A stretch of 64,000 nucleotides of DNA from Octopus sinensis (taxonomy: Eukaryota), in the NCBI RefSeq assembly GCF_006345805.1, contig NC_042997.1:183954001-184018000 (forward strand), read 5' to 3'. Below, in pieces: positions 1-64,000 of the stretch (position 1 is its first letter; each line of letters begins with the position of its first letter). A program made the translations under genes and the position numbers. The notes beneath the pieces were generated by a model. That model saw only the letters and a program-made list of their open reading frames with translations, was not told the DNA's origin and did no database searches.

Positions 1-100
1 ACATTATACTCATGAGCAAGAGTTGCCTGACTGAATTAACATCTTTACTCAGTAGACATCCATCTTCACAAGAGAACCATTCTTTGAATTCCTCTGGCAG
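1..100 (-). CDS. Coding exon of unidentified minus-strand gene (LPEEFKEWFSCEDGCLLSKDVNSVRQLLLMSIM...)
   Basis: Acceptor ctttctgcag at 110-101 (minus); open frame to the window edge; phase 0 matches the donor of exon 1023-1153. Confidence 0.55.
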   Translation of the reverse strand, partial: MPEEFKEWFSCEDGCLLSKDVNSVRQLLLMSIM

Positions 101-282
101 CTGCAGAAAGCACAAATTTTAATATCACATTATAGTAGATTCCATTCAATTAAATTTGAATCATTAAGCTATACTGGACTCTTGAACTTTTACATCGCTA
201 TATAAGATTAAACCAGTGAAGCTTGGATGTTAATATCCCTTTTATGAGGTAACTGTATACTCAAAATAGCTAATACATATAT

Positions 283-745
283 CATCATCATTTAATGTCC
301 GTTTTCCATGCTAACATGGGTTGGATGGTTTGACCGGGGTCTGGGAAGCCAAGAGGCTGCACCAGGCTCCAGTCTGATCTGGCAGTGTTTCTACAGCTGG
401 ATGCCCTTCCTAATGCCAACCACTCCATGAGTGTAGTGGGTGCTTTTTACATGCCACCGGCACAGGGTCCAGAGGAGACTGGCAATGGCCACAATCGGTT
501 GGTGCTTTTTATATGCCACAAGCACGGACACCAATCAAACTGGCGCTGGCATTGGCCACATTCGGATGGTGCTTTTTATGTGCCACCGGCATGGGTATCA
601 CAATTACAATTTCCATTTGATTTTTATTTTGATGTTGATGTACTTGACTCAATAGGTCTCCTCAAGCACAGCAGGTTGCCCAATGATCCAAGGTAAGCAC
701 AGCAGGTCGTTCTGCGAGCCATGGACTCACTTCATTTGTCGGGTC
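283..745 (-). mobile_element. 5'-truncated RTE LINE 3' end
   Basis: Matches the 3' UTR terminus of the RTE at 36598-40692; (GAT)n tail on minus. Confidence 0.8.
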
Positions 746-1022
746 GTTATCATGCATACACACATTATCATTTACTTTTAACTCATACTTCAACGTACAC
801 ATACTGACCATGCTTTAATAAAAATAGTTTTCTGTGGAGTCAATGTTTATTGTAAGAGCCCTTTATGAAATTTTAAGTTTTTCTCATCTTATACACAAAG
901 TTATTATTACAACATATCAGGTATACCTGAAGTCTAATATATTTTTAAGGAGTTAAACCCTTGATTGCTAATTTAACAAGAAGAAATGAATCTGTTAAAA
1001 ATAATGAATGTAGGTGTAATAC

Positions 1023-1153
1023 CTGCTTTAAGTCATGGTTTATTGCTGCATTTATGATTTGTTTCACATGAATTTTCTGTTCATTAAACATGAGTGAAAG
1101 CGCTCTATAGAGAGTGCTAACTTCTTTGTTGAGTTTTTCATTAAAATATTTAC
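1023..1153 (-). CDS. Internal coding exon of unidentified minus-strand gene (KYFNEKLNKEVSTLYRALSLMFNEQKIHVKQIINAAINHDLKQ)
   Basis: ttttgtttcag acceptor, CAG|gtatta donor, 131 nt, phase 1 to 0, open frame. Confidence 0.55.
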
Positions 1154-1896
1154 CTGAAACAAAATATTTCACATGAGAGAAAAAGTATGTTTTACTTTCA
1201 AGTCAATAATATATTAATCATCAACAGCAATATAAACATTATTTTAATATTCATAATTCTCTTAAGCTGGCAGAATCTAAATGCTGAGTAAAATGCTTAG
1301 TGGTATTTCATCCTTCTTTACATTCTCATTTCAAATTCCACTGAGGCTGACTTTGCCTTTTATCTTTTCAGGGTCAATAAAATAGGTACTATTTGAATAC
1401 TGGGGATGATGTAACTGACTTATCACCTCCCCCAAAATTGCTGGCCTTGTGCCAAAATTTGAAACCAATATTCATCGTTCTCCATGCTTGGGTTTGATAA
1501 ATCTGTAATATTGCATTGCTTCTTTCTTTTTGATCTTGCATCATCTCATGTAGATTAATCTAATCATTCATCTCACGTCTTTCTTTGTCTGTCTTCCCCA
1601 CAGATACATTTCCCCATCTACTTGCAGTATCATTTCACTCAATATGCTTCATTCTCATTAAATTAGACATTACTAAATGTATCTGATTTCCAACCCCCTT
1701 CCTCAACCATCTTGTAATCTATCTTTCTCATAAATCTGTTGTATATCCAAAGGACCATACTCTATTTATTTCTCTTCGGTTGCTGCAGCTCTTATTTTAC
1801 TTCCATACATTATCACACATCTCAGATACTCTTTCTTTTGCCTATATCTGCTTCCCTAAGTATTTATATCATCTAAAAAACAGAAATATTACTTGA

Positions 1897-2118
1897 GCGT
1901 GGCCGTTGCCAGTACCGCCTGACTGGCCCTCGTGCCGGTGGCACTTAAAAGCATCCACTACACCCTTGGAGTGGTTGGCATTAGGAAGGGCATCCAGCTG
2001 TAGAAACTCTGCCAGATCAAGATTGAAGCCTGGTGCAGCCATCTGGTTCACCAGTCCTCAGTCAAATCGTCCAACCCATGCTAGCATGGAAAGCAGACAT
2101 TAAACGATGATGATGATG
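1897..2118 (+). mobile_element. RTE LINE 3'-end fragment
   Basis: ttaggaagggcatccagctgtagaaac ... taaacgatgatgatgat tail. Confidence 0.8.
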
Positions 2119-3964
2119 AAAGAGATATGCAAGTATTCATGAAATAGTTTTCAGTTCACAGCTATTGAAGTTACAACTACTACAGAGCATCTGCTGTATC
2201 CAAAGTACAGGACCCCTGTTAGTCTTCCAGAGATTCCAATATCCCCTATGTGTACTCATTGTATGAATTACATTATACTGACTTCCTACCTATCCCTTTC
2301 TATACTCTGATGAAAGTTACATCTAAGGTGTTACTTACAAACACTTTTTTTTGTTGATTTTCACTCAAACTCTTGCACTGAAAATCAGCATACAAAAGTT
2401 TTTATGGCTACCCAGTCTCAAACTTAAGTGAGATTGCCTGAAGGATTATAATGAGAGAAACAAACTGAGGCAGAGTGCTGGTTGATATCTACATGCCACT
2501 GAACTAGCTGGCTGAGCTGACAAACACTGAATCTTTAAGCATAGTTTGAACTTCTTTCTTAATCTATTCATCCACATCTAGTTTCATAACATCCACCAGA
2601 TTACTAACTATGATTAGGGACATGCTCATACTGTATTTTGTAGGTCATATGCTGTGTGTAAGAGAGAAGACTGCACTAGTTTGATCATGTAATGTGGATG
2701 GATGCCAACAGATCCATTAAAAAGTGCTGATCTCTCAAAGTAGATGTAACACGTGAAAGTGGGAGATCTGGGGAATCATGGAACAAAGTACTGAGAAGAC
2801 TTCAGGATGCTGAGGTGAGTTGACAAAGGACTGGGATTCTTGGCACCGTGCTGTACTCAAGAAGACCTGTGCACCACAGCAGAAATGTTAAGGCCGATCC
2901 CCCACTAGTGGAGAGGATTGCCCTGCAAGAGTCCTGTGCAAGTGCCACATAAAAGGACCCAGTACACTCTTAAGTGGTTGACATTAAGAAGGGCTCCAGC
3001 TGTAGAAACCATGCCAGATCAGACTGGAGTCTGGTACAGCTCTCCAGCTCTGGTAAAACCATCCAACCCATGCCAACATAGACAACGGACATTAAATGAT
3101 GATGAGATCTACTTAAAATATGGAATTTATAGTTGTATTAAGGCCTTTAAGAGAAACAGTAGAAACTTGTATATTAAATTGTTGTTGTTGTTGGCATCCT
3201 TTTGTCTCAGGAGATAATGGAGTTGTGCAGTCTGGTTTTACATTTCATGTCCTCTCCAGTTTTGCGCAGGCCTGGGCTAGATGTAAGAAAATCCTGGGTA
3301 GCCCAATTGTCAGGATTCCTCTCTCAACCTTGCTGACGTAGTCCAAAAGAGTGCAGAGCATTACATTTGGCACCAGCTTGGTTCCAGGAGCTGCCAGAAG
3401 AGTGTCGAGTTGAACACTAAACCGCCTACAGGGCTCCACTCCAGATTTCTTTGAAGGTTGTCTCCTTTCCATAACCCTGGATAGGGGCTCATACCAGGTA
3501 CTGTCAGCCGGAGCCAGCTGAGCCTGGGACTTATTAAATAAGTTGCTATAATCAAATGTTTTAATCTTTTTGCCATGGAAATTAGAAATATCCACTCAAT
3601 ATTTCTTTACCCTTAACTGCAGAAAGTAGTTTTGTATGCCAATCCATCTTTTGTTGAATAATGTAATGTTTAACCTATTTTTATGATGATATATATCACA
3701 TTTATCGAGGCAACATGACTTGCAGAAAATACCAGATCTATTTTTCTGGTAGATATTTAACATCATTACTAAAACAACCATGAAATGTATTTTCCCAGCT
3801 GAAAGGTTAAAACTGAAGGATTAACAAAAGTGAAGAGCCTATAATTTCAAGTATTTTATTGGCTGAATAGTAGGTGCAGTATGGCCAAATAGTTAGGTCG
3901 TGGTACTGGTTTTGATTTGGTTGTTGCATGGTATCTTCAAAAAAGGATCAAAAGTCCTTTTTGA

Positions 3965-4178
3965 GGCATAAGCTCATAAGGCCAGTTTCCCCAAACTCTG
4001 TGGTATATATGTTCCCTACTGGACGAGACCACAGTACATCACAAGATCACCAAGTGAGTGAACTGGAGCAACATGAAATGAAGTGTTTTGCTTAAGAATA
4101 CAATGCATTGCCTGGTCCAGGAATTGAAACCACAACCAAAGAGACGTGAATGCAACACCTGAACCATGAGGCCACATG
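3965..4178 (-). mobile_element. Degenerate tRNA-derived SINE (same family as 44572-44822)
   Basis: Shared ctggagcaacatgaaatgaagtgttttgct...caggaattgaaaccacaa. Confidence 0.6.
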
Positions 4179-4997
4179 TGATAATTTAGGCAAGTGTAAT
4201 TTTATAGAGGTTCAGGGTGACCCATATCTTATGAGTGGAAGTGGGTAGATTGAAACTGTAGAAGCCCATCAGATGGTTTGTCACTGTAATTTAAAGGTCC
4301 AGTCTTGTCACACAGAGTCACACTGATTTCATCTAAGAGTTAATTTAAGGGTTCATGTCTATGGAATATTCAAGCACTTATATGCTAATTCAGTGAGCCT
4401 GGTAGTTCAGAACAATTGAACACTCATGGTCAGAAATTCTGATCAAGATCAATTATTTTTATTGGTTGAATTATTCTAGCTTCACTTCAGAACTATTTCA
4501 GCATTTTTTACAGCAATTCTTTTTCCATTTTGCATAAATGGCTTATTAAAGCTAATATAGATTTAATTTCTGTCTTAATCAACATTGTTGTGGCCTTCAT
4601 CATTCAACTTCTGATATTTGAAACTCTATTGATGATGGAATTTTAATGCCATGAATATTATAAACATTATCATCATATGAGCAAACTCATAAAGAAAGCA
4701 TTCCATTCATGACCATTCTGTTCGTTTAAGGTTATCTACAAGCACATTATCCAATATGCCTTTTCCTTATCTAAAATGGTTAGGTGTAATTTTAAGGACA
4801 TTTGGCTGCGATTGCTTGAAGGGCAAATGACCATTATTTTATATTCTGTGGAATAGAAAGAAACAAAACTCAATAGTACAATGACATATATTTGACTAGT
4901 ACTATATTCTTACCGGTTACTATTATCATTAAAACAGTTTATTTATATTTGTTCGAGTTCGTAAAGCAGTTAAAATATATTTAAAACAAAATCTCAC

Positions 4998-5277
4998 CAA
5001 AATTATGAAGAAGCTTATCTGTCTCATCTTCTTCAGGTTCCAAAGGTGACGGTGAATGAGGAAAATAATGAGTGTCAACAGAGCCTTCACAAATACCAGC
5101 TTCTGAGAATGAAAAGGCACTGTCGAAATTCGAGTGAGGGGTCTCTAAATGACTATAAATTGAAGATGAAGAGACTTCATGATATACAGACTGGATGAAA
5201 TCTGACTGGTCATCATACATGGTTTCTTCAAATTTTTCTAAAAGACGAAAAGCAGCATTTGAAGACCACATTAACAT
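4998..5277 (-). CDS. Probable first coding exon of unidentified minus-strand gene (acidic, Ser-rich N-terminus)
   Basis: Non-repetitive 98-aa ORF containing a strong donor TTTG|gtgaga at 4997. Confidence 0.5.
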
Positions 5278-5481
5278 TATTACGGTGTTTGAAAACCAAA
5301 TACAATCAAAATAACGCCGCTGAAAAATGTGAATCTAAAAAAAACTCACTCCCTCATCCCCACCAAAAAAGCACATAAAAAGTAAAGGCAAAATAATGCA
5401 GAGAATATATACATCTTCAATTTTCACAATGATCATCTTGCAGATATAATTAATTAGCAAGCTAATACCAATGGCAATTAG

Positions 5482-5894
5482 GGATCTTTTCGGTTTGAAC
5501 GGCAGTTTTTTCTAGCGGCATCTTATGAAATTGTCACCCATAATTATGACCCTAGTATCGATCTATTGCATTTCAATCTGTTTTAGGGTTAGTTAGGAGT
5601 GGAGGGAAGGGTATCTTTTTTTCTTCAGAAAAGTAAATAAACCTAATCTGTTTCTTAAACGAGGGACATTTTCATAAGGCACAGAATGTTTCCACCTCAA
5701 TAGACGTCATTGATTGGTTGAAATTGCAGAAATTGAAGAAAAAAACAACAAATATCTTACAAACCATAGAATTTTCTCAATAAAGCCAAGAGAAAAAGAT
5801 GTTTTATAAACACATTCTACCAGTATACGAATTAAAAAATATTTTAGTTACCTAGAAATTATGTTAAAAACTGCCGTTCAAACCGAAAAGATCC
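5482..5894. mobile_element. MITE with 29-bp perfect TIRs (GGATCTTTTCGGTTTGAACGGCAGTTTTT)
   Basis: TIRs at 5482-5510 and 5866-5894; partial second copy at about 17283-17390. Confidence 0.85.
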
Positions 5895-6559
5895 AAAAGT
5901 GAATCCAAAAAAAAAATTCGCTCCTCCATCCCCACCAAAAAAGCACATAAAAAGTAAAGGCAAAATAATGCAGAGAATATATACGTCTTCATTTTTCGCA
6001 ATGATAATCTTGTAGACATAATTAATTAGCAAGGTAATACCAATGGCAATTAGTTCAACATGATAATCATATTTTTGTTATTTTCTTTCTGTAGCAGGCC
6101 CGACTTTCGACAGCAAAAAAAAGTCATACAGCGAGGTATTTGTGGACGAGGAAAAATGATGCGTCACATCTGATTTTTTGTTCAATATTATCAACTTTTT
6201 TCTCGCTATGTATAATTTAGTTTGGGCCAAATTTGACATCTCCAAGATAGTTGACAATTTTGTCAGTGAAAAGCATGACCGTTACACAATTTTTTAAAGA
6301 TAAAATCTTTTATTTTCATTTTATAACATAGGTTAAAACGCCTAACCATAACATATAAACGTGTACATCTTTTAGAACATTGTCGTTTTATAAGATTTTG
6401 CTGGCAAATTTCAAAATTAACATAAACATTTATTTACATGAAAGAAAATTACTGGAGAACTTCCATCTAATTCTTCCAAATCTTTCTGTTAAAACTATAT
6501 TGAAACTATTTGCGAGGACTTTTCTTTTTATCACAGCAACTGGCCAGACACCACAATGT

Positions 6560-7250
6560 TTAATGGAGCCTATTGAAGCAAGCAAGCACGCTCGCAGCAT
6601 TACCTCGATGGCAAGGCTTAAGACGTTGGGAAAGCCAAGCGCCCTTACGGGCATCACTAGACACCTCGGTGAGGCGAGCTGCCAAAGTCGACAAGAGCTT
6701 CGTTGTTAGTGGCCCTGTTACCCCGAAAATCTCAAACGCCACAAGTTGGAAGAGATAGTTCAGTCAGGTCCCAATACTTCAGGGTTTTCTTTCGTTCGGC
6801 TACGAAAGCAGTGACCCTCCCATGAACTGCAGCATCCAGGATGTGGGAAGATGCAAAGGAGTCGCAGACTGTGGCGTCCCAAATGAGGCACCTGCCTCTA
6901 ACCCAGGGACAGAGGGTAAGGCCATCTGGTCAAAGGCGGCGAGCTGGCAGAAACGTTAGCACGCTGGGCGAAATGCTTAGTGGTATTTCGTCTGCCGTTG
7001 TGTTCTGAGTTCAAATTCCGCCGAGGTTGACTTTGCCTTTCATCCTTTCGGGGTCGATTAAATAAGTACCAGTTACTCACTGGGGTCGATATAATCGACT
7101 TAATCCGTGTGTCTGACCTTGTTTGTCCCCTCTATGTTTAGCCCCTTGTGGGTAGTAAAGAAATAGGTAAGGCCATCTGGTCACACAATTTGATTGTCTA
7201 TTGAGTCTTGTCAGGAGTGTTCCACCGTAAGCAGAGTTTTTGCGCGAGTG
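6560..7250 (-). pseudogene. Relic of CRE-type non-LTR retrotransposon (restriction-like endonuclease C-terminus), split by a SINE
   Basis: Translates to (R)PDGLTLCPWVRGRCLIWDATVCDSFA..AERKKTLKY..AFEIFG..WLSQRL..RGNAASVL with stops and frameshifts. Confidence 0.7.
6933..7165 (+). mobile_element. Full-length tRNA-derived SINE (family B) with 18-bp TSD
   Basis: A box tggcagaaacgttag, B box gagttcaaattcc; TSD ggtaaggccatctggtca at 6915-6932 and 7166-7183. Confidence 0.92.
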
Positions 7251-7684
7251 GACACATTTTATAACTCGGAAAGGAAAAAAAAAATGTTCACAAGGTTTTC
7301 AACATGAAGTAATTTTTTTAATTGCAGAAATCTGAGTGATGGTTACTCTTATTGGATGCGCACAAACTTTACACAAACAGAATTTGCACATAGTACAAAT
7401 TTCTGCGTTTCCCCACAGCAAAATATGAGGGAATATTGCTTGAATGATAAACAAAAAGACAGTTGTAAAAACAACTATTTAGACCGAACATTTTGGTAGA
7501 AAATGAAATGGTAAATTACAACACAAAACTAGAACCTTGAGTGTAATGGTGAGATAAAAGGCATCCACGTCAAATAAAATTTGCTTGGTAACAAAACGTC
7601 GGTCAAAAATAAAGCATATTCATTATTTCTTAATCATAGTTTCTGAGACTATTTCGTTAATTTTTTCTTTTCAAATCAACCTCA

Positions 7685-8083
7685 GGCGATCTTTCGTCTC
7701 TAGTAGACCTTTCCGTCGATTTCCGTAAAATTTTTTTTTTTTTTACATATGGGCTTGCGGGAACTTTTGAAGTAATATACATACATATACACATATACCG
7801 AGTAAAAAATTTCAGTTATCTCTTTCTTTCACACACACTAACAAGCACTTCACTTACACAACATACTGTCTGTCTCCCACACCCCATCAAACACACACAC
7901 ACATGTACATCAATGCTTCCCCTGGACGGTAACTTCAAAAGAACTTCCCTCGTCATACAATCGCTTTCTCTTAGTCTCTTTCGCTCTCATTACTTCAAAA
8001 GTTCCCGCAAGCCCATATGTAAAAAAAAATAAAATTTTTTTACGGAAATCGACGGAAAGGTCTACTAGAGACGAAAAATTGCC
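7685..8083. mobile_element. MITE with about 90-bp TIRs and 8-bp TSD (Merlin-like)
   Basis: TIRs start GGC(G/A)AT; TSD CAACCTCA at 7677-7684 and 8084-8091. Confidence 0.85.
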
Positions 8084-8453
8084 CAACCTCATTTTCTTTA
8101 TTCCCCATTTTCATACAGGTCATATTAATTGTTAGAAATCGATAATTAGTTGATAGTTATTTTGTTTTCTCGTATGCGCAGTAAACAGAATGTGTTTACA
8201 GATATAATGCTTAGATATTTTATTTCAAACCTGCAAACCGAATGTGTTTATAGACATAATGCCTTTAGGTTTCACATCTGTAAACAGAAAAGTGTATTTA
8301 GATATAACGCCTACATATTTTAAATCTATAAACAGATATATAAAGCCATCATTTTTTATTTTAAATCTATAAACAGAAGGTTGTTTTGATATAAACCTAC
8401 ATATTTTAAATCTATAAACAGATAAATGTTCATAGAAACACCTACATGTTTAA

Positions 8454-9549
8454 CTGTAAATCCTCGAGTATAATACGCAGGGGATTTTTAGGGAGCTGTA
8501 CCTCTGAAAAACCTAAACCTTGTGTATAATACGCACCCCTTCTCGAACTTGAGACCAGGAGGTCTATATAATGTCCTTGGTTTGTAAAAATGTATACAGT
8601 AACGTCCTTTATTATTATTGTATATATAGCATAATGCAAACGTGTAGCTTTTTTGTGCATTTTGTTTGCAGAAAATAAAGAAATAACAGTGATAAAAGAA
8701 ATAAGAGGGCGAAGTTTCGCCATTTCATTGAATCTTTTCAGAGGCAGGTTGCTTGGAAAAGATTTGCTTTTAAAATGTTTAAAATAAAACACTTGTGCGT
8801 TATGACTATAAACACTTTCTTCTGTTTATATATTTAAAACATAAGTGTTACTTGAACTTATTCTTCTGTCTATGGGTTTAAAATAAAATATACAGGCATT
8901 ATATCGATAAACATTTCTGTTTAAAAATTTAAAATAAAACATGTAGGTGTTTCTATGAACATTTATCTGTTTATAGATTTAAATTATGTAGGCTTATATC
9001 AAAACAATCTTCTGCTTATAGATTTAAATGTCTTTATTTTGCCGTTAACCAAGTCAGTGCTAGGACATGAAATTTGCTGAAGAAATATTAGAAGAAACAT
9101 TTGTTAAGTCGACTCATTGTTAACGAAAACAAATAGAATGAAATAATGTAAAGTGAAGGAAATGATTGAGAAAGATTTTGTTTGAGATTACATATTGGTT
9201 GAATGGTAGAAGTACACCAATTCCAAAGAGAAGAGCAGGAACTTTGTTGACAGAGGCAGCTAATCCTGAAAGCAATTAAGTCCTAAAAGAATCATCCATA
9301 ACTTGCAGTAAGCAACATTTATTAAACGTTATTGCTGTTATTACTAAATTGCTTTCAGGTTTAGCTTAAGGTATTTTCGCGCTCGACATCATAAAATTCG
9401 TCTGAATAAACATAGTCAGACTGCAAATAAAGACTCGGACATTGCTTAGGAAATAATTTTCATTTTTAACCTCGTATATAGTACGCACTAGGGATTTTGA
9501 CCTTTAAATTTTTTGGGGAAAAATGCGGATTATACTCAAGGATTTACGA
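8454..9549. mobile_element. pogo/Tigger-like non-autonomous DNA transposon carrying inverted flanking DNA
   Basis: TIRs ctgtaaatcctcgagtataatacgca / tgcggattatactcaaggatttacga; TA at the right junction. Confidence 0.75.
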
Positions 9550-10409
9550 TATTTAAAATTCTTAAACAGAAGTGTTTATCGATATAATGCCTGTATATTT
9601 TATTTTAAACCCATAGACAGAAGAATAAATTCAAATAACACATGTTTTAAATCTATAAACAGAAGAAAGTGTTTATAGTCATAACGCACAAGTGTTTTAT
9701 TTTAAACATTTTAAAAGCAAATCTTTTCCAAGCAACCTGCCTCTGAAAAGATTCAATGAAATGGTTTCTTATAGCCTTCTATAAAGTCAACAAAGTTCCT
9801 GCTCTTCTCTTTGGAATTGGTGTTTGCCAAAGGTAGTAACAACTAGGTTCATACGGTTCTAGACTCAAACAAAATCTTTCTCAATCATTTCCCTCACTTT
9901 ATTTCATTATTTCACTCTATTTGTTTTCGTTAACAATGAGTCGAGTTTACAAATGTTTCTTCTAATATTTCTTCAGCAAATTTCATGTCCTAGCACTGAC
10001 TTGGTTAACGGGAAAATAAAGACATTTAATTAAACATTTAGTCATGAAATCTTTTTCTCCCAGCAAAATTGATGTTTCTCTAATTAGTTTAACAAAAGAC
10101 GGTTAAAAAGAAAAAGAGAAATAGAAACCCGAAGGATTAATCAATTTCAAATTCCATGTTTCTTCGTTTTACTTCTTTTAAAGACGTTTAATGGCAATAC
10201 AAGGTGGTTTATACGGGGAATATTTTCATTAAAATTGTTAGCAAACATGGAAAGGAACGGAATAGAAAATATAATGACTTAAATAATATTCACCAACTGG
10301 CTGACTAAAATAGTTTGAAGTCTTCACAGTCCCGAAACAAAAATATTACCAAGCAGAGTGAAAATGCAGTTAAATGTGTGTGCACGCGCGTATTTATGTA
10401 TTAGAGTAA

Positions 10410-10590
10410 GTATGTGTATGTCTTCGTGTGTGTGCGTGCGTGTGTTTGTGTGTGTGTGTGTGTATGTGTGTGCGTGCGTGTGTGTGTGTGTATGTGCGTG
10501 CGTCTGTTTGTGTGTGTGTGTGTGTGATTGATACAGATATATCTCTTACATAAAATCCGTTCTGTCTGTGTGTGTGTGTGTGGGGGGGGG
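10410..10590. repeat. (TG)n/(TGCG)n compound microsatellite
   Basis: Visible directly. Confidence 0.95.
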
Positions 10591-11040
10591 GTTCTAGGAT
10601 CTCTAGGATCTCGGGCATCCTTCATCCAATTGCGCTCAAATTTGATATGCAGATACAAACCCCTGCCCGGATACAAGGCGTGTATAAGTCTTGAAAAAAT
10701 TACAAAAATCGATTCCAGGTGAGAATGCAATCGATAAAGCTGCGGGAAATCGTTTTTATTTTTAATAGAAAAAAAGTCTATCTTTATTTCTTCTGTTGCT
10801 GGTGTCACAAATTTAGGTTAAATCAGTGTTTTTCAAAGGGGAGGCCCATGGGACGGTCGGACAAGTTGTTTTGAGAAAATTTGGTTTAAATGTTTGACAA
10901 CTCAGCACCATCCATTGGATGGGGCGCATTTTGCTCGTAATGATATAAATATATATCTGTATTAACTATTACCTATAAGGTTTTTATTACATGCTGGCCA
11001 CTTCTTAAGATCGTTATTTTAAATAATGGTCTTATCCTTT

Positions 11041-11090
<50 letters not shown>

Positions 11091-11352
11091 ATAGAAATGG
11101 CAAGACAACAAAAGAATGAAAGAGACCTCGATATTATGTAAATAGAAGAATCTATCTGTAAATATTAATATGGGAAAGACTTCCGCTTGTCCCCCACCCA
11201 TTTTCTCCAAAATTTGTTTCTTTTTGTAATTTTTTTTTGTCAAAAATTCCCCATTTTCGGATACGGAGGTCCCGGAAAGTTGCCAAAAATTGGCATTGTA
11301 AAATCCTCCCCTTCCCCCCCAACTTCTTCAATTTTGACTTTTTCCCCAACAC

Positions 11353-11395
11353 TAACCCTAAAACCCTAACCCTAACCCTAAAACCGTAACCGTAA
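11353..11395 (-). repeat. Short interstitial telomere-like (TTAGGG)n tract
   Basis: taaccctaaaaccctaaccctaaccctaaaaccgtaaccgtaa. Confidence 0.7.
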
Positions 11396-11999
11396 GTACA
11401 GAAATGTTTTGAAATTTTTGTCCGAATCATGATGTCCATATTTTCCCGCATATTTAGAAAAAAAAATCCCCAAAAAATTCTTAAGAAAAATTTTACAAAG
11501 ATTTTTGGAAATTTTTTTCAGAATCATAATCTCCGTATTTTGGAAAAAAGATTGAGGAAATAGTTTAAAATGAAGGAAATGGTGGTGGTGGGGGTGGTAA
11601 TTTAGAAATGTCGATTTTTGCCAATTATTTTTGCAGATTCGTATTCCCCGTAGCCGAAAAGGATGGGTTTGTGTCGAAAAAAAAAAAAAATTAAAGGGTG
11701 TTTTTATGGGGGGTGGGGCAAGTCTTGACAATCTCTTCAGTTATCGGGCCATCAAAAAAAATGCGAGATTTTCATAGTAGAAAACACTTGCCCAAGGTGC
11801 CACGCAGTGGGACTGAACCCGGACCCATGTGGTTGGTAAGCAAGCTACTTTATTTCATAAAACTTTTCCACAAAGGCATTACAGAGAGGAGACAAACAAG
11901 GACAGACAAACATAAAAATGGTGAAGTAGCTTTTACGAATGAATTGAAATTATCATGAACATTTTTTTTTTAATTTATAAAAATAATGATAGACATTGT

Positions 12000-12450
12000 T
12001 TTACATAATGTGGTGCCTGAAGGAAAGGCATCCAACCACCAGGGTAGAACCTTTGCTTTTTTCCCGAGGCTCCACTTACTTGGTGCATATCACTCCCAGC
12101 TTTCTTAGTACAAGCTTCCATCTTTTTCCGAATCTCTCTCGTGATAGGTACCTCTTCTCCAGCCTGATCTTACTATTGAGGTGGTAATTAAAATAAGTTG
12201 ACTAACCCCTGCCTGGATACTAAGGTACCTGTCACTATTCATTTCACACGTGTCTTCCATACTGCTTCTTTTAATACGGCTACCACGCTAAGGGAAGGAG
12301 GCGGCACAATCACGATGAGGGACTCAGCTGATAGCTGTACTCTTCCCATCGATGCTGTTCTGTGAACACTATCAGTCTTTTTAATTTCGGACATTCCACA
12401 AATGCGTGCGAGACGGTTTCCCTGTATATATAAGGACCCGAACCCTTCAA
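12000..12450 (-). pseudogene. Decayed L1/Tx1-like LINE ORF2 C-terminal fragment
   Basis: Minus translation AVLKEAVWKTRVK*..FNYHLNSKIRLEKRYLSRERFGKRW resembles L1/Tx1 ORF2 ends. Confidence 0.45.
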
Positions 12451-12479
12451 AGGGATGTTTAGCCTCCAAGATCATGAGG

Positions 12480-13330
12480 AAAACCCTAATTTGTGATTTC
12501 AAAAGGATTATATTTTCCTCAAGGTTACGAGGGGAAAACTTGGATCCTGTGAATTTTCCGAAGTCCTCTCCCCACCCCCTTGGAAAAGATTTTTTCCACA
12601 AATTTCTTTATAATCGTAATCTATACAGTTTGAAATGTATTTATTTAAAATTTCATTAAAAAACCCAATTTTCCTAAAAGTTAAGAGGGAAACGGATCTT
12701 GTGAATTTTCCGAAGTCATCTCCCCTCCGCTGTTGCTTTCTGGGCATTTTTGCTTTCGGATTCGTTTCTTACGTGGGTGAGAAGTAGAAAGATATCCATT
12801 TTCCTGAAAGTCACGAGGGAAAAACATCGGATCTTGTGCATTTTCCGAAGTCTTCTCCTCTCCCCATCGGAAAAGATTTTCCGAGCAAATTTCTTTATAA
12901 TCGTAATCTATACCGTTTGAAAGGTAGTTATTTAAAAACATCGGATCTTGTGAATTTTTCGAAGTCCTCACCCACCTCCTTGTTGCTTTCCGGGCATTTT
13001 TGTTTTCATATTCGTTTCCTACACCTTTATTTTAATATTTTATATGTGCACTATTTTATTTTTCGATTTCGTTTCCCGTTTATAATGTTAACATTAACCA
13101 AATAATTTATGAATTGCTTTCTCTTCGAAAGTCTTCCCCTCGGAAAAATTTCTCCCACAAATTTCTTTATAATCGCAATCTATGCTGTTTGAAAAGTATT
13201 TATATAAAATTCTTTTGAAAGATATCCATTTTTCCTAAAAAAATTAGAAGGGGAGAAAATCGGATCTTGTGAATTTTCCGAAAGTCCTCTCACCGCCCCC
13301 CGGTTCGTTGGCGCAATTTTTTGTTTTCAA
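12480..13330. repeat. Irregular tandem repeat array with core ggatcttgtgaattttccgaagtc
   Basis: Core recurs at about 12542, 12694, 12829, 12943 and 13262. Confidence 0.8.
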
Positions 13331-13797
13331 ATTCGTTCAATACACATTAAAAAAATTTTTTTTTTACACCTATTACACTTGTTTCGTTTTTGTTTTGGTG
13401 GTCGGTTGTTAAAGCAAACATTAACCAAATCCTTCAATGCAGTGCCCTAGTATGGCAGCATTCCAATGACTAAAACAAGATATATCCCACTGTCCCACCG
13501 AGATGGATGTAACCAGTAGTCGGACAGTGCAATACAGAGCTAGCTGATATATAGGGCAGCAGAGTTATCTCGCTTGAAAAGAAAGCCCACTTGTTAATAT
13601 ATATATATTTATATATTATGCGACATATAAAATATATTATATAAAGTAAAACATCTAAATATTTCTTGAAAAGATATTTTGATACTTATTTTCCTCTTAC
13701 AATAATTACTATTATAGAATAGATCCGTTTCAGTCATAGAACTTCGACCTAGGACACCGCTTTGATGGGTTTAGTCGAATTAATCAACAATAGTACT

Positions 13798-13907
13798 TAC
13801 AAGGGGGTTGTTGAAAAGTTCCTGGCTGAGGGTAAAAGAAAATACAGGAGGATCAGTTATGATTTTATTCAAAACATTCTCCTCTCACATTAATACACTT
13901 ATTACAG
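13798..13907. mobile_element. mariner-like MITE end
   Basis: tacaagggggttgttgaaaagttcc resembles a mariner TIR. Confidence 0.5.
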
Positions 13908-14944
13908 GACGCCCACTTATGTTTTCTCCGTTTTGACAGGGAATTTTCCAATTTTCTTTTTTACCACGGCCTTCGAAATGACGGGGGATAGCTTTGGTTA
14001 AAGTTTGCTTTCTATGTAAAAAAGTTTTTGAAAATTTATGATTTTCACCTCCCCCCCCCACTGTCCGGATCGATTTTGGCAAATTTTTTTGGCACTACGC
14101 ACTTAAAAGCGAAGGGAAAAACCTTTTCAGTTAAAAAAAAAAAATTGAAAATATTTTCAGAGGAAAAGGTGATTTAAGGGAAATTTAGCTGTTATTTCTA
14201 GCACATCCTACGACGTCCCTGATACCTTCCTGGCTTCTTTGTATTGATGTTTTTCAATATTTTCTTCTGATAAACACATTTTATGGAATGGTGGTCCATT
14301 ACTAGGATTTAAGCACATACACAAAAAAATTGCAGCTTAAATTTTTAACCCCCACCCCGCATTAAGCCAGTCCGTGTGTAGGGGATGGGTGGAGGAGTGT
14401 GGTGGTGCGTGCGTGTGCGTAACGCGCGCATGTATGTAAGAAAAAATATTTATTAACAGAAAAGTATGCTATTAAAATGAATTATCTTTTGCATATTTTT
14501 TTAAAAAAAGGGTTTGTAAAAAAAAAAAATTGTAAAAAATCGTTTATGAAGTGTTGCAAGATTCTTGATGTGAAGTCGTGTGTTGAAACACATTGTATTT
14601 CGGGACGGTCATTTTACTGATTTGCAAAATAAACACATGTGAAGAACAAATATATAGTGCGTGTGTTTATTTGCCCCCCCCCCCAGAAAAAACGACCGTG
14701 CCGAAATACAACAATATGAAAAAAAAAATTTTTTAAATTTTTTCATAAAAATCTTCCCTCTATCATTTAGGCCGTGGTAAAAAATATTGGTAAAGTCCCC
14801 GTCCAAACAGAGAAAATCCAGCTTATGTGGGAGTCCTGATCCGAAACTGCCCCCATTTTTTCTTTTGCCAAGCAGCTTCGTTATGGGATGTAAATGAATC
14901 AACACCGGCTTTACTGTACACACATATATATAAATGTATATATA

Positions 14945-15102
14945 TACGACGGGCTTCTTTCAGTCTCTAATCTATCAAATGCACTCATAAAACATTGGTC
15001 AACGCAGGCTACAGTGGAAAGCTCCAGCCCCAAGTGCCACGTAGTGGGACTGAACCCGAAACTGTGTGGTTGGGAAGCAAGCTTCTTACCACACAGCCAC
15101 AG
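14945..15102 (-). mobile_element. tRNA-CORE-like SINE (family C), 5' part
   Basis: tggctgtgtggtaag A box and gggttcagtccc B box on minus. Confidence 0.75.
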
Positions 15103-15452
15103 CTATGTTAAAACATGTAAATTAAGACACAAATATATGGGATATAAACATTTAATAAAGCATGGAATATTAAAAGATAGCTTGATAAATTTGTCTGTTA
15201 CTAAAAGTTGCAGAATAAATTTTAACCTTCACCTCTATTTACGACACTACTTGTTTTCGTACGAATAATGGCAGTTCATTCGGAGGGTCAGTTTTCTGTT
15301 TCATGCTATTTTCTTTGTATATATATCATTATATATCCTTATTTACGATAAAAAAAACTTACAATGTAAACTTATTTCATATTATTGTATTTAATTTTAT
15401 TAATTTAAAGCCATGATATTAAGAAAAGAAAATATTATCGAGCGCTGTATTT

Positions 15453-15465
15453 GTCGCTTAGCAAC
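15453..15465. promoter_or_regulatory. RFX X-box-like motif next to a candidate CCHCR1 first exon (ATG GCG|gtaaat)
   Basis: GTCGCTTAGCAAC fits RYYNYY-W-RRNRAC; lies in non-repetitive DNA upstream of the first traced CCHCR1 exon. Confidence 0.45.
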
Positions 15466-16122
15466 TGATGGCGGTAAATTTCATATTAATCAAATTGAAG
15501 CAAATACTGTATTTACTGAAAAGATTTATCAGTGGTTACCTTATTCAAATAATTACTTTTATTATTTTAATTTCTGCTTTTGATTGGATGATTTTGATTA
15601 TGTTTAAAGTGTGCTATTTTGTTTTTATTCTTACCGTTCCATCCATTTCAAATCGCTGTCCAAAACACAAATAGAATGTTATAAATGCATTTATTTATGA
15701 AATTGTTAGATGTATCATGCTTACTTAACATATTTACATTGTATTAGTCTTACATATTCACAGGACATAACTTAGAGTAATGATTGACGAACTCTGTGGA
15801 GTAGAAGCTAATTAAAGTTTCTAAAGCAGAAACTTATATACGGAATTGTTGTTATTAAGCTTTAGATCAGACCAGATCGAGCAGACACCTCTGATGAAAA
15901 GTTTTCCAGCTTTGACTCTAGTTCTTAAAAATGTTAAGGTGTAATTCGAGGGAAATTTGGTTGCTATTACTAGCCGGTCAATCGACGGATTAGGTACTCG
16001 CTGAAATATATATGGAGTTTTTTGGAGGAGGTAAACAGGCAAATAGCGAATTCTTGGTTTTTCTCAGTACAACGTTTGACGAAGAACGTTCCACAGGTGG
16101 GGTGAATGCCCAAGTTCTATAC

Positions 16123-16950
16123 CAGTAGTTTTCAACCTTTTCAGTGGCTCCCAGCCCTCTTATTTAAACGAATTTTCCCACGGACCCCTTTTGATATGCT
16201 TATCCTTCCAAGAAGAAGCCATGGATGTTGTAGCATGGAAATCTAAATTTACTTACAGAGACATCAACAGAGTATCGCCTGAGGAGATACATATAGATCC
16301 TCTTGTACAGGTAAATCGTTACATAATTTAATTTAAACTTAACTTTAAATCCTGTATATACGAGGATCTGTATGTATCGAAACATTTGTAGCGATTAGAA
16401 AGCTGCCTAAGCATACTTACTCTTCCTTTTGACTCTTTTAGTTTTTACCTTTTATTTTCACACACGAGGATTAACTAAGACTAGAATTGGTAGCATACCA
16501 TAAGAATACTACCGGCTATTTGGGAATTCTAAGGGTGAACGAGCTCTGTTTGTACTCCTATGCGTTAACAGAACACACCTCAACTATATATAATTGAAAA
16601 ATATGATAAAATCTTTATAAGAATTTATCAAGTAGTTAGCGTGAAAAACCTCACAAGGGAAAAAAATTATTATTCCTTTTAAATATATTTATTTATATTA
16701 AGGACATTACTAAACATAAATGCCTCACGCTAGGAGGGACTCTTAAAGTCAAAACTACCATAATAGGCACATTGTACCGTTACAATGTGTTTATTATGGT
16801 AGTTTTGACTTTAAGAGTCCCTCCTAGCGTGAGGCATTTATGTATAGTAATGCCCTTCATATAATATATATATATAGATATTTGAAATCTCGAATTTAGT
16901 TCACGGATCCCCAGTACTACCTTTGCGAACCCCAAGGTTGAGAACCACTG
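16123..16950. mobile_element. hAT-Charlie-like MITE with nested insert
   Basis: TIRs cagtagttttcaacc / ggttgagaaccactg; degenerate 8-bp TSD ttctatac / gtctatgc. Confidence 0.65.
16700..16857 (+). repeat. 77-bp inverted repeat (hairpin) with 4-nt loop
   Basis: Arms 16700-16776 and 16781-16857; 2 mismatches and 2 G-T pairs. Confidence 0.95.
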
Positions 16951-17979
16951 GTCTATGCCTAGCATTTATAGCAGGGATAAAGTGAAAGGTTACGTTTAAC
17001 ACATCGGAGATCTGAAACCCAGCTGGCCACAGTCAAATGATTGAAACAAGTAAAAGAAAAGATTAATATTAAAATTCACAGTCAAAATGCTTAGCAGCAT
17101 TTCGTTCATCTTTACATTCTGAGTTCAAATGCCACCAAGGTTCACTTTGTCTTTCATCGTTTTGGGGTTGATAAAATAAGTACCAGTTGAGTACTGGGGT
17201 TCGACCTAATCGACTTAGCCACTCCCCTGAAATTGCTGACCTTATGCCAAAATTTGAAACCAGTATTAATATTAGAATTAAAGGATCTTTTCCTTTTGAA
17301 TGGCACTTTTCAACACAATTTCTAGTTAACTAAACACTTTTAAACTTCGTATACTGGTAGAATGTGTTTATAAAACATCATTTATTCTGGAATAATTTCA
17401 CAATTTTTTTCTATTTTTAGAATTATATTTCTGAAAAATTTTAAATGAGAAACAATTCTAAATGCAAAGTGAATTGATTCTATATATGTCCTAGTTTATT
17501 GTTAATTTTCGATATAATTTTTATACATAATACTAGTAACAGGTCCAAAATTTTAATTTTGAATTTAGTTTGAATTAAGGAGTCAAACATACAATTTCCT
17601 GTAAGTTAGACCACCTCATGGCCTCAGCAGACGAAATGGAAAAGGTGTTGCCCCAGAGGGTGGCAAGAGAGATGCACTAGAACAGCTACTCTGACTTATT
17701 GGGCTTGTACTTGTGGGCAGCCACCTCTACTCCGATAGCTGTGAGCAAGGATATGGTTCAGGGGCCAAGAATGCCGTAGGTCTCCACTGCCACAGGCTCA
17801 ACTATTTTACCTGTCAGAAAGTGCACGATTCTTTCTGTAGATCTATTTTAAATGCTTCTCATTTAAATTTTTTTATGGCTGTTTTTTATTTGAGGTACTA
17901 AACCACCATTTCTCAACAAATAACTAGATTACAAGAGTTAGTAAATCAGAAACTATTGCATAGATATTGTGTTAACAAA

Positions 17980-18203
17980 TCTATTTCTTTACTACTCACA
18001 AGGGGCTAAACACAGGGGACAAACAAGGACAGACAAACGGATTAAGTTGATTATATTGACTCCAGTGCATAACTGGTGCTTAATTTATCGACTCCGAAAG
18101 GATGAAAGGCAAAGTCGACCTCGGTGGAATTTGAACTCAGAACGTAACGGCAGATGAAATACGGCTACGCATTTTGCCTGGGGTGCTAACGTTTCTGCCA
18201 GAT
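17980..18203 (-). mobile_element. SINE family B with 13-bp TSD
   Basis: TSD ttgtgttaacaaa at 17967-17979 and 18204-18216. Confidence 0.85.
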
Positions 18204-18216
18204 TTGTGTTAACAAA

Positions 18217-18356
18217 AGTAGCTTGCTAACCAACCACATGGTTCCAGGTTCAGTCCCACTGCGTGGCATCTTGGGCAAGTGTCTTCTGCTATAGCCCCGG
18301 GCCAACCAATGCCTTGTGAGTGGATTTGGTAGACGGAAACTGAAAGAAGCCTGTCG

Positions 18357-18389
<33 letters not shown>

Positions 18390-18594
18390 GTGTGTGTCTG
18401 TGTTTGTCCCCCTAGCATTGCTTGACAACCGATGCTGGTGTGTTTATGTCCCCGTCACTTAGCGGTTCAGCAAAAAGAGACTGATAGAATAAGTACTGGG
18501 CTTACAAAGAATAAGTCCCGGGGTCGAGTTGCTCGATTAAAGGCGGTGCTCCAGCATGGCCGCAGTCAAATGACTGAAACAAGTAAAAGAGTAA
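18217..18594 (+). mobile_element. tRNA-CORE-like SINE family C
   Basis: ggttcagtccc B box, cttgggcaagtgtctt CORE-like block, internal (TA)/(TG) tract, gtaaaaga tail. Confidence 0.88.
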
Positions 18595-18768
18595 ATCTAT
18601 TTTGGTGTATATAACTTGGTAAGATTTGTAGTAACATTACATAAAACATGGCTCTTTGCTTATGGATGTTATAAAATCAATTAATTTAACATGTTTCAAC
18701 TTTAAACATGGAAAGCGAATTTATGATAGAAATTTTTTTATTTTTAAATATTTTATTGATACCTGTAG

Positions 18769-18898
18769 GAAACGATGAATTCCAACTTCTACCACCAACT
18801 GCTTTCGAGACATTTTCTGTGGTTGGTGATGCAAACAAACAACTCTTTGAAGTGAAGTCTGAAATTGAAATGTTGAAAAAGGAAAACAAAAAATTGCG
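18769..18898 (+). CDS. CCHCR1: CCHCR1 exon (NDEFQLLPPTAFETF...KENKKLR)
   Basis: ctgtag|GA ... CG|gtatgt; phase 1 to 2. Confidence 0.8.
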
Positions 18899-20277
18899 GT
18901 ATGTTAATACCAGCCTTGCTGTGGCCTTTATTATTATTATTATTATTGATTCATCCCCTCCCCCAAATTGCTGCCCTCATGGCAAAATTTAAATTATTAT
19001 TATTATTATTATTTTCTTCTTCTTCTTCTCCTCCTCCTCCCACTTCTGCTGCCATTGCCACTGCTACCACAAAGGTGGAGGGAGTGTCTATGACATTTGG
19101 AGGTCATCCACTACTGATGAAATCAATGTTGTTGATGTCATCATCATCATCATCATCGTTTAATGTCCGTTTTCCATGCTAGCATGGGCTGGACGGTTTG
19201 ACCAAGGTCTGGGACCCCAGTGCGTAACCGATACTTAATTTATCGACCCTGAAAGGATGAAAGGCAAAGTTGACCTCGGCGGAATTTGAACTCTGAACGG
19301 TGGATGAAATACTGCAAAGCATTTTGCCCGTTGTGCTAACATTTCTGCCAGCTCGCTGCCTCAATAGTGTCTTCTACTATAACATCGGGCTGACCAAAGC
19401 TTAGCGAGTGGATTTGGTAGATGGAAACTGAAAGAAGCCCATTGTGTGTGTGTATTTGTGTCTGTGTTTGTCCTCCACCACTGCTTGACAACCAGTGTTG
19501 TGTTTACATTTCCATAACTTAGCAGTTCAGCAAAAGAGACTGATAGTATAAGTACCAAGCTTAAAATAAGTACTGCTGTCGATCCATTTGACTTAAAAAT
19601 TCTTCAAGGTGGTGCCCCAGCATGGCCGCAGTCTACTGACTGAAACAAGTAAAAGATAAAAGATTAGAGAAAGATACCTAGTTCATCATCATCATCATCA
19701 TCGTTTAATGTCCGTTTTCGATGCTAGAATGGGTTGGATGGTTTGACCGGGGTCTGGGAAGCCAGGAGGCTGCACCAGGCTCCAGTCTGATCTGGCAGTG
19801 TTTCTACAGCTGGATGCCCTTCCTAACACCAACCTAATGCCCAGTTTGAAAATCTGTAAACCAAAATCTGCAGGAAAACAGTGCCAGGGAGTTGTAGTTC
19901 TGAGAGAAAAATATTAATATAAAAGCGTTTACTACATGATCTGGGAAGTGAAATACAGTAGAATGATGAGAGGAAGAGAGACAATTGTGTTAGGTGGAAC
20001 TTGTTAATTCAGAGGACAAATCTTTTATAGAAGAGGCAGAAAGAATAAACATTACATCTTTGAGGCAAGAGACTTTTGTGTGTCAGAGAACTGAAGAGTC
20101 TTCTTTTAGATGTTAAACGTTCTTAGATGCTTGTGTGTTTTAGTAGCAACACTGTCGTAGATATGTGAGCAGTGTTCTAATGTGGGATCTAGTTTGAGAG
20201 CTAGTGACTGAAGAATTCATATAGTCAGTCTATACAAAGGATTAGCTACATGAAGGAAAGCACCAATTTTCTGTAAA

Positions 20278-20318
<41 letters not shown>

Positions 20319-23300
20319 CTGAAGTTGTCTGTGTGTGGCAGGTTTGGTAGCCTTCAACTAACACTATCTACTCCAAGACCCTGCGGCGCAAGTTGACCAA
20401 AATTGAGAGTATGATAGAAGAAGGCTTGCTCTTCATTCCATAGAAGATAAAATTCAAATCGGATCATGTTAAGATCAAAAATTATTTACATCAAAAAGGT
20501 GCTTTTTTACTATGAAAATCCCTATTTTTTACGATTTTTTGACTGCTGTGTTGCCATTTTTTGGTGTATTTCAACCAGAAAAATGTTCACTTAAAGAGAA
20601 TAACAAGCTACATAATGCAAAATTTTTACTTTTCAAAAATTCCAATTCTAAAAGGTCGAAACAAACCCGAGCAATGCTGGGCGATACTACTAGTCTATGA
20701 TAAACAGTAATGATAAATGTATTACTAAAATCAATCAAAAACTCAATCTCACACTCCAAGTAATATAAAATTTCAAGCTTACTTATACTTTGTATAGTTG
20801 TATTTTCTTACAGCCATATGTTAGATATCTCTCTCTATGCCCTCACATATCTACTTTAGCTTCCCCTCCCAGCCACTCCAATTCCTCTCACCATCACTTG
20901 CTACATTCATGTCTTCCCCATCTCTAAGCATATCCCCTCACACTCTTATGGAACACATCTCTCTATCCTTTCTGTACTACTTAAACCCTGCGTTCTGTGA
21001 TCCCTGTTGGTAGGTCCCAATACATCTCTAAAGAAGCATTCTGTGAAAGAGTTTAAAAAAGTACTGACAATGTTTAGATTTGATATTTTCAGATTAGTAA
21101 CGTTCATTCTCTTTATTGTCTCTTGTAGGCAGCAACAAAAAGCACAAATAAGTGATTCTAAGGTAAGCCAGTGACTAATTTAAATTCATTTTCTTCATTT
21201 TTGAAACTGATATTTGTATGCTTATCGGCGAGCTGGGGTCGATATTATCAACTTAATCCCTTTGTCTGTCCTATCTTGCCCAGGATATTAATCGTCTGGA
21301 AGCCGTTCAGTGACGTGCAACCAAGAGAATACCCTCCATCAGGCATTAGCCATATTCTGAATGCCTTACTTCCCTGGGCATGGACACATTGAAACTCTGA
21401 CGTCTGGCAGCTGACTTGGCAGACACCCATAAAATTATTAACCATCTTACAAATTCTGAGCACCTTTTCAAACTCCATCTGTCTAACACCCGTGGACTTG
21501 TTTACAAAATCAGAATACAGCACAGCTCCCATGACTTTCAGTAACATTTCTTCAAACTAAGAGTTGCTGAAGCATGGAACAAACTGCCGACATCAGTTGT
21601 TAGTTGTTGGAGCACTGCATCCTTCAAAACTTCCATGCTTCCTGAGATTCGCCAACACTACACCTGATTTTCTCCCCTCCATACACATGCAAGCATGTAT
21701 CTGACTCATACACTGTTCACTTCCCAGACATTTGTACATTACTGCATATGCTTTATACGCACTTTTGACAAGTTATTATTATTAGGAAGTGATGAGAAAG
21801 ATTAGGTGAAAGGGAAAACAGTGAGAATAGAAGTATTGAAGAACATTCACAGCTTTTGATTTCTATAATTTTACAAAATTGAATGTGCTGTAAACAGTAT
21901 TTTATAGTAATATGTATTCTAACTTCTCTATTTACAGTTTGTTTCTCCAACTAGTGCTGTGTCTCCCATGATCACTTCTGACAACACCAATTTCTTTCAA
22001 CAATCATATTTAGAAAACCTTCTTACACGTCAAGCGAGTGAGGTTTTTGACCTTAAACAGCAGATGTGTCAGCTTACTACAGATCACAGATTGGCAATGA
22101 AGTTGGCTGAGGAACAAAAGCATTCAGAAATTAAGGAAGTGATGCAACAGCAGCATATAATGATGGAAGCATTTAAACATAAGCATTATATTCAAATTAA
22201 AGAAATGAAAAATGAATATGAACAGAATGATCAAGAAAAAGATGCGTTAATTCTAAACTTAAAAACAGAACTTAAGGAGAAAAAGAATCTTTTTGAAAAC
22301 CAGGTGGAATATTTTGTTTAGATATTGTTTTCTTAACATTTCTCTCTACTTTCCCTTTCACCTAATCTTTCAAATTTTAAAATTCTCAAAAAAAATATTC
22401 AGTCAATCTTAGAATGTATAATGTATTCTTAATTTAATATCCTAGAATGATAAGTTTAAAGATTTTGATATTGCAATATGTTTCTGTTGAGGGGAAACTG
22501 TTTCTGCAGCAAGCTGGCAGAAACGTTAGCACGCCGGGTGAAATGCTTAGCAGTATTTCATCTGCTGTTATGTTCTGAGTTCAAATTCCACCGAGGTTGA
22601 CTTTGCTTTTCATCCTTTCTGGGGTGATAAATTAAGTACTAGTTACGCACTGGGGTTGATGCCATCGACTTAATCCCTTTGTCTGTCCTTGTTTGTCCTC
22701 TCTATGTTTAGCCCCTTGTGGGCAATAAAGAAATAAGAAACTATTTTTAATGTACAAGAAAGAATTTAACATTTGGAAAGATATCTGGTAGTTATATCAG
22801 TTTGGATTAATTTACATTTTCTTTTTTTAAATTTTGACTCAGAGGAATATCTTCTAAGTTCTGATTTGTTTATCACGTGATTGTTGCCAGAGCAGCCACA
22901 ACTGGCTTCCGTGCCAGTGGCACGTAAAAGGGCACCATTCGAGCATGATCGTTACCAACGTCACCTTACTGGCACCTGTGCTGGTGGCATGTGTAAAAGG
23001 ATTTGAACGAGGTTGTTGCTAGTACCGCCTGACTGGCCCCTGTGCTTGTGGCATGTAAAAAGCACCCACTACACTCTCGGAGTGGTTGGTGTTAGAAAGG
23101 GCATCCAGCTGTAGAAACTCTGCCAAATCAAGATTGGAGCTTGGTGCAGCCATTTGGTTCGTCAGCCCTCAGTCAAAATCGTCCGACCCATGCTAGCATG
23201 GAAAGCGGACGTTAAACGATGATGATGATGATGAGCCTTTCCAGGGTGCCAAAATGGTATCTCTAGTCATTGCTCTCCTGGTCTGTACATCAATTGGTCA

Positions 23301-26300
23301 GTTGCCTTCCACATATTGAGTGATCCCAGTTAGTAGCAAAATACTTGTTGCATTCTAAGTTTGGTGGTGTGTTACTTCTGAAATACTATATTTCAGTGGT
23401 CTGTCTTTAGTGGCTGATTGAATTCTAAGATCTCATGTTTGCTTATCAATATTCTACAGGAGGCAGCGAACTGGCACAATTGTTAGCAAGCCTGAGAAAA
23501 TGTCTAGCAGCATCTTGTCCATCTGTACATCCAAAGTTCAGATACCACCAATGCTCTCTTTCTATTTTGATATTAGCTGGACTTTGTTGTTTCCATTGTT
23601 TTCTGTCTCTGGATTTCTTATTTATGTTGTCCTTGGAAACAGAACTTAAGAACATGTGTTTATAGAAGTTAAAATATTGGTTTCAAATTTTGGCACAAGG
23701 CCAATAATTTCAGGCAAGGGAGCAAGTCAATTACATCAGCCTCAATGTTAACTGGTACTTATTTTTTTGACCCTGAAAAGATCGCAGGCAAAGTTGACCT
23801 TGGCAGATTTTGAACTCAGAACATAAATTCACCCAGCATGCTAGTGATTCTGCCAGCTTGCCACCATTATAGAGGTTAAAATATTAAAGATTTATTTGAA
23901 TAAAAAAAATGTACCAATTGGTTTTAGGGGTAACATGTTTGGTTTCATGAAGCCTTTCCAAACCTTTTATGAAGATTTTTTGTTTGAAATTCTCACCTGA
24001 TAAACATATAGTAGAACTAGCAGTATCACCCGGCATTGCTTGGGTTTGTTTCGACCATTTAGAATTGGAATTTTTGAAAAGTAAAAATTGTGCATTATGT
24101 AGCTTGTTATTCTCTTTAAGTGAACATTTTTCTCGTTGAAATACACCGAAAGATGGCGACACAGCAGTAAAAAAATCGTAAAAAAATAGGGATTTTCATA
24201 GAAAAAAAAGCACCTTTTTGATGTAAATAATTTTTGGCGTTAACATGGTCTGATTTGAATTTTTTTTTCTACAGAAGGAAGAGCAAGCCTTCTATCATAC
24301 TCTCAATTTTGGACAACTTGCGCCGCAGGGTGTCGGAGGAGATAGCGTTAGTTGAAGGCTACCAAACCTGCCATACACAGACAACTTCAGCTTTATATAT
24401 ATAGATATACTGATTTGTAAATGGTCTACATAAATGACAGTATCTCATATTAAGCAGTTAAAAAATTGTAAAGGACTGGAGGCTAGCAGTTAGATGAATT
24501 AGCAGAAATGTTCCATTTTTATTATTTTGCAGATTTATTTTTGTTTTCAACTTGAAGCTATAATTTGTCTTTTCAGATAAGAGTTCTTAGTTGTGATACT
24601 GATGTACATATAAAAAGTCAAGGTGAAACTATTCACATTCTTCAACAACAATTAGAAACAGCTGAAATTGAAATTAAACAACTGAGTGAACAGTTAAAAA
24701 ACGCAAAGGATTCTTTTAAAGTTGAGATTTTGCAGAAGGATGAAGATATTTGGTGATTAACTTTGCTTTATTTTCAGCTTCTTTCATAGCATGGGAGAAA
24801 AGGAAAGCAAAATTTTACATTTCAATTTTATCATTAATTAGAAAAACTCCTGCTATCTACGATTTATTCCATGGTGCTCTATTGCCACTAATCCTGACTA
24901 TCTAGCACATATAAAATTCTGTTTATTTGTCAAAATGTTGGTGATCCCACTGCATCTTTTGTATATATATCTAATGTGCTTACTTAATATCCCATGTCAG
25001 AGTCCTGTATTCTCTCTTTACTACACATTGAACCAAGTCAATTCCCATCTAGCACCTGGAATTACTATTTGCAGTTAATTATTAGCATTTTATTGGCACT
25101 TTTCTCTTAACTTTTATGCCTTTAGATCCTAGAAGAGGATCTTCCAATGTTGTTGTTTAGCTCTAACTGTGACCATCCTAATTGTGACCATATATATCAG
25201 TTGTTATACTGACCAGTATCTCCATTTTTTAAGATGGCAAGCTGTAATTTGAAAGGGAGATTTGGTTCTTATTCTGCAATGAGAATTCAACCATTTTCTA
25301 AAATGTTCTTTCTAATTTAAAAAAATTACTAGCATTGCACGGGTTTGTTTTGACCCTTTAGAATTGGAATTTTTGAAAAGTAAAAATTTTGCATTATGTA
25401 GCTTGTTATTCTCTTTAAGTGAACATTTTTCTCGTTGAAATACATAAAAAAATGGCGACACAGTAGTAAAAAAATCATAAAAAATAGGGATTTTCATAGA
25501 AAAAAAATTCACCTTTTTGATGTAAATAATTTTTGGTCTTAACATGGTCTGATTTGAATTTTATCTTCTATGGTCCGATTTGAATTTTTCTTCTACAGAA
25601 TGAAGAGCAAACCTTCTATCATACTCTCAATTTTGGTCAACTTGCGCCGCAGGGTCTCGGAAGAGATAGTGTTAGTTGAAGGCTACCAAACCTGCCGCAC
25701 ACAGACAACTTCAGCTTTATATATATATAGATTTTGTTTTTCTTGTTTAATCCCATACCAGGAATTGGTCCAGCAAACTTATAATCAAAGGCATTCCTGA
25801 TATGACCATACCATTTTATATTTTTTTATCAATAACTACGAGCTGTACGAGCCATGTAGAGGAACGCTGTTAGTAAGGTGAGGGTTGGCAACGAGTACAG
25901 TGAAGAATTCCGGGTAGAGGTTGGGGTCCACCAAGGTTCAGTCCTCAGCCCCCTCCTATTTATCATAGTCCTCCAAGCAATAACGGAGGAATTCAAGACA
26001 GGTTGCCCCTGGGAGCTCCTCTATGCTGATGACCTTGCCCTAATTACTGAGTCACTATCAGAACTGGAGGAGAGGTTTCAGGTGTGGAAGCAAGGATTAG
26101 AATTGAAGGGCCTTAGAGTCAACCTAGCTAAAACCAAAGTTCTAATAAGTAGGAAGGTAGACAAATCACAAACATCCTCAGGTAGATGGCCCTGCTCGAT
26201 CTGTAGGAAAGCTGTAGGTAGAAAATCTATAAGATGCACCAAGTGTAAGCTATGGACACATAAGAGGTGCAGCAATGTCAAAGGAAGGCTAACTAGGAAA

Positions 26301-29300
26301 ATAGTTTTTCTTTGTGGCAGATGCTCAGGAGCAATAAACACTGAAAATGTGCAGAGACCAACTTCTACCACATTCCAGGGAGAAAAACTAGAAGTAGTTG
26401 ATAGCTTCCGCTACCTAGGTAACCAAGTCAGTAGCGGGGGTGGGTGTGCTGAAAGTGTAACTGCTAGAGTAAGAATAGCTTGGGCAAAGTTCAGAGAGCT
26501 CTTACCTCTGCTGGTGACAAAAGGCCTCTCGCTCAGAGTAAAAGGCAGATTGTATGACGCATGTGTACGAACAGCTATGCTACATGGCAGTGAAACATGG
26601 GCCGTGACTGCTGATGATATGCGTAAGCTTGCAAGAAATGAAGCCAGTATGCTCCAATGGATGTGTAATGTCAGTGTTCATACTCGACAGAGTGTAAGTA
26701 CTTTGAGAGAAAAGTTGGACCTAAGAAGCATCAGTTGTGGTGTGCAAGAGAGACGTTTGCGCTGGTATGGTCATGTGGCGAGAATGGATGAAGATAGTTG
26801 TGTGAAAAAGTGCCACACCCTAGCGGTTGAGGGAACCTGTGGAAGAGGTAGACCCAGGAAAACCTGGGATGAGGTGGTGAAGCACGACCTTCGAACTTTA
26901 GGTCTCGCCGAGGAAATGACTAGAGACCGAGACCTTTGGAAGTATGCTGTGCGTGAGAAGACCTGGCAGGACAAGTGAGGCCATAATCCCGTGGCCTATA
27001 CCTGTGATGTAGCCAGCCCACTTATGCATTCCTTTCCTTCTTGGGACACAAAACTCCACTTGTGAAGACCTGTTGAGGCAAGTGAAAATCAAAATCAAAA
27101 TCGTAATCTGTCAACATCAATGGAATTTGTAGCTGTGATACCAGTGCCAGTGGCACATAAGAGAACCATCTGAACGTGGCTGTAGCCAGCGCCACCCAAC
27201 TGGCATCCGTGCCGGTGGCACGTAAAAAGCACCATCCGACTGTGGCCGTTGTCAGCTTCGTCTGGTCCCCATGCTGGTGGCACATAAAAAGCACCATCCA
27301 ATCGTGGGCGTTTGCCAGCCTTGTCTGGCACCTGTGCTGGTGGCACGTAAAAAGCACCCACTACACTCATGGAGTGGTTGGCGTTAGGAAGGGCATCCAG
27401 CTGTAGAAACACTGCCAGATCAGACTGGGCCTGGTGCAGCCTTCTGGCTTCCCAGACCCCAGTTGAACCGTCCAACCCATGCCAGAATGGAAAGCGGACG
27501 TTAAACGATGATGATGATGAACTACATTGACCAATCTATCCTGTTTTGGAAATTTTAAATGGTAGTATCTGATTTAAGGGAGATTTGGCTGCTATTTGTA
27601 GAATGTCAAAGAACTATCTAGAGGCTTCCTTGTTGGTTTCTCACTGGTCAGTTCTGAATGAGCAGATAATAATCCCAGGCCTTCCAGCTATTATCAGCTG
27701 ATATTTTTCTGGGTATTTTGTATCTACAAATATAATATTTATTGTGTCTCTCTGTTTGAGGGCAATTTAGTTGGCTGTTCCTCTCAAAATTTCAAGCAAC
27801 CATTACCATATATGATCGTGTGGGTGTTAGGGTGGTGAATTGGCAGAACCAGTCAAATGACTGAAGATCTGCAACGTGATATTTATTTATGTCCCTTGCA
27901 TTCTGAGTTCAAATCTCATCAAGGTTGACTTTATCTTTTTTTTGTTTTTCTGTGGCCAATAAAATAGGTACCAGTCAAGTATTGAAGTAAATATAGACTA
28001 TAATCTTCCCTTAAACTTTGTAGTCCATGTTTAACAGCTATAAGTTTGTACTTTGTTAATTTTTAAATATTTCATTTTCTTTATTTTTCTTTTCAGTTTT
28101 AAAAGCAGGGAAATCAAAAACTTAAATCAGCAGATACAACAGTTAAAGACATATATTGGTGACACTGAGAATGTGCCAAAATCTATAGAAATATTGGAAA
28201 CAGATAAAGAAGTGCTGCAAAGCAGAATAAAAGTATATACTCTATTTTACTCTTTTACTTGTTTCAGTCATTTGACTGCGGCCATGCTGGAGCACCGCCT
28301 TTAATCGAGCAACTCGACCCCGGGACTTATTCTTTTGTAAGCCCAGTACTTATTCTATCGGTCTCTTTTTGCCGAACCGCTAAGTAACAGGGACATAAAC
28401 ACACCAGCATCAGTTGTCAAGCAATGCTAGGAGGACAAACACAGACACACAAACACACACACGCACATATATATATACATATATACGACAGGCTTCTTTC
28501 AGTTTCCGTCTACCAAATCCACTCACAAGGCTTTGGTCGGCCCGAGGCTATAGTAGAAGACACTTGCCCAAGGTGCCATGCAGTGGGACTGAACCCAGAA
28601 CCATGTGGTCGGTAAACAAGCTACTTATCACGCAGCCACTCCTATGCCTATTCATATATGTATATTCAAGGTGCACATATACCGATTATGATGATGATAA
28701 TACCCTATTTCTACCAATTTCTCTATTTACTAACATAGTATATTGTTATATAACATCCATCCATCAGTTCATTCATCCATCTACCTATCCATCCATCTTC
28801 TCTGCCCACTGTTCTTGGCAAGGTCATTGGAGTAGAGTCCTCAGGTACCTCCTTCATAGAGTTCTATCAGATGCAACTGTCATTAAATTTTCCAGCAGGA
28901 TTCCCTAGTGTGACCAACTGCGATTTTGGATATTATCCAATCATCCTGTTCTTGATTTACTCCTAGGTCTCCTGCCAGTTGGCTATGCTTAAAGAATCTA
29001 TCTTACGATTCTTTCCTGCAACATTCTAATCACATGTCTGTAGTGTTGGAACAATGACCACTCAATGTGGAGAGGTAGCAGCTTTACCAGGAGTGACTCC
29101 CTGATCTTGGAGTTATCCTGTTGAGTAACATTACACTAGAAATCCTTCAAATGAGCTCCATTTTGGATGCTTGTATTCACAGTTGTACTCTTTCAGTCAG
29201 TACCCAAATTTATGACCCTAGGTGAGGATTGGCATGAAAACTGAATTGATAATAGCAAGTTTGGCTTTTTTTATCAACCGCTCCTATTAATAGATATACA

Positions 29301-32300
29301 AGTTTATTCTTTTATAATATTCAGCAAACATTCTGTTCCAGTTCATGAAATGTGCCACTGCATTCATTAATTGAAATATAGCAATTTGTTTGTTGGTTTG
29401 TTTTTCTCACAGGTAAATATTTGGAAAAGTAGACTAAAACTAAAATATTTTAGAAATATTAAATTTCTAAATATCTCAGAGAGATATAAGCAGTGGTGGA
29501 ATGATAGAGCAGTTGTATATTGTCAACTTAATGTGACAGTCCCATGAAGGGAATCACACCACCGCTATTTAGCCCTAGGAAGCATCAACGCTTCCTGTCG
29601 GCCTTGACACATTTCCTGTGTCCTTATGTTTACAAAGGGGAGACAAGCACCCCCATCCAGCTAAGCCTGCATCCAGAGACATGTTTCTGAGTCTTTGCTC
29701 GTCATCAGTCTGGAGTAGCCTGGCTTGCTAGCTGGCTGCAGATACTTGTCTAGAACTTGTAAATATATATAATTTCAGGGAAGTAAATTCACTGATCGCA
29801 AAAAAATAGAAATATTAAATTTCTAAATATCTCAGAGAAATATAAGCAGTGATGGAACGACAGAGCAGTTGTATACTGTCAACTTAACGTGACAGTATAC
29901 AACTGCTCTAAATTATTTTACTTATACATTTAATATTAAACATCACTTTAATCAATACATCTTGTTTAATGTGAAGAACAGATAGAGTGCAAATTAGTAA
30001 ACATGTATAAGTAATTAAGTTAGCTGCTTGCCAAGTGCACTGGGTACTTTTTTTGTGACACTGGCATGAGTGAAGGCTGTTAAGTAACTTGCAAGACAAG
30101 GGAAAAGAAGGCTCTGAGTAGGAGGTGATTTTATACCTGATGTTGAGAGGCTAAAATATGAGAGAGGTGACAAGATATATATTGCTACCTTGTATTAAAT
30201 AGGAGTGGGTGTGAGTAGCTGGAAAGAAGATACAGATGTTGGTGAAGAGGTGAAAAGGAAATCAGTGAGGATTGTGACTTCAGACAGTATTGAGCTGGGA
30301 AGGATGTTCTCATCCCTGGTTAATGATCATTCAACAACTGATGCTGGAATCAGAAGGAGTTAGACACCATAAAATTATTAACCATCTTACAAACAATAAC
30401 TCTGAGCACCTTTTCAAACTCCATCTGTCTAACACCCATGGACATGTTTACAAAGTCAGAAAACAGCAGAGCTCCCATGACTTTCGGAAACATTTTTTCA
30501 CGCTAAGAGTTGCTGAAGCATGGAACAAACTGCCGGCATCAGTTGTTAGTTGTCGGAGCACTGTATCCTTCAAAACTTCCATGCTTCCTGAGATTCGCCA
30601 ACACTATACCTGATTTTCTCCCCTCCATACTCACGCAAGCATGTATCTGACTCATACACTGTTCACTTTCCAGTCATTTGTACATTACTGCATATGCTTT
30701 ATACGCACTTTTGACAAGTTGTGGTGCACCTGAGCACTGTATACAATAATTTCATTATTATTATTATATATGATGCACATGAAATTCTATTAATCCTTTA
30801 GCATTAAAACTGGCCATACCTGGCCCAAATATTCTACCTGTTTTATGTTCACACTGGCCAGATCTGGCCTCTCACATCTATCCTACCATGTCATTCTAAA
30901 AATAAGCAATCGCATCATCAAAATCTTGATGTTATGAGATAATCATGATTATTTTAAAAGCATGTGAATAAACATGCATTACATTTGACAGAGTAATCTG
31001 AATGCTGAATATTATACCAAGTCAGTGACTCAAACAGAAATTTGTCTTGTTTTAAGGCAGTGAGCTGGCAGAATTGTTAGCACGCTGGGCGAAATGCTTA
31101 GCGGTATTTCGTCTGCTGCTACGTTCTGAGTTCAAATGCTGCCGAGGTTGACTTTGCCTTTCATCCTTTAGGGGTCGATTAAATAAGTACCAGTTACGCA
31201 CTGGGGTCGATATAATCGACTTAATCCGTCTGTCTGTCCTTGTTTGTCTCCTCTGTGTTTAGCCCCTTGTGGGTAGTAAAGAAATAGGTATTTTGTCTGC
31301 CGCGATGTTCTGAGTTCAAATGTTGCCGAGGTTGACTTTGCCTTTCATCCTTTCGGGGTCAATAAATTAATTACCAGTTACGCACTGGGGTCGATGTAAT
31401 CGACTTAATCCCTTTGTCTGTCCTTGTTTGTTCCCTCTATGTTTAGCCCCTTGTGGGCAATAAATAAATAAGAAATTTGTCTTATTTAAAATGCTACATA
31501 AATACAGTTCTTAAGCATTTAATACTGTTTTTTTGCCTGTTTTATTCTATAGATCCTTACAAAAGAGAAAGAGCATTTACAATCAAGCAATGATCTTTTG
31601 AAGATTCAGTTAACATCTATTAATGAAATCTTAACTTTACAAGAAGCAGAACTATCACAGGTTAGTTATTGTAATTCATCATTGTTACAAGATACACTTT
31701 TGTTTATCTCTAATTTTTAATGTGTTTATTAAAAACTAGCACTATGACCCGGCGTTGCATGCATATACAGCTGCGTGCATGCACACATACACGCGAGTAC
31801 TGTTCAAATCTCCGACCAATCACATACAGCTAGCTGGCATTCAATTGGCGTATGAAGTTTCAGGCATTTTGATTGAGTTTTGGATAGAAAATTCACAAAA
31901 AAGTCACTTCTATTGATTTTTTAATGGCTTTGCTGGGTGAATGGGGAAATGTAAAGATGTGCACGACCACCCTTAGATAGTTTTGAATTACCATAGAAAG
32001 TGCGAGCCCTCTAACTGAAAAATTGTGGATTTGTATAAAGGACACACACACAGACATTTTGCCGTTTATATATAGAGAAATATATAAATGTTCTATCTAA
32101 TTCATCATAGATATTTTTTGCTACATTTTTGTGAGTATACACCTATTTATGTGCTTTTGTGTGTTGAATATCTATTTTGTGGCAGAATATAGATTGTCAA
32201 TTGGCTGGAGGAAGGGGCACCATAATACTGTTCTGACACCTTCCAGTAGGTATTTAGTCTAAGATGTCCAAAGGAGCGAAAATGGCAGCTGTCATGCTTT

Positions 32301-35300
32301 TGTCTTATTCAGTTTAACAGAAAATTGACACCTAATTTGATTTTAATTGTCAAGGTGATCACTTTTAAATTATAAATACTCTTTTACTCTTTTACTTGTT
32401 TCAGTCATTTGACTGTGGCCATACTGGAGCACTGTCTTTAGTCAAGCAAATTGACCCCAGGACTTATTCTTTGTAGGCCTAGTACTTATTCCATCGGTTT
32501 CTTTTGCCGAACCGCTAAGTTACGTGGACGTAAACACACCAGCATCGGTTGTCAAGCGATGTTGAGGAGACAAACACAGACACACAAACATATACACACA
32601 CGTACATATATGTATGTACATATATATGACTGGCTTCTTTCAGTTTCCACCTACCAAATCCACTAACAAGGCTTTGGTTGACTCGAGGCTATAGTAGAAG
32701 ATACTTGCCCAATGTGCCATGCAGTGGGACTGAACCCGGAACCCTGTGGTTGGTAAACAAGCTACTTTCCACACAGCCACTCCTGCACCTAAATGATACA
32801 CTAAATGTGATCAAATTGAAAATTTACAAGAAGCCCATCATATATGTGTATATGTATATATATGTGTGTGTATGTTTGTGTGTTTGTGTTTGTCCCCTCC
32901 CAACATCGCTTGACAACCGATGCTGGTGTGTTTATGTCCCCGTAACATAGCGGTTCGGCAAAAGAGACCGATGAAATCAGTACTAGGCTTACAAAGTATA
33001 AGTCCTGGGGTCGATTTGCTCGACTAGAGGCGGTGCTCCAGCATGGCCGCAGTCAAATGACTGAAACAAGTAAAAGAAAAAGAAGAATTTAGGCTGTATC
33101 ATTATTGTAACATCATACACAAGGGGACAACAACTAGATTGTTCTTTTATGATACATGCAAGTAAATGAAAACAAACAAATGTCTGTGTACAGTTATGAA
33201 ATTCTCCTAATGTCCTGCTGTAGAAAGCTTGAATTAAAGCCTTCTTGCCTAAATGTCCTGATGAATTGAATGTGTCCAACTTCTCTCATTGGTCAATATT
33301 GTACTATTTCTATTGTGGCTGATTTTCTTCAATAGTGTTCTCTCAGCAAACTTGTTTTGTTCATTTCAGTTATCCTATACATATATACATATGCACATAC
33401 TCATGTATGTATGTGTGTGTGTGTGTGTGTGTACGTACGTATGTAGATGTAGGTATATACACATGTACACACATAAGTACATCATCATCATTATCATCAT
33501 CGTTTAGTGTCCATTTTCCATGCTAGCATGGGTTGGACAGTTCGACCGGGGTCTGGTAAGCCAGGAGGCTGCACCAGGCTCCAGTCTGATCTGGCAGTGT
33601 TTCTACAGCTGGATGCCGTTCCTAACGACAACCACTCCGTGAGTGTAGTGGGTACTTTTTACGTGCCACTGGCCCAGGTGCCAGGGAAGTCTGTCAATGG
33701 CCACGATTTGTTGGTGCTTTTTATGTGCCACCAGCACGGGTATCACAACTACAATTTCCATTTGATTTTTATTTTGATGTTCATGTAGTTGATTCAATAG
33801 GTCTCCTCAAGCACAGCAGGTCGCCTTATGATCCAAGGTAAGCACAGCAGGTCGCCTTATGATCCAAGGTAAGCACAGCAGGCCATCCTGTGATTCAAGG
33901 TACTTTGGATGGACTGGGGCTGCTATGTGAAGGCTGGGGCTTTGTATGTATATACATGCAAATGTGCATAGATATATATATGTGTGTACATATGTACATG
34001 GATAAGCACATACATAAGTACATATATGCATACACACATTCATATGTGTGGATGCATGTATACAAACATGCATGTGTGTGTGTGTTTGTGTGTGTGTGTG
34101 AGTGCATGCATCATTATATGTCATTTTCTAGTTTAATATTATGCAAATTTGCATTAATTGTTCATGTAATATTTTGTTTGATTTGTGTTCCAGTATAAAG
34201 CTAAATACCATGATAATGAACAAGATGAAATTTTACTAATTAAAAAGTAAGTATTTTAATATAATCAGTATTTTAATATAATAAGTGTATAAACATGTCA
34301 ATTCTGCTTAGACAGGCCTATGATCGGAGCACATTTTTTTCTTCAGACATTCTATGTTCTTCCTTGTTTTTTAAAGGCAGTATGCTTTGAGGATGATTTA
34401 GCTGTTCTTGTTTGAGAGTATTTATTGTATGCTGTACTATATTGTAGCAATAAAATGAAAATAGCAATAATACAATAAAAATACAACTGTCAGTTTGATT
34501 TCATCATCATCATCATCATCGTTTAATGTCCGCTTTCCATGCTAGCATGGGTTGGACGATTTGACTGAGGTCTGGCGAACCAGATGGCTGCACCAGACTC
34601 CAATCTGATCTGGCACAGTTTCTACAGCTGGATGCCCTTCCTAATGCCTACCACTCTGAGAGTGTAGTGGGTGCTTTTACGTGCCACCAGTACAAAGGCC
34701 AGTCAGGCGGTACTGGCAATGGCCACGCTCAAATGGTGCTTTTTATGTGTCACCTGCACAGGAACCAGTCCAGCGGCACTGGCAACGACTTCGCTTGAAT
34801 ATTTTTTCATGTGCCACCAGCACAAGTGCCAGTAAGGCGACACAGGTAATGATCACACACAAATGGTACTTTTTACGTGCCACCGGAACGGAGGCCAGCT
34901 TGTTACAGATACAGGATTTCCTCTCTGTCTCTTCTATAGCTACTGCATTAGCTTCAGCTCTTCTTACCTAGCTATTTACATACTCACTCACTTCACATCT
35001 TTCTTCCTCCGATCATTCTCACTGTATCTTAGCTCCTTTAGTTAGTTTAGTTTGACCATCTTCCTGAACATTTCAATGACTTCACATGAGCCAACATCCA
35101 TCATGGTCCCCCATGCATGTTCTTAATTCAACATTTGCCATGCCACTGCCAAATAGGGAAGAACTAAACAAATACTTCTTTGGCTTTTAGATGGAGAGAG
35201 AAGTTATTTTCTGTTATGGTCCAGCATAGATCAGCAGTAATTCAACAAGAAAATGATATTGTGAAGTGGAAAGAGAAGGTTGGTGACACTAATTTCTTTG

Positions 35301-38300
35301 ATATTTGTACTTCTTTGATATTTGTATACTGTTTGAGAATGGGTGTGGGTAGAGAAAATTTTAGGGAAAGTGGAAGAATGAGGTGCTGTACAGTACAACC
35401 AAGAGAATACCCACCATCAGGCATCTGCCATCTGCCATATTCTGAACACCTTACTTCCCTGGGCATGGACACATTGAAACTCCGACGTCTGGCAGCTGAC
35501 TTGGCAGACACCCATAAAATTATCAACCATCGTACAAACAATAACTCTGAGCACCTTTTCAAACTCCATCTATCTAACACCCGTGGACATATTTACAAAG
35601 TCAGAAAACAGCACAGCTCCCATGACTTTTGGAAACATTTTTTCACGCTAAGAGTTGCTGAAGCATGGAACAAACTGCCGGCATCAGTTGTTAATTGTCG
35701 GAGCTCTGCATTCTTCAAAACTTCCATGCTTCCTGAGATTCGCCAACACTACACCTGATTTTCTCCCCTCCATACACACGCAAGCATGTAAGTGACTCAT
35801 ACACTGTTCACTTTCCAGTCATTTGTACATTACTGCATATGCTTTATACACACTTTTTGACAAGTTGTGCACCTGAGCACTATATACAATAATTTCATTA
35901 TTATTATAGCTCTCTCTCTCTCTCTTCCTTCCCCCCTCTCTCTTTCCTCATGCTTCCACCTGATAACCCCCCCCCCCCCCAATCCCTAACCCTTTATAAA
36001 GCAGTGTTCGATTTATCTCGTCCTTCTTCTCGATTCTACATCTTGCTGACAAAACACTGACTCGAAAAATGACCAGCTAAGCGAATTTAACTTACAACCT
36101 GTCATTCATATTCATTTTTTAAGCGTTGATTCGTAACCCTAAATCCCGTTTCTCTATTATTTGTTTCGCCATCTTGTATGCATGGCTTCCTGTCTGTCAT
36201 GCATTTTAAATTCCTCCTTTAATTTCAGTGTCATCCCGTTGTTATTCCATCCCCAGAATTCACTACAATATTCTACCTCTCTCCTATTTATATTATGTTT
36301 TAATCGAACCCCGAAGTTTCTAGATGTTCAGTAATTTCTGTCGCAGAAAATTCCCTACGTATTAACTTAAAACCTGTTGTTCCTTGGAGGTGACCCCGCC
36401 CTCCCACCCATCTACCAGAACCGGAAGTTTCTGTTTTCTATCTTTCAGGTGACCCCGCCCTCCCACCCCTCTACCAGAACCGGAAGTTTCTGTTTTCTAT
36501 CTTTCTTGACCCCCCCCGCACCCCTATGTAGGGTTTATTGTGATCATATAGCGCAAAAACTTTGAAATTTATGCAGGTTGTAGTCTAGAGTCTCAGTATG
36601 ATATCTGGCAAATGCAAGCTTTCTTTTCAGGTACAGAACACTGCGGCCCCTCATCCCAGGGTCTCAGAGGCCCACACCTCCCACACCCTCAGGGTAGGCA
36701 CCCTCAACGTTGGCACATTGAAAGGTAGGTCTGGCGAGATAGTCGAGATGCTTGAACGGAGACGTGTTGATGTATGTTGTATGCAAGAAATAAGGTGGAG
36801 AGGAGGATCTGCTAGGGTCCTCACAGGCAAGGGACACAGGTACAAGATTTTCTGGGCAGGGAACACTGACGGGGTTGGTGGCGTGGGTATAATTATCGCT
36901 GAGAAATGGATAGATAGAGTAATTGAGGTAATCAGAGTAAGTGACAGAATACTTAAGATTAGAATAGTGCTTCATAATAGATTAGCAACCATTATATCGG
37001 CCTATGCCCCTCAGCCAGGGCTACCCGATGGACAGAAAGACAGTTTCTATGACACCCTACTGCAGACCACCTCATCGACGAACGACAGGGACCTTCTCTT
37101 TGTGGCTGGTGATTTCAATGGGCATGTTGGACGACATGCTGGGGGCTTCCATGGCGTACATGGAGGCTACGGTTATGGTTCCCGCAACGAGGAGGGAACC
37201 AGGCTGCTGGAGTTCTGCGATGCGAATAGTCTTATGGTCTGCAACACTAACTTCAGGAAACCAACAAGCCACCTGGTCACCTACCGATCGGGCCGGCATA
37301 CTAGCCAAATCGACTACATCCTTGCCAGAAAAAGGGAAAGATGGCTGCTTAAAAATGCCAAAACCTTCCCAGGCGAAGAATGCACCCCACAACATAGACT
37401 GGTAGTTAGTGACTTTAGGATCAGGACTAAGAGGGCGACTAGAAGACGACCAACATGGAGAAGAAGGGTCTGGAAGCTTAAAGCCCCTGCGAATGGACAG
37501 AGATTTAGAGATATGTTACTTGAAGCCTTGACGAAGTGGAAGGGGGTATAGCTACACATGGGGTAGAAGACAACTGGACGTTTCTGAGGGACAACCTGCT
37601 GAAAGCCGCTGACCAGATCTGTGGCTGGTGCAAAGTCCCCTTAAGACCCAAAATAACGTGGTGGTGGAACAATATTGTTGACAGGGCTATTAGACAAAAG
37701 AAACAGGCTTGGAAGGCCTGGAAGAACGGTGGTAGCAGGGAAGGGTATCAGACTGCCAGAAGGGAAGCTAGGAGACAGGTCTATCTAGCCAGAGGGGAAG
37801 CAGATAAGAGAAAATTTGCCAATGTCCTGCGCCGTGAGGATGAAAGACTTGAGGTATTTCGTGTTGCAAGACAGTGTGTGAGAGAGAATCGTGATGTGGT
37901 AGGAGAGAAATGTGTTCGCATGGAGGATGGTTCACTTGCGCTAAATGAGGATGCAAAGAGAGAAGCTTGGAGACGCCACTATGAAAGGTTACTGAATGAG
38001 GAAAATGAATGGGATAAAGAGAGTCTGCCGAATGTTGACCCTACAGAGGGACCAGCTATCCGAGTTGATAGTTCCGTGGTAGCTAAGGCAATTAGAAGCA
38101 TGAAGACAGGGAAAGCCCCAGGCCCATCAGGAATTACTGCAGAGATGCTCAAAATATCTGGCAGTGTCGGCTATAACCTAGTCACCCGTATAGTCAACCA
38201 GGTGATACACGAAGGAGTCATACCCAATGACTGGTGCAGCAGCATACTAGTCAACTGCTACAAAGGTAAAGGTGATGCCCTAGATACAAATAATTACAGA

Positions 38301-41300
38301 GGTATCAAGCTGTTGGATCAAGTAATGAAGGTTACGGAGAGGGTCATAGCCCAACTAATTAGAGAGAGAGTTAGTTTAGATGAGATGCAGTTTGGGTTCG
38401 TGCCAGGAAAAAGTACCACTGATGCTATATTCCTGGTAAGGCAGCTGCAGGAGAAATACCTAGCCAAAGATAAGCCCCTGTACCTAGCTTTCGTTGACAT
38501 GGAGAAAGCTTTTGATAGGGTCCCCCGATCCCTTATCTGGTGGTCAATGAGGAAACTAGGGATAGATGAATGGCTGGTGAGGACTGTGCAAGCCATGTAC
38601 AGAGATGCCGTAAGTAAGGTTAGGGTTGGCAACATGTACACAGAAGAATTCAAAGTAGAGGTTGGGGTCCACCAGGGTTCAGTACTCAGCCCCCTCCTAT
38701 TTATCATAGTACTCCAGGCAATTACGGAGGAATTCAAGACAGGCTGTCCCTGGGAGCTCCTCTACGCTGACGACCTTGCTCTTATTGCTGAGTCACTATC
38801 AGAACTGGAGGAGAAGTTCCAGGTGTGGAAGGAGGGTTTAGAATCAAGGGGCCTTAGAGTCAACCTAGCTAAAACCAAAGTACTAATAAGTAGAAAGGTA
38901 GACAATCCACAAATATCTTCAGGAAGATGGCCCTGCTCGATCTGTAGAAAAGGTGTAGGTAGAAACTCTATAAGATGTACCCAGTGTAAGCTATGGACAC
39001 ATAAGAGGTGCAGCAATGTCAAAGGTAGGCTAACTGGGAAGATAGTTTTTGTATGTGGCAGATGCTCGGGAGCATTAACCTCCGAAAATCTGCAGAAAAC
39101 AACTTCCGTCACTTTCCAGGGGGAAAAACTAGAAGTAGTTGATAGCTTCCGTTATCTAGGTGACCAAGTCAGTAGTGGGGGTGGGTGCGCTGAAAGTGTA
39201 ACTGCTAGAATAAGAATAGCCTGGGCAAAGTTTAGGGAGCTCTTACCTCTGCTGGTGACTAAAGGCCTCTCGCTCAGAGTAAAAGGCAGACTGTATGATG
39301 CGTGTGTACGAACAGCCATGCTACATGGCAGCGAAACATGGGCTGTGACTGCTGAGGACATGCGTAAGCTCGTGAGGAATGAAGCCAGTATGCTCCGATG
39401 GATGTGTAATGTCAGTGTACATACTCGACAGAGCGTTAGCACCTTGAGAGAAATGTTGTACCTAAGAAGCATCAGTTGTGGTGTGCAAGAGAGACGATTG
39501 CGCTGGTATGGTCATGTGGCGAGAATGGATGAAGATAGGTGTGTGAGAAAGTGCCAATCCCTAGCAGTTGAGGGAACCCGTGGAAGAGGTAGACCCAGGA
39601 AAACCTGGGACGAGGTGGTGAAGCACGACCTTCGAACTTTAGGCCTCACTGAGGAAATGACCAGAGACCGAGACCTTTGGAAATATTCTGTACGTGAGAA
39701 GACCAGGCAGGACAAGTGAGCCCAGCCCACTTATGAATGCCTTTCCTCCCTTGGACACAAAGACCGGTTGAGGCAAGCGAAGTCGATATAGAACCTCATC
39801 CGACGACAGACACCCATCCCAACCCCCCATGCTTGCGAAGACATGTTGGGGCAAGCGAAATCGAAATCGAAACCGAATTGAACCAGCCAGGATCCCTGGC
39901 CTGGTGGTACGTAAAAAGCACTATCCGACTCGGGGCCGTGGCACGTAAAATACTCCAATGCGACCGTACGACAGGCACCCATGCCAACCCCCTTTGCTTG
40001 TGAAGACATGTTGGGGCAAGCGAAATCGAAATCGAATTGAACCAGCCAGGATCCCTGGTCTGGTGGTACGTAAAGCACTATCCGACTCGTGGCCGTGGCA
40101 CGTAAAATACTCCAATGCGACCGTACGACAGGCACCCTTGCCAACCCCCTTTGCTTGTGAAGACATGTTGGGGCAAGCGAAATCGAAATCGAATTGAACC
40201 AGCCAGTATCCCTGGTCTGGTGGTACGTAAAGCACTATCCGACTCGTGGCCGTGGCACGTAAAATACTCCAATGCGACCGTACGACAGGCACCCTTGCCA
40301 ACCCCCTTTGCTTGTGAAGACATGTTGGGGCAAGCGAAATCGAAATCGAATTGAACAGCCAGGATCCCTGGTTGGTGGTACGTAAAAAGCACTATCCGAC
40401 TCGTGGCCGATGCCAGCACCGCCTCGACTGGCTTCCGTGCCGGTGGCACATAAAATACACCAATCTGACCGTGGCCGTTGCCAGCCCCGCCTGCACCTGT
40501 GCAGGTGGCACGTAAAAAGCACCACTACACTCACGGAGTGGTTGGCGTTAGGAAGGGCATCCAGCTGTAGAAACATTGCCAAATTAGACTGGAGCCTGGT
40601 GCAGCCTTCTGGCTTCCCAGAACCCCGGTCGAACCGTCCAACCCATGCTAGCATGGAGAACGGACGTTAAACGACGATGATGATGATGATGATTATAATT
40701 TATAAGACAGACTGTTTGGACAAGGTTGTATCTAACATACAAGAGGAAAGAGCAAGCAAATATATAAATATGCAACCAAACGCATACCCTCCATCAGACA
40801 CCTACCATACTCTGAGCGCCTTGTTTCCCTGGGCATGGATTCACTGAAGCTCCGGCGTCTGGCGATGGACTTGGTAAACACCCACAAAGTTATCAACCAC
40901 CTCACCAACAACAACACTGAACACCTTTTTGATCTCCATGTGTCCAACACACGTGGACATGCCTACAAAGTCAGAAAACACAGCTCCCATGACTTTCGGA
41001 AACATTTTTTCACGCTCAGAGTTGCTGAAGCATGGAACAAACTGCCTGCGTCAGTTGTTGACTGCCATGACACTGCATCCTTTAAGGCCCTCATGCTTTC
41101 TGAAATCCGCCGAAACTACACCTGATTGTTCCCCTTCCATACCCATACACATACGTGTATGTCATGACTCATGCACTGTTCTTTTCTTGATGCTTGTACA
41201 TTACCCTATGTACTAAACATACACTTTAGATGAGTTGTAGTGCACCTGAGCACTGTACACAATGTTTTATTATTATTACCATTATTATAACCTGCATATG

Positions 41301-44300
41301 ATGAGAATGGATGTGAAATTGGTTGATTTCAGGTGATTGATATAAAGTATGCAGAACAAAAGTAGATTGTTTAAAATGTAGAACACTGCTATAAAATTTG
41401 ATGTTAGGAAATTGGAATGAATTGCAAAGGTGTGATATAAAGATAACTAAAAGATAAGCAATAATGGATTAACCTTGTTTTTACCTTTCTAGATGATTAA
41501 CCTTGTTTTTACCTTTCTGTTTACAATATGTTTCAATCAATATGTTCTCTAATTGCCTTCAAGTAGACAGCAAACATATCCATAATGCCAAAGTTCCATA
41601 GGAGATACATTTTCAAAGAAATATAAACTTATTTCAGAGAGAATAGCTATATTAAACTGGAGTTTTAACTGGGCCTGCATTTTAGCTGCATCTGTTGTTC
41701 TTTTTTACAGTAACTTTATCCAGCATATTTTAGAGTTTCTATTTTCATACAATAAACATTCATATGCCCACGGGCATATGGCATAGTGGTTAAGAGTGCG
41801 GGCTACTAACCCCAAGATTCCGAGTTCGATTCCAGGCAGTGACCGGAATAATAATAATAATAATGACGCCGACACCAACGCTGCCACCGCCAATGACGAC
41901 GAAGATGATGACGTTCAGGGACCTTTTGAGTAGGATGGGTTACTCGACCAGAAGAAATTCTAACTGGGCCCCGCCTGCAAGGTCATGCACTGTTTATCTT
42001 GATATGAGATCACCATGTCGCGCACATATGATTGTGATGCATGTGCCTGGTGTACCCTTATCAGACGGGTAGTCACGATGGGTATACTGGGTTTCGTATA
42101 TTTTACTCCAGTGTCACTGCTCTCTCACTCAATAATAATAACATCGAAAAATACCGTAAGAATGAGAACCCATGTTCGAAATTTCCCCAAGACACCTGAT
42201 GAAGGCTGGAGGGTATATCAGTTGAAATGTTAACAACAAATAAGATGAGGACAAATATCTGTCAAATGTAAATAATGTAAATATTCTTTCGTTTTAAATT
42301 GTCGTTTCTCCTCCTATCAGGAGTTTCTGGTGTTCTTCCATTTAGATTGTTAGGTGTCATCCTGTTGCAACGGGATCGAACCTAAGACCACTTTGTTGTG
42401 AAATAAACTTCTTAACTACGTAATCATGTCTGGTTACATATGATTTAGATTCTGACTTTTTACAGTAGAGTAGATTCACAGTAGTTGAATGAATTGGATG
42501 ATTTACCAATTGAAATGAAAGGTAGCTAGGAACACATGCTGAGGTCTAGTCAGTGTTTATTACAATACATGGAATCTTCTATAAGTATTTCTTCGACTCA
42601 ACCATTTCTTGAATTGGCTTTATTCTAGTTAGTGAATTGTGGAATAGTGTTATTTTTGAATACTGACTCTGTATAATTTTTCACTAAGTTTCGATCGTTT
42701 GAGCTTTTATGAAGTTCATGTTGGATGACTGCCCTATTGGTGCTTATTTTAATGAATCTGATCAGAAAGCAGACTACGCCTTTTTTACGAAGGGACATAA
42801 CTCAATGACTCACTACCACAAGTTATTTTTCTTCGATGCACTAATCTACACTTACATATATTTATACCTACATGACTGGCATTATGCACAAGTTTCGACT
42901 AGCAAATTTCATTCACACGATAATTATCAAGTGAGGCCATGGTAGAAGATACATGCAGCGGGATCGAACGTAAAAGCACTTCTCAGCTGCACAACCATGT
43001 CTCTCTTTTACTCTTTACTCTTTTACTTATTTCTGTCATTTGACTGTGGCCATGCTGGAGCACCATTTTTAGTCGAGCAAATCGACCCAGGACTTATTCT
43101 TTGTAAGCCTAGTACTTATTCTATCGGTCTATTTTGCCAAACCGCTAAGTTACGGGGACGTAAACACACCAGCATCGGTACAAACATATACACACACACA
43201 CACACATAATATATATATATCATCATCATCATCATCATCATTTAGCGTCCGTTCTCCATGCTAGCATGGGTTGGACGGTTCAACTGGGGTCTGTGAAGCT
43301 GGAAGGCTTCATCAGGCCCAGTCAGATCTGGCAGTGTTTCTACGGCTGGATGCCCTTCCTAACGCCAACCACTCCGTGAGTGTAGTGGGTGCTTTTTACA
43401 CACACACACACACACATATATACGACTGGCTTTTTTCAGTTTCCATCAACCAAATCCACTCACAAGGCTTTTTTGTTGGCCTGATGCTATAGTAGAAGAC
43501 ACTTGCACAAGTGCAGTGGGACTGAACCCGGAACCAAGTGGTTTGTAAGCAAGCTACTTACCACACAGCCACTCCTACGCCTATGTTTAATAATAAATTA
43601 TAGTTTGCTTTAAAACATTGGGTTGTTGCAAATGGAATAGATTTATTTTATACTAGCAGTATCGCCCGGTGTTGCTCGGGTTTGTTTTGACCCTTTAGAA
43701 TTGGAATTTTTGAAAAGTAAAAATTTTGCATTATGTAGCTTGTTATTCTCTTTAAGTGAACATTTTTCTGGTTGAAATACACTGAAAAATAGTGACACAG
43801 CAGTAAAAAACATCGTAAAAAATAGGGATTTTCATAGAAAAAAAGCACCTTTTTGATGTAAATAATTTTTAGTGTTAACATGGTCTGATTTGAATGTTTT
43901 TCTTCTACGGAATGAAGAGCAAGCCTTCTTCTATCATACTCTCAATTTTGGTCAACTTGCGCTGCAGGGTCTCAGAGGAGATAGTGTTAGTTGAAGGCTG
44001 CCAAACCTGCCATACACAGACAACTTCAGCTTTATATATAGAGAGATTTGTATTGTACATAATTGGACTTCTACCAAATTTTGTTTCAACAAAGTTAAAA
44101 AAGAAAGGTCAGTCTTCTCCAGCTAGTAAGACCAGTGATGTTCAGTTTGAACTTCAGTGTGTGGATGACTGCAGAAAAAAATTGATTGGGAGGGAAGAAA
44201 TTCTAAAGATCTGTTGATCTGAGGAGGAAGAAATTTTTAAAAATTGTTAAATGTGGAAAGTGGGAGGTGAAACACTGGAGGTTGTCCTAGAAGCTGTAGA

Positions 44301-47300
44301 AAAGACAAAGAAGGAATGCATTTATAACCCAGTGGTTGTAGTGTGTTAGTAACTGTTTATTAATTTGTTGGACATCATTTTTGATGCAGTCTAGAATTCT
44401 TCTGAGCATAGCAGCAACAGCACAATCTCAAATATCTGAGCAGTTCTTCAACATGGGTTTTTCATGAGTTTTATAAAAACTTCTTTGAGCAACATATCTA
44501 ACTTATTGTTTTATACATATGTATATATTATATAATATTTTACGTATATTATATAATATAAAAAATAAATGTGCCCTTTGTTTTAAAAGCCTAGCCAGGC
44601 TCATGGGCCCGGTTTCCCGGTTTCAATGGTGTATGTGTTCCCCAGCTGTATGAAATGTCAGTCCATCACAGCGTTACTCATTTTTGCCAGCTGAGTGGAC
44701 TGGAGCAACGTGAAATGAAGTGTTTTGCTCAAGAACACAATGTGTCGCCCATTCCAGGAATTGAAACCACAATCTTACGATCATAATGCTGACATCCTAA
44801 CCACTAAGCTACACGCCTCCACATGTATATTATATATAACATATAATATATACATATATGTATCACGTGATCACGTGACCGACCAGGCTATCAGATGTTG
44901 TTACACATCGCTGGTCACAATGCGCTTCGCATTGTTTTAGCCTTCAAATGACGCCACCCCGCTGGCTAAGTGAGCAGGCCAACAGAAGAAAGAGTGAGAG
45001 AAAGTTGCAGCGAAAGAGTACACCAGGGATCGCCACCAGCCCCTGCTGGAGCCTCGTGGAGCTATACGTGTTTTCGCTCAATAAACACTCACAACGTCCG
45101 GTCTGGGAATCGAAACCGTGATCCTACGACCGCGATTCCACTGCCCTAACCACTGGGCCATTGCGCCTCCACTCATTTGTATATATTATATGTGAATGTC
45201 ATGAGAATGAAAAAGGTATCTACCAGTTCAAGCTAATGCTTTCTTTTATGAGTAATTTTAACCCTTTAGCATTCAGATTACAATGTCAAATGTAATGTTT
45301 ATTTTTTTCATGTTGTTTTGAAATAATCTTGCATTATCTTGTAGATTTCAATGATGTGATTGTTTATTTTTAGAATGACATTGTAGAGTAGGTGTGAGAG
45401 GCTGGATCTGGTCAGTTTGAACATAAAACAGGTAGAATATTTGGGCCAGATATCACTAGTTTAAATGCTAAATGGTTAACCTAATAAATAAATTGTTTGA
45501 TTCTTTTTTCAGCTAACTATAGAAAAGTCAGTATAAAATATAAGGAAACAATATTGATTTTTACTTAACAATTTTTTCTTTCAAATTCAGGTATCCAATA
45601 TACAAAATAAATTGAATATATCAGAAAACCAGATCCAAATATTTAATCATTCTTTGTCAAATAAACAAGCAGAGCTTGACATCACAATCAATGAAAGTAA
45701 GGTGAGATTGTGGAAACTTCTATTGTTTATATATTCAGCTTGTTTATAAATTCACCTAATCTTAAACTATTAGTGATATTTTAAAATAATAGAATATCAT
45801 GATTATCAAATACATAGTATTTTAAATAAATATATCTCAAATAGATGAAAACTGTCTAAGAACATTGAATCTATTTTCTCAATTTCATTTTTTTTTTATT
45901 TCTAGAAAATTCAAGATGATCTCGCAAACGCTCAGGAAACACTCAACTCTCAAAATACTTTCTTGCAAGACAATCAGGAAATAATGAAGAACTTAAAGGA
46001 GTTTTGTTTAAGGTTATTTCCAAGAAAATATTTTGTATTATCTGTGTGGGTGCAAATGTTCATAATTGGTTATATAACAGTAAAATGAAAGTAGATTAAT
46101 CATTAGAATGTCACTTAGTATTCCATTGTAATCATCACTATGATTACCCATCACTACCACACCACCAGCACCACCACTACCACCTTTGATAAGAGGTAGT
46201 CCTTATTTGTCTGACCTCTAACCTTTGACCTGTCCCACATGGGAGGAGGCCTTACCAGGAGCTTGTGCTTTGCTGGCATAGCTCTCGGGGTCATTGAGAC
46301 ACACAAGCCATCACACTGCAACAAGGACTGGACCTTGTGATGGAGGTCTAGTATGTAACTTGTTCTTATTTTACCAACTTCTGAGGAAGGGAAAAGAAAG
46401 TCGATTCTTGAGGATTGGAATCAAGAATATAAGAATAAGAAATTAAATATCAATTTTTAACTTCATATAAAATCACACCTTTTTTATTGGTGGTGGAGAA
46501 AGAGAATAGTTGATTAGATCAATTCCAGAAAGATGAAGCTAAAGATGACCATGGCTAGATTTGAACTCAGGGTGTAAAGAGACTAAATACTGCAAAATAT
46601 TTTTGGCCATTACTCTATCACTCCGTTGATACCTCACAATCCATTAAATACTTGAAGGCATTTTCTCCACCACCCTTGGTCTGTGTCAAATTAAGTTCAG
46701 AGAGCTCTTACCTATGTTGGTAACAAAGGGCCTCTCCCTCTGAGTAAAAGGCAGATTGTATGATGCCTGTATGCAAACAGCCATGCTACACACCAGTGAA
46801 ACATAGCCTGTGACTGCTGAGGATATGCGAAGGCTTGAAAGAGATGAAGATAGTATGCTTTGCTGGATGTACAATGTCAGTGTGCATGCATGACAGAGTG
46901 TAAGTGTCCCGAGAGAAAAGTTAGGCATAAGAGGCATCAGGTGTGGTGTGCAAGAGAGTCGACTGTGCTGGTATGGTCATGTAATGCGTATGAACGAGGA
47001 CAGCTGTCTCATGAAGTGCTGATCTCTAATGGTGGAGAGAACCTGTGGAAGAGGTAGACCCAGGAAGATGTGGGACAAGATGGTGAAGTATGTATGATCT
47101 TTGAATGTTGTGCCTCATGAAGGCACATGTGACTAGTGACTGCGACCTTCATCAATATACCGTGATTGAGAAGACCCATCAAGCCAAATGAAATTGTAGT
47201 CATGGCCAATGTCAGTGTTGTGTAACTGGCACTCATAATGGTGGCATGTAAAAAGCACCTTTCAAACTTTGGGCCTCATGGAGGTAGTGACAAGTGACCG

Positions 47301-50300
47301 AGACCTTTGGCTCGAGAAGACCTGTCAAGCCATGTGAGATCATAGTTGTTGCTGATGCTGGTGTTTTGTAACTGGTACCTGTGCTAGTGGCACGTAAAAA
47401 GTACCCACTATACTCTTGGAGTGGTTGGTGTTAGGAAGGGCAACCATGCCAAATCAGATTGAAACCGGGTGCCGCTCTCCAGCTTACCAGTTTTCAGTCA
47501 AACTGTCCAACCCATGCCAGCATGGGAAACAGACATTAAATGATGATGATGATATATATATATATGTGACTGAAACAAATAAAATGTTACATTCACAAGA
47601 AGTTACATTCCCATTTAAATAAGTAATGTCTTTTTAATTACCTATCTTTAATGTAACAATTTCATGATTTAATTTGTTCATAATGATGTTTAACTTTGGT
47701 TGTTTTCCATTAGAAATTAGATTCCAGTCTTTAATTATATTAAAATTTATTAATTGAAATGATATTTCTTTCAAAAACTTAGCTTGTCTGGAAAGTTTGA
47801 AGAATTTTATCAAATGTTTGCCTCAGTGAATAAGAAATTGTCCTCATATGGACAGCGGGTTCAGTTTGCCAGCAGCAGAATATTGTTGATAAAAGGTTTG
47901 TTGAAATATTATTATGCTTTTGTGGTTTATCCATTAAAAATGAGAAACTAAAGGGGAAAAAAAAATGTGTGAAACTGATCCATCTTGATTTTTAATCTTA
48001 ACAATCTTTTTTAATCTTAACAGTCTTTCTGATGTTTATCTTTATCTCTACTATTCTCCATCTGTTCAGATTATTTGTGGTTGTAGATACCACAACTCAT
48101 TAGCACATCAAAGAGGATTTTACCTTCATGTGCTATATGTACAAGTAGCATAGTGAGAAACATCAGTCCTCGTAGTCGTCATCATCCCCATCCTCATCAT
48201 TGTTTTGATGTCCGCTTTTCCATGCTTGCATCATGGATTGAATGGAATTTGTCGAGGTAAATTTTCTGTGGTCAAATGTCTTTGTAGTTACCACATGGAC
48301 TGACATGAAGGGCACTGCTCATATGACAGTGAAACTCATTTACAACTATCATGCAATGTCAAGACAAGGACAGATACACATGTATATACATGCATGCATG
48401 TATACATACATACATACATACATACACATACATACATACATACATACATACATACATACATACATACATACATACATGCATGCATGCTTGCATACATACA
48501 TGCATGCATGCTTGCATACATACATGCATGCATGCTTGCATACATACATGCATGCATGCTTGCATACATACATGCATGCATGCTTGCATACATACATGCA
48601 TGCATGCTTGCATACATACATGCATGCATGCTTGCATACATACATGCATGCATGCTTGCATACATGCATGCATACATACATACATAATTTTAAATTAATA
48701 ATAGAAGGGTAAAATACATACATACGTACATACATACACACACATACACACACACACTCACACACACACACACACATACATAATTTTAAATTAATAATAG
48801 AAGGGTAAAATTTATCAAATTAATTAATTAATTGATCAATTAATTAACAATTTCACCAAGTAGATCGGTATATTAAAATAACCTTTATAGGTAAAATATA
48901 TATATATATATACATGCATACATATACATACATGAAGAGCTCCGCTCAAAATGTTAAATTCTCCTTCTTTCTTTCCTTTCTTGAGTGTCCAATAACTCTA
49001 TACTTGTTCCACATTCTCATGTTGTTGTGTTTTCTCTTTGTTCATGTTTGGATTAACTATATATATATATATATATATATTTGAAAAAATGAGTAGAGAT
49101 AGCTTTTGTGGGGATAATTATTATTTTAATGATAATGTTTCCAGTTACTCTAATGAGTTTCATGCTTTTCAATAGCCATTTTCAAACTGAAATTCTGTGG
49201 TTTAGAAGGTTATTTATATAGCAACAGATTTTTTCTTACAGGTATCATCATCATTGTTTAACGTCCGGTTTCAATGCTAGCATGGGTTGGACGATTTGAC
49301 TGAGGTCTGGCGAACCAGATGGCTGCACCAGACTGCAATCTGATCTGGCACAGTTTCTATAGCTGGATGCCCTTCCTAACGCCAACCACTCCGAGAGTGT
49401 AGTGGGTGCTTTTATGTGCCACCAACATGAAGGCCAGTCAGGTGGTACTGGCAACGGCCACGTTCAAATGGTGCTTTTTATGTGCCTCCTGTACAGGAGC
49501 CAGTCCAGTGGCACTGGCAACGACCTCGCTCAAATGTTTTTTCACGTGCCACCAGCACAAGTGTCAGTAAGGCGACGCAGGGAATGATCACGCTCAAATG
49601 GTGTTTTTAAACATGCCATTGGCACGGAGGCCAGCTTGTTGCTCTGGCCCCGATCTCACTCGTATGGTTCTCTTAGCGCTCCACTAGCACAGATGCCAGT
49701 CATCAAATTTGATTTCGATTTCACTTGTAAAAAATCTGTTGTTACATAAACAACCTTCTGAACCACAGAATTTCAGTTTGAAAACAGCTATGGAAAAGTT
49801 CAGAACTCATTTAGAGTAACTGGAAACATTATCATTAAGATATAAATTATCCCCCCAAAAGTCATTTTTACAAATATATTATACTCAAGGGTATATCTCA
49901 GTCTCTGAGATATACCCTTGGTATTCTAAGTGAACAAAATACTCATCAATTATACACTGCTGTAACTACTTGAATATGTAATGAAGCACATTCTGTTTAC
50001 AGTGTGTTAGATGTTTCAGTCATTATTATAACACTATAACCCTAACCCTAACTATTATTTTTTTCAAACTTTGCTTTTGTTACATTTATTCAAACCCCAA
50101 ATAATCCTTCTCAACATATGGCTATGATGCCTCCACCCACTCCTACTCGTGATCAAAGATGCACATATTGTCAGCCCTCAGGGACATACTCAAGTGCTTA
50201 AGGTCAAGCAGTCAACAATTGACAATCTGTGGTATTGAGCAGAATGTATGCTATAAAGAAAGTTCTAGAAAATTCTGCTTTAGTAACTCAGCACTGAATC

Positions 50301-53300
50301 TGCCTGAAATGTAATGGAAAATAAGGTCAGTTTCATAATATTGATGTCCAGATCACAAAAGCAAAGTTTAACACTTTCGTTACCATATTTATTTTGAGAT
50401 GCTCTGTGTTTCTTTCAATTACTTTAAATATAATTAAGAATTTAGTAAAATAACTTGGTTATCATTCAGCTAGTGTTAGCAACATAAATTGTGATTAAGG
50501 TTTGGTGGAAGATTTTAATTCAAAACTTACGAAAACAAGACTTTTGTACTCAGAGCCAGAGCTGGTTTCAGCCAGGTTGGTAATGAAAGGGTTAAAGAGA
50601 ATAATAGTAATTTCTTTTGATTTCTTGATAGAAGCAAATAAGAAATGACACTTATTGACTGAAGACAAAGAAAAATAATGTTGTTACACATGGCAGTTGG
50701 AGTATGAGCCATTGATTTTACATTAATTAGGCTATTAAATTCAGTTGTATTTTCATTTGCATTTGGTACTTATAACTAATGATAGGATTTTTCTTTGTTG
50801 AATAATTTAAAACACTCTTTTTCTTAATATAGCTTTATTTCAAACTGTTTTAAATATATTTTAAATGAATTAGGCATGATGTGAAAAATCACACATACAC
50901 ATGTACGCATGCATGCATGCTCATGCATGACGGCTTCCACACAGTTTTCATCTACTAAATTCACTCACAAGGCATTAGATTGGCCTGAAGCAATAATGGA
51001 AGATACTTGCTCAAGGTGCTGCACAGTGGGACTGAACCTGTAACCATGTGCTTTCAAGCCATGTTTCTTGACCACACAGCCATGCATGCCCCTAATAATG
51101 TATTTCAAAAAAATTCTCATTTTGTTGTAATTTTCTTCTTAGTTCAAGAAAGAAAACAAAATTTAACTGCAATTGTTAGTGACTCTTGAAAAAGGAGAAT
51201 GAATTCTAAGGAATTGATCATTAATTTCTCAAAATAAATGTACATGTTTAACCCTTTTGATCCTAACCTGCCTGAAACCGCCTCTGGCTCTGTAGTACAA
51301 ATGTCTTATTTTAAAAAATCCTGCATTAAAATCTTTCACCAAACCTTAGTCACAATTTATGTTCATAACACTAGGTTAATGATAACCAAGTTATTTTACT
51401 AAATTCTTTGTTATATTTAAAATTAATTGAAAGAAACACAGAGCATCTCAAAATAAATATGGTAACGAAAGGGTTAAGGGAAAATTGTTACTGGCAAGGT
51501 TTGGTCAGGCTGAAGCACATCTATCACTTTGTCTGCTGAAAAAGATCAAATTTTACCTCAAAACACTGAGCCTTACAAAAGAAATGACAAAGGACTGAGA
51601 TATGTGGTGCAGTGCTATACTTAAGAAGACCCACCCACCACAACAGAATTGATGTCCTAAAACCAAGGTGCCATGTAAAGAGTGTTGGTGATGGTGCCAC
51701 ATGGAAAGCACTGGTGATGGTGCCATATAAAAAGCACTGGTGATGGTGCCACACAAAAAGCATCAGTACACTCGGTAAAGGAAGGAGCTAAAGATACCAA
51801 TTGAAAACAGACTAACAAACTATGGAACCCGGTGCAGCCCCTGGCCTTGCTAGCTCCTGTCAGGCCATCCAACCCATGCCAGGCGGCATACCACAAAGCA
51901 TTTCACACCTGGTGAAATGCTTTGTGGTATTTCATCCACCACTGCATTCTGAGTTCAAATTCCACCAAGGTCGACTTTGCCTTTCATCCTTTCAGGGGTT
52001 GATAAATTAAGTACCAGTTACACTCTGGGATCGATGTAATTGACTTAATCCCTTTGTCTGTCTTTGTCCCTTCTGTGTTTAGCCCCTTGTGGGCAATAAA
52101 GAAATAAGAATGGAAAATGGGCATTAAATGATGGTGATGATGTAAAATATAATCTCTTGAAATTATCACCCTTTTCTTTGAGTCTTATTAATTATGGCTA
52201 GGTTTTTGTTTTCCTTTTCAATCTCAGGAAAATTTCATCAAAATCAGAATTTGTTTTCTTCCATACATCAGTCACTAATTACATTGTTTATTGATTTATT
52301 TATCTGAATTCATGGCATTAAGGGCATCCAGCCGTAGAAACACTGCCAGATTTGACTGGGCCTGATGAAGCCTTCTGGCTTCACAGACCCCAGTAGAACC
52401 GTCCAACCCATGCTAGCATGGAAAACGGATGCTAAACGATGATGATGATGATGATGAATACATCTAAGTTATTTATTTCCCTTCACCCAATTTTTTTTTT
52501 GCTTGAAATGATTTTAAATGGTATTTTTTCTTTTAGATATTATGGCAAAACAGAAATATTTGTCAAAACTTCAACAACAAACAGAGCTGCAAGAAGGTAA
52601 ATACAGTGAAACATCACCAGAGAATTCAGTAACTTCTGAGAAATGTGTTGAAAGTTTAGAAAGGTATGCATTACATTTATATAGTTCACTATAAACATCC
52701 GTTTTCCATGCCCTTCCTAAAGCCAACCACTCCGAGAGTGTAGTGGGTGCTTTTACATGCCACCGGCATGGGGGCCAGTCAGGCAGTACTGGCAATGACC
52801 TTGCTCGAATGTTTTTATACGTGCCACCGGCACAAGTGCCAGTAAGGCGACGCTGGTAACGATCACGCTTGAATGGTGACTTTTACATGCCACTGGCATG
52901 GAAGCAGTTAGCCGGTCTGGTAATGATCAGACTCGAATGGTGCTTTTTATGTGCCACTGGCACGGAAGCCGGTTAGCCGCTCTACCAACGATCACACTCG
53001 TATGGTGCTCTTTGCACCCCGCTAGCATGGACGCCAGTCATCGAATTTGATTTTGATTTCACTTGCCTTAACAGGTCTTTGCAAGCAGAGTTTAATGTCC
53101 AAAGAAGGAAAAGGTACGCATAAATATATATATATCTCTTATTATAAAAGGCAGATTTTATCTGCCTCCCTTTGTCTCTTATAGAAATCTACAATATAGG
53201 ATTTCTTCAATTACAATTTACCTAGCATTTTTAAGAGTAGAATGCATCGGGTCGTGCCAGGTCCAGTTTTTAAAATTTCAACCCCAATTAAGCAAAATTT

Positions 53301-56300
53301 AGAGAAAACTCACATTGTGGTGTCTAAGTCAAGTGCTTTTCTTAGTGTGGGCTATAGCACACGCACACACACACACACACAAAAAGGGAGCGATCTGATT
53401 CACTCACGCTATCACTCTAATTTCTACGACTTTCTCTTTGCAAGTTTGCAACGAATAAAGTGAAACTATTTCTATAACACGAGAGAAGTGTACCTTAAAC
53501 TACTACTAAAAAAAAAAACACAGCAAACAGAAACAAATAAATACATAACGATTTACTCCTCACACAATTTCTTCAATTAGAGTTTACCCATGATTTTTCA
53601 AAGTACTTCCATTGGGTCATGCCATACAAAATTTCTTTCAATTTTACCCCCAATTAAGACAAAATTCGAGAAAACTCAATATTTTAACATTTCACTCCGA
53701 AAGCATTGATGTACATGTGTGCGTGCGTGAGTGTGTGTGTGTCATTCCTCACACACGCATACACATACATATATGACAGTGACAAACACAAACGTTTCAA
53801 ACAACTACATACAAACACGTGTGTGTTTGTTATTAGTAAAAAACGCGCCAAACACAACTCACTTCTCATTCCAACACATTTTCAAAGACACACGGACGGT
53901 CGAATTGCTATAACAATACAGAAAAGGTAAATTGGTTTTTATTTTACTTTCTGTCGTTAAATTTTGGTAGTATTAATTGGCGAGCCAAGCTTCTTTCAGT
54001 ATATATTTACACATACATAAATATATACACATATTCTGTATATATTTTATTATATAATATTATATATAGATATATGTATATATAATTGCAGTATGAAACA
54101 GTTTTTATGTATAAACAGACGACACTTATATATAGTTATTAATAAATGTATGCATCCGTTTAACCCTTTCGTTACCAAACCGCCCGAAACTGACCGAAAA
54201 AAATTTTGGTTAATGTGACCAAGCCGCCCCAAACCGCCCGAATTTACCTATTCATATTTAAATGAGAATATCAGAGTAAATCTCTTTAGTACATTCGTGA
54301 AAACACGTATTATACTTCGTAAACAGTTCAACTACAGTTTTGTACAAAAATCGAAGTGTAATTTTAATTCCGTGAATTATGGGAGATTTTTTTTCGAAAT
54401 TTGTTCCTATTGTGTTTTCAAAATTTGTAATTCTGACAAGAAATGGATACGAATTTCATTATATCAAGCAGCGAGTCAGAATTCGAAGGATTTTCTACTG
54501 AAGACCTTCATAAATCTAACTCTATGACTGAAAAAAAAAAGCATGTGGTATTTGATAATGAATCTGATGTTTCATTTTCCGAAAGTGAAAACAGTGAATC
54601 CGAGAGCTCCGACAGTGATAAAGAAAATGAATTGGCACCTGAATGGAGTGAAAATTTAAAAATTGTTTCTCTCGGTGATTTTTCTGAAGAAACTGGACCA
54701 AGCCACAGACTTTCCCAGAAGAGTAAAGCCTTAGACTATTTCTTTTTACTTTTTCGAATTAGCCCATTTGAAATCATTACGGCGGAAACGAACTGTTACG
54801 CTAAACATAAACAAAGCGAAAGAAAGGATAGTTTGTTATTTCCCACAACCTTAAATGAAATTAAGGCCTATTTTGCCATAAATATTATTATGGGTATCAG
54901 AAAGTTACCCAGAATAACAAATTCTATCGTAAAATTTTGTTGTATACCCAATTGAATATTAGCTAATTTTCTATAGCGATGTTTGAACAAAATTTTAATA
55001 ATTTTATATATTGTTGAATTTACCTGTATCTACCTGCAATTAGAGTCACTTTGTGACAAAAATTATAGTATAGAATTGGTTGAGAACATTTCATTAAATT
55101 CGCTTCCAAAATTCATGTTAATATATTGATAAATAAAAAAGTTATAGTTGTTTAATGAAACCAGACTAAATTTATGATTACGTTAGAAATTAATTGAAAC
55201 ACATAAGGGGTGTATTTTGGTCAGAAATATAGCAACGAAAGGGTTAAGAAAAACCAAAAAATATTTTATTCTTTATAAATGTTGTGTTCAAAATAACATT
55301 TTCTTTTAAGAATGTGTATATAACAAAGTATGTGTATATAACTACGTGGCTTATATCTTTATATATAAGAGTGAAGTTGTGTGTCTGTCTCCTACAATTT
55401 AGATTCGTAACTACTCCCACATTTTGCGGTGCAGTTTAACCAAAAGCGGGTATCTTATAGTCATGATTCATATCGAGCCCTTCTGGGTATTAGCGCGCGT
55501 CTACGATGAGTCTACGATTTAAAAAAAATTTACCATCATATTTTTCCATTTTAATGCATTTTTTCGCTATTATATAAGGGAAGTAACTCTCTAAAAATAT
55601 CTACGATGTGTCAACGATTTAAAAAAAAAATTTACCTTAATTTTTTTTTCAATTTTTAATGCATGTTTTTGCTATTTTTTGGCTATAACTCTCTAAAAAT
55701 GCTTATATAGTTATTTCCCTTACAAACCCGAGCAACGCCGGGCGATATTGCTAGTATATATATAAAATAAAATGAGCATTGAAACACCTCAGAGTGTAGC
55801 TACAAAAAAGTAAAATTAATGACATTGTTCAATTTGGTTTTCCTATATTATGATGCTAGTGTTTGATAAGAGGAAGATTTGTCTGCTATTTCTAACAATC
55901 CAAGTGGCCACTCAGTTGCTCCTCAGTTAACCCTAGATCACAAATAAGACGGATATCTCTATATCTATAAACGGCAAAATGTCTGTGTGTGTGTCCTTCA
56001 TACAAATCCACAATTTTTCAGTTAGAGGGCTCGCACTTTCTATGGTCATTCAAAACCGTCCAAGGGTGGTCGTGCACATCTTTACATTTCCCCAGTCACC
56101 CTGCAAAGCCATTAAAAAATCAATAGAAGTGACTTTTTTGTGAATTTTCTATCGAAAACCCAATCAAAATGCCCGAAACTTGATATGCCAATTGAATGCC
56201 AGCTAGCTGTATGTGATTGGTTGAAGATTTGGACAGTACTTGCGTGTATGTGCGCACGCACACAGCTGTATATGCATGCACTAGCACTATGACCTGGGTC

Positions 56301-57210
56301 ATAGTGCTAGTTTTTATATAAAATGGACATTTTATTTACATTGAATGCTCTTGCAATTACTAAAAGCTAAACAAGGACGTACGAGTAGAGCCTGTGTGGT
56401 TGTTGTTATTATTTTTCATTTGTTTTTGTGGTGGTGGAAGGAAAGCTGTTTGTTCAATCAAGCATGAACAAACAGAGCTACATTACATTGCACAGGAGAA
56501 CAACACAATGTCTACTCACGTGATTTATAGTGTCCACACTACAGCTGGTGAAATTTAAGAAATAACACTAATAAAATGACAATGTTATTATACTAATATC
56601 AAAAGAAGTATATACTATCATCGTCATTTAGCATCCATACTGGTATGGGTTGGAGAGTTTGGCAGGATCCAGTTGGTTCAAGGACTGTACTGTGCCACAG
56701 AATCTGCTTTAACATTATTTCTATGGCTGGATACCCTTCCTAATGTCAACTGATTTACATGTACTGAGTTCATTTTTCATGCCACTAAGGACACCATGTA
56801 GCTCACAAGATTACAAGGGGAGAGTTGTTATGCTAGATGAGCAGTTATATATATATATATATATATATACAAAATAAGAAAATGGAGGAATAGATTCCTT
56901 TCAATCATCAACTTACAGATAATACCAATTTATATAATTTATTAACTAATTAAATAGGAACATCTAAATCCAACAGAATAAAACAATATACATCAATAAG
57001 TAAGATAATACCATAAAAATAATACATATAAAATGGATCTTACAGCTGTTTCAGCCAGTAGATAAAGGTATCTCATTATGCCTATATTAGTCAGATGTAT
57101 TGAGGTAATATGCAGTTAAAAATGAGTTATATATATATCTCAAGGCCTCGTCAGTATATTGGATAACTGATATCCCATAGTGGGTTACACTCATAACCCC
57201 TATCTCACTT

Positions 57211-57253
<43 letters not shown>

Positions 57254-59580
57254 GCACACACACATATATCATCATCATCCAGTGTTTTAAATCCTGGTTT
57301 TGTCCCCATTAACGGGGGTGGCCAGATCTACCTCAATGCCATAGCGACTGAGGTAGGCAGGTGCAGCCCACACCCCACCTTTGGTCTAGCTGGTGCCCAT
57401 TTTCCTTTGCTATTATGAGGCCTTTTTGGAGTCGGATTTTCTACAGGGAGCATGCCTTTGCTTACCCCCAACCTCAGTTTCTAGACATGAGTAGTCCTGA
57501 GACCAAGGCCTCTAACAAGATTTTTAAGAAATGTGGTGGAAAACTAGCTCAGGAAGGCAGGGACTCTACTCCATGAGATCCCTTTTGGAGCCCCCTTACC
57601 TATATATATATAAATATATATATATGTGTGTTTATGTGTATCATCATCATTGTTTAAAGTCCGCTTTCCATGTTTGACTGAGGACTAGTTAGCCAGAGGT
57701 TGCACCAGGCTCAATCTGATCTGGCAAAGTTTCTACACATGGATGCCCTTCCTAACGCCAACCACTCCGAGAGTGTAGTAGGTGCTTTTCATGTGCCACT
57801 GGCATGAGGGCCAGTCAGGCAGTTCTGGCAATGACGACGCTCAAAAGGTGTTTTTATGTGCTACCTGCACAGGAGCCAGTCCAGTGGCACTGGCAACGAC
57901 CGCACTTGAATGTTGTTTTACACAGGCCACTGCCACATGTGCTGGTAAGGCGATGTTGGCAATGATCACGCTCAAATGGTATTTTTCACATGTCACCAGC
58001 ATGGGAGCCAATATATACTGTTACAACCTGCCATCGCTCAACTCGAACTCGGGACCCTAAGTCGAACGACGACGACTACGCTCAGTCAAATCAGAAATCC
58101 ACCACAGAAAGCGGTGGGGTTGGCAGCGAACGCAAACCAGTAACCGGGGACAACAACAACAACAGGAAGAGAGAGACAGCGGAAGGTAGTTTCTTAAATT
58201 AACAACAATTTATACAATTTTTACAACATCAATTAAAACGCAATACAGAGTTCGAAAACAACCAATGGCATGCACAATACAGAATTTGGAAAACAATCCA
58301 AATTAAAGTCTTTCTCTTTCTTTTAACACAATGTTCTTTTCCTTTTAGGAACACATCTTACAGTTCTTTTCTCTTTTCTTTCTTTTCCACAGTTCTTTTT
58401 ACAGGGTCTCTTTTCTTTTAACACACATCAAAATTCAACAACAAAAAACATAAACAAACATTACCGCATGTTTTCTCATTCACAAAATCCTACTATAAGC
58501 AATCTAGCCTTCTCGCTGTCATCTCCCTTACTTCCTCTCGCTTGTCAAGTCCTCAATCTTCTCAGTCTGTCTTTCTCGCCTCGCTATTGCCTCTCACCAT
58601 CACCACCTTCTCAGCTGACCGTCCATATCGACTCGCTGTCGCAACCGACTGACTTCTTCTCTGGCCCTTCCCTCTCTCGCCAACTGACCAACTAACCCCA
58701 ATGCCAGCTGCATTTATAAAGGGTAGCATTTTTACTTTTTTCTTAAACTCTCCCTGACCGTAGGGATCAAAATGCCACTTCCCAACTCATTAATTTTCCC
58801 TTACCGGTGACAGGACAAAGACTCATTACTTCTTTTTCCAGTCTGTCCGGCTCCAACCAACAAAATTGGGTCACAGCATTTTCTCGTCTTTTTGACCTTC
58901 ACTACAATATATATATAAATATAAAAATGGAACAAAAACGCAATAGAGTACAACAAAACATTCGGACAGATAGACGATACAAGGCAGACAAGACAAATAA
59001 CAATTAGGTGGGGCACCATTACAATATGATCACAGTTCATTGTTGTGGGAACCCCTTCAGTTTTGGAATCATCTTTGGTGGATGTTCTTCCTGATTTGAA
59101 ATACTGGCACCACTTGAAAAACTGTTGATGGTGTGTATAGCATACTGTAGTCCTGTTGCAATATTAGAAGAAATCTCACTAATTTAAAACAGAGTTTCAC
59201 ATAAGCATGTTGCTCTTTCAAATCCTTCATTGTTCAAATTGTAATAAATTGTCAAGTGCAGTAAACATATGTTCATTCTAGCACATATGAATTGGTGACT
59301 AACTGATGTGATGTGGTTATTTCTGACTGAACATTGACAGGTTGCTCATACAGAACTGTGATCATTAGCTTGCTACACCAGTTTGTTGGCTTGCTGTTTT
59401 GAAACTTCAGTTTCTTTTTGGACAGACCTCACACACATGCATACACATATACACAGGCACATGCACACAGATGTGCACACACACACCTACATGCACATAC
59501 ATATATGCATAGATGCAAACACACACATATATATATATGTACTCATTGTTATTTTATGTCTGCTTTCCATGCTGATATGG

Positions 59581-59616
<36 letters not shown>

Positions 59617-60279
59617 GGAGAGTTTACAAAAAAAACAAAAGAGGAAGACAGGTGATGTACAAAACAAACATATGTATTAGTATAACGCTCAGGAATAGAA
59701 AAAGTATTTTACGTTTCGAGCCTATGCTCTTCTACAGAAACGAACACAGAAAAAAAACAAGGAAGAATTTTGATCAGGGAACAAGTGTTTTCTTGGAGTT
59801 TTATATTGGTTTCAAATTTTGGCACAAGGCCAGCAGTTTCAGAGGAAGGGTAGGTCAGTTATATTGACCTCAGTGTTCAACGGTACTTATTTTATCAATC
59901 CTTCAAAAGATGAAAGGCAAAGCTGACCTTGGTAGAATTTGAATGCTAAGCATTTTGCCTGGTGTGTTCACAATTCTGCCACCTCGCTGCTTTGCTTGGA
60001 GCTATATATTAAATTATGAGAACTGTACAGATCCACACTACCTGGTTCATTATCTACTAAAAGTATGAGGTAATAAAATACCTATTGAGAAGTATAATTT
60101 GTTTTTTTACAACTTATTCCATTTATAATCTTGTTTATTTTTTTTTTGTTTTTGCAGTACTCCTGAACACATAATTGTGGAGTTGCAACAATTGCAGAAA
60201 GAACGGGATTTGCTGTCTTCACAGCTTTCTGACCTCACTGCTGGAGTTGAAGAGAGAATGCAAGCAGAAAAAACAAAAT
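18769..60279 (+). CDS. CCHCR1: CCHCR1 (coiled-coil alpha-helical rod protein 1) homologue, span of 13 traced coding exons; 5' end unresolved, 3' end beyond window
   Basis: Spliced frame has LLPPTAF, QLKTYIG, ILTLQEAEL, KWREKLFSVMVQ, QRVQFASSRI and ELQQLQKERD, matching recalled CCHCR1 motifs (LIPPSHF, LRKYVG, ILALQEEEL, RWREKVFALMVQ, RLSYAVRKV, ELQQLREER); all intron phases consistent. Confidence 0.88.
20278..20693 (+). mobile_element. Non-autonomous Helitron family H1
   Basis: 5' TC, 3' CTAG, subterminal hairpin cccgagcaatgctggg, A|T insertion, no TSD. Confidence 0.85.
21129..21162 (+). CDS. CCHCR1: CCHCR1 micro-exon, 34 nt (QQQKAQISDSK)
   Basis: tcttgtag|G ... AAG|gtaagc; phase 2 to 0. Confidence 0.75.
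21318..21784 (+). mobile_element. CR1-type LINE 3' fragment
   Basis: ORF2 C-terminus (TKRIPSIRH..LRRL..RVAEAWNKLP) plus (ATT)n tail. Confidence 0.85.
21938..22303 (+). CDS. CCHCR1: CCHCR1 exon (FVSPTSAV...KKNLFENQ)
   Basis: tttacag|TTT ... CAG|gtggaa; 366 nt, phase 0 to 0; coiled-coil composition. Confidence 0.85.
22511..22740 (+). mobile_element. SINE family B
   Basis: Similar to 6933-7165. Confidence 0.85.
22890..23232 (+). mobile_element. RTE LINE 3'-end fragment
   Basis: ggcacgtaaaa modules and (GAT)n tail. Confidence 0.8.
24017..24405 (-). mobile_element. Non-autonomous Helitron H1
   Basis: Reverse copy of 20278-20693 with TC...CTAG ends. Confidence 0.85.
24577..24752 (+). CDS. CCHCR1: CCHCR1 exon (IRVLSCD...QKDEDI)
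   Basis: ttttcag|ATA ... TG|gtgatt; phase 0 to 2. Confidence 0.8.
25329..25731 (-). mobile_element. Non-autonomous Helitron H1
   Basis: Same family; small internal duplication. Confidence 0.85.
25840..27519 (+). mobile_element. 5'-truncated RTE-clade LINE (RT C-half, PHD-like finger, 3' UTR)
   Basis: ORF 25878-26978 with QGSVLSP and YADD motifs; (GAT)n tail; 6-bp TSD AACTAC at 25834-25839 and 27520-27525. Confidence 0.93.
28097..28232 (+). CDS. CCHCR1: CCHCR1 exon (FKSREIKNLNQQIQQLKTYIG...SRIK)
   Basis: ttttcag|T ... AAA|gtatat; phase 2 to 0. Confidence 0.85.
28245..28645 (-). mobile_element. Full-length SINE family C
   Basis: Reverse copy of 18217-18594 including the tRNA head. Confidence 0.88.
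29451..29909 (-). mobile_element. Non-autonomous Penelope-like/retrozyme-like element: 356-nt unit, 90-bp direct repeats, terminal foldback
   Basis: Direct repeats 29451-29540 and 29807-29896; inverted 20-mer at 29862-29881 / 29890-29909; internal hammerhead. Confidence 0.65.
29672..29714 (-). ncRNA. Type I minimal hammerhead ribozyme motif
   Basis: tccaga-CTGATGA-cgagcaaagactca-GAAA-catGTC-tctgga: 6-bp stem I, short stem II, palindromic ACATGT stem III. Confidence 0.7.
30362..30768 (+). mobile_element. CR1-type LINE 3' fragment
   Basis: HKIINHL..RVAEAWNKLP plus (ATT)n tail. Confidence 0.85.
31055..31472 (+). mobile_element. Head-to-tail SINE family B dimer (full copy plus 5'-truncated copy)
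   Basis: Second copy restarts at ggtattttgtctgcc at about 31287. Confidence 0.85.
31553..31660 (+). CDS. CCHCR1: CCHCR1 exon (ILTKEKEHLQ...LTLQEAELSQ)
   Basis: ctatag|ATC ... CAG|gttagt; 108 nt, phase 0 to 0. Confidence 0.88.
31736..32078 (-). mobile_element. Non-autonomous Helitron family H2
   Basis: TC...CTAG ends on minus; paralogue of 55956-56310. Confidence 0.8.
32378..33080. mobile_element. Two SINE family C copies in opposite orientation (32378-32790 minus, 32830-33080 plus)
   Basis: Sequence match to family C. Confidence 0.8.
33481..33930 (-). mobile_element. RTE 3'-end fragment with 30-bp tandem repeat
   Basis: (GAT)n tail; aagcacagcaggtcgccttatgatccaagg x3. Confidence 0.8.
34194..34246 (+). 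CDS. CCHCR1: CCHCR1 exon (YKAKYHDNEQDEILLIK)
   Basis: ttccag|TAT ... AA|gtaagt; phase 0 to 2. Confidence 0.8.
34502..34900 (-). mobile_element. RTE 3'-end fragment
   Basis: (CAT)n followed by the conserved 3' terminus. Confidence 0.8.
35191..35278 (+). CDS. CCHCR1: CCHCR1 exon (WREKLFSVMVQHRS...WKEK)
   Basis: cttttag|A TGG ... AAG|gttggt; diagnostic WREK motif. Confidence 0.9.
35396..35908 (+). mobile_element. CR1-type LINE 3' fragment
   Basis: LPYSEHLTSLGMDTLKLRRL..RVAEAWNKLP; (ATT)n tail. Confidence 0.88.
36388..36505 (+). repeat. 59-bp tandem duplication containing GC-box (CCCCGCCC) and ETS (CCGGAAGT) motifs upstream of the RTE ORF
   Basis: Units start at 36388 and 36447. Confidence 0.8.
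36598..40692 (+). mobile_element. Near full-length RTE-clade LINE: AP endonuclease, RT, PHD-like finger, repeat-rich 3' UTR, (GAT)n tail
   Basis: ORFs 36598-37551 (TLNV, QE, GDFN, IDY motifs) and 37536-39719 (KAPGP, KAFD, QGSVLSP, YADD); apparent 1-nt deletion near 37528. Confidence 0.95.
39770..40400 (+). repeat. About 157-bp tandem array (about 4 units) in the RTE 3' UTR
   Basis: gcttgYgaagacatgttggggcaagcg recurs at 39831, 39996, 40153 and 40310. Confidence 0.92.
40773..41290 (+). mobile_element. CR1-type LINE 3' fragment (diverged subfamily)
   Basis: MDSLKLRRL..RVAEAWNKLP; (ATT)n tail. Confidence 0.85.
41766..42280 (+). mobile_element. tRNA-headed SINE with hammerhead-like 3' region, probably interrupted by an insertion (about 41860-42135)
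   Basis: A box tggcatagtgg, B box gagttcgattcc; CTGATGA-aggctg...cagtt-GAAA at 42196-42227. Confidence 0.65.
43003..43580 (-). mobile_element. SINE family C with nested RTE 3' end (43221-43398)
   Basis: Family C halves flank a (CAT)n-led RTE tail inserted in the internal microsatellite. Confidence 0.8.
43653..44046 (-). mobile_element. Non-autonomous Helitron H1
   Basis: TC...CTAG ends, hairpin cccgagcaacaccggg. Confidence 0.85.
44572..44822 (-). mobile_element. tRNA-derived SINE (family D)
   Basis: gtggaggcgtgtagcttagtggttagg head, ggtttcaattcc B box. Confidence 0.75.
44863..45172 (-). mobile_element. tRNA-derived SINE (family E)
   Basis: tggcccagtggttagg A box, ggtttcgattccc B box, tcacgtga-repeat tail. 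Confidence 0.8.
45262..45475. mobile_element. piggyBac-like MITE (CCCTTTAGCATT TIR)
   Basis: TTAA on both sides; related copies at about 30794-31007 and 62462-62683. Confidence 0.75.
45591..45701 (+). CDS. CCHCR1: CCHCR1 exon (VSNIQNKL...NESK)
   Basis: attcag|GTA ... AAG|gtgaga; phase 0 to 0. Confidence 0.85.
45906..46012 (+). CDS. CCHCR1: CCHCR1 exon (KIQDDLANAQE...KEFCL)
   Basis: tttctag|AAA ... AG|gttatt; phase 0 to 2. Confidence 0.85.
46690..47552 (+). mobile_element. Decayed RTE LINE 3' part
   Basis: KFRELLP..KGRLYDAC homology with stops; (GAT)n tail. Confidence 0.85.
47783..47895 (+). CDS. CCHCR1: CCHCR1 exon (LSGKFEEF...GQRVQFASSRILLIK)
   Basis: acttag|C ... G|gtttgt; phase 2 to 1. 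Confidence 0.88.
48385..48690. repeat. (CATA)n microsatellite grading into a 24-bp minisatellite (catacatacatgcatgcatgcttg)
   Basis: Visible directly; explains the MHACLHTY-repeat ORFs. Confidence 0.95.
49245..49727 (-). mobile_element. RTE 3'-end fragment
   Basis: Conserved 3' terminus and modules. Confidence 0.8.
50372..50591. mobile_element. piggyBac-like MITE (about 220 bp)
   Basis: TTAA|cactttcgttacc ... ggtaatgaaaggg|TTAA. Confidence 0.85.
51252..51473. mobile_element. piggyBac-like MITE, inverted relative to 50372-50591
   Basis: TTAA|cccttttga ... ggtaacgaaaggg|TTAA. Confidence 0.85.
52537..52663 (+). CDS. CCHCR1: CCHCR1 exon (IMAKQKYLSKLQ...VESLE)
   Basis: cttttag|AT ... AG|gtatgc; phase 1 to 2. 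Confidence 0.8.
52693..53120 (-). mobile_element. RTE 3'-UTR fragment
   Basis: Modular ggcacgtaaaa repeats. Confidence 0.75.
54164..55243 (+). mobile_element. Internally deleted piggyBac transposon with transposase N-terminal ORF (54443-54955)
   Basis: TTAA TSDs, TIRs CCCTTTCGTT..AACGAAAGGG; acidic N-terminus plus LDYFFLLF..ETNCYA..EIKAYFAINIIMG motif. Confidence 0.9.
55356..55754 (+). mobile_element. Non-autonomous Helitron family H3
   Basis: 5' TC, hairpin cccgagcaacgccggg, CTAG|T; 3' end shared with H1. Confidence 0.8.
55956..56310 (+). mobile_element. Non-autonomous Helitron H2 with palindromic 3' end
   Basis: A|TC ... CTAG|T; paralogue of 31736-32078. Confidence 0.8.
57641..58010 (-). 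mobile_element. RTE 3'-end fragment
   Basis: Conserved terminus. Confidence 0.75.
58019..59023 (-). mobile_element. Probable solo LTR (Gypsy-like)
   Basis: TGTTAC...TTACA termini, flanks ATAC/ATAT, TATA-like tttataaat on minus at about 58712. Confidence 0.5.
60158..60279 (+). CDS. CCHCR1: CCHCR1 exon (TPEHIIVELQQLQKERD...AEKTK)
   Basis: tttgcag|T ... T|gtaatt; phase 2 to 1. Confidence 0.88.
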
Positions 60280-60499
60280 GTAATTTAATAGTTTGATCTT
60301 AAATATTTTTCTGTCTTCTAGTATTTATATAGTAATTCAAACAGCATCGTTGCCTTCATTTATTATGTGCTTTGAATGAATATGCAATACAGATTTTTTT
60401 TCAATCTATCTCTAATCAGTGTAGCCCTTTCAGATCAAATCTTCTGCAACTGTTTCTTTGATTTATAGATATAAGATGTACCATGTAGAATGCTCTTGT

Positions 60500-60850
60500 G
60501 CACATGCCATATAAATGCACCTGTGCTGGTAGCAGGTATAAAGCACCCAGTACACTCTGTGAAGTGGTTGGAATTAGGGAGGGCATCCAGCCATAGAAAC
60601 CATGCCAAAACAGACATTTGGATCCTGGACTGCTCTCCGACTGGCCAGCTTATGTCTAACTGTCCAACTCATGCCAGTGTGGAAAATGGACACACTCACA
60701 GAGTGGTTGGCATTAGGAAGAGCATCCAGCTGTAGAAACACTGCCAGATCAGACTGGAGCATGGCACAGCCTCCTGGTTTCCCAGACCCCAGTCGAACTG
60801 TCCAACACATGCTAGCATGGAAAATGGACGTTAAATGATGATGATGATGC
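60500..60850 (+). mobile_element. Tandem pair of RTE 3' ends
   Basis: Terminal block repeated (about 60550-60690 and 60691-60850). Confidence 0.75.
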
Positions 60851-61633
60851 CGATGAAGACCCGTCCTTCTAGGCAAAAACGAGGCATTAAAGGCATGTTA
60901 TTTATGTCTATACCTCTGCACACAATCTTTCCTTGATGAATCTCTCCCCACAGCTTCCTCATATTCACCTTCCTGGAACTCGTCTTTCTAAACCCCTGTC
61001 CCTCTGCCACCTGTGTTCACTACTCACTGTATTCTCCTCTATCTCCACCTCTTTCCATCTGCCATTTCTCTTTCACACTCTTGCAAACTTAGCTACCCCA
61101 ACACCTTGCCTAACCCTCTGTACCACTTCAATTATATTCATCTCTTATAAGGTCAAACAACTCCTACTTTTTCTGTCCACAGAGAGATAAAAAATAAGAC
61201 ATTTGTTTACACTTGCCTAATTGTATTTGATTACACATAACAATGTTAGCTAGAAAATCTTGTATTCCTTTATAAAAGTTTATCTTAATGTACATGTCAA
61301 ATTTTGAACACTTTCTGTTTAGTCTTTCAGTAATTAAATGTGTGTGCATGTGAGCTATTGTGTTTGAATGTATCTGTGAATGAACTTTTAAGTTTTTCTT
61401 TGTTTTGCACAAATGTAAAAATATTGTCCCTTCATGCTGGTTAATCTTATATTATCTCTGTTCTGCAACAGGATTACACTCTTAATTTTGCTTGAAAAAA
61501 TGTTTTTTCTTTGACTTGATCTTTCTTGTAAGATAAGAATTATCTACTCAAAGAACTAAAATTCTCACATTTGCATCCAATCCCCTCTGGTCGTTTGCAT
61601 GTACTGTTCCTGTTTTAAATCCATAGCATCATA

Positions 61634-61850
61634 TTATTGGGTTGTTCGGAAAGTTTTTGCCGATTTATAGTAGCTTACCTATCGACTTATTTTAGAACAT
61701 TGTTGAGTCCATAAAATAGGATTTGACTACACCTCCATTTAGAGCACAGTTTAAGCTATCTTTTTGTGGAAGAAGGTTTATGTTCCTATAACCTGTGTTA
61801 TTCTGTAACCCTTTAAGATGGAAGATAAGAAAGTTCATTTTCGACACTTG
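61634..61850. mobile_element. mariner-like MITE fragment
   Basis: tattgggttgttcggaaagtt TIR-like start. Confidence 0.45.
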
Positions 61851-61879
61851 ATGCTTTGGTAACCAGACAAAAATTGCTG

Positions 61880-61880
61880 C

Positions 61881-61919
<39 letters not shown>

Positions 61920-62230
61920 CGTATATATATATGTGTGTGTGTGTGTGCGTATATATATGTGTGTGTGTGTGTGCGTATATATATATGTGTGTGTGTGTGT
62001 GTGTGCGTATATATATATGTGTGTGCGTATATATGTGTGTGTGTGTGTGCGTATATATATGTGTGTGCGTATATATGTGTGTGTGTGTGTGTGCGTATAT
62101 ATATATATATATGTGTGTGTGTGTGCGTATATGTGTGTATGTGTATATATGTATATATGTGTGTGTGTGTATATATGTATGTATGTATGTATGTATATAT
62201 ATATATGTATGTGTGTGTATGTGTTTGTGT
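61880..62230. repeat. Compound (TG)n/(TA)n microsatellite
   Basis: Visible directly; followed by the 3' half of SINE C to about 62432. Confidence 0.95.
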
Positions 62231-62858
62231 GTCTGTGCTTGTCCCCCCAACATTGCTTGTCAACCGATGCTGGTGTGTTTACATCCCTGTAACTTAGCAG
62301 TTTGGCAAAAGAGACTGATAAAATAAGTACTAGGCTTACAAAGAATCAGTCCTGGGGTCGATTTGCTTGACTAAAGGCGGTGCTCCAGCATGGCCGCAGT
62401 CAAATGACTGAAACAAGTAAAAGAGTAAAAGAATCTAGTAAAATAACTTAGTCATTATTGACCCTTTAGCACTTAAACTGGCCATATCTAGACAAAATAT
62501 TCTCTGTTTTATGTTCAAACTGACCAGATCTGGCCTCTTGCACCACCTACCCTGCAATATCATACTAAAAATTAACAGTTACTTCCTAAAAAAATCTCAA
62601 AGCTACAAAATAATGCATGATTAATTTCAAAGCAATGTGGAATAAATAAGCATTACTTTTGACAGAATGATGTAAATGCTAGAGTTAAGATCGTGTTTGA
62701 GACATAATTAACATGGAATCTTGATGGGAGGTTTTAATTTAGACTATTAATCTTCAGATGTTGAGCCTCATTGAGGTGATGACAAGTAACCGAGACCATG
62801 ACAATATACTGTGCTTGAGAAGACTCATCAAGCCAAGTGAAACCGTAGTCATGACCAT

Positions 62859-63057
62859 TACTCTTTTACTTGTTTCAGTCATGTGACTGTGGCCATGCTG
62901 GAGCACCGCCTTTAGTCGAGCAAATCAACCCTAGGACATATTCTTTGTAAGCCTAGTACTTATTCTATCAGCCTCTTTTGCCGAATCACTAAGTGACGGG
63001 GACGTAACACATCAGCATTGATTGTCAAGCGATGTTTGGGGGACAAACACAGACACA

Positions 63058-63107
<50 letters not shown>

Positions 63108-63267
63108 CACGACGGGCTTCTTTCAGTTTCCATCTACCAAATCCACTCATAAGGCTTTGGTCGGCCCGAGGCTATAGTAGAAGACACTTGCCCAAGGTGC
63201 CACACAGTGGGACTGAACCCGGAACCATGTGGTTCATAAGCAAGCTACTTACCACACAGCCACTCCT
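62859..63267 (-). mobile_element. Full-length SINE family C
   Basis: tRNA head taggagtggctgtgtggtaag on minus. Confidence 0.88.
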
Positions 63268-63899
63268 ACACTACCATTGTCAGTGTCATGTAAATGGCAC
63301 CCATGAAATCGTAGCGATGGCCATGTTACTGGTATCAAGTAAATGGCACCTGTGTGGGTGGCACATAAGAGGCACCCATTAAACTCTTGGAGTGGTTGGT
63401 GTTGCGAAGGGTATCCAGCCATAGAAACCATGCCAAATCAGACTGGGACCTGGTGCAGCTCTCCAGTTTACCAGTTCCAGTGAAACTTTCTAAGCCATTC
63501 CAGCATGGAAAGCAGACACTAAATGATGATGATGATCATCATCATAATGATGATGAGGATGTTTGTGTTACAGAAAGTAGGGTGGTTTCAGACAGGTTTC
63601 TATCAAAAGAGTTAAAATCTGTGTTTGTGTCTGGGTGTTACTGTTGTTGAAATTTAAGTATTTTTATCATTGTTTTTACTGACACCTACATCATTTATAT
63701 TTAAAAAACCTTTATAATATTGTTTTATGTTTTATCGCCGTCTTCTTTCATGTCAGTATGTCAGTACGGGTTGATTATTTTTGCACACCCACTTAGTTTT
63801 GTCATCCTATCTCTTGGTTTATAAATAGCCCTGTTTCATATTTGCTTCTTGAAAAACTCTTGTACAGCAGCAACATAGCTGAAATTAACACCCGTTTAA

Positions 63900-64000
63900 C
63901 ACCACTGCCACTGTCACAACCACCACCACCACCACCACCACTGCCACCATAACCAAAACTATCACCACCACTTCCTCTACTGCAACCACCACCAGCACCA
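63900..64000. repeat. Degenerate (CAC)n repeat
   Basis: Visible directly. Confidence 0.85.

Follow-up and report, generated by a model that had tools for sequence, protein, structure and literature searches.

A dispersed hammerhead-type repeat of Octopus sinensis without an open reading frame carries clear footprints of Penelope-type mobilization

An intron of the octopus gene CCHCR1 harbors, in antisense orientation, a 1.25-unit insertion (29452-29909) of a dispersed 356-nt repeat family without an open reading frame (ORF). The family adds a new cephalopod member to the non-LTR retrozymes and bears clear footprints of Penelope-type mobilization; it likely spreads by borrowing a Penelope-type enzyme. 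In mechanistic terms, the repeat probably belongs to the non-LTR retrozyme type: it carries a type I hammerhead ribozyme, as predicted from sequence, and a Penelope-like reverse transcriptase (RT)-endonuclease likely inserts it in trans. Coordinates refer to the window, the 64,000-nt stretch of Octopus sinensis contig NC_042997.1 analyzed here, and unit positions u1-u356 run along its minus strand from 29896 down to 29541. The insertion and its surroundings consist of the following features.

28107-28241, plus strand: CCHCR1 upstream exon (approximate; tblastn of protein P0001)
29442-29451, plus strand: left target-site duplication, 10 bp (10-12 by register), 9/10 identical to 29910-29919
29451-29505, minus strand: the 'tail' (u36-u90), between the short and the long 3' end
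29452-29896, minus strand: long arm, the whole 356-nt unit (u1-u356 = 29896-29541) plus u1-u90, stopping at the long 3' end
29541-29896, minus strand: monomer, 356 nt, 42% GC, with predicted strong self-pairing
29628-29763, minus strand: predicted long rod, an extension of stem I that would juxtapose both ends of the cleaved monomer (fold prediction)
29672-29714, minus strand: type I hammerhead motif, canonical, with a predicted cut between 29678 and 29677
29875-29896, minus strand: palindromic hairpin u1-22, inside which the two arms of the window copy join
29890-29909, plus strand: short inverted arm, 13-20 nt, with u35 (the short 3' end) as its terminus and a junction that is ambiguous inside the palindrome
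29910-29919, plus strand: right target-site duplication, paired with 29442-29451
about 31553-31717, plus strand: CCHCR1 downstream exon (approximate; tblastn of protein P0001)

The anatomy of the window copy largely follows what a first-pass annotation of this DNA had proposed. The 356-nt unit is indeed bounded by 90-nt direct repeats (29451-29540 and 29807-29896), which are spaced 356 nt apart and are 93% identical, with six differences, all transitions. A perfect 20-bp fold-back was likewise located correctly at 29862-29909 (arms 29862-29881 and 29890-29909; fold z -10.7), but it is not a feature of the unit, as had been supposed; it is the product of the short inverted second arm of this insertion. 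The long arm measures 446 nt and has its 3' end at u90, while the folds predicted for the monomer have z scores of -5.2 (linear) and -5.5 (circular). In runs X15 and X16 position 29913 is an A, which removes the single mismatch and renders the target-site duplication perfect. No ORF of at least 90 aa overlaps the unit at this locus, no phage match was found, and no empty-site allele occurs among the matches listed. A tRNA-derived SINE was rejected for want of a tRNA head, ARAGORN having reported 0 genes in 29000-30300, where Pol III boxes were judged by eye.

The host gene was recognized from exon 21923-22318, which matches the Octopus coiled-coil alpha-helical rod protein 1 (PF07111). Because CCHCR1 lies on the plus strand and has exons on either side of the insertion, the ribozyme is antisense within an intron, as had been claimed. 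Introns of the gene also contain long LINE-type endonuclease-/reverse transcriptase-like ORFs (36589-39719 and 25860-26978; type assigned by eye), and a transposase fragment (PF13843, E 6.6e-7) lies at 54437-54955. Contig X17, which derives from another organism and whose flanks differ by 4-6%, crosses the left junction; this single contig suggests that the insertion is old and shared with that species. Such sharing, together with the intronic position, could speak for a functional ribozyme or hairpin acting on CCHCR1. This is nevertheless very improbable, since the ribozyme is antisense to the pre-mRNA and the copy is indistinguishable from others, the divergence between its repeats (6.7%) resembling the family median of 6.6%. 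The locus also holds a single ribozyme, and thus would not release a monomer alone and is unlikely to be a source of circles itself. The window locus is an ordinary dead copy.

The family is large. A genome search with the unit returned 3,442 first-look candidates, 40 of which were scored, giving 61 matches at 81-100%. An exact 22-mer of the unit has 536 genome matches against 0 for its control and is carried by 13 of 34 independently chosen segments, which leads to an estimate of about 1,400 segments, a floor in that older subfamilies are under-sampled. A 31-32-nt core pattern gave 135 exact matches compared with 0 for the reversed control, and family copies lie a median of 7.6% off the column majority. 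The proposal of a 1.25-mer insertion from a retrozyme-like cephalopod family is supported. A sister family with units of 355-358 nt (3,310 candidates; L156-L185, L197, L199 and L201-L204) is colinear with the first along the whole unit, at 54-58% identity and with several hairpins common to both. Despite this divergence, unit length (351-361 nt), strong predicted self-pairing and the ribozyme stems are kept across both families. Predicted circular folds have z scores of -3.5 to -9.3 in seven distinct family units and of -2.2 to -4.3 in four sister units (25 shuffles each).

Both families form head-to-tail tandems of themselves, seamless and of one to three units. Tandem multimers, whose search had been recommended, were found: in the two families together, 15 matches contain two intact cores, a trimer among them, and one motif alone retrieved 15 exact dimer matches. 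The longest array, of about 3.2 units, belongs to the sister family (L202). Segments longer than one unit make up 13 of 107, the median segment being 213 nt, and several subfamilies contain seamless 2-3-mers. Within a single insertion, tandem units resemble one another more than they resemble copies at other loci in 44 of 46 comparisons, and the arms do so in 46 of 48. At L204 (1837-2449), a 12.3-copy, 50-bp tandem array of the 5' part of the sister hammerhead is joined to a two-unit insertion, each copy ending about 4 nt short of the predicted cut site; it could stem from a cleaved RNA whose 3' end was copied repeatedly, or be a local minisatellite. Upstream of the ribozyme, at a distance of about 50 nt, the unit has a conserved TATA-like stretch (u123-134; about 29763-29774 of the window, minus strand), a putative internal promoter. 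Marks of A-to-I editing in the template were not seen (A>G 0.018 vs T>C 0.026).

The hammerhead itself (minus strand, 29714-29672) has the layout originally described: the full catalytic core, a stem I of 6 bp, a stem II of 3 bp with a closing C-A, and a stem III that is palindromic. In 56 segments picked without reference to the core, the core columns are retained in 53-56 copies. An alignment made with MAFFT misplaced stem III between the families, and stem pairs were therefore counted by motif parsing, which handled 69 of 85 segments and dropped 16. Stems I and II covary: their cells are paired in 565 of 621 cases, compared with 480 +/- 9 (maximum 506) in 1,000 shuffles that ignore the relatedness of copies, and double changes in these stems separate subfamilies as well as families. 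Of the 69 parsed segments, 59 have a stem III that is perfectly palindromic, in five different forms (8 nt in the sister family), with predicted self-duplex energies between -4.6 and -14.9 kcal/mol. This fits the earlier suggestion that the palindrome suits the ribozyme to act as a dimer.

Two details of that annotation have to be revised. The C-A pair had been regarded as one CpG transition away from C-G. Position 11.1, however, is A in 53 of 56 family copies and in 27 of 29 sister copies and is never G, which makes C-A the family state and not a decayed C-G pair. At position 10.1 the family has C in 39 copies and T in 16; together with the CpA forms seen at the base that follows, this is consistent with CpG decay from an ancestral C. 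The motif had also been called 'minimal'. As described in PMC4209133, a canonical type I hammerhead has a helix I of 6 bp, a helix II of about 4 bp and a short palindromic helix III, while the minimal form, found in the pLTRs of autonomous Penelope-like elements, has a helix II of 7-8 bp, a helix I of 4-5 bp and G10.1-C11.1. The octopus motif, with a helix II of 3 bp plus C-A, agrees with the former and departs from the latter; by these definitions the predicted ribozyme is a canonical, dimer-type type I hammerhead. Its C-A at 10.1-11.1, unlike the usual G-C, may weaken cleavage. The recommended comparison with Rfam Hammerhead_1 gave no match in three scans, where the only hit was Hammerhead_3 at E 1.7, far under the cut-off, and none rose above chance.

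Evidence for the mode of insertion comes from segment ends. The 3' ends are clustered in two regions, about u20-38 and about u83-98 (some 55 nt apart), while 5' ends are scattered, indicative of 5' truncation. From the 22-mer list, 80 loci were drawn in order of position; 38 of them have two arms in head-to-head orientation, and none is tail to tail. One arm has the short end and the other the long end in 29 of the 30 two-armed loci with both ends canonical (p=2.9e-8), the eight with a non-canonical end being excluded from this count. The pairing holds in 30 of 32 loci of a partly overlapping set chosen partly by similarity. The sister family uses the same two 3' ends and has mixed arms in 12/12 cases, among 18 two-armed loci. 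Outside microsatellites, target duplications of at least 9 nt (mostly 10-13) accompany 12 of 18 loci with two arms and 5 of 27 with one arm, compared with 3.5% of shuffled pairs. Targets are AT-rich or microsatellite, with microsatellite flanks at 34 of 79 loci. The Penelope insertion signature that had been claimed is thus present in the form of two 3' ends, head-to-head arms (an inverted 5' copy), 5' truncation, partial tandems, an AT-rich target and target duplications. In the unbiased set, u1 is the 5' terminus of five segments. A 5'-end pile-up at u162-163 was discarded, as it was mostly lost with subfamily queries.

These footprints can be accommodated by the following scheme. Transcription of a multi-unit locus, or read-through, would yield an RNA longer than one unit, in which two hammerheads would pair via the palindromic stem III and excise a monomer. 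The monomer might then be closed into a circle, the least certain step, to which we give slightly below an even chance. A Penelope-type protein acting as a dimer would then place a nick in each strand of the target, with a spacing of about 10-12 nt; priming from one nick would occur at the long site (u~90), and from its partner at the short site (u~30-35). Each cDNA would be extended past the cut site in the 5' direction, and microhomology would join the two head to head. For the window copy, a long arm of 446 nt and a short arm of 13-20 nt would have been copied, meeting in the u1-22 palindrome.

In this scheme the template must span the cut site and would therefore be either an uncleaved multimer or a re-closed circle. 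The circle is favored by the recurrence of seamless copies longer than one unit despite heavy truncation, and by the conservation of length, folding and ribozyme across both families. It is disfavored by the 5' ends, which show no significant pile-up at the cut (11/66 in u220-234; other bins 0-19%) and hence no clear trace of cleavage in vivo, and by a lizard Penelope element that needs no cleavage. Family contigs with joints that go back 350 nt occur in four putative RNA runs. As runs of unrecorded kind and genomic tandems have the same joints, these are uninformative on circles or expression; a ligated circle junction is seamless and indistinguishable in contigs from a genomic tandem.

The multimer alternative deserves serious weight, even though we would not quite bet on it: Penelope machinery may mobilize uncleaved, linear multi-unit transcripts, with a hammerhead that is weak or used at some other step and a circle that is unneeded. 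The lizard element inserts unprocessed RNA in vitro, its ribozyme being dispensable (PMC11167929), 88 of 136 segments in a partly selected set span the cut site, and of nine predicted Xenopus dimers, eight remained uncleaved (bioRxiv 10.64898/2026.07.22.740005). However, linear copying at a median of 213 nt should shrink arrays with each round, whereas seamless 2-3-mers recur, and it would leave the conservation of unit length, self-pairing and ribozyme stems between families of 54-58% identity to be accounted for.

The enzyme donor was sought among the Penelope-like elements of the octopus genome, which contains 5,029 GIY-YIG candidates, 150 of them scored, and intact RT + GIY-YIG ORFs of 775-781 aa. 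A cysteine-rich linker, a feature named for Neptune and Nematis (PMC8557442), suggests from sequence that these ORFs are of the Neptune type. The commonest intact family (L061:574-4277 and L065) encodes a 781-aa RT + GIY-YIG ORF overlapped by a second, upstream ORF of 479 aa that has no Pfam match over the cut-off; its 3' region carries a U3-A8 hammerhead variant whose stem III palindrome is the same as that of the window copy.

No sequence of the unit was detectable by BLAST or profile in the 3' regions of the sampled Penelope families (50 loci around GIY-YIG matches); unit matches at these loci are separate insertions of the two short families only. Conversely, a Penelope-protein match lies within about 1.5 kb of 4 of 121 unit loci and of 0 of 53 further loci. 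The unit forms the terminal repeat of an RT + GIY-YIG ORF at 0 of these 174 loci, the four nearby matches being otherwise arranged, and a unit with no attached ORF, as first proposed, is supported. Two loci, L007 and L095, were dismissed as terminal-repeat arrangements upon extension, because the intervening sequence was unrelated or the orientation opposite; L014, another locus with a nearby match, was assessed by coordinates only. An ORF-bearing upstream body behind a loose end upstream of the ribozyme was also rejected; the loose end had 0 genome matches and resembles the upstream sequence of an older subfamily.

These results bear on whether the unit is instead an orphan pLTR of an autonomous Penelope element, unsampled or extinct, which we consider improbable. 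The anatomy is fully of the pLTR type, the GIY-YIG candidates scored are only 150 of 5,029, and Xenopus retrozymes are related to pLTRs (bioRxiv 10.64898/2026.07.22.740005). On the other hand, the units join head to tail with themselves and have no ORF at any locus examined, the two sister families are colinear over the entire unit, and the ribozyme is canonical, while the sampled ORF-bearing elements carry other variants, including the U3-A8 core.

Insertion in trans by a Penelope-like enzyme remains the preferred reading. It has against it the lack of shared sequence with the sampled Penelope 3' regions, the lack of an Rfam hammerhead, the C-A pair and the missing long arrays. A bolder extension, which we consider rather unlikely, is an octopus superfamily of ~355-nt circular ribozyme RNAs that would evolve as whole units without a pLTR parent and be copied by a Penelope dimer from both nicks, with one subunit per start site. 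If this were true, the Penelope rule of a tail at one end would reflect an asymmetry that is obligate for the dimer and that could be read from thousands of insertions.

The closest known relatives in kind are the metazoan non-LTR retrozymes described in PMC7229834, such as those with 350-390-bp units in mussel and 330/350-bp units in axolotl. Like these, the octopus family has a canonical type I hammerhead with palindromic stem III in an ORF-less unit of ~355 nt, GC under 50%, strong self-pairing and target duplications longer than 4 bp. Its 356 nt and 42% GC lie within the retrozyme range (150-450 bp, GC under 50%, no ORF), the high self-pairing of the monomer is predicted by folding, and two or more ribozymes in tandem occur at the 15 two-core matches across the families, the window locus having one. 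The mismatch at the base of stem II, C-A here, is U-U in axolotl Amex2, which cleaves weakly alone (PMC7229834). The differences lie in organization and evidence. The octopus copies are mostly dispersed and truncated to <1.3 units, while those of PMC7229834 form arrays; inverted arms and two start sites go unmentioned in the main text of that paper ('inverted' occurs 0 times); and its retrozymes have demonstrated cleavage and circles, whereas the octopus ribozyme is predicted from sequence. Among titles, no report of a cephalopod or octopus hammerhead or retrozyme was found, though the supplement of PMC7229834 may list one, and the word 'ribozyme' is absent from a 2026 Octopus repeat annotation (PMC13282606).

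Penelope elements have been described as forming partial tandems, with a 5' copy in inverted orientation and a single-ended tail (PMC8557442, PMC3846280). In vitro, a Penelope protein for which a dimer is predicted nicks each strand of AT-rich DNA and extends it, initiating at two internal positions that mark the borders of the tail (PMC11167929). The octopus family shares the partial tandems, the inverted 5' copy and the single-ended tail with the pLTRs of endonuclease-bearing Penelope elements, as described in PMC3846280, PMC8557442, PMC11167929 and PMC4209133, together with AT-rich and microsatellite targets and a palindrome at the inverted junction; its duplications measure 10-13 bp compared with 8-10 bp. 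Unlike these pLTRs, it has no ORF, its tail is about 55 nt instead of 30-40, and its hammerhead is canonical instead of minimal.

The enzyme that spreads animal retrozymes was left as a proposal in PMC7229834, and a role for Penelope later received support from homology in frogs, where Xenopus retrozymes were proposed to be non-autonomous Penelope derivatives (Li, Clavereau, Pollet 2026, bioRxiv 10.64898/2026.07.22.740005). Penelope dependence is thus proposed for both the Xenopus and the octopus repeats, on different grounds. The Xenopus evidence, as given in the available text of that preprint, is drawn from vertebrates and consists of co-occurrence and homology to pLTRs, and neither molluscs nor insertion anatomy feature in it; the octopus evidence is the insertion footprint, pLTR homology not having been found in the sampled families. 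In the octopus, a canonical retrozyme-type unit carries the Penelope integration footprint directly, and the near-strict arm rule (29/30; 12/12 in the sister family) makes the twin-priming model testable with the existing in-vitro Penelope system.
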